This document shows positions 1 to 64,000 of a DNA stretch of 64,000 nucleotides, one piece after another. Position 1 is the first letter of the stretch. Each line of letters opens with the position of its first letter. The translations under genes and the position numbers were made by a program. The notes under the pieces were generated by a model. It saw nothing but the letters and a program-made list of their open reading frames with translations. It was not told where the DNA came from and searched no databases. Origin of the DNA: Octopus vulgaris (taxonomy: Eukaryota); assembly GCA_951406725.2 (NCBI GenBank), contig OX597817.1, forward strand, positions 29,264,001-29,328,000, given 5' to 3'.

Positions 1-826
1 GGTTAAGAACTGAAACTGGATGAACAATGTAGTTCACAAAGAACTGGTCTCCACACCAAATATGATAATGATGTGCCATATTTTTTCTAAACAAATGAGG
101 ACATATGAAACTTTTAGTTCACCATATTAGCAAATTGTTCATTAAACTGCTAGTTGAATAGTTCTATAGTTATTGATCAATCTTGTAGGGTGTGTATACT
201 TTTTTCTTTTCTCTTTCCATTACTCAATCAAATTGAAATACCACCTATGTAGACAAATCCTGCAGATAAGTTAATTGATGTTCCTAACTCGGAAACATAT
301 CCTGAATTGATCAATCAATCGACCAGGGGCCAACGTATCAATATCGGAGACAAGATGATGGTTATTAACGTGCATTGTTCTTTGCTAAGCATAAACAGCA
401 GACTGAAATTTTAGGGAAAATAGTCTGTAAACAAAGTTATGCATCATTGCAGAATTGCAAAGAAAATATGTGAAGTGGATAGAATACAATATTTTTAGTA
501 CTCAACCATATTATCAAAATCAAAACAAAGAGAAGCAATATTAATAATACAATTGAGATTTTCATTTATTGGTATATTTACACGTAATTTGTGCTTTGAG
601 ACATATTAAGCTATTTCTAAAATTCTATATATAACTCAAACAATATAGCTGAGTGAAGATCTAACAATGAAAGAAATTAAATATAAAGTTAATTAATAAC
701 ATTTAGTCATTTATATTGGCATCTATAAAGAACACAGGTAAACTCCTGGTGAGTAGAATTACTGACAGTTTGATTTGCTGTTGTAGCTATACTTTTTCTG
801 TTTATGTTGCAAAGCCCCTCAGTGAG

Positions 827-1059
827 AAACCTGACCATTACACAGTTCCATTTCCTTATAAATATGTAACCTTCTGCATCTATATACAATAAATATCTAT
901 TCGGTGAATACTAGATTAAAACTGAAGTTACATTTGGTAATATAAAAGTAGTATTAGTATCATAAATCACAGCCTCTCTCTATGGTATATTCTTTTTACT
1001 GGTTTCAGATATTCAAAAGTTTAGTTGAAAACATCAACCACTGTATTTATTTCAGTTTG
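827..1059 (+). repeat. 233-bp segment duplicated at 1919-2151
   Basis: AAACCTGACCATTACACAG...TATTTCAGTTTG occurs at both positions with only a few substitutions. Confidence 0.9.
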
Positions 1060-1219
1060 ATACTTACTTTAACAATCTATATTTATTGAATTGCTAAGTA
1101 AGGCTCTTATTCTCATGGCTCTGGTCAAACTTTTTAAAACAATGTTGTTTTATTTTACATAATGCAGACATAGGTACACATATTCAGATACATACATGTA
1201 TGTGCATATTCATGCATGC

Positions 1220-1500
1220 ATACCTACCTACCTGCCTGCCTATCTACCTACCTACCTACCTTCTTTCCTTCCTACCTATCTACTTACCCACCTACCTTCC
1301 TACCTACATACCTACCTCGATACGTACCTACCTATCAACCTATCTACCTACCTACTTACCTATCTACAAACCTAGATAGATAGATAGATAGGTAGGTAAA
1401 TAGATAGATAGGTAGATAGATAGATAGATAGATAGATAGGTAGGTAGATAGAACGAAAGGTAGATAGAACGATAGATAGATAGACAGACAGACAGACATA
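1220..1500. repeat. compound tetranucleotide microsatellite (CCTA/TCTA then TAGA/GACA)
   Basis: directly visible. Confidence 0.9.
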
Positions 1501-1528
1501 TATAAATGCATAGACATGCATACAAATA

Positions 1529-2497
1529 CAGGGTGTGGGGAATAAACTGTCATCTATATTAAGGGAAAATGAAAACAAATAATGATATCTCATAATAACA
1601 GATATATTTACCAAAATTACAAAACAAATATCTTATTGCCTTCAACCATGGCCTCCATATGACTTCAGAATCTCCTGCAACTCTTCTGGAGGGTCTCCTT
1701 GTTTAAGGTGGTGAATGCTGCCATAATCCTTGTCTTCAGTCCATCTTTGGTGTTACAAGGAGTTTTATTGGTCTCGTGCTCAACTGCACTTCACACATAA
1801 TAATCAAGAGGGTTGCAGTCTGGGGGTGTTAGGGGTGATGTGGTTGCAGAAATTGTCAACCAGCCATCAGTGGTTTCTCCTGCTTGTGTGGCATGGTGCA
1901 GAGTCCTGTTGCCAGACAAAACCTGACCATTACACAGTTCCATTTCCTTATAAATATGTAACCTTCTGCATCTATATACAATAAATATCTATTTGGTGAA
2001 TACTAGATTAAAACTGAAGTTACATTTGGTATTACAAAAGTAGTATTAGTATCATAAATCACAGCCTCTCTCTATGGTATATTCTTTTTACTGGTTTCAG
2101 ATATTCAAAAGTTTAGTTGATAATATCAACCACTGTATTTATTTCAGTTTGTGGGAAGACGAATGGAGGCATAAAGTCACCATCACTAGTGATCACTCCA
2201 AACACCATGTTGTTGACTGGATGTTTGATTTTTATCACTCCCAGTACATGTCCTCAAATTGTACTGTCATCAAATTGACACTCAAACACTCTGAAATGTT
2301 CATATTGGAGCTTCTGGTGTGAATGCCAAGCAGTACGGCATGTCATTTTCAAATTTCTGGCAGAGTGAACTGCGTTTTTCTCACAGATGGTGCCCAACTG
2401 ACCCTACTATACTTTGTAGTTGACAAAATCAAAAACAAACACTGTGCATGCGTAAAATTGAAAATATAAATAGCGACAATTTACCAACCACACCCTG
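1529..2497 (-). mobile_element. decayed Tc1/mariner-superfamily DNA transposon with TIRs, interrupted by a captured local segment
   Basis: TA|CAGGGTGTGG at 1527 and CCACACCCTG|TA at ~2499; 1630-1915 is the reverse complement of the transposase C-terminus at 7880-8140. Confidence 0.8.
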
Positions 2498-4032
2498 TAT
2501 ATATGTGCTTTAGTGTGTCATATTAAAGACATGACTATATTTGAGTTAGATCTTTTTTTTAAGGATTTTTCATATTCCATCCATTTCTCTTTATGTTTAG
2601 TATGGAACAATAGAGTTCCTAAATCCATTAATTCATTAAAGTTACAAAATCATCCTTGTTGCAATATCAGATTGAAGTAATGGTAATAAGAGCATGTTGT
2701 TTGCTTACTTTCCACTTGGTTCTAAAAGGATCATAGAATACTATTATAACTAACAAACTTGCCAGAGCCAGTTTTGTACACAGTGATTAAGTCCTCATAG
2801 ATTTCACATTTAATTCTATGTGTGATATATTTGGCTGTTAATGTCCGGCGCGTATTTCTGCTTTTAGTAAAGTTTTTGTAAAGTGTTTAGTAAAGCTATT
2901 AGAATACAATATGCAACAGACTTAACTGCAGTATTAGTATTTAGTAAAGCTATTAGCATACAATATGTATTAACCCTAACTACAAACTTATAGTTTGTGT
3001 GAGAGAATATATTACAAAAACACCAGAATGAAAAATATTTGCAATGACATGAAACCACAGACTAGTAAACCACAGAGCATGCTTTAGGCAACCAATGTAA
3101 TACATGAATTTTAATGTATATAAGTAAGTTGTTAAACTTCAGGAGTGAAACTTTTACATCAGATACACAAGTGTAATATTTTCTCATTGACTGGCCTGCA
3201 TTTATGAAAAAGGGCTATAGTAACTCATTACAAAAATGGCTACAAAACAAAATTAAATAGAAAATAAGTTGACAGAATGGTGTTTTATATAGAATTATAT
3301 AGAATGAGAAGAATAACTATAGAAGTTATGATAATAGTAGAATATAAACTATGAGTTAACAATCTGATGCATTGCAAGTAAAATTATTTTGGAATCTACC
3401 AGCACTTAAGTGTTGCCTAATTTTTAAATATAGCACTGTTTATTTTATGCGGTACAAGAGTATTCTCATAATCTTTTATGATTTGCTGCAAAATATGTGA
3501 ATGGATATTATTACCATTCCATCAGTCTGAGGATTTGATTGGGAATGTCTTGAAGCATTAATGGACTAATAGATTTCCAAATACCACTGTTCCAAACTAA
3601 ATATAAAAGACTAATGTGTCTTTAATATAACGGGTTTGAAATAAAAGGTGTTTTTTTTTCCCTTAAACACACACACACACACACACAAAATGGTCTTTGA
3701 AACAATTTCCAGCCACCAAATACCCCTCTCATGGTACAATTTAGACAGAAATTGAGATTCAGTCAAAACTGTTTATTTGAATTATTTACATCAGTAACCA
3801 TGAATATGAACATTTGAATAAATTCATAAACTTATTTCAAACCTGTTTTGTCAAAGACACTCTGATCAAACAAACCTGATATATTTTTCAGGCAGTATTG
3901 AAAACATCCAATATACCCTTTGTTTTTAATGGTTAGAATAATTTGAGGGAGATTTTGCTGCTGTTTCTAGCATTTCTACCAAGTTCATAAAAGTCCAGTT
4001 ATTGACTCAAAATAACAAATATTTAAAGTTAT

Positions 4033-4425
4033 TTTCTACTCTAGACACAAGGCCCGACATTATTGGGGAGTGGGCCAGTCAATTAGATTAACCCCAGTAT
4101 GCAACTGTCACTTGATTTATCAACCCTGAAAGGATGAAAGGCAAAATCGACCTTGGTGGAATTTGAACTCAGAACGTAAAGGCAGACAAAATACCTATTT
4201 CTTTACTACCCACAAGGGACAAAACACAGAGAGGACAAACAAGGACAGACAAACAGATTAAGTCGATTATATCGACCCCAGTGCATAACTGGTACTTATT
4301 TAATCGACCCTGAAAGGATGAAAGGCAAAATCGACCTTGGCGGAATTTGAACTCAGAACGTAAAGACAGATGAAATACCACTAAGCATTTCACCCGGTGT
4401 GCTAACATTTCCGCCAGCTCGCCGT
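4033..4425 (-). mobile_element. tRNA-derived SINE family 1 (core CCTTTCATCCTTTCGGGGTCGAT, Meta-domain-like), dimeric
   Basis: - strand head GGCGAGCTGGCGGAAATG and B box GAGTTCAAATTCC; many copies in the window. Confidence 0.85.
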
Positions 4426-5085
4426 CTTTAACAAATGCTTAAAATTCCCAACACTGTTGGATTATGTTTTGTAGTTATTGTTTCATAGCCCTAAGTCAAC
4501 CACAAGGGACAAAACACAGAGAGGACAAACAAGGACAGACAAACAGATTAAGTTGATTATATCGACCTCAGTGCGTAACTGGTACTTATTTAATCGACCC
4601 TGAAAGGATGAAAGGCAAAATCGACCTTGGCAGAATTTGAACTCAAAACGTAAAGACAGATGAAATACCACTAAGCATTTCACCCGGTGTGCTAACATTT
4701 CTGCCAGCTCGCCGTCTTTAACAAATGCTTAAAATTCCCAACACTGTTGGATTATGTTTTGTAGTTATTGTTTCGTAGCCCTAAGTCAACCACAAGGGAC
4801 AAAACACAGAGAGGACAAACAAGGACAGACAAACAGATTAAGTTGATTATATCGACCTCAGTGCGTAACTGGTACTTATTTAATCGACCCTGAAAGGATG
4901 AAAGGCAAAATCGACCTTGGCGGAATTTGAACTCAGAACGTAAAGACAGATGAAATACCACTAAGCATTTCACCTGGTGCGCTAACATTTCTGCCAGCTC
5001 GCCATCTTTAACAAATGCTTAAAATTCCCAACACTGTTGGATTATGTTTTGCAGTTATTGTTTCGTAGCCCTAAGTCAACCACAA
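4210..5085. repeat. three tandem ~290-bp units, each a family-1 SINE plus unique flank
   Basis: CACAAGGGACAAAACACAGA recurs at 4211, 4501 and 4791. Confidence 0.9.
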
Positions 5086-5967
5086 TCAAAGACAACCTCT
5101 GATCAAAAACATTCCATTCATAGTCGTGTTATGTTGTTTTTCAGACAGTGTATCTAGGATCACAATATCCAGTGTATCCTTTCTTTTTTAAGAATCAGTG
5201 TAAATGCAGTGATACATATTAATGTATGGAGTGTTGTTCATATGTGCTTTATTTATTCTCCAGATCTTTGCTATGTTATATTTTACAACAATTCTGCGGC
5301 CATTTAGAATATTATTTTCTTTAGTGTTTCTGGGGAGCTCAGTTACAACTCTTTTTATTTATGAACACTTTTTCCATATAATTGCAATATCATGTGAGAT
5401 TTGACAGTTGTTTGAACAGGGCTGGGTTTCTTTTTTTTTTTTTTTTTTACACTCAGTGGATGTGTTATATTTGAATGATTTACCAATATCCTCTGTAACT
5501 AAATTTGTGAATGCAATCACAATGAATAGTGCTTTTGGTCTATTCATCAGGACAAGTCTCTCTGCAAATTTTATTATGCACTATTTTTGCTAACATCATG
5601 CCTCATAGGAAGGGAATACTTCATTATTGTTTGAGCTGCTGAATATATTGGTAATATCTTCTACACTAGCTTAACACAACCAACATTTTCTATTGCACTA
5701 TTGTGGCTTGGAGGTGTCTCTGTCTTTTACATTAACCAACTATTTCTGATACTGGACAGCAAAGCCATATGTTTCAACTTATAATGTAATATATTTGTCA
5801 CAAGACTTCTCTTGTCTATATTATGTGCCATATCCTAATTTGTGGATATAAACTTATGCATAACTTTCTGTGGTGAGTTTTAGAGAATTTTATCTTTGTA
5901 TCACCAAGTTTGCCTGGACTTACTTTTGATATGTAAAATGTATAGTAGATCTGTAGTAAAGTGCTGT

Positions 5968-5993
5968 GTACATACATACATATATATATATAT

Positions 5994-6042
<49 letters not shown>

Positions 6043-6151
6043 CATATATATATATACACATACATACATACATATTACATACATATATATACACATACAT
6101 ACATACATATTACATACATATATATACATACATACATATATATATATATAC

Positions 6152-6216
<65 letters not shown>

Positions 6217-6318
6217 TACATACATACATATATATACATACATACATACATACATATACATACATACATACATATATACATACATATATATACATACATA
6301 CATACATACGTATATACA

Positions 6319-6349
<31 letters not shown>

Positions 6350-6581
6350 ATACATACATATATATATATACATACATATATATATACATACATATATATA
6401 TATACATACATATATATATACATACATATATATATATACATACATATATATATACATACATACATACATATACATACATACATATACATACACACACACA
6501 TACATATACATACATACATACACATACATACGTACATATACATACATACATATACATACATACATATACATATATATATAT
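5968..6581. repeat. (TA)/(CATA) compound microsatellite
   Basis: directly visible; explains the spurious ORFs. Confidence 0.95.
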
Positions 6582-7879
6582 AAACTGAATTACTTAATGC
6601 AATTTGTGAGACTGAAGTTAAAATAGCAGATACAAAACTGGACAAATGTGTAAATCTTCAGTTAAATACGTGTATTGTTGTGTATATCTAAACTAACATG
6701 TGTAAATATACACAAATATTCCATATATGTATTTATTGTATATATTATAGTTGTGTATGTGTGATTGTGTATTTGTAATTTATATATTGTGTTATTGGCA
6801 TTTTATAGTCACTTATATTCCTAATGGTTTTCTTTCAATATATTATCAACAAGAATGTACTACACAGATAACTGTTGATAGGCTATAAACGACAATGTTT
6901 AAAACGATAGCTTTTGAAAAATCACAGTGGACAACATTTTTTTCCTGAGTCATCCAGAAAACTCAGAACACCTAGACAAGACTGGAAATAAAATGTTATG
7001 ATTAACCTTTGAACACAAAGGCAGGCATCAAAACTCTCCAGATAAAAATTGTTATCCCTCTGGCTGCTTTACAAAGTTTTAATCACATCATTCGTACTTA
7101 TTTCGTTTATATGGACAAGATGAAAGACCAAATTTAACCTTCCAGAGCTGATACTTGATATCTTTGAGAACTAATTTTATTACTAAGATTTAAAGCTAGA
7201 GGATAAAAACTGAACTAAATGCTTCCTATAATTTGAAATCTTTGAGTTCTGTATTCAAATTGAAGTTTGACTTCAATCATTTACAGTTAATAAATTAAAT
7301 ACCTGTAATACTCTGGGATCCACTCACTCAGTTTACAATATTTTCCTCTTCAGAGAAACTGTTCTTGTCAATGCTGTTTAACCCTATGTCAGCTCTACTA
7401 AATTAGATATATGGTTAACGGCATTCCAGCCATAACCATCTTATCCATTTCCTAAATGCATCGAACCTAGGACCACATTATTCAATGTTCTTGTCTACCT
7501 TTTCTTATTAGCAACAGAAGCAGTATTAATACCAAAAGTTAGTTTTTATATCTCGCTAGGCATCGGTGTTTTGGTAAAATGCCAAATGTTGCAGTATCCA
7601 CCTTGTGAGGACATCTCATGTGGATGTCTGGGGCATAAAGTCACATTTATTTATATCATTGGCAAATGAAAATCGTCAGCTATGGGAGCCAGAGCTACAA
7701 GATCACACAATTTCAATGTACTCAGTCTCTTCAGAGACAGACACCCTAGCTATATACCAGCTGAGATCCCAGTGAGATCGAATTTCAGTGACTTTTCAGG
7801 TACTGATGTCACAAACAGTCTGTAGGGTTTATGGGTGCAGACATGGTTGTGCGATTAAAAAGGCTGCTTCCTCACTGAC

Positions 7880-8263
7880 CCAGGCAGACAATTTCTGTGA
7901 CCACATTCCCCTAGCATCTGGCCACCTAACTCCCCAGACTGCAACCCCCTTGATTATTATGTGTGGGGCACAGTTGAGCGAGAGACCAACAAAATTCCTT
8001 GTAACACCAAAGATGAACTGAAGGCAAGGATTATGGCAGCATTCACCAACTTAAACAAGGAGACTGTCCAGAAGAGTTGCAGGAGATTCTGAAGTCATCT
8101 GGAGAACGTTGTGGAAACCAATGGGGATTTTATTGAATAAATTTACTGTTTAGTATTTCAAGATATATTTTTGTAATGTTGGTAAATACATCTGTTAAAA
8201 TGAGATGTCAGTGTTATTTTCATTTTTGTGTAATTTAGATAAGAGTTTATTCACCGCACCCTG
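7880..8263 (+). mobile_element. Tc1/mariner transposase 3' fragment with right TIR
   Basis: translates WPPNSPDCNPLDYYVWGTVERETNK...; ends CACCGCACCCTG|TA. Confidence 0.85.
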
Positions 8264-8321
8264 TATTTATTTTATATTTTATTTAGTTTCAGCTCACAAG
8301 CTGTGGCCATGCTGGGGCACC

Positions 8322-8363
<42 letters not shown>

Positions 8364-9449
8364 TGAAAACAGATGACTGGAACCTGGTACTGCTCTCCAG
8401 TTATCACTTCTGGTCAAAGTTTCTAACTCATACCAGCATGAAAAACATTTTAAATGATGATGATGACGATGATGATGATGATATATAAATACATACATAT
8501 CTATATACATATATGTGTGTGCATGTCTTATTGGCTCCTTGTTTTCACATCGAGGAATAGCTGCCACTATCATGCAAGCAGTATCCCTTATTCCCAATCT
8601 TTCCAATCTTAAGTCAAGAGGAAATATTCCCTTACTTGGAAACAGGTGAGGGTTAACAACAAGAAGGACATCCGGCTGTAGAAAATCCACCTCAACAAAC
8701 TTTGTCTGATCCATATAAGCATAGAAAAGTGGAAGTTATTATGATTATGATAATATCAGTTGATTTCTTTGAGGCACAACTTTCCTCTCATACACTAGTT
8801 TCCATGCAAATTTACATCAAATACTTTCAGTATTCTCTGTAGTATGCAGTATCATACACCTTGACTATACTTTCTTGCCTGTCTTTCGTATAGAAATAGA
8901 AAAGTTTTGTTCTTTCAATAAAGTAGCAAATACCTCAATTTCTTACTTTACATAAGAATTTTTATGACTATTAAAAAGAAGATATTTCTAGCATCATAGA
9001 TTGGATCAGAAAATATAAAATATGTGAATAATTAAAATGCCAAGACAGATCTAGATTAACATTATTTTCTTTGCATAGCTTTGTCATTCTATTTTAAGTT
9101 GATATTTATGTGTACACGTGAATGTGAAATTTGTTTGTCTAAAGAAAAAAATGTACAGATATTAAGTAATTGTAACTTCTTTTGACATTTATGTTTCAAG
9201 ATTACAAAATATATTTAGTTGAACAATTCTGAAATAATCAGTATCAACATTATTAAGGGGAAAAAGTGACAAAAATGTTAAACTTCTTTATAATAATGAT
9301 TGAATGAAACTGAACCTGTCTTTCAAAGAATATTTGTAGGATTAAGTTGAAAATATTATATTTACTTTCTTAAGTATAATTATCATACACTCAAATGTAA
9401 TTTCATATGATTTCAGATAGAGGATATCTAATATCAATGATTGATGCTT

Positions 9450-9802
9450 CCGAAGATCTTTGAAATGATTAACTTGGAGATCAGGGAATCTCTCCATGTT
9501 GAACTACTATTGATCTACATTGGAAGGTCACAGCTCCAGTTCTATGAACATGTAACTAGAATGTTAGAGGAAACAACTGCAAGATGGATTTTTCCAGCTA
9601 TGCTAACTGACAAAAGACCTTGTAAGAGACCAAGAATGAGACGTTTGCATAATATCCCTAGTTTCAGTTGGTTGTGCTTGGGGATCTAGGAAGAGAGTGT
9701 AATAATGTTGGCTTTTGACAAAGCCCAAAAGAGTAGATGCTTGTGAACTCTAATATAACAACCTTTTCAGGAATAGTGGACATAGAAATGGAAGGATGGA
9801 TG
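9450..9802 (+). mobile_element. decayed RTE-clade LINE ORF2 3' fragment
   Basis: RSQLQFYEHVTRM...KRPCKRPRMR resembles the RTE C-terminal LRWxGHVxRM...RPRGRP motif. Confidence 0.65.
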
Positions 9803-9919
9803 TTTCCTACAAAATGGGAATGGAGAAAGTGCTGTGAATTACAATTCTGGACTACTCATCTCACAAACTATGTTCAAAACTTTGTTTTAGGCACTGTTTA
9901 ATGCCTTTGCTTGCCTTAA

Positions 9920-10142
9920 CCCTTTCGTTACTAACCCGGCTAAAACTGGCTCTGGCTCTGTGTACAAATGTTTTGTTTTCACAAGTTTTGAATTAAGATC
10001 TTCTACCAAACCTTAGTCACAATTTATGTTCCTAACACTAGTTGAATGATAACTAAGTTATTTTACTAAATTCTTTGTTATATTTAAAGTAATTGAAAAA
10101 AAAAACACTGAGCATCTCAAAATAAATACAGTAACGAAAGGG
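9920..10142. mobile_element. piggyBac-type MITE
   Basis: perfect 13-bp TIR CCCTTTCGTTACT/AGTAACGAAAGGG with TTAA on both sides. Confidence 0.85.
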
Positions 10143-10279
10143 TTAATGTTTGCCTGGGAGCAGGTTCCCTGTTATTTTACTATGGTGTGGTTTGTGGCAG
10201 GAAATGCATTTTATCTTCATAACTGCCACAGCTGTTATTGATTTTTCTCACCTTCATCAATGGTCAAATACTCCACATG

Positions 10280-10520
10280 CTATAGTATAGCATACCATTC
10301 ACTAAAGAATTTTTATGGAGCAGAATGTCTATTGTAGGCTTGGTGATACCCACTGAGTACAATTTGGGTCAAGAAGGTTCTACTACAAAGACCACATGGG
10401 AAGGTGGACTGGCCACAGTTGGTCATAGTATCCTTGTTTCTCCTTCTTTTTCTCTTGTCTGTAATAAAGAGGGGGTTGCCATAGCTGTCTTTGATCATAA
10501 GTCTCTTCAATCAAGTTTGA
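10280..10520 (-). mobile_element. RTE/BovB-like LINE 3' end fragment
   Basis: RKRRR...FPCGLCSRTF...H terminal Cys/His motif. Confidence 0.5.
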
Positions 10521-10734
10521 TCTAAGTTTAATCAGCAACAACTTACATCTCTGAATGTTCAAAAATCAAATTTACTTAATTTCAAAAGCAAATTTCATAC
10601 TTTCAAAAGATTATATTTCACTAGAACCAGCTTGAAGAGGGAAAAATTTTTTACAATCAAACACACACACACATACACTCAAACACTTTAAACCCCGCCA
10701 CACACACATATGCATACAAATACACACACATGGA

Positions 10735-11119
10735 TGGAAGCACTCCGTCGGTTATGACGACGAGGGTTCCGGGTGATCCGAATCAATGGAACAGCCTGCT
10801 CGTGAAATTAACGTGTAAGTGGCTGAGCACGCCACAGACACGTGCACCCTTAACGTAGTTCTCAGGGATATTCAGCGTGACACAGAGAATGACAAGGCCG
10901 GCCCTTTGAAATACAGGTACAACAGAAACAGGAAGAAAGTGTGAGAGAAAGTTGTGGTGAAAGAGTACAGCAGGGATCACCACCATCCCCTGCCGGAGCC
11001 TCGTGGAGCTTTAGGTGTTTTCGCTCAATAAAAACTCACAACGCCCGGTATGGGAATCGAAACCGCGATCCTATGACCGCGAGTCTGCTGCCCTAACCAC
11101 TGGGCCATTGCACCTCCAC
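10735..11119 (-). mobile_element. tRNA-derived SINE family 3, inserted in a (CA)n tract
   Basis: - strand head GTGGAGGTGCAATGGCCCAGTGG and B box GGTTTCGATTCCC. Confidence 0.8.
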
Positions 11120-11379
11120 ACACACACATACATGTATGTATATATTAGTACATCCATGTTTGTGTAAGTGTGTGTGTGCATGCATATTTCTAATTGTTTG
11201 TTGTTAGTTCTTAACTCTTTAGAATTTAAGCCAGCCACATCAGATCCAAATATTCAACCAGTTTTATGTTATTCTAAATATAAGTAATCATATCCTTTAA
11301 ATCTCAAAACTACAAGAAAATGTGTGATTAATTCAAAACGATGTGAATAAATAAGCATTACATTTAAAAATGTAATCAA

Positions 11380-11915
11380 CATCATCCTCATCGTCACTTA
11401 ACATCTGCTTTCCATGCTGGCATGAGTTGGACGGTTTGACTGAGGGCTGGCAAGCTAGAAGGCTGCATCAGGCTCCAATCTGATCTGGCAAAGTTTCTAC
11501 AGCTGGATGTCCTTCCTTACACCAAACACTCCGACAGTGTAGTGGGTGCTTTTTATATGTCACTGGCATGAGGGCTAGTCAAGCACTACTGGCATCGGCC
11601 ACACTTCAATGGTACTTTTTGTGTGCCACCAGCATGGGAGTCAGTCAGGTGGCACTGGCAATGACCACACTCGAATGGTGCTTTTTACGTGCCATTGGCA
11701 TGGGAGCCTGTCTGGCAGCACTGGCAATGACCACACTCGAATGCTGCTTTTTACGTGCTACTGGCATGGGAACTGTCAGGCGGCACAGGCATTGACCATG
11801 CTCGAATTGTGCTTTTTACATGTCACCAGCATGGGTGCCAATCAGGCAGTACTGACTTCTATGACTTCACTCAACAGGTCTTCGCAAGTCCAGTTTATTG
11901 CCCAATGGATGATGA
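11380..11915 (-). mobile_element. RTE-like LINE 3' UTR fragment with ~70-bp internal tandem repeats and (GAT)n tail
   Basis: same family at 26455-26740 (+), 27925-28105, 31845-32125, 32690-32800 and 54283-54468 (-); linked to RTE coding sequence at 49800-50960. Confidence 0.7.
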
Positions 11916-12225
11916 TGGTTCAAGTCAAAGATTGAATGTCTATAATGAAAAATAAATTTACATGAGATACTAGAGCATATAATATAATAAGTTCACATAA
12001 TCACTGATGGAGGGTCTCTCGTCATAGAAATTATGCCAAAGAAGACACTGGAGAATGAGACAGTCTTGTGAGGTAGCAGATTCTTTTAAACTGTCCTGTC
12101 CATATGTACATGGAAACTGGGTACCAAATAATGATAATGATGATATGATGATGATGATATAATATAGTATTTATATTTCTAACATAGGGTGCAAAATGGC
12201 TGCACACTTAAGAAATTTGCTTGAC

Positions 12226-13896
12226 AACTATATGGCTTTGGATTTGATCCCAGAGCCCATCACCTTAGCAATAGCCTTTTATCAGCCTTGTGTCAGCCAA
12301 AAATATCATGAATGAGATTTGGTAAATAGAAATTCTGTGGAAGCTTAACACAGCAACTGTTCCTTTTCTTGAAGAGTAGGCTCAATCCATTACTCAGTTT
12401 AACAGTACCACCTGACCTGTCGGTGCATTTAGCAGAGTCCATCCTACTGCATGCATTTAAGCTAGGTTTGTAGAGCATGGATGACTTAAGTAGTTGCAGA
12501 AGCCTTGGAAAGAGTCAGTCATTGCCATTTCCACTTTGACAATGCAATTACAAAAAGAACTGGCTAGGTATATTTAGAAGATGTGTAATACTGGAATTGT
12601 CTGAAGAAAGAGCTGCTCACTCTGTATTGATCTTCTGAAATCCAAAACAAGGAATGTAATACTAAATACGAGATAGTATCAGTTATTTGTGTGATTGATT
12701 TCTGACATTGGAAAAGAGCTTCAAATTTATAGAAGAAGGGAAATAGGATTTTGTGCTGTTTATTCCTTTCTCAATAGCAATGTCAAAAAGAAACGACTAC
12801 AAGTAATCAGATTAAAAGAAGGTAAATCAGTCAGAGGGTGGAATATATTGTACTGATATGTCATTTTAAGCAATAACCTCTCAACCAATATTTGCTCAGA
12901 TAATCAATAATATCAAGCAGTTAGGGTTATGACATTATTTTAAGAATAAAATTTCTATTTCACTTTGCCAATCAATTATTCTGACATGTCTTTGCACCTA
13001 TTTAAATCTAATGAACCTATGAGGATGGAAAGAAGGGAATTCAAGCTGACCACAATTGTGTTCTTGACCAGTTTACAACTGTTGCCTTAGTAACAGTACT
13101 TTGAATCAGGGATCTCAGAATATTGCTATAGTTTCAATTCTATCAAAATCTATTTAGATTGTCATATATTTAGCGGAGAATTATATGAGAAATATCTATT
13201 TGCTGAAGATAGGTAAAATCAAATTAATGGTAACTAAGAGTCTTATCTTGTTTTGTGTGTAGGTAGAGATGGAGGAAAAATCATTAGAATAATTGTTTGT
13301 AAATGTTTGAAAATATCTGAGACTATCTGGGTAAATTATAAGGACCAAAGATCAATATTTATTTGGCTAATTCAATTTCTAATTTAAAATATATTATCAG
13401 TATTTATTTACCCACGTAAAGTATCTGACATATCAAAATGTACAAGTAACTAAAAACTATGGCTGTTCTTCTCTATCGCATATGATTTGATAATTTCTAT
13501 CATGCTTTTGCTAGTTGTTTTAGGTACTCACGTAATTAGAGGCAGCGAATGAGACCCTCATTTAGCCTTCTCACCTTTGATTCATTGGAACTATATGGCT
13601 TTGGATTTGATCCCACAGCCCATCACCTTAGCAATAGCCTTTTATCAGCCTTGTGTCAGCCAAAGTATCATGAATGAGATTTGGTAAATAGAAATTCTGT
13701 GGAAGCTTAACACAGCAACTGTTCCTTTTCTTGAAGAGTAGGCTCAATCCATTACCCAGTTTAACAATACCACCTGACCTGTAGATGCATTGAGAAGAGT
13801 CCATCCTACTGCATGCATTTAAGCTAGGTTTGTAGAGCATGGATGACTTAACTAGTTGCAGAGGCCTTGGAAAGAGTCACTCATTGCATATTTCCA
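12226..13896. repeat. ~300-bp direct repeat pair (12226-12533 and 13589-13896)
   Basis: AACTATATGGCTTTGGATTTGATCCC...GGAAAGAGTCA at both positions; near-identical ORF translations. Confidence 0.9.
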
Positions 13897-14130
13897 ATGT
13901 GATTCCCGGTAAGATAATATTCCTCATATTGTAGATGTCCAGGATGAATACTTCCATGCTCAAGGTTCATAATGGTATGATAGAGCCAGATAGTAGAAAT
14001 TGGACAAAGAGAGAAGAAGTAAGTAGAAAGAGAGACGGGTATTGTAATAGAACAGTAGAGGGTATGAGGGAAAAAGAGAAAGGAGAAGAATAATAAGTAG
14101 AGAGGTGGGGGTCAAATGTACAGAGAGATA

Positions 14131-14335
14131 TTTCTTTATTGCCCACAAGGGGCTAAACACAGAGGGGACAAACAAGGACAGACAAAGGGATAAAGTCGAT
14201 TACATCTACCCCAGTGCGTAACGGGTACTTAATTTATCGACCCCGAAAGGATGAAAGACAAAGTCGACCTTGGCGGAATTTGAACTCAGAACGTAGCAGC
14301 AGACGAAACCCAGTGTGCTAAAGCTTCTGCCAGCT
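14131..14335 (-). mobile_element. SINE family 1
   Basis: matches the family core and tail. Confidence 0.85.
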
Positions 14336-14610
14336 GAGAGAGAAGCAGTTTACATGGCATTGCTGAAGAATATAAAAATATCATGAATATAAGCAAAAGA
14401 TATAGATAAAGGAAGATAAAGTAAGAAATACAAGATAAAGTAAAGTAAAATAAAATAAATACAAAAGTAAAGAAGATAAAAGGGATTCAAACAGACAGAT
14501 AGACAGATGCTGCTAGTGTTATTCTTTGGCACAGCAGGAAGTAAGTGTAGGTGTCAGTTTTATGGCCAGGGTTAGTAGCTGTAAATATAATCCTAGCTAG
14601 GGGATTTTAT

Positions 14611-15358
14611 TCTTTTACTTGTTTCAGTCATGTGACTGTGGCCATGCTGGAGCACCCCATTTAGTTGAACAATTTAACTCCAGGACTTATTCTTTGTAAG
14701 CCTAGTACTTATTCTATCAGTTCCTTTTGTTGAACAGCTAAGTTACGAGTTTGTAAACACACCAGCATCAGTTGTCAAGCGATGGGGAAAGGACAAACAC
14801 AGATGCACAAATACACACACACACATTCGTTGTTTACACACCTGTCTTCGTCTTTTGCTTTTTTGTAAATTCTCACTATATATATATCATCATCATCATC
14901 ATATATATATATATATATATAATAAATTAATAAATAAAATAAAACATGCATATATACATACATATATGTATGTACCTACCTCTACATGTATATATACATG
15001 CATATATGGGTACAGGACACCAAAAAAACGTCGAACACAATGAGAAACGAAAACATAAACACAAAACCAAGGAAATGGACATTTTTCTTAAACAACAAAA
15101 AAATAGAGTACAGGACATACAATACAAGGAAAATTCCTCTTCTTCTGTCGTCTTTGTTTCATCTACTCCGCGTTTCGAAATATATATATATACACGATGG
15201 ACTACTTTCAGTTTCCGTCTATCAAATCCTCTGACAAGGCTTTGGTCAGTCCGAGGCTATATAGTAGGAGACACTTACACAAGGTGCCATGCAGTGGGAC
15301 TGAACTCAGAACCATGTGGTTGGGAAGCAAGCTTCTTACCACACAGCCACTTCTGCAC
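14611..15358 (-). mobile_element. tRNA-derived SINE family 2 (CORE-like; internal TA/TG tract), expanded by insertions into the tract
   Basis: head at 15195-15358 and tail at 14611-14820 match the intact copies at 54763 and 55688. Confidence 0.75.
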
Positions 15359-16127
15359 CTGTATATGCAAATACTTTTTATTTATTTGACCGATTTGTTT
15401 TGTTTTGTTTTTTGTTTTTATTTTATATTTTTACAAACCTCGAAATATTGAACTCAGAGACAGAAATAAGGCCATTTTCCTACTTTTTATCTACACAGGA
15501 AAAAGATTTTTTAAACTTGAATGACTAATTACACATGTGGATAAAAACTTTGATTATTTCAAAAAAAAAAAAAAAAAAAAAAGATTGTATTGAAAATAAA
15601 ATCATTGCATTGCAGAACATGCAACAGTAACTTGCAAAATAGTTGTAACTTAATTTGAATATCTTACGCTTCATAGCATAAGACTTGAAAACAAAAACAA
15701 AAAACAAAAGCAAACAAACAAAAACCCCAAAAAAAAACTGATAAATATCTGCAAGAAACAGTTCTGAAAAATGTAAATTAAATTACCAGTAGGAATAAAT
15801 TATTCCATTAAACTGCTTTAATAAATAAGAAATAAGTTAGTTATTCAACATATTGTTCCTATGTCTTTTTACTATTAGCGTTTTATTCATTTAATAGGAC
15901 TATTTATAAAAATATAAAATTAGTTATGGAGTTATGAATATATAATATTTATTTGTTCTATAATTGGACTTCAAAGTTTCTCGCTTTGTCTTTGTTTTTT
16001 TTTTGCTTTTGTTTTTGTTGGAAAAAGAAAGAATTAGGAGCCCCCGTCCCACCTACCGACCAAGTTTTAAATGAGGAATGTATAAAGAGGAAAATAAAAA
16101 CCATTTGTAAATTCTGTAACATCCTAC

Positions 16128-16498
16128 TGATGATGATGATGATTATGATAATGATTATGACAATGAAAACAACAACGATGATGATGATGATGATGATAAT
16201 GAGAATGACACCTATGATGGTGATGATGATGATGATGATGATGATAATGATGATGGTGGTGATGATGGTGATGAAAATGATGATGTTGATGATGCTGACG
16301 ATGATGATGATAATGAAGATGATGATGATGGTAGTGATGATGACAACGACGATGATAATGACAATAAAAATAACGATGCTAATGATGATGATGATGATGA
16401 AAACAATGATGATGATGATGATGCTGATGATGACAGTGATGATGACAACAACAACAACAATAATGATGGCAATGACAATGTCGATGTTGCTGATATCA

Positions 16499-16530
<32 letters not shown>

Positions 16531-16531
16531 A
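16128..16531. repeat. degenerate (GAT)n microsatellite
   Basis: directly visible. Confidence 0.95.
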
Positions 16532-16863
16532 TGAAAACAAATGGTATTCAATCTTTCTTTTTAGTAAAGCTTTGTGTAATAGGAACAATTTTTTTCTGAC
16601 GTGATTAGGTGGCCTTATCCTTGGGCACATTGATCGTCAGTGTTTATCCCGCAGCTCAGTTCTGATTGAGTAGATCAAGAATAAAAAAAAAAGTATTCTA
16701 GCCCTCATCATCATCATCATCATCATGCATTTTCTTTTCATTATTTTCATTTCCTTAATGTATCTGAGGAATTCTCTTTGCAAGCATGTTCTTTTGGATT
16801 TGGTTCCACTGCACAGCACCTTGGGTAAGCATTTTCTACAATTGCCCCAGGCTGACCAAAGCC

Positions 16864-17458
16864 AAGACTGAATATATAAACAAGTGCTTGTCCAACAGTG
16901 ACTGCATCATCCATACTCTCAACAATGCGCCCTTAAATATGGTTTCAGATTACAAATATCTTGGGTCATACATATCATCATCTGGAAAAGATTTTCTAAC
17001 TAGAAAGGATATGGCCTGGTCAGCCTGTAATGACATGCATAAGATCTGGTCATCAAATCTAAGTAGAGACTTCAAACTTGAAATCTTCAAAGCCACAGTC
17101 AAACCATTTCTATTATATGGCTCAGAAACCTGGACGTTATCAAAGAAGCTTGAGAGGTGGTTGGATGGAACCTACACTCGCCTCCTTATGAGAGCTCAAA
17201 ATCTCTTATGGAGGCGTCATCCACCCAAAATGCAAATGGACATTGTTGTAGAGTTGAAATCGAGGCAATTTCTACTCTTCTCCTCTGGAAGCCATCTACT
17301 CGCAATACCAGAAGACGTACACTCTCCTACCTTGATGTAATCTCCAGGGATACAGGCATCCAGCAACAGGACCTCTATAATGCCATAATGGACCGTGAAG
17401 TCTGGTGTAGCATGGTAAATTCCATTGTCTCGACCACGGTCGAACAATGATAATGATG
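16864..17458 (+). mobile_element. 5'-truncated RTE/RTEX-like LINE inserted into a family-2 SINE
   Basis: YKYLGS...LLYGSETWTL RT thumb motifs; TGA-repeat tail; AAAGCC duplicated at 16858 and 17459; SINE sequence resumes after the insertion. Confidence 0.85.
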
Positions 17459-17691
17459 AAAGCCTTGTGAGTGAATCTGGAAGATGGAAGCTATTGTATT
17501 TATATATGTATGTGTGTGTGTGTGTATTTCCCCATTACTTAGTGGTATGGCAAAAGAGACTGATGGAATAAACACCAAGCCTAAAAACTAATCCTCCAAG
17601 GTAGTGCTCCAGCATGGCAACAATCAAATGACTAAAACGAGTGACAAAAGATACACTAAACAATGTAACATTATATGTAATCTTTTCAATT

Positions 17692-17899
17692 GGCGAGCTG
17701 GCAGATTTGTTAACACGCTGTGCAAAATGCTAAGTGGCATTTCATTCGTCTTTTGGTTCTGAGTTCAAATTCCACTGAGGTTGACTTTACCTTTCATCCT
17801 TTTGGAGTCGATAAATTACATACTAGTTGTGTACTGGGGTCAATCTAATCGACTGGCCCCTTCCCCCAAGATTTCGGGCCTTGTGCCTAGAGTAGAAAA
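17692..17899 (+). mobile_element. SINE family 1 (short-tail variant)
   Basis: GGCGAGCTGGCAGA head, B box and core. Confidence 0.8.
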
Positions 17900-19281
17900 G
17901 ATTATATGTAATCTTTTCCAAAATGGTTAAGCGGTAGTCCAGTGAAATTTTGCTATTACTTTTAGCAAATTGAGGCCTTCATGTTACATGATGGAGACAC
18001 GTGGCTTAGTGGTTAGAGTACTGGACTTAAGGTTGTAAGATTGTGGTTTCGATTCCTGGATCGGGTGACATGTTGTGTTCTTGTGGAGAATACATCGGTC
18101 CAGTCCACTCAACCGGCAAAAATGAGTTATCCTGTGACAGACTGACTTCCCATCCAGGTGCAGAATATATATGCCATGAAATCGTGAAAGCGGCCCTTGT
18201 CAGTCAGCATGACTTGAGAAAGTAACTTTACCTTGCCTTACCTTTATTTGTTACATGAAAGTGTGTGAGGTGGTAATCTGGGAATGTTATTCATAATTAT
18301 CTAGTCTTGCTACATTACTATCTTCTATCTTACACTTGTTTCTGTCATAGGACTGTGGCCATGCTGGGGCACCACCTTCGAGGGTTTAGTCGAACACATC
18401 AATCCTAGTAATTACTCTTTTTTTTAAAACCTGGTGCTTATTCCATCAGTCTCTTTTACAGGAACATAAACAAACCAGAACCAGTTCTCAATTGATGGTG
18501 AGGGAAGCACAAACACAGACAGTCATACATAGACAAGGCCCAAGGTTATAGTCGAGGACACTTACTCAAGGTGCAGCTCAGTCGCATGACTTATAGAGGC
18601 CTCCTGCAACTTTTTGTTTCAAGGCCCCATCTCTTCAATCAAACCTCATATTTTACGCACCTTTTATTCATAGCTATATTCTATTCTTTAATCTATTTGA
18701 AGTGCAATATCTCACCTTATCCAAAAGAATATCTTAATAAGTACAATTTAAATTTATTCAAGTCTATTATAAATTTCAATAAGTAAAACTTCCAGATATG
18801 AATAAAAGAGCACAGGCAACTTTCAAAGACAAACACGGCACACTTTTCACTTCACAGAATCATCAATCAATACAGATTAATCAAGGTGAGAGCTAACTTT
18901 GTGTTTAATTGATGTCATATACAATCCATAAAGTCTGGTACACATTCTTCGTGGTACAATGTATTACCATTTTTATTTCTTGAAATTTTCAGTTAATATA
19001 GTTTAATTCTTGTTCAACATCTTAACCAAAATAAATAGATGACTCATCTCCATACTTTGATCTCAACATGGGGCCTGTCAACCGTGGAGAACCCCTGCGA
19101 CCGTAGGGGTTGTAGGGGCTTAGCGACGGTCCTGCCAAGGTGCCATATGGTGGGAAAGAACTCAGAACCATATGGTTGGGAATTGAACTTCTTACTATGA
19201 AGCTTTGCCTACACCTATATCTAAAGTCTTGTATGTTTAAAGGCATGACATCTTAAAATTCTACAACACTATAGAGTATAG

Positions 19282-19358
19282 GATATTCAGTAACAGTACT
19301 TTGTAGTAAAGATTGTTTGGTAAACAATCTTTACTACAAAGTACTGTTGCTGAATATC
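19282..19358. repeat. 77-bp near-perfect palindrome (37-bp arms, 3-nt loop)
   Basis: GATATTCAGTAACAGTACTTTGTAGTAAAGATTGTTT-GGT-reverse complement, with one G-U position. Confidence 0.9.
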
Positions 19359-19406
19359 TCACGTTATGAGGTTTAAAAATAGTAATTTTCTAAAATATAA
19401 TATAAC

Positions 19407-19632
19407 TTCTGTTGTGTCTGAGGGAGAGTCATTTTCTTTTTGTGCCTTATAATTTAACACTCTCACCGGTAAAATTTCCACTTGTTTCTTATTTTTATTT
19501 TCCTAAAATTTTCATTGCGTCTTGCAACATTTTCAATGGGCACGAAAAGAAAATGACTCTCCCCAGACACAACAGAATATGCTTCAACACATGAACTCAC
19601 ATAAAGAATCTTGCAAACCAAATCCAAAAACG
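19407..19632. mobile_element. miniature PLE-like fold-back insertion (inverted 3' ends)
   Basis: same family as 20843-21175; flanking near-duplication AAATATAATATAAC/AAATATAATGTAAC. Confidence 0.65.
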
Positions 19633-19792
19633 AAATATAATGTAACTGGAATAAGAGAAAGCAAGTGATGGTTTTTATTACTTTGCTGGCTTCAGTCACT
19701 GTACAGTGGCTATTCTGGAGCACATTTTTATAATGTTTTAGTCAATTATATTGCCCAGGGGTGAGTTTAATATAAAATTTATGAGCTTCTGG

Positions 19793-20170
19793 GTACAAGT
19801 TGACTGTGTGGTAAAAAGCTTGCTTCCCAACCACATGGTTCAGGGTTCAGTTCTTCTGTATGGCACTTTGGGAAAGTGTCTGCTACTATAGCTTCTGGCC
19901 AACCAAAGCCCTGTCAGTGGATTTGGTAGATGGAAGCTGTGAGAAGATCATCGTATATACACATGTGTGTGTGTTTGTGTTTGTCTCCTTGCCACTGCTT
20001 GACAACCATTTTTGGTGTGTTTGTATTCCCATAACTTAACAGTTTGGCATAAGAAACTGATGAAATAAGTCCCAGGTTTTAAAATAAGTAATGGTGGCGA
20101 TTGATTAGACTAAAAATTTTAGGCAGTGCACCAGCATGGCCACAGTCTAATGAATGAAACAAGTGAAAGA
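19793..20170 (+). mobile_element. SINE family 2, diverged
   Basis: head, core and ...GAAACAAGTGAAAG tail. Confidence 0.75.
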
Positions 20171-20842
20171 TTGTGTTGAGTAACTCCCTTTTACATGGAA
20201 TTACAACTCAGAATTTACACTAGTGTATATATAAGCAGACACATTTATGCATTTATATGCTTACATATATGGTAAGCTTCTGTTCAGTTTCTGTACAACA
20301 AATTCTACTCATAAGGCATTGGCCAAACTGAGATTAACACTGTAGAACTGATCTCAGAACATGCGATTGTAAAATAAATCTCTTAACCATACGCTTATGC
20401 TTCACCTGTAAATTTATTTGATGAAACTTTTAGATCAGATAGGACATTATTATAGTGGTACTCATTTCTAAAGTGTTGGAGGATGAGATGTATTTTCAAA
20501 TATCTTGCTAACGTGAGTGATTGATATCATATTTTTGTCTCTTGTCTAACTAGCTAGTCATTGGCTTCCAGTTGTTGTTCTGGATGGTGTTTAACCCAAG
20601 GTCAGTTCTGAGTGAGAAGACCTCTGATTGAAGGTTTTACAGTTATGATCATCCTATCCTTCTTTTAACGTGAACTACATTATGCAACGTGTCTCTTTCT
20701 TCTCAAAGATGATAGTCCTTTAGTTTGTTTTCATCATAACTACCAAGTTCACAACACTAGTTTACAGGTGCACCATGTCTTCAATCTGCCTCTTTCATAC
20801 CAATTACTATGGCTGCTGGTTTTCTAAACAACTAAGTTATGT

Positions 20843-21175
20843 ACTTCAATTTTGGATTTGGTTTACAAGATTCTTTATATGAGTTCCTGTGTTGGAGCAT
20901 ATTCTGTTGCGTCTGAGGAGAGTCATTTTCTTTTTGTGCCTTATATTGTAACACACTCACCGGTAAAATTTCCACTTGTTTCTTATTTTTATTTTCCTAA
21001 AATTTTCGTTGCCTCTTGCAACCTTTTCAATAGTGAGTCAAGACTACTGAAAAGGTTTCAAGATGCAATGAAAATTTTAGGAAAATAAAAATAAGAAATA
21101 AGTGGAAATTTTACCGGTGAGTGTGTTACAATATAAGGCACAAAAAGAAAATGACTCTCCCCAGACACAGCAGAA
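20843..21175. mobile_element. miniature PLE-like fold-back insertion with 10-bp TSD
   Basis: ~135-bp inverted arms around GAGTCAAG; left arm has ~55 extra nt; TAAGTTATGT at 20833 and 21176. Confidence 0.75.
20997..21033 (-). ncRNA. candidate minimal type I hammerhead, U3-A8 variant
   Basis: cua-UUGAAAA-g-guugc(aagag)gcaac-GAA-A(au)U-U-uag; stem I is only 3 bp. Confidence 0.5.
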
Positions 21176-21492
21176 TAAGTTATGTGCTACTTCTGTTCTA
21201 GTTCATATACCCCGTCTTGTACCATTCTAACCAAATTCCTTTGCAATAAATATCTTTGTCCAACCATTTCATCCTGGATCTGTAAAGCAGTGGAATTACT
21301 TCTCTATAGAGTCATCTTACCTGCTTTATAGGCTCCTGAATAACCAATGCACTACTCCATATAGTATTCGTTGACAAAAAAAACCACATCACACATAAAT
21401 CAGAAATGGGTCCTTAGTCTCATGAGGTTGTCAAGCAACTACCTACAGTGCCCTTAAGACTGCACTACCTCTCTACTATGTTTTTCATATTA

Positions 21493-21715
21493 CCTATTTC
21501 TTTACTACCCACAAGGGGCTAAACACAGAGGGGACAAACAAGGACAGACAAACGGATCAAGTCAATTACACTGACCCCAGTGCATAACTGGTACTTAATT
21601 TATCGACCCCGAAAGGATGAAAGGCAAAGTCGACCTCGGCAGAATTTGAACTCAGAACATAACAGGCAGACGAAATACGGCTACGCATTTCGCCCGGCGT
21701 GCTAACAATTCTGCC
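21493..21715 (-). mobile_element. SINE family 1
   Basis: matches the family. Confidence 0.85.
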
Positions 21716-23020
21716 CACCCTACAGAGTTTCAAGCTGAATATTTACTACATGGATCTTATCAATCTCGGACCATCCTGGATACCAGATACCAGGTGTTTC
21801 CCCTCCTCTTTTGGTACTATAAAATTAACTGAAATCATTTGCTCATTCGCAAAAAATCAATATTGCATCAGTTTAAACCAGATTAATGTTATTTTATATT
21901 AATGTTTTCAAAATATTATTTGTATTATGTAGCTGTCCACAGAAAAAAAATCACCTTTTTATAACAAGAGAACTATTCTCTGTAGAATATTTTTTATGAA
22001 AATAGAATCCAGTCTCTGTATTTTTCATTGGCAATATTTATCAAGTGGGTGGGGATTATCATCAAATTGGTTCCCAAGGAAAACAGTTATGGCTCATAGC
22101 TTAAGGGAAATTATGATGTAATTTTCTGTTGAGGTATGGTTCAGAATTTTTATTTTATTTTATAATTTTAAAAAGAAAGAAACTAACAATCTGCTTCAGA
22201 TGTGTTCAAGGAGCTATTCAATCTTCAGAAAAACATTACATTTGAAAGAAAAATTATGCTGACAGCATTTTGTGACACACTACCTAAAGGAGAAATAGAA
22301 ACAGGGATAGAAATAGAGAGAGAGAGAGAAAAGAAAGAGAGAGATATAGAAAGAGAGAATGATTAAATAAGGGATTTACTGAGAATGTTACTTTTCAATA
22401 TGTGAAGCGTAGAAATATTAATTGACTCTTTCAGGCTAGAAGTGTGATAAACTTAAAGAAACAACAGCAAAAATATTACTTTTCTTTTTTCATTCAGAAT
22501 GTCTTTGGGACACCAGTGAAGACGTTTGCCTTCAACTAGTGTAACTAGAGCCACTATGTCTGATAGAGATCATTCTTTGCTATGCTATGTTCATTGAGTT
22601 GTAGTTAAAGGTAAGAATGAAACAGGGATACGATTGAAGTTTTACTTCTATTAATTTTTCTATAATGACAGGCCTATAATTTTTTGAAGAAGTCAATGAG
22701 ATTGGCAAAAAATTGGTACCATTTTTTCCAACAACTTTAGAAAGATATTTCAGAGGAGAAAATAATATGCAATTACCTGTTTCAGTGACTGGATTTTCAG
22801 CATGCTAGGACATTACCTCCAAGGGTTTTAGTAAACAAATTTCAACACTGTACTTATTTTTAAATTTGGCAAATATTTTAGCAATTCCTAATTATCACAT
22901 CTCAAAAGTAAATACTCACTGCTCATTATACCATTTTACCTGTATGGACACTACCAGGTACCCCTAACTTGTTAAAGTGTTATTAGTTTGCATTTTAGAT
23001 TACAGTATATTATCTGTTCC

Positions 23021-23200
23021 AGGTGAAATGCTTAGTGGTATTTCATCTGTCTTTATGTTCTGAGTTCAAATTCCACTGAGGTCGACTTTGCCTTTCATCC
23101 TTTTGGGGTCAATAAATTAAGTACTAGTTGCATACTGGGGTGGATCTAATCAACTGGCCTCCTCCCCAAAAATTTTGGGCCTTGTGTCTAGAAGAGAAAA
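23021..23200 (+). mobile_element. SINE family 1 (short-tail variant), 5'-truncated
   Basis: B box and core. Confidence 0.8.
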
Positions 23201-23880
23201 GGGTATGTTATCTGTTCATGGCAACTAACTATATACAAATATATATATATAAGATGCAAGGATCTAAGTAAAGTAAGATAGTAATCAGCAGCCTGATGAG
23301 TACCTAGTGGAGTCCTGCTAGTTAACAAATTACTACTGCCAAAGTTCTGCTAGCTAGGAAACCTATGTAGAATGGACCTTACCTGCCTCAATTCCCTCAA
23401 TTTGGATTTATACACACACACACACACACAAATATATGTATATTATTCTTAAATAAGAATTATATACATATGCTAAAGTATAAAGTAACCCATTAGATTA
23501 ATGTAAAATTGTTTTTATAACTGAACATAAAAACAAACAATAATATATAAATATTATTCAAAGGAATTCCAACTCTGTCTGTTTTTTGTTTTATTTATAT
23601 TCTTTATAATATTAATGTAGAATATAGAATATATAATATAAATAATATATATAGTAAAATGAAATGAAGTATTGATTGTCTTATTGAATAGATGAAATAT
23701 TGAATACCAAATATTAAGGGACTAGTATACCTTCTTGCATTAAAGCAGTCTTCAAGGTCCCAGGTTGTGACAACCGATATGCCATATGCCTATGGGCTTA
23801 TGGCATAGTGGTTGTCAGCTGCCTTAATAACATCAAAAAATACCTTAGGAATGAGAACCCAGGTTCGAAATTTCCACAAG

Positions 23881-23922
23881 ACATCTGATGAAGGCTGGAG
23901 AGTATATCAGCCGAAGCGTGTT
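23881..23922 (+). ncRNA. degenerate minimal hammerhead in a probable PLE 3'-end fragment (~23826-23966)
   Basis: CTGATGA-a-ggctg(gagagtatat)cagcc-GAAG-cgtgt; GAAA is mutated and stem III eroded. Confidence 0.5.
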
Positions 23923-24059
23923 AACAATGAATAAGATGAGGACAAATGTCCGTGAAATGTAAATAAGGTACTGGAGTCAATTTGTTCTACTGAAACCCTT
24001 TAAGGTGGTGCTCCAGCATGGCTGCAGTCAAATGGCTGTGACATGTAGAAGAATAAAAG

Positions 24060-24190
24060 AATATAAATATATATACTGTATATATATGTGTATACACACA
24101 CACACATATATGTGTATGTATATATATATGTATGCATATGTATATATATATGTATGTATATATGTATGCATATATATATGTATGCATATG

Positions 24191-24229
<39 letters not shown>

Positions 24230-24390
24230 GTATGCATATATATGTATGCATATATATATGTGTATATATATATATATATTTATATATGTATGCATATATA
24301 TTTATATGTATGCATATATATATATGTATGTATATATCTGTGTGTGTGTATATATATATATATATATCATGTGTATAGTGTGTGTATACA
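24060..24390. repeat. (TA)/(TATG) microsatellite
   Basis: directly visible. Confidence 0.9.
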
Positions 24391-27300
24391 AGCTTCTGCA
24401 CCATTTCTGGTTGTTGATTTTACTCTCAAAACATTAATAGGCCAGAGTCTATATCAGAAGACACTTGAAGATGCTACAGAGTGAAACAAACCAAATTTCA
24501 GATCATACTTTCTGAAAGTGAGTTTCTTAACAGCACGCCAATTTTCCCACCGTGAACGGAGGGGAGGTATTCATTTTTGTAATATATCATAATATATCAA
24601 ATAGAGTTTGGAAGTTACGTGTGTTCATTAGACAGAGTTTACCAATTTCATTTAATTTTAATACTTTGTTTAGCGAAATTGGTGGAATTGATGGAAAGAA
24701 GGGGAGCATCAGACTAGACTTTATATTGATTATTATTCTAAGATAGCATGAAACTAAATACAGACAATGAACTCGGAATGATTCAATCAATCCCAATTGG
24801 TCATCGGTTTAACCATAAAAAGTCAATAGATTTAACTGTGCAAGAGGAATAACAGAAGAGAGAAGCATATGAAGATATGCATTGTTCCATATGTTTGACG
24901 GGGAATCTATATTGCATAGAAATCTCATTCGGTAGCAGGTGTTCAATGATAGATTACAATTCAACTGTAAAGTTATGTATATTACTTAAAACTAGTTAAA
25001 CTTATCTAGTAGAGAAATTACACCGCGGTATTAATAAACTTACTTTTCGTTTACTGTTGTGAATATGTAACCATATATAAAACATTCAGATTGATAGCTT
25101 CTCGTGGCTTCTTAACAATGGTTAGCTGACAGATTTACTGGAATATGAAGCAATCAATTTTCGAATTGGTCAGTATAGTGTCACGTGCTTCACGTGCATT
25201 ATGGACTGTTATGTCAGCACAAACGTTGTGTCCAAAATAAAATAGTAAAATAAATATTCCAAGTTGAAAACTGAACTATGAAGATTACACGATTAGGATT
25301 TCATTAGTTTTGCTTTATAAAATAGTAAAACAGTAACATTGAAATAAAGGAAATTTAATTAAAAAACTTTAAATTATTTGATAATCATCAAATGTTAAAT
25401 CTCACCTGAAAATAAGCTAACAAGGAAGCCTCTAGACTCGATTTACTAGAAATAGATGCAAAATTCCGCTCAAATCAAACCTCTGATTTAATCAGGAAGA
25501 ACATATATAAGATGGGAGGGTCACAACTGGAAAGTCAGTGATCATTGGTCTACTGAATTAGAGGCATTCTGGGACATTAGTCCCAGCAACACCAGAAGCT
25601 TACTGATGTTCTTCAAAATGTATTGGATGCACTAGAAATTCCTACACATTCCCCAAAGCGACAACCTTCTGGGACAGAATAAAGCAGTCATGTTCCTTTT
25701 CAATGTTGGTAAAATCAAAATTTTACAGGATTCAATGATGATTCCTTTGTTACTGCTGTATTTATTTTATTTTTGTTTTCTTTAGTTCTTAATGTATTCT
25801 ATTGAAAACTATGCATGATGCTTCTGATATTAAAAATTTCAAGATAACTTCATATTGTAGCCATAAAATTCTTGTACTGCATTTAAAACAGCTTCAAAAT
25901 AAAACCAAATTTCATGAAATTTTATTTAAAAAATACTAAATATTAGATATAAAATTTTTATTTGCACTCTGATATTATATAATTTTGCAAACAGTTAATG
26001 AAGACCTTGCTGAGAACATTTCATTTGCTCTTTGATCAATATATTGCACCTGCATATGCACAGTTGTATAAAGATGTCCTTACTTGAGTTACTCAACCAG
26101 GTAAAAACTGGAAGTATGCAAGAATGGAAGAATAGATGTTCATTAAAAGGCTTTTATTCTAATACCTGACAAATACTTTATTGATGTGTTACCAGCACAG
26201 TTTATATAAAATATCTACTGTTATTGTTTCGCATGCTTGTACAGTCCCAAAATTGCAGTTTCAGATTCTAGTTCCTTTCGTATTTGCATTTGATTTCATT
26301 GTGTGAAGATTAAAAGCAATGTTAGAGTAGAATCTGAAGATTTTCAGAAAGGAAAATTCGTTACCATGACAAACTGTCAACAAAAAATACTCATAATTTT
26401 CATTAAGGTAAGTCTTTGGCAGGAACTAAATGACAAATAATCAAACATAAATGTCTGTGCCAGTGGTACGTGACCTGCTGTGCTTGAGTCAAGTACATCA
26501 ATATCAAAATAAATACCAAATAGAAAATGTAGTTGTGATACCTGTGCCGGTGGCATATAAAAAGCACCCACTACACTCACAGAGTGGTTGGCATTAGGAA
26601 GGGCATCCAGCTTTAGAAACACTGCCAGATCAGACTGGAGCCTGGTGCAACCTCCTGGCTTCCCAGACACCGGTCGAAGCGTCCAACCCGTGCTAGCCCA
26701 AAAAGCAGACGTTAAACGATGATGATGATAATGATGATGAAATTGTGCTCATATTTTCTCAATTTAACCCTCAGCAATTTATATTTTTTATGGGTTTCAT
26801 TTGTTAGATTGTGACCATGCTGAAGTATGGCCAACCAGGGTAAAGCTAATAATGTCAGCACTGATTTTATTGTCTGGTACTTATTTTAGCAAGCCCCTCA
26901 CTGAATGCTAAAACAGAAAGCCCTGGGAAGAATTGTGATGTAAAGACCATTAAATCAAAATGACAAAAGGTTTTATCTGTTGCTCTGACAATTCTGCTAT
27001 GCATTCCTCAAACATTGCTTCTCTATCTTTTTTAGAATGTATTTTTGTTTCTGTTAAATGGATAAGCAGATATTCAGACTCTCCCTAGACACAACAGATA
27101 TTTAGATTAATGGGGAAGATTATATGAGAATGTTTAAAATACAGACTGATCTTGTTGATGTCAACGTTCCAGAAAAGAATTATTACAGAATTATTACCAT
27201 GCAACTAAATATGAAATATATAAAATAAAAAAAATTGATAAGAAGAAAAGCATAAAAACATGAAAGGAAATAGTTGTTCATGCCAAAGCAGGTATGGCAG

Positions 27301-28367
27301 TAAGCATCATATTTTTGTTTCAATTATTGAGATTTCTATTTTGTATATTTATTGCACAAAACATATGGACTATAACTAATGAAGCTGAGATATTTGGAAA
27401 TAAATATGGCAGAGGAGTAGTTAATCTGTCTTCTTTTACTTGCTTCAGTCATTGGACTGCAGTCATGAAGGGGCACCACTACGGAGGGTTTTAGTCAGAC
27501 AGAACACCCTCAGTGTTCATTTCCAAGTCTAGTTCTTATTCTGCTGGGTTTTTTTTTGCTGAGTTGCTAGCTTTCAGGAATGTAAACAAACCAGTACTGT
27601 TTGTCAAGTGGAGGTGACAGCAAGGTGACAAACACACACACACACACACACACACAACAAGATTATTTCAGTTTCTGTCTATCGAATCCACTCACAAAAC
27701 ATTGGTTGGCCCAGGGCACATTTGCTCAAAATGCTACACACTGAAACTGATCCTGAAGTAATGTGATTGCAAAAGGAGCATAACAATACAGCCATGCCAG
27801 CACCTGAAGGTGGCCAAGCAAAAATATAAACATAGTTAATGATATTTTGCTGTTATTAAGATACTGATATCAGATAGGTTCAAACTGACCCTGACTGAGT
27901 GAGTAATTCTATATGAATTTATATATCATCATCATTTAACGTCCGATTTCCATGCTAGCATGGGTTGGACGATTGACTGAGGACTGGCGAACCAGATGGC
28001 TGCACCAGGTCCCAATCTGATCTGGCAGAGTTTCTACAGCTGGATGCCTTTCCTAATGCCAACCACTCCGACAGTGTCATGGGTGCTTTTACGTGCTACC
28101 GGCACATAAAAGTTATGTACATGTGCTTCGAATTGATGTTGCCTTCAACAGGTACATGGTGTACAACAAGTCAAGTTGAAGTGATTGCAGAGCTATGTGA
28201 GAGGATGAAGTTTTGCTTAAGACCACAATACAAGGCCAAGTACAGGAATTAAAACCCTGGTCTCAAAATTGTGAACACAACACTAACCACTAGGCTATGC
28301 ACCCTAACCAATAAACATGTATATAAATACATATATATATATATATATACATATATAAAAACATATA

Positions 28368-28529
28368 GGCGCAGGAGTGGCTGTGTAGTAAGTAGCTTGC
28401 TTAACAACCATATGGCTCCGGGTTCGTCCCTACTACATGGCACCTTGGGTTAGTGTCTTCTACTGTAGCCTCAGGCCGAAAAAGCCTTGTGAGTGGATTT
28501 GGTAGACAAAAGTTGAAAGAAAACTGTCA

Positions 28530-28564
<35 letters not shown>

Positions 28565-28800
28565 ATATATATATGTATGTGTGTGTATATGTTTGTGTGT
28601 CTGTGTTTGTCCCCCCAACATCACTTCACAACCGATGGCGGTGTGTTTACGTCCCCATAACTTAGCGGTTCAGGAAAACAGTCCAATAAAATAAGTACAA
28701 GGCTTACAAAGAATAAGTTCTGGGGTCGATTTGCTCAACTAAAGGCAGTGCTCCAGCATGGCCACAATCAAATGACTGAAACAAGTAAAAGAATAAAGGA
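28368..28800 (+). mobile_element. SINE family 2, full length
   Basis: GGCGCAGGAGTGGCTGTGT head, internal TA/TG tract, ...ACAAGTAAAAGA tail. Confidence 0.85.
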
Positions 28801-29404
28801 GTATATTGCTGTATTGAAGCAGACTATCACATATTGTTATACACCACTCTTCACAATGCACTTCTCATATTGTTAGGTGAGGATATTTGCTTGCTCACTG
28901 GTTAGATGGGCCAACGACTATTCCCCATGAATGGAATGCTGGTCTGTTGCCGGGTTATATAATAGTGAATTAGACCAAAGTGAAATGGATTATTTTGCTC
29001 AAAAACACATGTCATTGGCCTGGAAATCAAAAGCACAATCTTACAACTGTGAGTGCAACACACTTACCTCTAGGCCACACATATATGTTTATTTGTGTGT
29101 GTGTGTTCTTGTAAGAATAAGCCCATAGGTTAAGAGTTGGATTATATAGATCGCATGGCACTTCAAAACTATCAAAGCTACCTTTTCTAGTAACTAGATT
29201 ATTTCCCTCAAGCTTTCTTTATTCAGGCAACTTATCTTTAAAGGGAACTTTAAAGCCATATTTAATGAAACACTTAAATACTTCATTGCATTGTTTTACT
29301 TTGTTTATATTGAAAGCAAAATTATTTGTTAGAAACCAAAGATATAATAGAAATCCATAATACTAAATAATCATTTAAAGTGATTATTTAAGTAAGAAAT
29401 GACA

Positions 29405-30031
29405 TCTTCACTGTGGAGGTGCACTTCACTATCGAGTGCAGCTCTGTGTGCCTTGGGTATGTGCTGTGATTTGCTGTGATGCTCTTATGGTTACTGTATT
29501 GAAAGTGTTTTGCGTAGGATGTGTGCAGTGCCCAGTAGTGCAATTTTCTGTATGTTATATATATTTTTAAGTCCTGGTGTTTTTGTTATGTATTTGTCTG
29601 AATATTTTTTTTTATCATGCCTAATGCACCTACTATTATAGGAATTGTTTCTGTTTTTAGATCCTAAATTCGAGTTATCTCTATTTTCAGTTCTTTGTAT
29701 TTTGAAAGTTTCTCCATTTCTTTTAGAGACATGTTGTCATCTGCTGGTATTGATACATCAATTAGAAAGTATTTTTTTCTTCCCTTCATGATCTCTGACA
29801 ACTATATCTGGCAGAACTGTAAGCACGCCGGGCGAAATGCGTAGCTGTATTTCGTCTGTCACTACGTTCTGAGTTCAAATTCTACCGAGGTCAACTTTGC
29901 CTTTCATCCTTTCAGGGTCGATAAATTAAGTACCAGTTACGCACAGGGGTCGATGTAATCGACTTAATTCGTTTGTTTGTCCCCTCTATGTTTAGCCCCT
30001 TGTGGGTAATAAAGAAACATATATCTGGCCT
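29405..30031 (-). mobile_element. R4/Dong-clade LINE 3' fragment (restriction-like endonuclease), interrupted by a family-1 SINE at 29808-30018
   Basis: PDIVVRD...LIDVSIP...EKLSKYKEL...PIIVGALG...LLGTAHILRK; abuts (TTA)n; TATATCTGGC duplicated around the SINE. Confidence 0.85.
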
Positions 30032-30042
30032 AATTATTATTA

Positions 30043-30079
<37 letters not shown>

Positions 30080-30384
30080 CATTATTATTATGATTACTAC
30101 TGTGAGGACACATGGCCTAGTGGTTAGGGTGTTGCACTCATAATCGAGAGATCATGGTTTCAAATCCTAGACCAGGTGGTGCATTGTGTTCTTGAGCAAA
30201 ACACTTCATCTCACATTGCTCTGCAATCGCTTTGCACCTGATCAGACAACATCGATTTGGTGGAGGGAGTGAGCTAATGCATTTGATCACTATAAACAGA
30301 TCATTTGTGCAGGTCGCTTGGCAAAATTTCAGGCCTTGTGTCTATAGTAGAAAGGTTTATCATTATTATTCATAGTAGTTTAGT

Positions 30385-30558
30385 AGTATTTTGTCTGTCC
30401 TAACATTCTGAGTTCAAATTCCACTGAGGTTGACTTTGCCTTTCATCCTTTTGGGGTCGATAAATTAAGTATGAGTTGCATACTGAGGTCAATCTAGTCG
30501 ACTGCCCCTCCACCCCCAATCCCCCAAACTTTTGGGCCTTATACCTAGAGTAGAAAAG
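30385..30558 (+). mobile_element. SINE family 1 (short-tail variant), 5'-truncated
   Basis: B box and core. Confidence 0.75.
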
Positions 30559-31178
30559 ATTATTCAGAGTAGCAGTAGAAGTTGGCGTCGTAGTAGAAGT
30601 TGTCGTCGTCATAGTAGTAGTAGTAGTAGTGATCTGAATTCTAACATTATTTGTGACTGGATTCTAACCGATAATCATTTTTACCGAATGTATAAATATA
30701 AGATATACTTCCACTAATACATGAATTGAAAGTGAATAATACGTTTCTAAGTTTATTGTTAACTTAAATCTGCAATGTTGTCACTAATAGACTATTTATC
30801 AATTAATGTCTCAATCTCCTAGAATCATTTATAAGCGTATCAATACAACTTCACAAACTTCTTAGCCTCCATGAAAGATAACCAAAGTACTAGAACAGTG
30901 GGAGTTACAGACTAATATGTACCGATAGTTTAAGATATATTTCACAGCAAAATTAATGCCAGTGGTGATATCACAAAGGATTTGGTAATATGGAACAAGG
31001 CTTAAAGCAATTACTTTTGTCTTTTGATAAAAATTCATCACGGATTGATTAATGATACCTTCCAAACTGCAGAAGTGAGTGATCCCTGATGTAATTTTAA
31101 TGGGACTCAAAACTAATCAGTTTGTGTCTTGCTGTATGCTATCAAAAGTTTTGTGGCTTAACCACAAGGCTTGGTAAC

Positions 31179-31591
31179 TCTTTTACTCTTTTACTTGTTT
31201 CAGTCATTTGACTGTGGCTATGCTGGAGCACCACCTGTAGTCGAGCACATTGACCCCACGACTTATTCTTTGTGAGCCTAGTACTTATTCTATCGGTATC
31301 TTTTGCTGAACCATTAAGTTATGGGGACGTAAACACACCAGCATCACTTGTCAAGTGATGTTGGGGGGGGGGGGGGTACAAACACAGACACACAAACATA
31401 TACACTCACATACATATATATATATATATACATACAATGGGCTTCTTTCAGTTTCTGTCTACCAAATCCACTCACAAGGCTTTGGTCAGTCTGAGGCCAT
31501 AGTAGAAGACACTTGACCAAGGTGCCACGCAGTGGGACTGAACCCAGAACCATGTGGTTCGTAAGCAAGCTACTTACCACACAGCCACTCC
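31179..31591 (-). mobile_element. SINE family 2, full length
   Basis: reverse complement of the copies at 28368 and 55688. Confidence 0.85.
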
Positions 31592-33127
31592 TATAACATA
31601 TTTGTTAAAACATATGGTGGGTTTGTTTATATCTACTTATCCATTGAATGATAACTAAGGTACAATGAATTAGAGACAGAGGCTAAGCTTAAACTTTTTG
31701 AAAATAAGTGATTATTGATGTAACTTTAATAAAAATTGTAACTCAGTTTGTTTCTTGTTCTCAGTTATCAAATGTTCTGTGGTTTATCAACAAGGCCCGA
31801 CAAATCTAAATACATACTTATTAAAACATAGGTTTGATTACTTATTATCATCATCATCATTTAATGTTCGCTTTCCATGCTAGCATGGGTTGGACGATTT
31901 GACTGAGGTCTGGCGAACCAGATGGCTGCACCAGACTCCAATCTAATCTGGCAGAGTTTCTACAGCTTGATGCCCTTCCTAATGCCAACCACTCCAAGAG
32001 TGTAGTGAGTGCTTTTATGTGCCACCGGCATGAGGGCCAGTCAGGCGGTACTGGCAATGGCCACACTCAAATGGTGCTTTTTATGTGCCACCTGCACAGG
32101 AGCCAGTCCAGTGGCACTGGCAACATCAAATGATAACTAAAGAATTTGAGAAAGTGCTTAGACTTTTGAAAATAACCTTGATGTATAGCATCTGAATATA
32201 TTTAAATCACATTCTTAAAAGACATGTTAGAATTACTTGTTCTTATTGCCTTTTGTCAACTCAATCATGTTGTGCATACTGCTTTGAATACTAGTGGCAG
32301 TAGTCTCTGTTTTGTTTATCGGTAAGAACACAAGACATTAGTCACCTGTGCTCTTCATCCTCTGTAATCACGGCCATAATTTTAGCCCCGAAATAAGAGA
32401 ACTTGTATACTACTGACATAAAGAATAAAACAGGAAATTACTGAAACCAACTGTGTATTCTGTAGAGAAAACAAGGATGCTTAGGATCCATACCCAGTCA
32501 CTTAACCTGAAAGAAATAGCAATCAAATCTCTCTTAAAAAAACACCTTATTATGAAAGAAAGAACGGCATGTTGGATAATATAGCTCTAAAAAGAAATGG
32601 AACTTTATATGAAACACTTTTGAACATAGTTCTGCTTGATTAGAGATGACACAAGGCTAATCTGTAATTTTTCAATTTAATCTTGGGATCATCATCATCA
32701 TCATCATTAAACATTCCGTTTTCCATGCTAGCATGGGCTGGACAGTTCGACTGGGGTTTGGGAAGCCAGGAGGCTGTGCCAGGCTCCAGTCTGATCTGGC
32801 AAATATTTTTTTTAATCATCATTGACATCATCATCATCATTATCATCCTCATCACAAATTTTCTATAGCTTATTAACCTTTCTGTTGTCAGTGGTATATA
32901 GATATATATTTATACATTTCCCAGTATTCTCTTTTCCTGATAATATCTATCTTGGAATATATTATCCAATGTCTCTGTTTTTAAGATAGTAGAACATGGT
33001 CTGAGAGAGAGAGATTTTGGGTGATATTTCTAGTAAGTAGAATCACCACATGGGTTTGTTGTTTTGAATTAATCCTTGCTGCCCCAACCAGCCCATGTCA
33101 GCGGAAAACTGTACATAGAATAAAAAC

Positions 33128-33243
33128 GATGATAGCGATGATGAGGGTGGTAGTGGTGACGGTGGTGGTGATGGTAGTGGTGATGGTGGTGGTGGTGGTG
33201 GTAATGTTGTTGTTGTTGTTGCTGATGGTAGCAGCGATGGCAG

Positions 33244-33302
<59 letters not shown>
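33128..33302. repeat. (GGT)/(GTT)/(GAT)n trinucleotide array
   Basis: directly visible. Confidence 0.9.
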
Positions 33303-34036
33303 TTTTCCTTTATGTAAAAGTCTACAGGATTCAAGAAGAAACAAAGGACATCAAAAGATAAAACATGTCTCTGATAATGAGGATGAAGAAAGCCTCACTA
33401 AGAACTACTGAATCTTTAATAAGGATTACGGAACGAAACAAACAAAGATTTGTAATATAAAAATGAAGTGGATGACTGGATACATATAAAAATTAAAACA
33501 TCGCTAACACAGAGATGACAAAATAATCAGAAAATATTTCATATGAAGATGGCTTGTTAGTTAATTGACTTGTTCCTTGAACACTCTATGGTTAATATAT
33601 GGTAGTTAATGATGGTATTTGTAAAATGAAGGTGTAGTCATACGTTTTTAACAATACTTGCCCAATCAGGGACCCAGCTGAAGGGATACAACTACAATAA
33701 ATTATTAGTTTACAAAGACAAATTGCAACTCTTGCTGTAGATGCATACATCAACAATACATAAACCATGAATCAGATATTCTAATCACATAGATATCAGA
33801 CCTCTGCCTTTGGTGCAAAGTCAGTTACACTGAAAGCCTGAGATTTAATAGGATTCTAGTTAATCATATACTCAGCAAGTCATGCTGTACATAAATATGT
33901 AGTATACAATATTTGGTGTAGCCTAAGTGATTGATGATTAGTTTATAGACAGGATGGAAGCACTTGAGAGAGTAGATAAAGCTGAATGCAATGTTACTAC
34001 AATGCATGAGGTATTGGGATAAAGAATGTGGAGATA

Positions 34037-34185
34037 GGCGCAGGAGTGGCTGTGTGGTAGGTAGCTTGTTTACCAACCACATGGTTCCAGGTTCAGTCCC
34101 ACTGCGTGGCACCTTGGGCTAATGTCTTCCACTATAGCCACGGGCCGACCAAAGCCTTGTGAGTAGATTTGGTAGATGGAAACTG
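34037..34185 (+). mobile_element. SINE family 2, 5' half
   Basis: head matches the family. Confidence 0.8.
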
Positions 34186-34624
34186 GTGGCATTTGAACTT
34201 GGAATGTAAATTCTTATGAAATGCCATTAAGCATTTTTTCTGGCATCGTAACAATTCTGCCAGCTGGCTGTCTACTGGAACTGTTACTAATATCAGCCCC
34301 GGTACTTGATTGCTACTTTATTGTGTCAACCCTAGAAAGATAAGCAAAATTGACTTTGGCAGAATGTGAACTCAGAATATAAAGAGACATGGTAAATATT
34401 GCAAGGTATTTTGTCAGCTGGTCTAGCAATTTTGCCAATCCATCACACTTCTTGGGCTAATAAATAATTTCTGACATAGGTAAAAATTCAGAAATTTGGA
34501 AGGGACAGTCAGTTATATCAACTTCAATATTCGATAGGCAATTTATCAACCCTGGAGGGTTGGAAAGCAAAATTTACCATACTACTGAGTCAGGCACAGC
34601 TGAAATTTTCAACAATTCCAAGGT

Positions 34625-34932
34625 TGTTGTTTGTTCCTTCTCAAGCCACACCTGGCTCATTAGGGCCAGTTTCCTGGTTTCCTTGGCATATAGGTTCCCC
34701 ACATGGAGGGGACGCTGGTCTGTTGCAGGTGAGCTGCAAGATGCAGGAGGGAAGGCTGAGAGAAAGTTATGGCGAAAGAGTCAGAAGAAGTTTGCCATTA
34801 CCTTCTGCCGGAGCTGCGTGGAGCTTAGGTGTTTCACTCATAAACACACACATTGTCCGGTCTGAGATTCGAACCCGCGATCCTTTGACTGCAAGTCCAC
34901 TGCACTAACCACTAGGTCTTGAGGCTCCACAT
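34625..34932 (-). mobile_element. tRNA-derived SINE (family-3-related) with 14-bp TSD
   Basis: B box GGGTTCGAATCT on - strand; AACAATTCCAAGGT on both sides; sister copy at 50020. Confidence 0.85.
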
Positions 34933-36533
34933 AACAATTCCAAGGTAGAAGGTAAAGTTACTTTTTCAAGTCATGCCCATTCATAAGGGCTGGCTTCCCA
35001 GTTTCCATGGCACAAAAATACCTCACCTGGACAGCACGCAGGTCCATTGCAGAGTTACTCATTTTTGCCAGCTGTGTGGACTGGAACATCAGTGGAATGA
35101 AGTATTTTGCTTAAAAACGCAACACATCACCTGATACAGGAATGGAAATTACAATCTTATGACCATGAGTCCAACACCCTAACCACTAAGCCATGCACTT
35201 CCACACAATTCTTAGGAGCTTTCCTTCCTCATCTGTTGGAAGGTTTGATTCAAAGTGAGAAACTTCCATAGAAAGCCCAAGCAATTACTTGCATCGTGAA
35301 TTCATTTCTAACTTCAAAATTATTAAAAGGCAGTAACTGAAAAGTATGCATAAATAAGGCAAATCCTTGTCGAAATATATTTGATACAATTATTTGGCCC
35401 CAATGGATGCTATCACTGCCTTTTAGTGTTGCCAAATAAAAGTGCTAAAGAATAGAAGTTGAAAAAGTGCTAAAAATGAAAAATCGAAGCTAATAAAAGA
35501 ACTATATATATGAACTATACTTTTATAAATCTATTTATAAATATGCTTTCATGTATAAATATATTTTTCAAATATGTTTGCATGTGGTTTAACATTGTAT
35601 TATTTTTTCATTGATTGTAAAATTACAACAGAATGAAACCGAATCTTGTTTACATTTTCTAGTTTTGCCATTTGTATTTTTCTTCAATGACTTATGTACA
35701 GTTTTGAATAAACAATATACATTATACAAAGCACATTTTAATCTTTATATGATATATAGAAATAGAGATTCTGGTAATTTTTAAATATTGGGAAGTCTTT
35801 CTTTTTGGAGTATGTAAAATGGCTGAGAAGAAAATCAAAGAACCCAGCTTATCCTCTCTTTCTACCCCTCCCCTGTACCTACACCAACCCCATACCATCT
35901 GCATCCAAGCTGCAATCCCACTTTGCAAGCAGTTACCCTTCACACCTTGAAGAAAATCTGACCTTTCTGCAAGGTATGTAACTCAAGATGAATTCCCCTC
36001 TTAACTGCTCCCATGGGTTTTTCATTACAGTTTTTCACAGCACATGCAAATGCATTTTCACATAAGTGTTTTCATATAATAGTTTTACCGAAAATATATC
36101 GGATGCATGTATTCACAAGTTTGACATACATATGCAAAAGGGAGAGAGATGGGGGGGAAAAGGATTACTTGTTACTTCAGGTTTTTTTGTTTAAAAAAAT
36201 TTGTAGGGTATAAATCTTTATGTGCATGTTGCAGCCAAAACAGACTTTGAACTAGAAGAAAAATCATATTTAGCAGATCAGGAAATGGTTTGTAGTGTTA
36301 TTCAGCTAATCAAAATTTTAGTTGATTCTTCCATGATATGTAAGGACCCCGTATCAATAAAATGACTAAATGGGCATGTTACTTATAATATTTCTGAAAC
36401 AGGGGATTTAAGTTTTTTATTTGTGTGCTTTTTTTTTTTTGTGTATGAACTTTTCATGAGGGTATATGTTGGTTAATATTTTCCGAAAATGATATTTACA
36501 TCAATAATAAATCTCTGAATGAGGTATAAATAC

Positions 36534-37139
36534 CTGGGTATTTACTGGGTATTTACTGGGTATTTACCCAACGATGGGTAAATACCCAGAAACCCGGGTC
36601 CATACGTACGTATCACGTCAGGTCGACAATGGGAAGGGTGGCTTCCCTTTGCAAATACTGATAGGGCACAGAAAGGGTGTCAGTAGCCAGCTGGAGAAGA
36701 TGTTCTCCTGGGACTACAAGCTACAGTAGCATCCACTCTGAGTGGTTAGCCACATTTAAGTGGCAAATATACTTCACATTGTCTTGCAGCTACTGTTTAT
36801 ACCTCGTTCAGAGATTTGTTATTGCTTGTTTACACTTTTTCGAGATCGGTGACTTTTCGTCACTGGAAAAAGGATATATGTATTTGCATTGGGACCCCTT
36901 CGCATCGAAGACCGGTGATTGTCGTGCACTAACGACGGATAAATACCCAGAAACCCGGGTCTATACGTATGTATCACGTCAGGTCGACGATGGGAAGGAT
37001 GGCTTCCCTTTGCAAATACTGATAGGGCACAGAAAGGGTGTCAGTAGCCAGCTGGAGAAGATGTTCTCCTGGGGCTACAAGCTACAGTAGCATCCACCCT
37101 TAGTGGTTAGCCACATTTAAGTGGCATATATACTTCACA
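36534..37139. repeat. unclassified structured 361-bp unit in 1.6 tandem copies with a snap-back left junction
   Basis: AATACCCAGAAACCCGGGTC at 36581 and 36942; the second copy ends at TACTTCACA 37139. Confidence 0.85.
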
Positions 37140-37481
37140 ATATTTCCATCTATATAGACTAAAGCTTTTTAAAAGAAGGAAGTATTTCTAAATAAAATAT
37201 TGGTAAACAAAGACAAAAGTAACAGATTTCTGTTTTTATAAGAGAATAATTTTCTGTTCCTGAAAATGTCTTCCAGACATTTTGTTTGTGAGGTTATTGT
37301 AACTGATATTTGTGTTGGTGTTGTTGTTCTTATTATTATCAGTCTAAATCCACTGTGATGATGATGATGTAGTAGACCTATCTTCAGCTTGTAATTTATT
37401 ACATGTGTGTTTGTGTGTGTATAAAACAAATAATATGGGTGGCTCATTAGTGATTTAACAACCTAAAAGCAAATTAATAGA

Positions 37482-37741
37482 GGTCACTAAAATGACAGAG
37501 GGTACTAATTAGTACCAGTATTGCTAGAAATAAGAGTCAAAACAACTCAAAAGCCACAAAGCACTATCTTAATGACTGACAAAGGAAGTTGAGTTTAACC
37601 CGAGGCAATTTGGCTATATCCACTAGATGCTTACCTCCCCTTGTCAGTCATTAAGCTAGTGCTTTGTGACTTTTGAGTTGCATTGACTCTTATTTCCAGC
37701 AATACTGGTACTAATTAGAACCCTCTATCACTTTAGTGCCC
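37482..37741. repeat. 260-bp fold-back (~108-bp imperfect arms), MITE-like
   Basis: 37482-37589 is approximately the reverse complement of 37633-37741. Confidence 0.85.
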
Positions 37742-38006
37742 ACTCTCTCTCTCTATATATATATACACATACATACACATAAATACATACATGTATATAC
37801 ATATATGTGTGTGTGTGTGAGTGTATATATATATATATATATATACATACATACACACACACACACATAAATATATATACATACACACACACACATAAAT
37901 ATATATACATACACACACACACACACACATAAATATATATACATACACACACACACACATAAATATATATACATACACACACACACACACACAAATATAT
38001 ATACAT

Positions 38007-38050
<44 letters not shown>
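37742..38050. repeat. (TA)/(CA) minisatellite-like tract
   Basis: AAATATATATACATACACACAC units ending in pure (TA)n. Confidence 0.9.
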
Positions 38051-38051
<1 letters not shown>

Positions 38052-38328
38052 CCGGAGTAAACACATAAATGTGAAACAAGGTGGAAAAAAGTACTCAAAT
38101 ACCAGTGGTAGAGTAATATGCTTTATTTAAAGCAGCAGAAAATTCAACAAAACCTGTTACTCTGAGTTTCCCGTTGCCGTTCGTCGGACAGTTTTTGCTA
38201 GAATGGAACCGATATGTGAATTCTATCCAGACTATTACAAACGCTACACTTTTAAAAAATGGATTTGTTTGATTGGTCCTTTAGAAATAACGGCCAATTT
38301 TCGAGCGATAAACATAGATGAGTTCAAA
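38051..38328 (-). mobile_element. PLE 3' terminus (probably the distal 3' UTR of element A)
   Basis: on - strand: hammerhead, then AATAAA (~38122-38127), then tail ending in (TA)n; bounded by (TA)n on both sides. Confidence 0.7.
38149..38195 (-). ncRNA. minimal type I hammerhead, U4C variant, quasi-palindromic stem III
   Basis: aaaacugu-CCGACGA-a-cg(gcaa)cg-g-GAA-Acuc(a)gagU-A-acagguuuu; GUA triplet. Confidence 0.7.
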
Positions 38329-38435
38329 TATATATATATATATATATATGTAGGTCCCGGGTTGATTCGGGGTTAACCACAGTAAGTAAGGTACTCAATA
38401 CATAGCAGAGTAAAATTAATTTATTATATAGAAGG

Positions 38436-38486
38436 AGCTTCTACAGGACTAGTACTGTTTCATTCAAGAGAAATCTTCAGGAAGCT
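38436..38486 (-). ncRNA. type I hammerhead ribozyme (left arm of element B)
   Basis: exact reverse complement of 44700-44750. Confidence 0.85.
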
Positions 38487-38901
38487 ATTTAACAAGAATT
38501 GTATTAGCATTTATACATTTAGGCAGGTTTAAAGGAGTGGTGGTGGGGGACTTTTTGGGGGTAGGCATAGCGCAAAATATCATACTTGGGGGAGTGGTCA
38601 AGGAGTCAGTGGTAAGTTAGATGAAAGAATAGATAAATAAAAAAATAAAAAAATAAAAAAATAAAAAATAAAAAAATAAAATAAAAAAATAAAAAAATAA
38701 AAAAATAAAAAATATAAAAAATATATATAAAAAATATATATATAAAAAAATATATATATAAAATATATATATAAAAAAATATATATATAAAAAAAAGGGG
38801 GGATAGAGTTATAGGTAAATAAGGAGATTCTCACTTATACCTATACACACATGTATACGTATCTACACACACATACATACATACACATATATATACACAC
38901 A

Positions 38902-38938
<37 letters not shown>

Positions 38939-39384
38939 ACCTACACACATACATACATACAAATATACATATACATATATATATATACAATCCAATACAG
39001 GCCCATTCCCTAATTTTAATTTTATTATCTTCATTTATTACTTTTGTTATCTTTGATCGCTAGGGCTAAGAATCCTGGCAATGGCTGCATGTCCATTTGT
39101 CTGTCTACTAGAAGGCAAGTACTCATTCCCGCACGCACACTCATTAGCACGTACATTCACCCATTCGTACACTCATACACATACACGTACGCACGCGTTA
39201 TATTCATACATACAAACATCTACATACGTTCACGTATATACACATACGTACTCGTACCTAAAGGTTCGTGTCTACACTTTAGGAGGCTAGTCTATACATA
39301 TACACCAATAAATATACATATATATATATATACACGCATATACATACACACACACACATATATACTCCTACATACAGATACATA

Positions 39385-39430
<46 letters not shown>

Positions 39431-39932
39431 TATATATATACACATGCATATACACACATACATATACACACACATACATACACATATATACATACACAAA
39501 CATATATACACACATATATATATACATACACATATACACACATACATACGTATACATACATACATACATCCATACATCCATACTTACATGCATTTATACG
39601 CATACACACACCCCCATCTATATATATGTATATATATATATATATATATACACACTCACACATACATATACAAATCTACGCACACACATACATACATACA
39701 CGTATACGCATACACGCACATACACATATACATGCGTACCCATACACGTGCACACACGCACGCGCATCCATATATATACACACACACACATATATATACA
39801 CGTGTGCAAGCATACATACATACTCATACGCAAACACATACTTACAAATACATATATGCACACACTTACACACATATATATACACATACACATATACATG
39901 CATACATACATATATGCATACATACACACACG

Positions 39933-39982
<50 letters not shown>

Positions 39983-40041
39983 TACATACATATATAGATA
40001 TATATACACATACATACACATACACATACATACACACATAT

Positions 40042-40084
<43 letters not shown>

Positions 40085-40287
40085 TACATATATACACATA
40101 TACATACATATACATACACACACACATACATATATACATATACACTGATACACATACCCATACATACACATGCATATACTTATATCACTACATACTCACA
40201 TATATAAACATATATACATATACACACATACATATATACATGTACATACACATACGTATGCATATATATATATACATATATATACAC

Positions 40288-40332
<45 letters not shown>

Positions 40333-40572
40333 TACATACATATACATGTATACATACGCAAAAATGATACACATATATACACATACACACACACAGACAG
40401 ATGCATATACATACATATATCTATATAAACTACATATCTATATAAATACATACATAATACACATATACACACACATATATATATATACATTCATGCATAT
40501 ACATATACAAGTATACATACACATACATACACACACACGCGCACACATACATATACACACACACATATACAA

Positions 40573-40639
<67 letters not shown>

Positions 40640-41005
40640 CATGTACACATATACATATGTATATATATATCAACAAGGGAGGGTAAAGTTAATTAGTTAT
40701 TAATCAATTTCATCAAGTGTTCAGTATGTAAAGGGACCATTATTATTTTGAGTAAACAATGTTAGAGGGAAAAAAAATTCTCTAAGTAGTGGAAGAGGCT
40801 AAAAAACTTTATTGGCTGCTATTTCTAGAAAGTTTAGTATGTGGCAAAGTAATTTATTTTATTTTCCTAAGCCCTAATTATATAATATTTTATACATACA
40901 TACACATACATAAGCACATACATTTACACATACATATGCATATACATATATACACATATACATACAAACACATATACACATATACACACACACACACATA
41001 CAAGC

Positions 41006-41050
<45 letters not shown>

Positions 41051-41289
41051 AATATATATACATATATATTTTTACATGCATACATACACACACACACACA
41101 TAATACATGCGTATATTCCTACTGTACCCATGTATTTCTATACATATATACATACATACAAACGATACACATATACAAGCGTGCACATATAATATGTGAA
41201 AGGTCTTAGGAGAAAAGGTAATCGGGGGTGCTAGGGGAACAGTGGGGTTGGGGGGGGGGTTGTAGGAGGGGGGGTCACCTGTAGCTAGG

Positions 41290-41591
41290 GCGTTGTCATC
41301 AATCAGGTTGCCGGGTAGGTCTATAGTTCTTGTAGTTCGCATACTTCTTATGCATGCAATTTGCCAGGAGTGTTCTGAAAATTTGTTAAGGAGAGGGCCT
41401 TTGGCGAACAAGATATCTAGGCTCTCTGATATGCATAGGTCACGGCAGGTATGCCTCCTGTGTACGAGCGCGCCTTCTGTAGTAGTTTCCCACTTGGTCT
41501 TGAAGGGAGTTCCTTTTATAGGTACCCAGATGTGGGCGGCGAGGGTAGTTTGGTTGGATCCTGTCGCCGGAACGAGTGTGTATGTGCATAC
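41290..41591 (-). pseudogene. GIY-YIG endonuclease C-terminal remnant (left arm, frameshifted)
   Basis: mirror of 41625-41930 with small indels. Confidence 0.8.
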
Positions 41592-41607
41592 TTTCCAATG
41601 GTCTTAA

Positions 41608-41922
41608 AGCTTTATGACCCGCTGGTATGCACATACACACTCGTTCCGGCGACAGGATAAATCCAACCAAACTACCCTCGCCGCCCACATCTGGTACCTT
41701 AAAAGGAACTCAATCCCCTTCAAGACCAAGTGGAAACTACTACAGAAGGCGCGCTCGTACACAGGAGGACATACCTGCTGTGACCTATGCATATCAGAGA
41801 GCCTAGAGATCTTGTTCGCCAAAGGCCCTCTCCTTAACAAATTTTCAGAACACTCCCCAAATTGCATGCATAAGAAGTATGCGAACTACAAGAACTATAG
41901 ACCTACCCGGCAACCTGATTGA
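41608..41922 (+). pseudogene. GIY-YIG endonuclease C-terminal remnant of a Naiad-like PLE (right arm)
   Basis: SFMTRWYAH..SF..TTLAAHIW..W..CDLCISE..LLNKFSE..CMH aligns by eye to SFKTRFYSH..SF..TSLAKYVW..W..CNLCLLE..SLNQRSE..CRH of the 630-aa ORF. Confidence 0.88.
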
Positions 41923-42163
41923 TGACAACGCCCCCCTACAACCCCCCCCCTACACCCCCCCCCCAACCCCACTGTTCCCCTAGCACCCCCGATTACCTTT
42001 TCTCCTAAGACCTTTCACATATTATATGTGCACGCTTGTATATGTGTATCGTTTGTATGTATGTATATATGTATAGAAATACATGGGTACAGTAGGAATA
42101 TACGCATGTATTATGTGTGTGTGTGTGTATGTATGCATGTAAAAATATATATGTATATATATT

Positions 42164-42204
<41 letters not shown>

Positions 42205-42566
42205 GCTTGTATGTGTGTGTGTGTGTATATGTGTATATGTGTTTGTATGTATATGTGTATATATGTATATGCATATGTATGTGTAAATGTATGTGCTTAT
42301 GTATGTATGTATGTATAAAATATTATATAATTAGGCTTAGGAAAATAAAATAAATTACTTTGCCACATACTAAACTTTCTAGAAATAGCAGCCAATAAAG
42401 TTTTTTAGCCTCTTCCACTACTTAGAGAATTTTTTTCCCTCTAACATTGTTTACTCAAAATAATAATGGTCCCTTTACATACTGAACACTTGATGAAATT
42501 GATTAATAACTAATTAACTTTACCCTCCCTTGTTGATATATATATACATATGTATATGTGTACATG

Positions 42567-42627
<61 letters not shown>

Positions 42628-42885
42628 ATGTGTGTATGTATGTATTTGTATATGTGTGTGTGTATATGTATGTGTGCGCGTGTGTGTATGTATGTATGTA
42701 TACTTGTATATGTATATGCATGAATGTATATATATATATGTGTGTGTATATGTGTATTATGTATGTATTTATATAGATATGTAGTTTATATAGATATATG
42801 TATGTATATGCATCTGTCTGTGTGTGTGTATGTGTATATATGTGTATCATTTTTGCGTATGTATACATGTATATGTGTATATGTA

Positions 42886-42918
<33 letters not shown>

Positions 42919-43223
42919 GTGTATATATATGTATATATATATATATATGCATACGTATGTGTATGTACATGTATATATGTATGTGTGTATATGTATATAT
43001 GTTTATATATGTGAGTATGTAGTGATATAAGTATATGCATGTGTATGTATGGGTATGTGTATCAGTGTATATGTATATATGTATGTGTGTGTGTATGTAT
43101 ATGTATGTATATGTGTATATATGTATGTGTATATGTGTATGTATATATATATATATATATGTGTATATGTGTGTATGTATGTGTATGTGTATGTATGTGT
43201 ATATATATCTATATATGTATGTA

Positions 43224-43269
<46 letters not shown>

Positions 43270-43765
43270 TGCGTGTGTGTATGTATGCATATATGTATGT
43301 ATGCATGTATATGTGTATGTGTATATATATGTGTGTAAGTGTGTGCATATATGTATTTGTAAGTATGTGTGCGCGTATGAGTATGTATGTATGCTTGCAC
43401 ACGTGTATATATATGTGTGTGTGTGTATATATATGGATGCGCGTGCGTGTGTGCACGTGTATGGGTACGCATGTATATGTGTATGTGCGTGTATGCGTAT
43501 ACGTGTATGTATGTATGTGTGTGCGTAGATTTGTATATGTATGTGTGAGTGTGTATATATATATATATATATATATACATATATATAGATGGGGGTGTGT
43601 GTATGCGTATAAATGCATGTAAGTATGGATGTATGGATGTATGTATGTATGTATACGTATGTATGTGTGTATGTGTGTATGTATATATATATGTGTGTAT
43701 ATATGTTTGTGTATGTATATATATGTGTATGTATGTGTGTGTATATGTATGTGTGTATGTGTATG

Positions 43766-43823
<58 letters not shown>

Positions 43824-44274
43824 TATGTATCTGTATGTAGGAGTATATATGTGTGTGTGTGTATGTATATGCGTGTATATATATATATATGTATATTTAT
43901 TGGTGTATATGTATAGACTAGCCTCCTAAAGTGTAGACACGAACCTGTAGGTACGAGTACGTATGTGTATATACGTGAACGTATGTAGATGTTTGTATGT
44001 ATGAATATAACGCGTGCGTACGTGTATGTGTATGAGTGTACGAATGGGTGAATGTACGTGCTAATGAGTGTGCGTGCGGGAATGAGTACTTGCCTTCTAG
44101 TAGACAGACAAATGGACATGCAGCCATTGCCAGGATTCTTAGCCCTAGCGATCAAAGATAACAAAAGTAATAAATGAAGATAATAAAATTAAAATTAGGG
44201 AATGGGCCTGTATTGGATTGTATATATATATATGTATATGTATATTTGTATGTATGTATGTGTGTATGTGTAGG

Positions 44275-44312
<38 letters not shown>

Positions 44313-44699
44313 TGTGTGTATATATATGTGTATGTATGTATGTGTGTGTAGATACGTATACATGTGTGTATAGGTATAAGTGAGAATCTCCTTATTTACC
44401 TATAACTCTATCCCCCCTTTTTTTATATATATATTTTTATATATATATATTTTATATATATATTTTTTTATATATATTTTTTTTATATATATTTTTTATA
44501 TTTTTTATTTTTTTATTTTTTTATTTTATTTATTTTTTTATTTTTTTATTTATCTATTCTTTCATCTAACTTACCACTGACTCCTTGACCACTCCCCCAA
44601 GTATGATATTTTGCGCTATGCCTACCCCCAAAAAGTCCCCCACCACCACTCCTTTAAACCTGCCTAAATGTATAAATGCTAATACAATTCTTGTTAAAT

Positions 44700-44750
44700 A
44701 GCTTCCTGAAGATTTCTCTTGAATGAAACAGTACTAGTCCTGTAGAAGCT
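44700..44750 (+). ncRNA. type I hammerhead ribozyme (right arm of element B)
   Basis: agcuuc-CUGAAGA-u-uuc(ucuu)gaa-u-GAA-Acag(uacuaguc)cugU-A-gaagcu; 6-bp stem I; GUA triplet; predicted cleavage after 44744; AATAAA at 44761. Confidence 0.85.
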
Positions 44751-44761
44751 CCTTCTATATA

Positions 44762-44795
<34 letters not shown>

Positions 44796-44802
<7 letters not shown>

Positions 44803-47784
44803 AAATATAAAAATATATAAAAAATATATTAAAAAATATATAAAATATAGAAAAATATATTAAAAAAATATATACAAAATTATAAACTTCGAGGAAAAAC
44901 CTTACATTGAATAAAATACATATTGACCTTAATGAAGGAAATATAATTAATACATGGGAATTGAAATGCATTAAAAATATGTATTAAAAATATAACACAG
45001 CAATTCATATTCATATTAAAGTATACATATATACCAACATACACAGAATAGATGCGTGCGAACCCCATACATATCCAGACGTATAAATATAAAGCTAAAA
45101 TATACACGCAGGTGCATGTATACATATGTATACGCAATCTAGCTCGCACGCAAGCTAAAATCATAGTAGATTAAGTATCTTCCGTATTTACGAAGCTTAG
45201 GGCATGAATGAGCGAGGGGAGCGTGAAGCTGCCTGCTGGCTTTATACATGTATCGTATTGTTAGAGAAAAAACGAAAGAAAGGAAGAGAGAGAAAAAGGA
45301 AAAGGGGAAGGAAAAAAAGAAAAGAAAAAAGAAAAAGAACAAAGGAGGGTTGGGGAGAAAAACGGAATAGGAAAAAAAGAAAGACTATGTATACAAGCCG
45401 TGCAACCTCGTACATTGACACATATATAGAGATGCCAGTGCACAAACATGTGTTTGTGTGTGTTCGAGCACAAACATACGCTTACTCACACATACACAGG
45501 GACGCACTCTCACGAACACACACTCGTGGCCATACACACACCTACATCACAATTCTAATTTTTGACAACATTGCTTTTAAAAAAAGGTGAGTGTAATAAT
45601 GAAAATTATATGAGAGATATGTAAAATGTATCCCCCTATTTCAGATCATCTATAAATTAAAATCAAAGTAAGCCTATACAATATAATAACACTAAGTCGA
45701 AGGTTTTTCCTAATAAATATGTAGAAATTTAAACAAAATATATGCATGAGGCTTTGCTATACGGAATGGAATCTGCATAGCGCGAAACAAATCCATCGTT
45801 GCGTTTACATACTAGTCCAAGAATCAAAATCAAAATTTCAAAATCAAAAATACAAAATATATACTCTAACCATATGGTATATTTATGCTTGACATTTTAA
45901 ATTTGGCTGCGTGCCTGCATAAGTTCATCAGCTCACTTCTTTGATTCAAAGAATTATTGTCTTTGAATAAGATGTAGAATTTTTCTAACAGGCAAAGGTT
46001 GCATTTGAAATTATTTTTGTGTGCTCCATGCCTGTATGGTGCCGCTCTGTCCAGAATGCTCCATGTCACATTGAAAGGTGGGGTTTCCTTTTCTTTCAGT
46101 TCCCAGACATATTTTGCTAGGCTGGTCCTCTTCCTATTTTCTGGGTATCTAAATGAATTTTTATGAGAATAAAATCGCGTTTTAAACGAGTTTTCTGAAG
46201 CCCCTGTATATGTCTTGTATTCCGATGAGCCTTCTATTTGTACCTTCGCTTTGTAAACTACTCCTTTTACTAGACATTTCCCTTCTAACGGGCAGAAGGA
46301 TTCATTTTTGAAATTGCATTTCTTAATGGGCTTGGCACCATGTTTAATCTCAATCAGATTCCTATTATGCTGGCTAATGTAAGACGCGAAATTTCTACAA
46401 CAAGAATAGCTAACCTTCAGTGTTCTATTAAATATCCTATAGAATTTATGGTCCTGCTTAAAATGCTTAGAGATTAATTTCAAAAATTCCTTACCTATAT
46501 TAGTCTTTACGGCCAAATTGAAAGCCGGGTTGAACCACAAAACTTTCCTGTTCCTAGTTCTTCGCGCGGTATTATTATCAGCATTAGGCTGGTTGTACTG
46601 GATCTTCTCCGAGAATCCACTATTCCTTAATGCGCTATCGTAATAAGGCGCAGCATTATGGAATGCTGCTTCGTCCGAAGAAATTGAAGATATTCTTCTA
46701 CCTACATTGCTGACTAAGTTCCTAAGGATAACTGGCGGATGGTTCGAATCTTTGCTAATATACGATAGCTTTTCGTTGGGCTTACAGAAAGGTTTAAATC
46801 TATCCGACCTTACATTAAAATTTACGTCTAAAAAATCTACACTATTCAGGTTAGTGTCTATTGTAACCCGTAAGCCCATCCTTTGGAAGAAAGCAATAAA
46901 GTCCTTTCTAAGTCTATCTGATTCATGGCCGTTTAAATTATGGGTGGCTATAAGGCCGTCATCCCTATATAAACCTGCATCTATAAATGGGAATTCTATT
47001 TTTAGATTATGAAGAATACAGGCTCCTACGAGCATACATAACTCAGCCCCGTCGTATGCCCCCATCGGTACATCCAAAAGAGAATCCTCACTCTTCTTGA
47101 TCCAGGTGGAATCCTCGAAAAAAAGAAGTGATATCCTCGCATGCATAATAATAATATCAATTTCCGAGCTATCGATGTCGACATACTGCTTGGCGAAGTC
47201 TAATGCCCTTAGGAGTAACGTCCTAGATATTGACGGGTAAAAATCAATAATATCGAATTGTGTAAAACTGCAATTATTCTTATAGCTAATACCTTTAAAC
47301 CACTCTATGACTGACTTACTATTCTTCCAAATTCTCAAGTTTACTTCACTATCTAACTTAGTTAAAATACGGTCCAAAATATTTTTGCTAATAATGCCTA
47401 TTTCAGTTTTAGCTGGGTTTATCAATCTACATTTAGGGTTTCTATTAAAATTGGCTTTATGGTCTTTTAGTGTAATAAAAGCTGGTCGTGGGGAAAGATA
47501 TTCAATCCTATCACTAACCTTAAGCTTGTTAGCTATTCCTCTTGCTTCCAAATTCACTTCTTTGTATATATTTGTGTTATCTTTTTTGTATGTGTCTGTG
47601 ACACTATTCGAAATCAGGCGTTTATAAACGTCCTTATCAAGTGCATATAAGTTCCTTGTCTTATCAGAATTAACGAAGATCTTATTCGAGTTGTTAATCT
47701 CCTTAATTTTTTCTTTCATATTTCTTTGTAATTGGTTGCTATATTTGCGGAATTTCATTTTCCTAATAAATTCGAAAAGGTCTT
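44796..47784 (-). mobile_element. PLE element A (Naiad-like), 5'-truncated body and proximal 3' UTR
   Basis: reading frame stays open upstream of the Met (DLFEFIRK) to a (TA)n junction at ~47784; ~1.07 kb lies downstream of the stop before (TA)n. Confidence 0.85.
45866..47758 (-). CDS. Penelope-like reverse transcriptase + C-terminal GIY-YIG endonuclease (630 aa, N-terminally truncated)
   Basis: RT motifs FDIIDFYPSI, PMGAYDG, YRDD, FLDV; SNHPP; Cys linker CNF..CPLEGKC; VVY...YTG..FKTR..H; CNLC..EK; LNQRSE..CRH. Confidence 0.95.
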   Translation of the reverse strand: MKFRKYSNQLQRNMKEKIKEINNSNKIFVNSDKTRNLYALDKDVYKRLISNSVTDTYKKDNTNIYKEVNLEARGIANKLKVSDRIEYLSPRPAFITLKDHKANFNRNPKCRLINPAKTEIGIISKNILDRILTKLDSEVNLRIWKNSKSVIEWFKGISYKNNCSFTQFDIIDFYPSISRTLLLRALDFAKQYVDIDSSEIDIIIMHARISLLFFEDSTWIKKSEDSLLDVPMGAYDGAELCMLVGACILHNLKIEFPFIDAGLYRDDGLIATHNLNGHESDRLRKDFIAFFQRMGLRVTIDTNLNSVDFLDVNFNVRSDRFKPFCKPNEKLSYISKDSNHPPVILRNLVSNVGRRISSISSDEAAFHNAAPYYDSALRNSGFSEKIQYNQPNADNNTARRTRNRKVLWFNPAFNLAVKTNIGKEFLKLISKHFKQDHKFYRIFNRTLKVSYSCCRNFASYISQHNRNLIEIKHGAKPIKKCNFKNESFCPLEGKCLVKGVVYKAKVQIEGSSEYKTYTGASENSFKTRFYSHKNSFRYPENRKRTSLAKYVWELKEKETPPFNVTWSILDRAAPYRHGAHKNNFKCNLCLLEKFYILFKDNNSLNQRSELMNLCRHAAKFKMSSINIPYG

Positions 47785-48193
47785 ATATATATAAGACATT
47801 CAGCAATACAGTAAAATGAATAAGGAATATCTATATAAATGTTTGAACAGAGTGATATACTTATCAGAAATATAAATTTCTTCATTGGTAAATATCTCTA
47901 ATTTTCGCTTATCAGGACACTATGGAGATTGCAGTCCTATAATCATATAGAAAATGCTGAATAGCTTAGCTTAGAAGTGGGTAAGCTAAATCATATATTT
48001 ATCTATTTTTGCAACTGATAAAATTTTTTTCTTTTCTTGCAGTATGAAATCATAGCCATACCTTATCCTGAAGTATATTTATATTTGAAACAAATGTGAA
48101 TGAATTAGGAGCTGATACATCACTGCCTAGGTCATTTTGCCCAAAATTTGAAGTGTAACTCCCCGTTTTATTCCATAGCAAGACTATATATAG

Positions 48194-48413
48194 ATTTCTT
48201 TATTGCCCACACAGGGTTAAACATAGAGGGGACAAACAAGGACAGACAAAGTGATTAAGTCGACCCCAGTGCATAACATTGGTACTTATTTAATCGACCC
48301 CGAAAGGATGAAAGGCAAAGTCGACCTTGGCGGAATTTGAAATCAGAACATAACGGCAGATGAAATACCACTTTTCATTTCACCCAGCGTGTGAACGATT
48401 CTGCCAGCTCGCC
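48194..48413 (-). mobile_element. SINE family 1
   Basis: matches the family. Confidence 0.85.
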
Positions 48414-48779
48414 ACCCTTATATAGCAAGACTATATATTTTGTCCAAATACAGGTACTTCGGTATAATGATTAGATGTTTTTAAGTTTTCAAACTATTTG
48501 GCATTCAGAAAATACACACACACACACCATCTGATGTGGAGGGTATCTTCTATTTTCATAAAAGATTTGATAAAAGAAGTTTTGCAAAGGTTTCTGACCT
48601 TGAAATTAGAAGGTTGGTCCAGTATACTGCTTGAAAGCAGTATACCATATATCATCAAGTAGATTATCATACAGAGATTTAGGCCATCAATTAAGTAATC
48701 AAAAAAGTGCAAGCTCTGTACAGCTTAAAGAACACACATCCTTATTAAATTGAAAAACTGTTCCAAATTTCTAAAATCT

Positions 48780-49630
48780 ATGTTAGAAATTTTTACAAGA
48801 TGTATGTATGTCAACAAAATGCTGCTATCCAGCTGGAAAACATCCTGCTCACCATAAACTTTATCTCTTAAGTATTCCCTTAAAAATGTCTTGTGGTGTT
48901 AGATTCAGTGAATGTGGAGAGTATTCTAAAGAAATTCTTCATCCAATCTACCTGTTTGGAAGAATCTCATCAATGTAAGAACTTATATTACTAAAGTTAT
49001 ATTCAGGTGCTCCAACTTGCTGGAAATAAAACTTCATGCCTTCATTGTCCTCTTCAATCATTGGCATAACATATTTCCACAGCTAGTTCAAATAAATGGG
49101 ACCAATCATACTACCATCGACTAAGAAGAGTCAAATTAATGCTTTTCATAAGTTGCACCATACTGTAGCACTTGATAAATCAAGATGATATTTTCCTCTT
49201 TAATATGCAGATTCTTTGGCCCAAAGCAAGTGCAATTTTGTCAATTGATTGGGTCATTTTATTTAAATGTGTCCTCATTGTTCCAAAGATTCTTTGCTGG
49301 AAAGAGTGCATTTTTTACACATCTTTGAAAAGTACTATTTACAAAACTCCATGCTTTAGTCCAGATCATCTTCATTCAGAGCATGAACTATTCTTGGAAT
49401 GTAATTTTTCCAATTACAATGCTTCAAAATACAGTGACTGCTTGATCTTGAAGTTTCTATCTCAAGGCTCACTTACAGCACAGATTTTCTTGAACTCTAG
49501 CAATACACTTCTGCCACCTTTGCTTGCATGGTCAATGTCTGTGGTCTCCTGGAAAGTTTCTTGTGATCATTTTGAACAGCTCTATCTGCTTGAAACTTAT
49601 CTCTAATTCCCGTAATGGCAAATTGTATTG
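48780..49630 (-). pseudogene. heavily decayed Tc1/mariner-superfamily transposase
   Basis: fragments IRDKFQAD..SRRP, YIPRIVHALNEDD, ILWNNEDTF, FPNR*IG..YSPHSLNLTPQD..RDKVY (cf. WSDEAxF, WPPRSPDLTPLD). Confidence 0.7.
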
Positions 49631-49799
49631 ATGAATCTATTTCAAACTCCCTCCTAAACTGACAATTTTAAAAGAAATGAAAATTAAGTAATATATTAAT
49701 AAAGTGTTTATACATATTTTTGAACACACACACACATGCACACTCACTGTCTTTTTGTCTCTCTTTCTCTCCACCCCTCTCTCTCTCAGTACCCTGAGA

Positions 49800-50965
49800 G
49801 AAAAGGTGGACATAAGAAGCATCAGGTGTGTTGTACAAGAGATATGACTGCCTTAGTATGGTCATGTGATATGTATGGATGAGGACAGCTGTGTGAAGAA
49901 GTGTTGCACTCTAATGGTGGAGGGAATGTGTGAAGGAGGTAGACATGGGATGAGATGATGAAACACCATCTTCAAATGTTGGGCCTCACAGAGGCAATAA
50001 CAAGCAACTGAGAGCTTTGTTCCTTCTCAAGCCACACCTGGCTCATAAGGGCTGGTTTCCTGATTTCCTTGGCATATAGGTTCCCCACCTGGATGGGACG
50101 CCGGTCCGTCGCAGGTGAGCTGCAAGATGCAGGAGGAAAGAGTGAGAGAAAGTTGTGGCGAAAGTGTCAGCAGAAGTTCGCCATTACCTTCTGTCAGAGC
50201 CATATGGAGCTTAAGTGTTTCACTCATAAACACACACTTTGCCCGGTCTCAGATTTGAACCCGCGATCCCTCAACTGCGAGTCCGCTACTCTAACCACTA
50301 GGCCATGTGCCTCCACAACTGAGACCTTTGGAGATATGCTGTGCTTGAGAAGACCCGTCAAACCAAGTAAGATCATAGTCATGCCTAATGTCAGTGTCAT
50401 GTAACTGGCCGGCTAAAAGCACTCTTCAATTGTTGGGCAATATGCTGTGCTTGTGAAGACCTGTCGGACTGAGTGGAATCATAGTTGTGGCCGACGCCAG
50501 TGCCATGTGACTGGCATCCATGCCAGTGGCATGTAAAAAGCACCATTTGAGCGTTGGGCCTCATAGAGGCAGTGATGTCAAGCCATGTGAGATTGTAGTT
50601 GTGGCCGATGCTAGTGTTGCATAAATGGCCTGCTGAAAGCACCCTTCAATCACTGGGCCTCATGGAGGCAGTGACAGGTGACAAAGACCTTTGGTGATAC
50701 ACTGTGCTAGACCTATCAAACCAAGTGAGATTGTAGTCATGGCTGATGCTGATGTCAGGTCATTGGCGCTTGTGTTGGTGGCATGTAAAAAGCACCCACT
50801 ACACACTTGGAGTGGTTGGCATTAGGAAGAGCATCCAGTCATAGAAGCCTTGTCAAATCAGATTGGAACCCTGTGCAGTCCCCTGGCTTACCAGTTTTCA
50901 GTCAAACTGTCCAACCCAATTCAGCATGGAAAGGGGATGTTAAATGGTGATGATGAAGATGATAA
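49800..50965 (+). mobile_element. RTE-clade LINE 3' end (ORF2 C-terminus + repetitive 3' UTR + GAT tail), interrupted by a SINE at 50020-50316 (-)
   Basis: YGHVICMDEDSCVKKC..VEG..GR; CAACTGAGA(G/C)CTTT duplicated around the SINE. Confidence 0.75.
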
Positions 50966-51097
50966 TGTTGATGCAGCCAAAATTGCGAGGATGATCCGGT
51001 TCTTGACTGAAGATTGAAGGCTTCGAATGTCCCGTCCGTGTTTTTTGTATCGTCTTCTAAATGTTTTGCGTTCTTGTCCCAGTTTGTATTTTTTTAC

Positions 51098-51147
<50 letters not shown>

Positions 51148-54043
51148 ATAAATATATATTCATATACATTTATATATCAATGTACACATGCAGACACACA
51201 CACACACACGCATGCATGCATGCACACACACAGACACATGTGCAATACATATATATATATAGAGAGAAAGAGGAGTAAGAGAGAAAATGAGATAAATAGA
51301 TAGACAAGCTAATCCTGTTTTCTACTGAAAGGAGAACCAGTAACTGAAACAGTCACATAGACACATATTCAAACATATGACATGTTAATATTATTAACTG
51401 TTCTTTCCCTTCAAGTATTACCCCTAATGCAGGGTAGTTTTTCATGTTTTCTATATTCCTAAGGATCGTAATCATATTACTAATTATTTCTTCATCTACC
51501 TGGGTTTGCAATGTATTTTGTATTGCTTTTTGTTTTGTTTTCCATTCTAAATTGTCATGTCACAAGCAGTTTAGTAATTATAGAGTAATTATATTTGCAA
51601 TTACTCTGAGCAATTGTATGTCTAGTTTTTCTGTTTTGCTTAGCTTGAAGAAAATTTTCATAAATATTTATGAACCTTTGTTTAGTTTGGTTGATTGATA
51701 TTAGGCTCAGCTTCTTTTTTCATGCTTGTATGCTTACAAAAACCAGTCAACTGTAAAAAATAATTGCTGCAACAAAAAAAAACAAAACAAAAACTCTATA
51801 CTAGCTTGGTAAAACATATATTAAAAAATAAGGCAAAAATACTCTAAACCCTAATCCTGTCAATGTCTTGTACACAGCTAAAAATAAGTATTTACACCAT
51901 TTTAGTTTCTGCAATTAAGCATTAAAATGTAAATATGCCCAATGGACTATCAAAGATTTTAGTTCACAATGATTTGTATCCTTTTCCAAATTTTAATGTA
52001 ATTCTTTTTTTTTATGGCTCAGAAAAGATCTAGCATTTAATATCTTTTATTTAGATTATATTATTTCTATTATAACTTGAAAAATAGACAGACCTGAAGC
52101 AGACCTGGAATAGAGAATGCTTCTCATTGATCAGATTGTGGATGGCAACAAAAGGACATGGGCAACCTTATACAAGAAGAAGGCCACATGAGACATGGCT
52201 CATCATCAGGTGGGTCGCACTACTAACGAAATTCAAGGTAATTTTTCATTAGGAATGTCATTCAGAAAGTCTCACAGGCTGCATGAGGCCTATTGGCTGC
52301 AGGTTGCTCATGACTGATTTTTGACAAACCAAGTTTGATTGACTAAAGATTATTCTGTAGCAAGGATCAGAAGGATGCCTAATGTTTACAAAAATGATTT
52401 ATTGTTACATTAATATAGAAGTTGTTCATGCAATACAAGAAAAGGAATATTCAGATGAAACAATGTATATGACAAGTGCTGAAAGACTTAATCAGAAATT
52501 CTACACTTGGGATAATTTTTACACATAAATAGATATTCTTGTTGCCACAGTGTATCTTTGATCATTCCAGGTTGAATATGTAGCTGTGAAAATAGCTATG
52601 TGTGGCAAGTGAACACCATCAGGAGCCCAATCACTCTGGAGCTTTGGCACTCAATTGAGATGTATTTGTAAGCTGTGTTCATGGGAGGTTCTAGTCTTGC
52701 CATCGAACTATCATGTGAACGACAGCCATTGATTGGACAGCAATTGGGTTTGCACACGTGATCAAATTATTATTTTTGTGTGGTAAAACGTGGGATCAAT
52801 TGAATTGTTACAAATCAAACAATCAATTAGTAATGTGAATTGGTTAAATGTTAACTAATTGGCAAATAATAATAAAAGAGGCAAACTAGAACCATTGTAT
52901 GCATGTTTTTATTATTGGCATAATCACTCTCTTGAGATGCCTCAAAATCTGCAATGCTTTAGATTATATTCTGTACTTACTAACACTAGACTTTGTTATT
53001 TCAAGGCACCACATACAAATGTCATTTTATTGTGTAGCTATACAAAATGTATAACAAATCATAGATTAACTACCATAAGAAAGAAAGTAGGTAGATAATT
53101 TTTGAAAACATCAGACTTTTCAAAAAATCATGTTCTTGTCTCTTTTAAAAAAGGTATTTTCTCATTAAGACTTTTAATTCTATGCTAGTTCTATATAAAA
53201 TTATTTACAACACTGAATTATTCTCCTTCTATTACTTCTAATGTATTTCTGTCTTTGTTAGATAAATATTTTACCTAGTTCTTCTTTTCCTGAAATGTGT
53301 CATTCTGGAAGTTACCCCTTATCTATGAGTTTGTATCAGCCAACAATTGTTTACCCATCTACATACACAATATCAGCTTTGGCACAGTTTCAGGGTGTTC
53401 TGGCTGATTTTTTGTGGCACCAGCACTAGTGGGGTTGCCATGCAACTTGCAAGACTAAGATCACTGAGTGGGGCTACACAGGAGAGAACAGTGGCTTTAT
53501 GCTTGGTGGTGAGGAGTTGAAGTATGAAAGAAGGATCCAGAACAGAATAGATTTCTTGCTGGAGAAGAGCTACATAGAAAAGAGAAAGTGGGAACTTTGG
53601 GACTGGTGGAGTTGGAAAGATTGTTATTGTTGTTGTTGTTGTCATCATTATTGTTGTTATTGTTATTATTATTATTATTGCTCTTGTTATTGTTATTTAA
53701 TTTTTTTAAATCCTGTAATTAGGTTGTTTAATTAATTTTTGATTATTTTCAATTTTATTTTTATTATTTTATTTTTAATATTTTTCATATTCATTTATTT
53801 TAATCATATTCGAATTAATTTTAATTTTTAAATATTCATACTTTTATGAAAAATAAGTTTTTTTAAAAATAGAATATCTTCCTTAGTGAATAATTTATTG
53901 GTTATTTTCCTTTAGAATTCTCATTAACTCAATCTGTCTTCCTCTACTTATAGCTTATATTTAGAATTATTGATGAAATGACATTTCCATCTTGACCTAA
54001 ATAACACATCTACTGAAAAGCTTGGTTCTACATACTTTCTCTC

Positions 54044-54270
54044 CGAGCTGGCAGAAACGTTAGCACGCCGGGCGAAATTCGTAGCCGTATTTCGTCTGCC
54101 ACTACGTTCTGAGTTCAAATTGCGCCGAGGTCGACTTTGCCTTTCATCCTTTCGGGGGTCGATTAAATAAGTACCAGTTACGCACTGGGGTCGATGTAAT
54201 TGACTTAATCCGTTTGTCTGTCCTTGTTTGTCCCCTCTGTGTTTAGCCCCTTCTGGACAATAAAGAAATA
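54044..54270 (+). mobile_element. SINE family 1, well preserved
   Basis: CpG-rich copy; ATACTTTCTCTC flanks both sides. Confidence 0.9.
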
Positions 54271-54762
54271 ATACTTTCTCTCATCATCATCATCGTTTAA
54301 CATCCACTTTCCATGCTAGCATGGGTTGGACGATTTGACTGAGGAATGGTGAACCAGATGGCTGCACCAGGCTCTAATCTGATCTGGTAGAGTTTCTACG
54401 GCTGGATGCCCATCCTAACGCCATCCACTCCGAGAGTATAGTGAGTGCTTTTACGTGCCGGCACAGGAATTGTGTCGTAAATATTTTTCAAATTACTGGG
54501 TGGGATTAAAAAAAACTAAGTATCATATTACAGTTCTATAGTGGTCTGATGAATAAAATTCTTAAGCAGGGCTGCTGGAATACCCAATATTCTAAGAGTT
54601 AAATCGTTGATGAAAACATGATGTTTTGGTGATTTCATGAGCAAGCTTTCTTTATTTGCATTGGTTTGTGAATATATAATTGTATTGGCTAATGCATAGC
54701 ATGTATAGCAGAGCAAACATGCAAGCATAATTTTACTCCACACTGAAATTATTACTTTATGT

Positions 54763-55162
54763 AGGAGTGGCTGTGTGGTAAGTAACTTGCTTACGAACCA
54801 CATGGTTCCGGGTTCAGTCCCACTGCGTGGCACTTTGGGCAAGTGTCTTCTACTATAGCCTCGGGCCGACCAAAGCCTTGTGAGTGGATTTGGTAGATGG
54901 AAACTGAAAGAAGCCCGTCGAATATATATATATATATGTGTATGTGTGTATATGTTTGTGTGTCTGTGTTTGTCCCCCTAGCATCGCTTGACAACCGATG
55001 CTGGTGTGTTTACATCCCTGTAACTTAGCGGTTCAGCAAAAGAAAAATGATAGAATAAGTACTTGGCTTACAAAGAATAAGTCCGGGGGTCGATTTGCTC
55101 AACTAAAGGCAGTGCTCCAGCATGGCCACGGTCGAATGACTGAAACAAGTAAAAGAGTAAAG
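54763..55162 (+). mobile_element. SINE family 2, full length
   Basis: matches the family. Confidence 0.9.
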
Positions 55163-55687
55163 CTGTGAAACAGCTATAATCCTAAGGATGTGAAGAAGTG
55201 AAATAAATATATTCATCTTTCATACCACCTGACATTTTATGGCTTATATACTCCTCATGAAGGGTTTTCATTGATTGGATACTCTGCATTACACTTCTCT
55301 GTATTGGATTACTGCGTGGTCTGTTTGCCAAGTCTATTAGAGGTGTTTTCAGAGATAGGCCACACAATTCTTTGAATCCAAGAAACTCTCTACATAGCCT
55401 ACTGAATAAACAACGAAGCCTCTACTTGGTTGTCTAGCGTGCTTGAAATAGCAGCCAAACCTTGTTTATATCAATCACATTCTACTCTTTAAAAGAAAAA
55501 AAAGTAACAAAGGCCACATTGGGAAATGTTGTTTCAGACATGCTTTAGCTGAACAAATAAAAGTGTTGATAGCCACATTTGGAATGCTTTGATCATAGGT
55601 CTGTTTGATCAAGAAGGATGTAGACCTCAAAAATAGCTGAATTTATTTTAGTTCTAAGGATGTTATATACTAAAACAGCACAGAATA

Positions 55688-56098
55688 GGCGCAGGAGTGG
55701 CTGTGTGGTAAGTAACTTGTTTACCAACCACATGGTTCCGGGTTCAGTCCCACTGCGTGGCACCTTGGGCAAGTGTCTTCTACTATAGCGTCGGGCCAAC
55801 CAAAGCCTTTTGAGTGGATTTGGTAGACGGAAACTGAAAGAAGCCCGTTGTATATATATATATATATATGCGTGTGTGTGTTTGTGTGTCTGTGTTTGTC
55901 CCCCTAGCATTGCTTGACAACCAATGCTGGTGTGTTTATGTCCCCGTTACTTAGCAGTTCGGCAAAAGAGGCCGATAGAATAAGTACTGGGCTTACAAAA
56001 GAATAAGTCCCGGGGTCGAGTCGCTCGACTAAAGGCGGTGCTCCAGCATGGTTGCAGTCAAATGACTGAAACAAGTAAAAGAGTAAAGAGTAAAGAGA
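55688..56098 (+). mobile_element. SINE family 2, full length
   Basis: matches the family; (GAGTAAA)n tail. Confidence 0.9.
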
Positions 56099-56929
56099 AT
56101 AATCCAGATTATTTTGAAAAATCTAATAATGAGCTGATGTTTCAGATATACTTTTGTGCCTTCTGTTGCAGTGTCTTATTCTGTATTGTATTATATGAAC
56201 TGGATCCAGACATGGTTGGGAAATTGGCTTTGGAACTATATTGTCTTGTGTTCAACCTGAATGTATGGCATCTCAAACAAGTATCATTTACCATTACTTC
56301 AAGTCAATCCAAGCTTTGTAAAGGAATCTGAGGAAATAGAAACCGTGTGGAAACCTGTTGAAGCTTTCTTCTTTTATCTTTTATTTGTTTCAGTGATTAG
56401 GCTGTGGCCATGCAGGTGCAACACCTTGAAGAATTTTTGCCAAATAGATTGATGCCAATATTTATTTGTTTTTTAAAGCCTAGTACTTATTCTATCACTC
56501 TTTTTACTGAACTAAGTTACAATGGCATAAACACACCAACATTGGTTGTCGGTTGTCAATCAGTTGTGGGGGAGGAAACACCTCCCCACCCACACACTCA
56601 TACATGTTGCACATACATCACACACACACACACACATACACACACACTAATACACTCACACAACATGCACACACACGCACACAGACACATGCACACACAC
56701 ACAACACACCTAAAAGGCTTCTTTCAGTTTCTCTCAACCAAATTCACTCACAAGGCTTAGGTCAGCCAAGATTATCGATTAAGATACTTACTCACTGTGC
56801 TACACAGTAGGAATGAACCCAGAATCGTGTAGTTGGGTACCTGTATTGCAAAGCACCACCACTAAAACATATCAGGTTGCACTAATATAGCTCAAGGAAC
56901 TTCTTAAGGGTATATGTGTTGGTATATAA

Positions 56930-57533
56930 GGCAGCGAGCTGGCAGAAACGTTAGCACACTGGGCGAAATGCTTAGCTGTATTCCGTCTGCTGTTACATTC
57001 TGAGTTCAAATTCTACCGAGGTCAACTTTGCTTTTCATCCTTTCGGGGTCGATAGATTAAGTACCAGTTATGCACTGGGGCCGATGTAATCGACTTAATC
57101 CATTTGTCTGTCCTTGTTTGTCCCCTCTGTGTTTAGCCCCTTTTGGGTATTAAAGATATTGGTATTTCGTCAGCCACTATGTTCTGAGTTCAAATTCCAC
57201 CGAGGTCGACTTTGTTTTTCATCCTTTTGTGGTCGACAAATTAAGTACCAGTTACGCACTGGGGGGCCGATGTAATCTACTTAATCCATTTGGCTGTATT
57301 GTTTGTCCCCTCTGTGTTTAGACCCTTTTGGGTAGTAAAGAAATAGGTATTTCGTCAGTCTTTACGTTCTGAGTTCAAATTCCACCGAAGGTCGAACTTT
57401 GCTTTTCATCCTTTCGGGGTGGATAGATTAAGTACCAGTTATGCACTGGGGCCGATGTAATCGACTTAATATGTTTGTCTGTCCTTGTTTGTCCCCTCTG
57501 TGTTTAGCCTCTTGTGGGTAGTAAAGAAATAGG
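56930..57533 (+). mobile_element. SINE family 1 trimer
   Basis: one full monomer plus two head-less monomers restarting at GGTATTTCGTC (~57161, ~57346). Confidence 0.9.
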
Positions 57534-57826
57534 TATATGTGTTGATAGAATAGTGAATCATCTACATGGTAATATAACATGTGAGCAGTTTCATTGATTT
57601 ATCAAATAGATAGCCATTGTCAAAATCAATAGAGGGTTTCTCTTGATTAGGAACCAGTATAGCATCTTTTTCAATACTGTTGCATAATAAATGAGACAAT
57701 GTAATGGCATATACCTTTATCAATTTCACAAGCCTGCATTTGCATACTATGTTTCTTTTTCAAATCATAGTGAGATAAAACATCGCAGACTTTAAACAAT
57801 GATGATGATGATGACGACGATGATTT

Positions 57827-57875
<49 letters not shown>

Positions 57876-58091
57876 AGCTAGCTTATGCTAATTTAGTATT
57901 GTATTTAAGAGTATTATATAACAGTAATGTTAATTTAAATTCAAAAAAAAATCTATCAGCACTTTTCAAAGTTAGAAATTTGTCTGTGTAACTGAGTGGA
58001 AAGGTTACCTAAAATTAACATTTCTCAAACTATCATGCTAAAAGTGACATTTAAATACAGACATTTATTTTGAATTAATTCTCTATGAAAA

Positions 58092-58262
58092 CATGATGAT
58101 GATGATGATGATGACGACAATGCTGATGATGATGATGATGTCACCAATGATGATGATGATGATGATAATGTTATTTATGATGATGATGTTGTCATTTATG
58201 GTGATGATGATGTCATTTATGATGATGATGATGGTGATGATAATGATGATGATAATGATGTA
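58092..58262. repeat. (GAT)n microsatellite
   Basis: directly visible. Confidence 0.9.
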
Positions 58263-58981
58263 ATTAGAAATGCATAGATTACAACTAACTACACACATAT
58301 ACACACACACACACGTATATTTATTACCATTATTTTGTTTTGGTTTGTTTCTAAAAATACATATATTTCTGTGCTCAAATATTAAACCAGACAAATAGTT
58401 CCTTATTGCTAGCATCAATGTTACTTATGATAATTTTCTGTTTTATCTTCTTTCTTAAATGCTGTAAATATATCCAAGAAATAAACTATTTTTGATGTCT
58501 TCAGGGAAATAAACAGAAATTAAAATAGAACAGTAAAGATATTTTCAATTCTCATATATTCTTTATCTAAAGTATTTTATCTCAAATAAGAATTTCATAA
58601 TTTATTGTAAATTATCTTCATTGTACAAATTGAGATTTCAAGTATTTCTTTCATAATTAAAACCTCAGTTACGTAATACAGATTTTTGTGAATGTCAGCC
58701 TTATTATCATATTTCTTTTTTTAGTAATTATTTATATTTATGTTATGTGCAGAGACAATCACAGTTCTGTGCACCTTGAGTATGCATAGCACTTTGTTTT
58801 CATTTTAATTTTATTATTCTATTGAGAGAATTTTCTGTGATGTATGAGCAGTAATTGCTATTTTCTGTATGCACTATATTGTTGTTGTTGGTGTTATTGT
58901 TTTTGTTGCTGCACTTGTTGTTAATATTTCATATACACACAATAGATTAGACTATTGTTATTATTATTATTGTTATTATAT

Positions 58982-59556
58982 TTTTTTCCTTCTTTCTGCA
59001 AATTTTCTTCCATTTCTCACCGAGTGTTTTCCATACACCTAGGGCAGAGAAGCTCATTGTAAGCCTTCCCAGATTACACACGCAAATTCACAGGTAAAAT
59101 ATGTATTTAAAAAAATTAATAAATAAATATATTCATGAATGGATGTTGTTTTCACAGCGATAATGCTCTTCTCAGTACATGAGCTGTTCCAGTTAACACC
59201 AATTTTTTACTTCCTGTTGGGATGATAAGCCTGGTATCATTTTCAAATAGGTTTCAGTACCTTTTTTTATCATTCCTAGAGATCCTACAATCACTGGTGC
59301 TATAGTCACCTTGAGATGCCACATTTTTTCAATTTGTATTAGCAGGTCTTTATATTTACTGATCTTGTCAAATTCTTTCACTGCTATATTGTGATTGCAA
59401 GGAATACTCATGTCAATTAATAAACACCCCTTTTTTGTCTGATCTTTTATAATAATATCTGGTTTATTAGCTTTTATAGTTTTGTCCGTATGTATGGGGA
59501 ACTCCCAAAGAATCAACTCATTTTCCCCTTCAGGCACAGCTTCAGGAAGGTGTTAT
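58982..59556 (-). mobile_element. R4/Dong-clade LINE 3' fragment in a (TAA)n tract
   Basis: ILWEFPIHTD..ANKPDIII..LIDMSIP..KISKYKDL..PVIVGSLG; (TTA)n on both sides. Confidence 0.9.
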
Positions 59557-59592
59557 AATTATTATTATTATTATTATTATCATTATTATTAT

Positions 59593-59893
59593 GTGATAAA
59601 AACTCACAGCGTATTCTGCTGGGTATGATGGAAAGTGTTAGCTGTCCACAGCCATCAGCTAAGGTGACACTTGTTTACCGGTCATGCTTCAAGAACCCTG
59701 CGAAGAATCCTTGCAGTTCCAAGCAATGTTGATTTTTGCAGGTGTTCTACCTTCACACTTGCACCAATCTTTTTCAGCCATGTTGGTAGTTGAGTGCTGA
59801 TACTTCCAAGTGCACCAATTACTATTAGTATCACGTTTACTCTCCTCATTGACCACAACCCGAGTATTTCCTACTTCAAATCGTCATAGTTGT
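59593..59893 (-). mobile_element. second R4/Dong-clade family 3' fragment
   Basis: YDDLK*EI..LW..IVIGALG..LQKSTLLGTARILRRVL; 3' end abuts (TAA)n. Confidence 0.8.
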
Positions 59894-62108
59894 GTATATA
59901 TATATAATCTGCATAATAAGACAAAAAATTCCTTTAACACATCTTTAGTTATTAAAAATGCGTTAAAGGATTTCTTTGTCTTATAATTTCGATTATAGTT
60001 TGCTCTTCGCTACACCCACACAATGGTTTTACCGATGTGAAACCAGGATTTTCTACACTTGAATTTCGGTATTAGTCTGGAATCTGACAGTGTTGATAGC
60101 CCAGACTTTGAAATAATGATAAGACTGTTGCCTAATGTTTCTGTTAATTTCCAGGTCGTCTCTGAATAAGTAAACCTGTTATCAAAGGCATTCCAGCCAT
60201 GCCTATGCCATTTATTTTTACAAAACTTTATCCAAACTGTATCTTTATCTTCAAGACAGTAGGGTGTAATTTGAGGGGAATTTAGCTGCTATTATTCTAG
60301 CAGGTTGAGGGCCTCTTCTCTTAAGAGACGTTCTGCCATATGTATTTATGCTCTTGGAGGATTGAAATATAAAGGTTGGAAGACTTCTAAATAGTTCTCT
60401 TGTACAGCTTCTTGAGGCCCAGCAGATATATTTCTTAAATGAGCACGTTTTAAGGTAACTAAAGACATTAAAGCCTAAAACTCATCAGAAAAAAACATTT
60501 TGTAACTACCTTTAGGTTAAGATTAGAAAATGAACCCAGTAAAAAACTGACCTCTGTATTTTAATAACAAATGTAATAGTCCCAACACTCATAAAGCTGG
60601 TTCTGAAGTGAAACCTAGCTTAGTGCACAATTCACCAACAGCTTACCATAATGCTAAATTTTCTGTCATTTGACAATGATAATGATGATTATGATGATGA
60701 TGATAATAACCTCTGATGTTATGATTAATAAGAGATGTATGATGATGAAATTGTTCATAGTTTTCATTCAAAGCATTGGCAAAATAGAATACAGAACAGA
60801 CTGATATATCTACCATGTGTATGTAATAACAAATCTATTAACAATAATTTTCTCTAGAAGTGTGAAAGATCAAGCCATTATGTCTGCCAGTGTTGCTGGA
60901 ACAATGATCTCTCATGCTGAGTTCAGATGCATTTTAAATAATTCAAACCTAGTGGGAGTGGCATATAAAAAGTGCACTTCATTTCTTAAATATAACAGGA
61001 TATCATAGAATTAATGATTCTTGAATATTTAGTTCCACTTCACAAAATGTTTGTATAATCTCCTTGATTGAATCTAATCAGACTTTAATCAATTTTCTGC
61101 ACAAACTCTCAATAAAGCAGGAAAATTTCCAGAAGATTTAGAGATATTATAAAAACAAAAGCCAAGTGTGTTACAAAACCAAAACAAAAAGAAAGCTAAT
61201 ACAGATTATGTGAGAATTGCATTGCTTCTACATGGGTCCTGTTCAGCTTCACAAGTGGTTTGACATTGAGCCAGTACATACATAATCATGCTATGTAATT
61301 TTATCAAGAAGTTGAAATCACTAAGATAGAAATATTCCCCATTTTATTGAGATAAATGTTCTGCAATAATATGAAATAGAATAATAAAAATCAATAGGTA
61401 TAAAGTGCAAGAATAATATGAATAGCAATATTAAACAATATGAAATTAATACGATTTTGTGATGACCTTGGAAACAATATAAGTGATTTGAACTGAAAGA
61501 GTGATCAAATTCTGCTGTGAATGTAATAATGACAGACTCTTATATTAAAACAATTAAGTCATTGGATAGTGAGAAATAAGATTGATTTAAGTTGGTTGTG
61601 GAAGGATGCTTTATTAAAAATATTCATTAGGCGCCAGTTTTAGTCTGGGAATAGCAATTATTAACACTCTTTAGAACACAGTGCAAATTGCTATCATTGT
61701 ATCAAAAACACATTGCTTATCTGATAGATAAAGTAATATATTGTTGAAACTAGAGTTATTTACTTCCCAGATTATATTATTTGGAAACATATTGCTAATA
61801 TATACATTTATAACGTATCTGCTTTGCCCCATTACTGTACCTATTGAATTTTGATTCCTATAATAAAATTAGTCAAAACATTATATATGTATGTGTGTAC
61901 AAATTTATATACAGGAAAAGAGTAAGAGAGAAAGAATGACAGAAGGTAAGAAAGAGAGAGAGAGAAAGATCTCATACTTCTAAAGAGTATTTTTGTTTGT
62001 AGATTTGCTATTGTATACAAATGCTAGATATGCTAATGTCTAATATGTTCTGCAGGCAATGTTTTGAATGAAAATTATGGATAATACACATACTCACATG
62101 TGAGCATA

Positions 62109-62158
<50 letters not shown>

Positions 62159-62224
62159 CGCACACACAAACATACATTGTGGAAATATTTGAGTGTATCT
62201 ATGTAAATGTGTGCTTTGTGCAAT

Positions 62225-62560
62225 AGGAAAGATGGAGCATAAACTCTACTAGGCTCTTAGTGGGTGAGGGACAAATTACTAACTTTTCTGTATAGGTAGC
62301 AGTGATGGATGGTGTAGATATATGCTTGGCAGAGAAATGGGCAGACAAAGTGCTCAAGATAGTCAGAATGTGTGTGATTGTTCAGCTAATATTTGTATTA
62401 GATTATACAACAATAACATTAATCTTGACACATGCTCCACAAGCTGGACTAGCAGAAGAACTGAAGGACCATTTCTACACGCCTTTCTGCAGATTACCTT
62501 GATTATGGATGACAAAGATCTTCTCATGGCTGGTAATTTCAAAGGACATTTTGGGTAGTG
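62225..62560 (+). pseudogene. RTE-type AP-endonuclease fragment
   Basis: GVDICLAEKWADKV..HAPQAG..GNFKGHFG (cf. YAPQxG, GDFNGHVG). Confidence 0.7.
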
Positions 62561-63129
62561 CTCCAAAAGTGTTATATGACAAAAATGTATCTTGAATCCT
62601 TAAATGTAGGGACAAGAAAACAAGCAAGGTCTTCGCCTGAACTCAGAAGTGAATGACTAATGAAGCAAAGTCAAAAAAGAAGAAATAAGATACAGAAATG
62701 TGTATTTGAATATTACTATATAAGGAGGAATGAAAATATAGAAATATGTATTTGAATATGTGTCCTTATAAAAATGCAGTTGTGATGTTCTACAGGTTTT
62801 TTTTTGATAAGGAGTTATTTCCCCCGCAGAACACTTAATAGCACACGACAGGAACAGTAACGGGATATAAATCCTGGTCTTTTGGAATGCAGGTGGAAAG
62901 AGTTTCTTGTTGTGCGGTTCCCCGTGGTACATTATAATTCAGACTTTGACATGTTGTTCATTGTGTTATGCTTTAATCTATAGATTATTTTTGTAGGATG
63001 GCTGGTCTCATAGGTCATTGCTCTTTAATGTGAATCTGATCCTACCAGCAAAGAAGACATTCCATCTGGCTTGAGTTTTTGAACTGTTCTTAGACAGATA
63101 AAGCAGTAAATATTCTGTATGGGGCACTA

Positions 63130-64000
63130 GAGACATTTTCCAAAGACACCAGTGCCACCAAGACACTAAAAAGACTGGAGAAATATGTAAAGTGAGTGTA
63201 ATTGATATTCGTTACAGAAGATGTAACCTCTTATGCTAAAACGAAAGGTCTTATACAGATATGGAGTGGTGATGATTCCGTGACTCTCTTCAACCCTGGT
63301 GGCAAAGTCAAAACAGAAGATTCTTTAAGCCAAGCCAAAGAAAACATCAAGGATGATTTGAAAGTGATCACAAATCAGTTATAACCTATGCACAAACTCT
63401 TCTACCTCAGGGAAGCAAGAATGTTTTGGACTTGTACCCTTAGGCTTTAGAGAAAAACATGAGATGCCCACTGTGGAACTATAGGCCAAAATGTATGGTA
63501 AGAGATGCCCTCACCATGCAAGCCTCAAACTCCTGCCTTTGGAAGAAAGCCAAACTACAAGACAGACCTGGTTATGAAACACTCATTAGACTGGGGTGTA
63601 CTCTTGAGAGAACTGACAAGCAAGTAGCTTGTACGTTGCAAGTGGAGCCTGTGTTCCATTAAAACTCCTTATATGACCTACAAGAGAGTTACCTGTGAAT
63701 AATGTGAGTATGAGAAAGAAAAGGCAAAAAAATGTGTAGTTTGTGGGGAGAATGGACACTTTGCAAAGGCTAGGGTTTGCAGTGGGAAAAGGCTAGGCCA
63801 TAAGATATCAGACATAAAGGATTCTGCTCCAGATAGCAACAACTCAGATTCCAGCAACTGCAGCATAGACGATGATGTGTGTCAAATACTTGTGGGATCT
63901 GTAGCCTCAGATATGTCAAGGTACAATGGAATTGTGAAAGTCTTTGTAAATGTCAGGGAGACATTCAAACGAGACAATTCTGGTTGTAGTAAAACTCTGA
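63130..64000 (+). mobile_element. decayed Ty3/Gypsy gag-protease region, running off the window
   Basis: CVVCGENGHFAKARVC zinc knuckle at ~63735; NSGCSKTL resembles the protease D(S/T)G site; gag-like ORF at 63202. Confidence 0.6.

What the first reader, a model, noticed from the sequence alone, without database searches (positions are those of the whole stretch)
36534..37139. Unclassified 361-nt highly structured unit integrated as 1.6 tandem copies: candidate circular-RNA/retrozyme-like element with no recognisable ribozyme
Seen: a GC/CpG-rich unit packed with hairpins (GGGAAG/CTTCCC, TACTGA/TCAGTA, GGAGAA/TTCTCC, CCACT/AGTGG, GCCAC/GTGGC, GTGAC/GTCAC, CTTCG/CGAAG, GTCGT/ACGAC). Nested long-range helices close it into one multibranched fold: TGCAAATAC 36650 with GTATTTGCA 36880; GGTC..CAATG with CATTG..GACC; CCGGGTC with GACCGG. 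No credible ORF. Established: metazoan non-LTR retrozymes are tandem units of a few hundred nt that yield circular RNAs and are thought to use PLE enzymes. Inference: a more-than-unit-length copy fits reverse transcription around a circle. No canonical hammerhead, twister, pistol or HDV core was found, so any processing motif may be new.
Basis: partly seen in the sequence, partly recalled or inferred. Interest (0 to 1): 0.75.

Follow-up and report, generated by a model that had tools for sequence, protein, structure and literature searches.

The report
Octopus retrozyme copy with broken hammerhead
This is one damaged copy of a small jumping repeat with over a thousand copies in this animal genome; the family carries an ordinary hammerhead self-cutting RNA motif across the seam between repeats and was likely pasted in by a Penelope-type retrotransposon enzyme, so it is a new member of a known group (retrozymes) rather than a new ribozyme.

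Summary
The 361-nt unit, its 1.57 tandem copies and the hairpins are real. The claim 'no recognisable ribozyme' fails. A minimal type I hammerhead spans the junction between units (36914-36979). In this copy it is damaged (CUAACGA for CUGANGA, stem II mispaired), and the upstream one is cut off by a 5' inversion. The family has at least 1,394 unit copies and 317 exact intact hammerhead cores (controls 0). Across 33 units of 49-93% identity, RNAalifold recovers stems I-III, 26 of 43 pairs change on both sides, and stem III is a palindrome in 21 of 33, as in dimer-acting hammerheads. Insertions show the Penelope footprint: 32 of 38 3' ends fall in two classes about 45 nt apart, mostly at AT microsatellites, with 5' inversions. 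Verdict: a non-LTR retrozyme, probably in an octopus. Cleavage, circles and the partner enzyme are not shown. A side finding is more interesting: an ORF1-only LINE-like cassette (RRM-like folds plus CCHC, dN/dS 0.12) sits just before the hammerhead of many relatives, and some composites were re-copied as one RNA.

The parts
36502..36530 (-). Short inverted arm: unit positions 225-253, ending at the family's 3'-end class B
   Evidence: blastn 93% over 29 nt; end classes
36534..36570 (-). Arm junction: three copies of CTGGGTATTTA, the reverse complement of the stem II/loop II stretch; likely a reverse-transcriptase snap-back with slippage
   Evidence: TRF 3.1 x 11 nt; inverted match 36553-36592; mechanism inferred
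36571..36600 (+). 5'-truncated hammerhead: ACGA, intact stem II, GAAA, palindrome CCCGGG, UC; lacks C3-U4-G5 and the 5' strand of stem I
   Evidence: sequence
36572..36932 (+). First full 361-nt unit (structured body; helices with compensatory changes across families)
36914..36979 (+). Type I minimal hammerhead across the unit junction, damaged: G5 to A at 36931, stem II mispaired, 4-nt insertion in the 3' strand of stem I; predicted cut after 36961 in intact relatives
   Evidence: alignment row 'win'; RNAalifold
36914..36928 (+). Leader / 5' strand of stem I; in relatives this stretch is duplicated on both sides of an inserted ORF1-like cassette
   Evidence: L032, L047 junctions
36933..37139 (+). 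Second, partial unit (positions 1-207), ending at the family's 3'-end class A

Best explanation
The stretch is a damaged genomic copy of a multi-copy, non-coding 361-nt repeat whose family carries a type I hammerhead motif across the unit junction, and it likely spreads as a non-LTR retrozyme whose self-cut, probably circularised RNA would be reverse-transcribed into AT-rich sites by a Penelope-like element's enzyme. Shown: copy number, hammerhead core and stems with compensatory changes, a palindromic stem III, two fixed 3' ends, AT-microsatellite flanks, inverted 5' arms and partial tandems. Inferred: tandem transcripts self-cleave after GUC, likely as dimers because stem III is 1-2 pairs plus a palindrome; monomers are ligated to circles by a host ligase, as shown for mussel and axolotl; a Penelope RT/GIY-YIG protein primes at a nicked (AT)n site about 180 or 225 nt downstream of the cut and copies back through the junction, giving more than one unit; a second arm primed at the other end class gives the inversion. 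This copy is likely ribozyme-dead.
For: 1,394 exact hits of a body 18-mer against 0 for the reversed control; 317 exact intact cores against 0. In 33 aligned units (49-93% identical to L004), A6, A9, G12, A13, A14 and A15.1 are invariant; G5 31/33, U16.1 32/33; C3-G8 in 29 and the compensating U3-A8 in 3, a swap described for Schistosoma PLE hammerheads (PMC4209133). Unprompted RNAalifold predicts stems I, II and III; 26 of 43 named pairs change on both sides, 94.4% of cells pair against 37-49% when slid. Stem III is an exact palindrome in 21 of 33, with several different sequences. In 29 loci picked by chromosome order, 32 of 38 free 3' ends lie at unit positions 198-211 (17) or 246-261 (15); 22 of those 32 have a microsatellite run within 24 nt; 6 of 9 two-armed insertions have one end of each class and none has two of the same class. 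These features (partial tandems, inverted 5' copy, 30-40-bp tail, (TA)n targets) are listed for PLEs in PMC8557442. An autonomous RT + GIY-YIG family in this genome shows the same design: palindromic minimal hammerhead, (AT)n flank, two ends about 37 nt apart, 15 and 6 of 21. Mussel retrozyme units are about 350-390 bp (PMC7229834).
Against: Rfam finds no hammerhead here or at gathering score in 13 relatives. Single-sequence folding does not give the hammerhead fold (z 0.22, 0.00, 1.14 for three junctions). About half of the 33 aligned rows were picked from my own hammerhead scan, which inflates core conservation; 10 of 33 have C at U4. Only 11 of 29 unselected loci are tandem, so most copies hold at most one ribozyme. 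No PLE carrying this unit as its terminal repeat was found in 103 PLE loci, and the tail likeness to the candidate PLE is not significant (162 of 1000 shuffles score as high). The window copy is not flanked by a clean (AT)n run, and no target duplication above 6 nt was found. Fixed 3' ends fit a linear template as well as a circle.
Confidence: 0.75

Rival explanations
1. Same family and same Penelope-type mobilisation, but the template is a linear read-through or dimeric transcript (non-autonomous PLE with pseudo-LTRs); the hammerhead trims RNA or is vestigial, and no circle is needed.
For: 3' ends are fixed, not permuted; mixed arrays such as unit-unit-cassette-unit (L032) are not strictly periodic; non-autonomous Chlamys PLEs make head-to-tail copies although most Chlamys lack canonical hammerheads (PMC8557442).
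Against: The core and stems are conserved across families down to 49% identity, which argues for function; genomic copies run through the junction uncut, as a ligated circle would give; circles were shown for mussel, coral and axolotl repeats of this design (PMC7229834).
Confidence: 0.15
2. The unit is the terminal repeat and promoter of a protein-coding element of about 1.9 kb (unit + ORF1-like gene), and the window copy is its internally deleted derivative.
For: 19 of 30 loci picked by the cassette's 3' motif are followed within 40 nt by a hammerhead and unit; the ORF is under purifying selection (median dN/dS 0.12 in the core, 76 pairs of 13 ORFs); L052 has two 96-98% identical arms that both start inside the ORF and end in the unit.
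Against: The cassette also occurs alone: L213 is 5'-truncated with a 15-nt target duplication in unrelated DNA; arrays such as L058 have no unit; ORF lineages do not follow unit families (family 1 carries ORFs 49% and 100% identical to the query, family 2 one at 83%); the duplicated leader looks like a target-site duplication.
Confidence: 0.06
3. Copies are orphan pseudo-LTRs of an autonomous Penelope-like element that I did not find.
For: PLE-like ends and ribozyme type; a 2026 preprint derives retrozymes from pLTRs (10.64898/2026.07.22.740005); one divergent unit follows an inverted RT fragment in L078.
Against: Unit-to-unit junctions are contiguous and ORF-free in 21 of 24 best-scoring loci; in 103 PLE loci no unit sat as a same-strand terminal repeat of an intact ORF; the three hits among the last 60 loci were on the opposite strand or in an inverted pair, two of them checked and beside (AT)n.
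Confidence: 0.05
4. One reading: the unit is processed by a new, unrecognised ribozyme.
For: No intact CUGANGA core in this copy; no Rfam match; the rest of the unit holds conserved helices of unknown role.
Against: An ordinary hammerhead accounts for processing at family level; outside it, invariant columns are few and mostly in stems.
Confidence: 0.03

Closest known systems
Metazoan non-LTR retrozymes (coral, Mytilus, axolotl; Cervera and de la Pena 2020, PMC7229834; parts 2-4 of 6 read)
   Same: Non-coding tandem unit of a few hundred nt, GC under 50%, one type I hammerhead per unit, weak palindromic helix III as in axolotl HHR_Amex1, self-paired fold, co-occurrence with PLEs.
   Different: Mostly 1-2 units per locus with two fixed 3' ends and inverted arms; a host probably not covered in the parts read (supplement not seen); relatives carry an inserted ORF1-like cassette; cleavage and circles not tested here.
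Penelope-like elements and their pseudo-LTR minimal hammerheads (PMC4209133, part 1 of 4 read; PMC8557442, passages and section 6 read)
   Same: Partial tandems, 5' truncation, inverted 5' copy, tail between two 3' ends, (TA)n targets, palindromic helix III, U3-A8 core variant.
   Different: No RT or GIY-YIG ORF; tail about 45 nt rather than 30-40; no sequence-similar autonomous partner found.
Non-autonomous Chlamys PLEs such as MRC1 (PMC8557442, passage read)
   Same: ORF-free, pLTR-forming, multicopy head-to-tail insertions.
   Different: Those generally share 3' sequence with an autonomous family and most Chlamys lack canonical hammerheads; here the hammerhead is present and the shared 3' end is not found.
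For the cassette in relatives: HAL1-type ORF1-only LINEs and Tx1-type site-specific LINEs (recalled; HAL1 seen only in a search listing), and Terminons (PMC6431247, passages read)
   Same: Single ORF1-like gene without RT, poly(A) signal, about 15-nt target duplication; like Terminons, co-oriented ORF arrays ending in a hammerhead-bearing 3' end.
   Different: The preferred site is the leader of a retrozyme; composites are re-copied with Penelope-type inverted arms; not telomeric.

Membership tests
Metazoan non-LTR retrozyme | Short (150-450 bp) non-coding unit in dispersed, tandem copies | tested here: met
   361 nt, no ORF; 1,394 hits; 11 of 29 unselected and 21 of 24 best loci tandem
Metazoan non-LTR retrozyme | Type I hammerhead in each unit (family level) | tested here: met
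Metazoan non-LTR retrozyme | Two consecutive intact hammerheads in this copy ('active' criterion of 10.64898/2026.07.22.740005) | tested here: not met
   One core has G5A and a mispaired stem II, the other is 5'-truncated; this makes the copy defective, not a non-member
Metazoan non-LTR retrozyme | No LTR/PBS/PPT organisation with 4-bp TSD | tested here: inconclusive
   Ends are partial tandems with variable 5' ends and inversions; PBS and PPT were not searched for
Metazoan non-LTR retrozyme | RNA self-cleavage | not testable with these tools
   needs in vitro transcription
Metazoan non-LTR retrozyme | Expressed as circular RNA | tested here: inconclusive
   Family sequence lies in contigs of 4 of 4 runs only guessed to be RNA; contigs cannot show strand, ends or circles
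Penelope-like element (autonomous) | ORF with RT and GIY-YIG endonuclease | tested here: not met
   no ORF in the unit; none attached as an intact ORF in the loci examined
Penelope-like element (insertion footprint) | Partial tandem, inverted 5' copy, tail, (TA)n target | tested here: met
   internal control PLE family
Penelope-like element (non-autonomous partner) | 3' sequence shared with an autonomous family | tested here: inconclusive
   not found in 103 PLE loci from a few families; tail likeness not significant; search not exhaustive
Twister, pistol, hatchet, HDV-like ribozymes | Match to the family's covariance model | tested here: inconclusive
   no Rfam match, but Rfam also misses the hammerhead that is present

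The most novel reading that the evidence does not exclude
This retrozyme superfamily has become a vehicle: an ORF1-only LINE-like gene (two RRM-like folds plus CCHC knuckle, under purifying selection) lands just before the hammerhead, is transcribed from the unit, and the composite is cut and circularised by the flanking hammerheads into a protein-coding circular RNA of about 2 kb that a Penelope RT re-inserts, sometimes writing A-to-I edits into the genome. The 361-nt unit would be the empty vector of an animal coding-retrozyme system.
Probability: 0.25. Interest if true: 0.7.

Novelty: new member of a known kind. Interest (0 to 1): 0.3.

Why it matters
The assigned claim (new processing motif) falls, so the locus itself is ordinary. 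What remains useful: a probable cephalopod retrozyme superfamily with at least five divergent unit types gives covariation for a dimer-type hammerhead and for body helices of unknown role; the two fixed 3' ends, one per arm, are a clean read-out of the still poorly understood Penelope priming mechanism; and relatives that carry and re-mobilise an ORF1-like gene would extend retrozymes from non-coding to cargo-bearing elements if circles are shown. Earlier notes of this scan already describe the cassette and two-armed insertions, so these are not first sightings within the scan.

Tried and rejected
Rfam at E up to 10 on 35500-38200: only microsatellite and hairpin matches, none at gathering score; 13 relatives at gathering score: 0. 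CTGATAG...GAAAG at 36657 as a hammerhead half-core: rejected, not conserved in family 2. Minus strand as the RNA: its shuffle z is better for one window, but the hammerhead and the family 2 fold energy (-140.9 plus, -120.9 minus) point to plus. GIY-YIG fragment next to a unit in L034: antisense and separated by other repeats, judged independent. Partner search: 43 loci of two long-ORF PLE families and 60 GIY-YIG loci, no same-strand terminal copy beside an intact ORF; tail alignment to the 781-aa family not significant. Target-site duplication at the window copy: none above 6 nt. Sequencing runs: no holder on record as RNA; contigs of four runs guessed to be RNA carry family sequence (694, 312, 226 and 148 records laid) but cannot show strand, ends or circles. 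Word-index protein search with the cassette ORF: none of 7,995 candidates passed; the profile search found 1,100 at E up to 0.001; no solved-structure match below E 0.03 by sequence; the Atlas gave no result. The structure model is weak (mean pLDDT 54.5), so the RRM call rests on many Z 7-9 matches over residues 54-137 and tandem-RRM Foldseek hits. Literature: 'retrozyme'+'octopus' (3 papers, 2 listed), 'octopus'+'hammerhead ribozyme' (5 papers, 4 listed) and 3 of 4 of retrozyme/ORF/zinc knuckle/protein-coding (74 papers, 20 listed) listed no paper on cephalopod or ORF-bearing animal retrozymes by title or abstract start; the supplements of PMC7229834 and of the 2026 preprint were not seen and may list cephalopods.

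Full report
Observation. The stretch holds a 361-nt unit (36572-36932) and a second copy of its first 207 nt ending at 37139, 95% identical. All 11 motif pairs checked are present, the unit folds better than 100 of 100 shuffles on either strand, and there is no ORF. The element begins earlier than stated: 36502-36530 is an inverted copy of unit positions 225-253, and the 11-nt triplet repeat at 36534-36567 is the reverse complement of the unit's start.

Copy number and host. The window lies in a 2.8-Gb genome. The unit has 3,719 first-look candidates, of which 40 were scored, and one body 18-mer occurs 1,394 times against 0 for the control. A second family of about 62% identity and period about 354 has 2,569 candidates, and profile searches show further divergent types. 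Six of ten homologues of a neighbouring ORF that I looked up carry names, all from Octopus species or Argonauta, so the host is likely an octopus.

The ribozyme. Reading across the unit boundary in relatives gives stem I - CUGAYGA - stem II - GAAA - palindrome - UC - stem I, a minimal type I hammerhead. In 33 aligned units, six core positions are invariant, G5 holds in 31, and three of the most divergent units swap C3-G8 for U3-A8, a variant reported for Schistosoma PLEs (PMC4209133, part 1 of 4 read). RNAalifold predicts the three stems without guidance. Of 43 named pairs, 26 change on both sides, including all 9 of stems I and II; no shuffle of 500 reaches this, and slid controls pair only 37-49% of cells against 94%. 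Stem III is an exact palindrome in 21 of 33 with several different sequences, the design that PMC4209133 and PMC7229834 link to dimer cleavage. A strict pattern for the intact family 1 core matches 317 places against 0. Caveats: about half the rows came from my own hammerhead scan, 10 of 33 have C at U4, Rfam does not detect the motif, and single sequences do not fold into it. In the window the junction copy reads CUAACGA (G5A, recalled as inactivating) with a mispaired stem II, and the upstream copy lacks its 5' half. This explains the miss and makes this copy likely dead.

Insertion footprint. In 29 loci taken in chromosome order (30 fetched, one duplicate dropped), 32 of 38 free 3' ends fall at unit positions 198-211 or 246-261; 22 of these 32 have a microsatellite run of 6 nt or more within 24 nt, a lenient test; 6 of 9 two-armed insertions have one end of each class and none has two of the same class; 11 of 29 are tandem. 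Among the 24 best-scoring loci (six overlapping views of one array dropped), 22 of 36 ends fall in the two classes. The window copy fits: direct arm ends at 207, inverted arm at 253, although its flanks are not clean (AT)n. PMC8557442 (passages and section 6 read) lists partial tandems, an inverted 5' copy, a 30-40-bp tail and (TA)n targets as PLE features. The genome holds young PLE families; one with RT and GIY-YIG has a palindromic U3-A8 hammerhead, AT flanks and two ends about 37 nt apart, 15 and 6 of 21. No PLE carried this unit as its terminal repeat in 103 loci, so the partner is unnamed.

Mechanism. Shown: family, hammerhead anatomy, covariation, ends. Inferred: tandem transcript, dimer-assisted cleavage after GUC, ligation to a circle by a host ligase as for axolotl and mussel (PMC7229834, parts 2-4 of 6 read), then target-primed reverse transcription by a PLE enzyme starting at one of two fixed internal sites and passing through the ligated junction, with a second arm primed at the other site. 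A linear multi-unit template would leave much the same DNA, so the circle is the weakest step. Contigs of four runs guessed to be RNA contain the family but cannot settle this.

The cassette in relatives. Several copies are followed by about 1.5 kb with a single ORF of about 450 aa. It has a CCHC knuckle, a low-confidence model with RRM-like folds, 14,204 candidates in the genome and median dN/dS 0.12 in the core (76 pairs). Of 30 loci picked by its 3' motif, 19 are followed within 40 nt by a hammerhead and unit, and the leader is duplicated on both sides. It also occurs alone: L213 is 5'-truncated with a 15-nt duplication, and some arrays have no unit. I therefore read it as an independent ORF1-only LINE that favours the leader, which agrees with three earlier notes of this scan. 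My addition is that composites move as one RNA: in L052 both arms start inside the ORF, are 96-98% identical and end in the unit. Some cassette copies differ from their neighbours almost only by A to G (163 of 170 differences in L078, 124 of 153 in L062, 164 of 171 for L071 against L076; controls 6 mixed and 199 mixed), which points to edited RNA templates. The window copy has no cassette.

Verdict. A defective copy of a non-LTR retrozyme, a new member of a known kind. The processing motif is a known hammerhead type. Interest 0.3, carried mainly by the end pattern and the cargo-bearing relatives; the coding-circle reading has probability about 0.25.

Noticed in passing
L078 4725-3376, L062 5665-4701, L071 2795-1422 (all minus strand): Cassette copies that differ from close copies almost only by A to G on the sense strand (163 of 170, 124 of 153, 164 of 171 differences): likely ADAR-hyperedited RNA written back into the genome. 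In L078 and L062 it is the first copy of the array.
   Followed up: partly
L035 1766-6019 (G000:C11, 18.75 Mb): Array of about 13 units of period about 320, 97-99% identical among the 11 compared, all lacking stem II and GAAA of the hammerhead, while the inverted arm keeps an intact core.
   Followed up: partly
L058, L059, L080-L086: Head-to-tail arrays of the ORF1-like cassette, period about 1.8 kb, often mixing lineages 30-62% identical to the query, joined at poly(A) signals and with no retrozyme unit detected.
   Followed up: partly
L078 5140-4860 (minus strand): A cassette array starts right after a different CCAAT/TATA-like stretch that follows a truncated Penelope RT-GIY-YIG ORF; fits the idea that the cassette targets transcription starts.
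   Followed up: no
window 38865-44343: Long inverted repeat with GIY-YIG-like C-terminal fragments on both strands at its centre (41608-41919 plus, from 41603 minus): a two-armed Penelope-like insertion.
   Followed up: no
window 45869-46498 (minus) and 44706-44745 (plus): C-terminal GIY-YIG part of an abundant PLE family (20,944 candidates, open frame 638 aa here), and a hammerhead-like core on the opposite strand about 1.1 kb beyond its stop.
   Followed up: partly
window 19550-19633: Fragment of the 3' end of a young PLE family with a 1,312-aa ORF.
   Followed up: no
window 4210-5085, 56978-57536, 11545-11854: Tandem arrays of period 290 (3 copies, 97%), 185 (3 copies) and 66 of dispersed SINE-like repeats.
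   Followed up: no
L270-L294: PLE family with 781-aa open frames, a U3-A8 palindromic minimal hammerhead and two 3' ends about 37 nt apart at (AT)n; L277 has one of each.
   Followed up: partly

What the first reader, a model, noticed from the sequence alone, without database searches (positions are those of the whole stretch)
38051..47784. Nested PLE complex: element B appears inserted into a (TA)n run in the 3' UTR of element A
Seen: A's downstream region (- strand) ends at (TA)n 44768-44795 with no hammerhead found. Beyond B and another (TA)n (38329-38349), a same-strand segment supplies a hammerhead, AATAAA and a tail into (TA)n. Removing B gives a coherent element: ORF, ~1.4-kb UTR, ribozyme, tail. 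Established: Naiad-clade PLEs favour (AT)n targets and have 3' hammerheads. Inference: these elements carry their own target sequence and nest in one another.
Basis: partly seen in the sequence, partly recalled or inferred. Interest (0 to 1): 0.7.

Follow-up and report, generated by a model that had tools for sequence, protein, structure and literature searches.

The report
Penelope retroelements nest in carried microsatellites
A young jumping gene sits inside a short TA repeat that an older, related jumping gene carries in its own tail; both families copy TA repeats, their preferred landing sites, wherever they go, but they likely land in these carried repeats by chance rather than by seeking each other out.

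Summary
The nesting is real. Segment 38052-38327 is element A's own 3' end: 26 of 29 other copies found by ORF alone lead into it, through a (TA)n tract that is part of A's UTR. B (38350-44767) is a 6.4-kb head-to-head pair of 5'-truncated copies of a second, very young family. Both families are Hydra-clade Penelope-like elements, not Naiad: C-terminal endonuclease, RWK/RWR, DKT, CxCx5C, CxxC and CxH motifs, hammerhead present. Naiads lack hammerheads (PMC8557442). Not found in the papers searched: B carries a 2.9-3.4 kb microsatellite 3' UTR with about 19 (TA)n runs, and one B copy sits inside another B's UTR. Tails are 69 nt, and 24 of 24 two-armed B insertions have exactly one tail. Nesting is uncommon: 2 of 74 B ends outside the window lie in A or B, both from one insertion. 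That is close to the rough share of targets these elements supply, so no homing is needed. The scan has already noted Hydra palindromes and the one-tail rule on other DNA of this genome. Verdict: new variant of a known kind, moderate interest.

The parts
38025..38051 (.). (TA)n target flank at A's tailed 3' end
   Evidence: TRF
38052..38120 (-). A: 69-nt optional 3' tail
   Evidence: Family ends fall in two classes, at this end or 1 nt after AATAAA
38122..38127 (-). A: AATAAA; tail-less copies of the family end one base after it
38150..38195 (-). A: minimal type I hammerhead motif; core reads CCGACGA (U4C), predicted cut after 38158; activity untested
   Evidence: descriptor scan; format compared with File S2 of PMC8557442
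38196..38327 (-). A: distal 3' UTR between the internal (TA)n and the hammerhead
   Evidence: contiguous with the UTR in other copies
38328..38349 (.). Left part of A's internal (TA)n tract, split by B
38350..38418 (-). B left arm: 69-nt tail
   Evidence: 40 of 40 scored copies 100% identical over 38350-38620
38434..38488 (-). B left arm: type I hammerhead motif (CUGAAGA core, U-U at the base of stem II); activity untested
38489..41298 (-). B left arm: about 2.9-kb microsatellite-rich 3' UTR; 19 (TA)n runs of 10 bp or more, 8 of 20 bp or more
41299..41609 (-). B left arm: C-terminal part of the GIY-YIG endonuclease, broken by small indels
41608..41611 (.). Centre of the inverted pair, at a self-complementary AGCT present in the family sequence
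41610..41922 (+). B right arm: C-terminal part of the GIY-YIG endonuclease
   Evidence: 99-100% to family copies
41923..44697 (+). B right arm: microsatellite-rich 3' UTR
44698..44752 (+). B right arm: hammerhead motif
44761..44767 (+). B right arm: AATAAA plus one base, tail-less end
44768..44795 (.). Right part of A's internal (TA)n tract
44796..45865 (-). A: proximal 3' UTR, 1.07 kb
45866..47784 (-). A: 5'-truncated RT plus C-terminal GIY-YIG ORF, 638 open codons of a 711-aa family protein
47785..47793 (.). Short (TA)n at A's 5' truncation point

Best explanation
A 6.4-kb head-to-head pair of a young Hydra-type Penelope-like element (B) sits in a (TA)n tract that belongs to the 3' UTR of an older Hydra-type element (A), likely because B's endonuclease cuts any (TA)n and A happened to carry one. 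Shown: A's ORF, UTR, (TA)n, hammerhead motif and tail are one unit in other copies; B ends lie in (TA)n-rich flanks; B's own UTR carries about 19 (TA)n runs; a B copy sits in another B's UTR. Inferred steps: (1) A inserted into a genomic (TA)n as a single 5'-truncated, tailed copy. (2) Later the B protein, made from another copy, nicked both strands of A's internal tract. (3) Reverse transcription started once at the tail end and once just after AATAAA, on templates from one source element. (4) The two cDNAs were joined at a short self-complementary site, giving the palindrome with one tail. Carried tracts are likely used about in proportion to their share of all genomic (TA)n.
For: UTR-anchored search: 29 of 29 other loci have the hammerhead segment next door in the same orientation; (TA)n of 10 bp or more in 27 of 28 linkers measured. 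ORF-anchored search, not chosen on UTR structure: 23 of 29 contiguous, 2 reach the same end after an insertion, 1 through an internal inversion. L138 is uninterrupted: pLTR, 711-aa ORF, UTR, (TA)n, hammerhead. The linker of close copy L034 matches both window junctions. Age order: B copies 99-100% identical; A copies 77-98%. All 30 tailed B ends shown abut (TA)n, 3 with a one-base interruption. 24 of 24 two-armed B insertions with both ends visible have one tail. Arms of one insertion share private variants. B-in-B at L130, with the neighbouring tandem unit empty. Two RT start sites and cutting of both strands are shown in vitro for another PLE (PMC11167929).
Against: 3 of 29 ORF-anchored loci (L146, L147, L161) show no hammerhead within 1.5 kb; none within about 9.5 kb for L146 and L161; L147 was not extended. 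No read or contig was shown to bridge the A/B junction, because the tool skipped the TA run. The start-site mechanism is borrowed from a Poseidon element with a 30-40 nt tail. The window's right arm is closer to L125 (10 differences) than to its own left arm (16), although the arms share 3 private columns. All genome searches score only the 40 best candidates, so the samples lean to young, intact copies. The share-of-targets estimate rests on one window.
Confidence: 0.9

Rival explanations
1. 38052-38327 is an independent short insertion and A ends at the (TA)n.
For: The segment is abundant by itself (2039 first-look candidates), and many copies are short 3' stubs. Three ORF-anchored loci lack it nearby.
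Against: 26 of 29 ORF-anchored and 29 of 29 UTR-anchored loci lead into it. The same segment forms the pLTR upstream of the ORF in L132, L135 and L138.
Confidence: 0.01
2. The elements home on each other: the internal (TA)n is a selected landing pad and nesting is a main route of spread.
For: The tract is kept at one position across A subfamilies. In the ORF-anchored set, 2 of about 5 independent breaks outside the window fall at a linker that is about 4% of the UTR. B-in-A and B-in-B both occur.
Against: Of 77 distinct B ends with 400-bp flanks, 1 is a tandem junction, 2 are the window's and 2 are L130's; the other 72 match neither family. A search with the window's junction found no second copy among 40 scored of 567 candidates. 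The other inserts in A's tract (L030, L043, L049, L157, L161) match neither A nor B; several look like SINE or LINE pieces (my recall). L012 holds a 3' stub of A plus other sequence.
Confidence: 0.1
3. The 6.4-kb palindrome is an assembly artefact, such as a fold-back read.
For: The left arm near the centre has several small indels (94% to the family, against 99-100% for the right arm). The junctions were not bridged.
Against: The two outer flanks are the two correct halves of A. The arms differ by the 69-nt tail exactly as in 23 other loci. 19 of the 26 EN-anchored loci L191-L216 are two-armed. Tail-less ends into TA also appear in contigs of other runs.
Confidence: 0.03
4. The long microsatellite 3' region is an intron of the pLTR that is spliced out of the mRNA, which would explain its drift.
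For: Earlier notes on this genome report spliced PLE copies (unchecked). B's region varies by internal duplications and deletions.
Against: No deletion with GT..AG ends in any fetched copy of A or B (4 split hits, all in A). No GT..AG joint in 4 runs laid on A's 3' region (8 joints).
Confidence: 0.12

Closest known systems
Hydra clade of C-terminal EN+ Penelope-like elements, including Hydra-1_Obim (Craig et al. 2021, PMC8557442; sections 6 and 11, Files S1/S2, Fig. S7 legend read)
   Same: Domain order, RWK, DKT, CxCx5C, CxxC, CxH, no CCHH, canonical hammerhead, (TA)n insertion, pLTR and inverted 5'-truncated partners. A's hammerhead resembles Hydra-2_aMil's; B's has the U-U step seen in most listed Hydra hammerheads.
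   Different: Units are about 3.5 kb (A) and 5.1-5.7 kb (B), against 2.1-2.7 kb for listed complete Hydra families. Tails are 69 nt, against 30-40 nt described for PLEs. The UTRs carry internal (TA)n tracts. Neither hammerhead is in the supplement text (0 hits), and Hydra-1_Obim's differs.
Naiad clade (PMC8557442)
   Same: (TA)n preference, tandem and inverted structures; reported in Octopus.
   Different: Naiads have an N-terminal endonuclease, a DKA motif, CCHH, and no canonical hammerhead; A and B do not fit on any of these.
Poseidon of Anolis (PAc; Frangieh et al. 2024, PMC11167929; parts 1-2 of 4 read)
   Same: Two end classes that differ by a tail; AT-rich targets; cutting of both strands; hammerhead dispensable in vitro.
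   Different: Different clade. In PAc the hammerhead and start sites overlap the ORF start; here they lie upstream of it, and the tail is 69 nt.
SaTar microsatellite-targeted MULEs (PMC5907723, abstract only) and L1/Alu-born microsatellites (PMC3812793, abstract only)
   Same: Mobile elements that target, or give rise to, microsatellites.
   Different: SaTar elements are DNA transposons in non-nested arrays. L1 and Alu are described as a source of new microsatellites; the abstract does not mention carrying their own target inside the element.

Membership tests
Hydra-clade PLE | Single ORF, RT with C-terminal GIY-YIG endonuclease | tested here: met
   A: 711-aa ORF in L138; B: L114, L121. Pfam scan of both window pieces gave no family; domain calls rest on alignment and motifs.
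Hydra-clade PLE | RWK motif near the N-terminus | tested here: met
   RWK at residue 37 in A (L138); RWR in B (L121); lost from the window copies by truncation
Hydra-clade PLE | DKG changed to DKT | tested here: met
   A window residue 40, L138 residue 113; B in L121
Hydra-clade PLE | CxCx5C linker | tested here: met
   L138 residue 562, L114 residue 416; the window's A has C to F in this motif
Hydra-clade PLE | CCHH absent; CxxC and CxH around the conserved E and N | tested here: met
   0 of 119 homologues match a CCHH-type pattern
Hydra-clade PLE | Canonical hammerhead near the 3' end | tested here: met
   the window's A copy has U4C; cleavage untested
Hydra-clade PLE | Insertion into (TA)n | tested here: met
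Hydra-clade PLE | Generally short (<3 kb); described as typical, not defining | tested here: not met
   A about 3.5 kb, B 5.1-5.7 kb
Hydra-clade PLE | Groups with named Hydra references in an RT tree | not testable with these tools
   No named reference proteins were available as usable sequences; the tree holds unnamed homologues only
Naiad | N-terminal GIY-YIG endonuclease | tested here: not met
Naiad | No canonical hammerhead | tested here: not met
Neptune / Nematis / Penelope-Poseidon | CCHH motif in the endonuclease and DKG motif | tested here: not met

The most novel reading that the evidence does not exclude
Hydra-type elements with microsatellite-filled UTRs are a self-seeding system. 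Every full two-armed B insertion delivers about 40 new (TA)n runs, the runs recruit further PLEs and SINEs, and over successive waves this loop has built a large part of the genome's dinucleotide-repeat DNA.
Probability: 0.2. Interest if true: 0.65.

Novelty: new variant of a known kind. Interest (0 to 1): 0.42.

Why it matters
A (TA)n-targeting retroelement that copies its own target turns each insertion into new landing sites. The 9.7-kb complex holds 17 (TA)n runs of 20 bp or more, against 6 in the other 54 kb of the window. Family B is nearly clonal and has a strict one-tail rule, so it is a good model for the unresolved question of how PLE inverted pairs form. For annotation, such UTRs are likely to be masked as simple repeats, which would split these elements and hide their length. 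It is not a new system.

Tried and rejected
Rfam gave only miRNA-like hits on hairpins and microsatellites; MIR856 at the palindrome centre is far below its cut-off. Pfam found nothing for either protein piece. Fold energies do not separate the ribozymes or tails from shuffles, so I make no claim for a tail structure. Run search: no RNA holder listed. Contigs laid on the left junction could not bridge the TA run; their depth is not a copy number. Intron test was negative but weak. Outliers in B UTR length were internal duplications of 210-526 bp, not foreign inserts; one other outlier stops at an N gap (L209) and one breaks off into other sequence (L206). The tree is the quick version, 48 rows (first 45 of 119 homologues), with B on a long branch; it shows only that A and B are far apart. 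Naiad, Neptune and Poseidon were rejected on motifs. Look-ups of earlier findings near the window and by sequence were empty. No structure prediction or complex job was run.
Full report
What is in the window. The only long non-repeat ORF in the region is 45866-47782 on the minus strand, 638 codons. Self-comparison shows that 38419-44767 is one inverted repeat, 95.6% identical, with most differences in microsatellite lengths. Its centre is at 41609/41610. The left arm has 69 extra bases (38350-38418). A hammerhead descriptor finds three motifs in the window, one in 38052-38327 and one in each arm of B, against 0.01 per shuffled window.

Is 38052-38327 the end of A? Yes. Searching with A's UTR gave 29 other loci, and all 29 have that segment beside the UTR in the same orientation. 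In 27 of the 28 linkers measured, a (TA)n of 10-59 bp lies between the two; one copy has lost the linker. Because that search favours intact UTRs, I repeated it with the last 251 bases of the ORF. Of 29 other loci, 23 run straight through to the hammerhead, 2 reach it after an insertion, 1 is an internal inversion whose other arm has it, and 3 show none nearby, two of these looking like a duplicated pair. The two sets overlap in part. L138 is a whole copy: pLTR with tail, 711-aa ORF, 1.0-kb UTR, (TA)n, hammerhead, tail-less end. The window's A is 5'-truncated about 80 codons into the ORF, next to a short TA run.

What B is. B is two 5'-truncated copies, head to head, of a second family. Each arm holds the end of a GIY-YIG domain, a 2.9-kb UTR, a hammerhead motif and AATAAA. 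Other loci supply the RT; the protein is 43-46% identical to A's. The family is very young: 40 of 40 scored hits are identical over 271 bases, while A copies are 77-98% identical. This fits B having landed in A. Units measure 5.1-5.7 kb in tandem loci. The microsatellite UTR is part of the element: spacings between its unique blocks are nearly constant across about 40 arms, and it varies by internal duplications and deletions. It holds 19-20 (TA)n runs of 10 bp or more, 8 of them 20 bp or more.

Family. Craig et al. (PMC8557442; abstract, sections 6 and 11, passages, supplement part 2 of 59 and three supplement searches seen) define Naiads by an N-terminal endonuclease and no canonical hammerhead. 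They define Hydra by a C-terminal endonuclease, RWK, DKT, CxCx5C, CxxC, CxH, no CCHH, hammerheads and (TA)n targets. A and B meet these features, and so do most of the 119 homologues checked of the 120 listed. They exceed the usual size. A tree with named references could not be built. The unread parts of the supplement may hold Hydra sequences that bear on whether either family was already curated; two hammerhead motifs had 0 hits in its text.

How it likely works. Ends in both families come in two classes: at the end of a 69-nt tail, or one base after AATAAA. All 24 two-armed B insertions with both outer ends visible have exactly one tail; L125, L191 and L209 were left out because one end was not visible. 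Six of six extended two-armed A loci agree. Arms of one insertion share private variants: they are mutual nearest neighbours in 3 of 4 pairs, and the window's arms share three private columns. For the Anolis element PAc, the tail lies between two RT start sites and both strands are cut (PMC11167929, parts 1-2 of 4). I infer one priming event per strand, one per start site, from one source element. The cDNAs were then joined at a short match, here a self-complementary AGCT and in L126 another short palindrome. A's hammerhead core has U4C in 33 of 60 sampled contexts, a sample biased toward the window's subfamily. U4C lowers activity in vitro (PMC3088659, passages), and cleavage is dispensable for PAc in vitro, so A may not need fast cleavage. 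This is untested.

How often do they nest? L130 has a 185-bp B mini-palindrome inside the first (TA)n of another B's UTR, and the neighbouring tandem unit is empty there. Of 77 distinct B ends with flanks, one is a tandem junction, two are the window's and two are L130's. So 2 of 74 ends outside the window are nested in A or B. A rough estimate of supply: 500-1000 arms (469 and 907 first-look candidates, lower bounds) times 8 long runs, against about 310,000 extrapolated from 6 per 54 kb, gives 1-3%. The two figures agree, so no homing is needed; both are crude. Other inserts in A's tract match neither family, except a 3' stub of A in L012.

Comparison and novelty. Tandem and inverted structure, tails, hammerheads and (TA)n targeting are published. 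Five searches (listings and abstract starts only) showed no report of a PLE carrying its target inside a multi-kilobase microsatellite UTR, or of nested Hydra elements. The library lacks most subscription papers. A recent Octopus repeat annotation has no occurrence of 'nested', 'hammerhead' or 'palindrom' in its main text (PMC13282606, passages). The retrozyme preprint was seen as abstract only. Earlier notes of this scan describe Hydra palindromes and the two-start rule elsewhere in this genome; I had reached the Hydra reading before seeing them. Verdict: observation confirmed, clade corrected, new variant of a known kind, interest 0.42.

Noticed in passing
window 37479-37744: 266-bp inverted repeat, 81% identical, MITE-like, unrelated to A and B.
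   Followed up: no
window 47780-47797: A's 5' truncation point forms an 18-bp perfect palindrome around the short TA run; may be a templated snap-back or chance.
   Followed up: no
L093-L131, for example L100 near 1150: Many B copies share a frame break in a C-run between the RT and the endonuclease, while L114 and L120 read through; real subfamily trait or homopolymer error is open.
   Followed up: partly
L208, L210, L213, L214: A 210-bp internal duplication in B's UTR is shared by four loci; a 430-bp shorter UTR type also exists. The UTR evolves in blocks that are then copied.
   Followed up: partly
window 38052-38120 and 38350-38418: Both families have a tail of exactly 69 nt, with a similar short inverted motif right after AATAAA, although the proteins are only about 45% identical; folding was not significant.
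   Followed up: partly
window 41480-41610: B's left arm has clustered small indels near the palindrome centre (94% to the family); assembly error or mutagenic repair.
   Followed up: no
window 4210-5085: Three tandem copies (290-bp period, 97%) of the repeat that also lies at 48181-48413.
   Followed up: no
window 36640-36778 and 37001-37139: 139-bp direct repeat, 97% identical.
   Followed up: no
window 16768-17340: 190-codon frame resembling the end of an RTE-type LINE RT (recalled).
   Followed up: no
P0002-P0120: Hydra-type proteins are very numerous in public data (3059 hits at E<=1e-10 among 7993 candidates), far more than the 27 families listed in 2021.
   Followed up: partly
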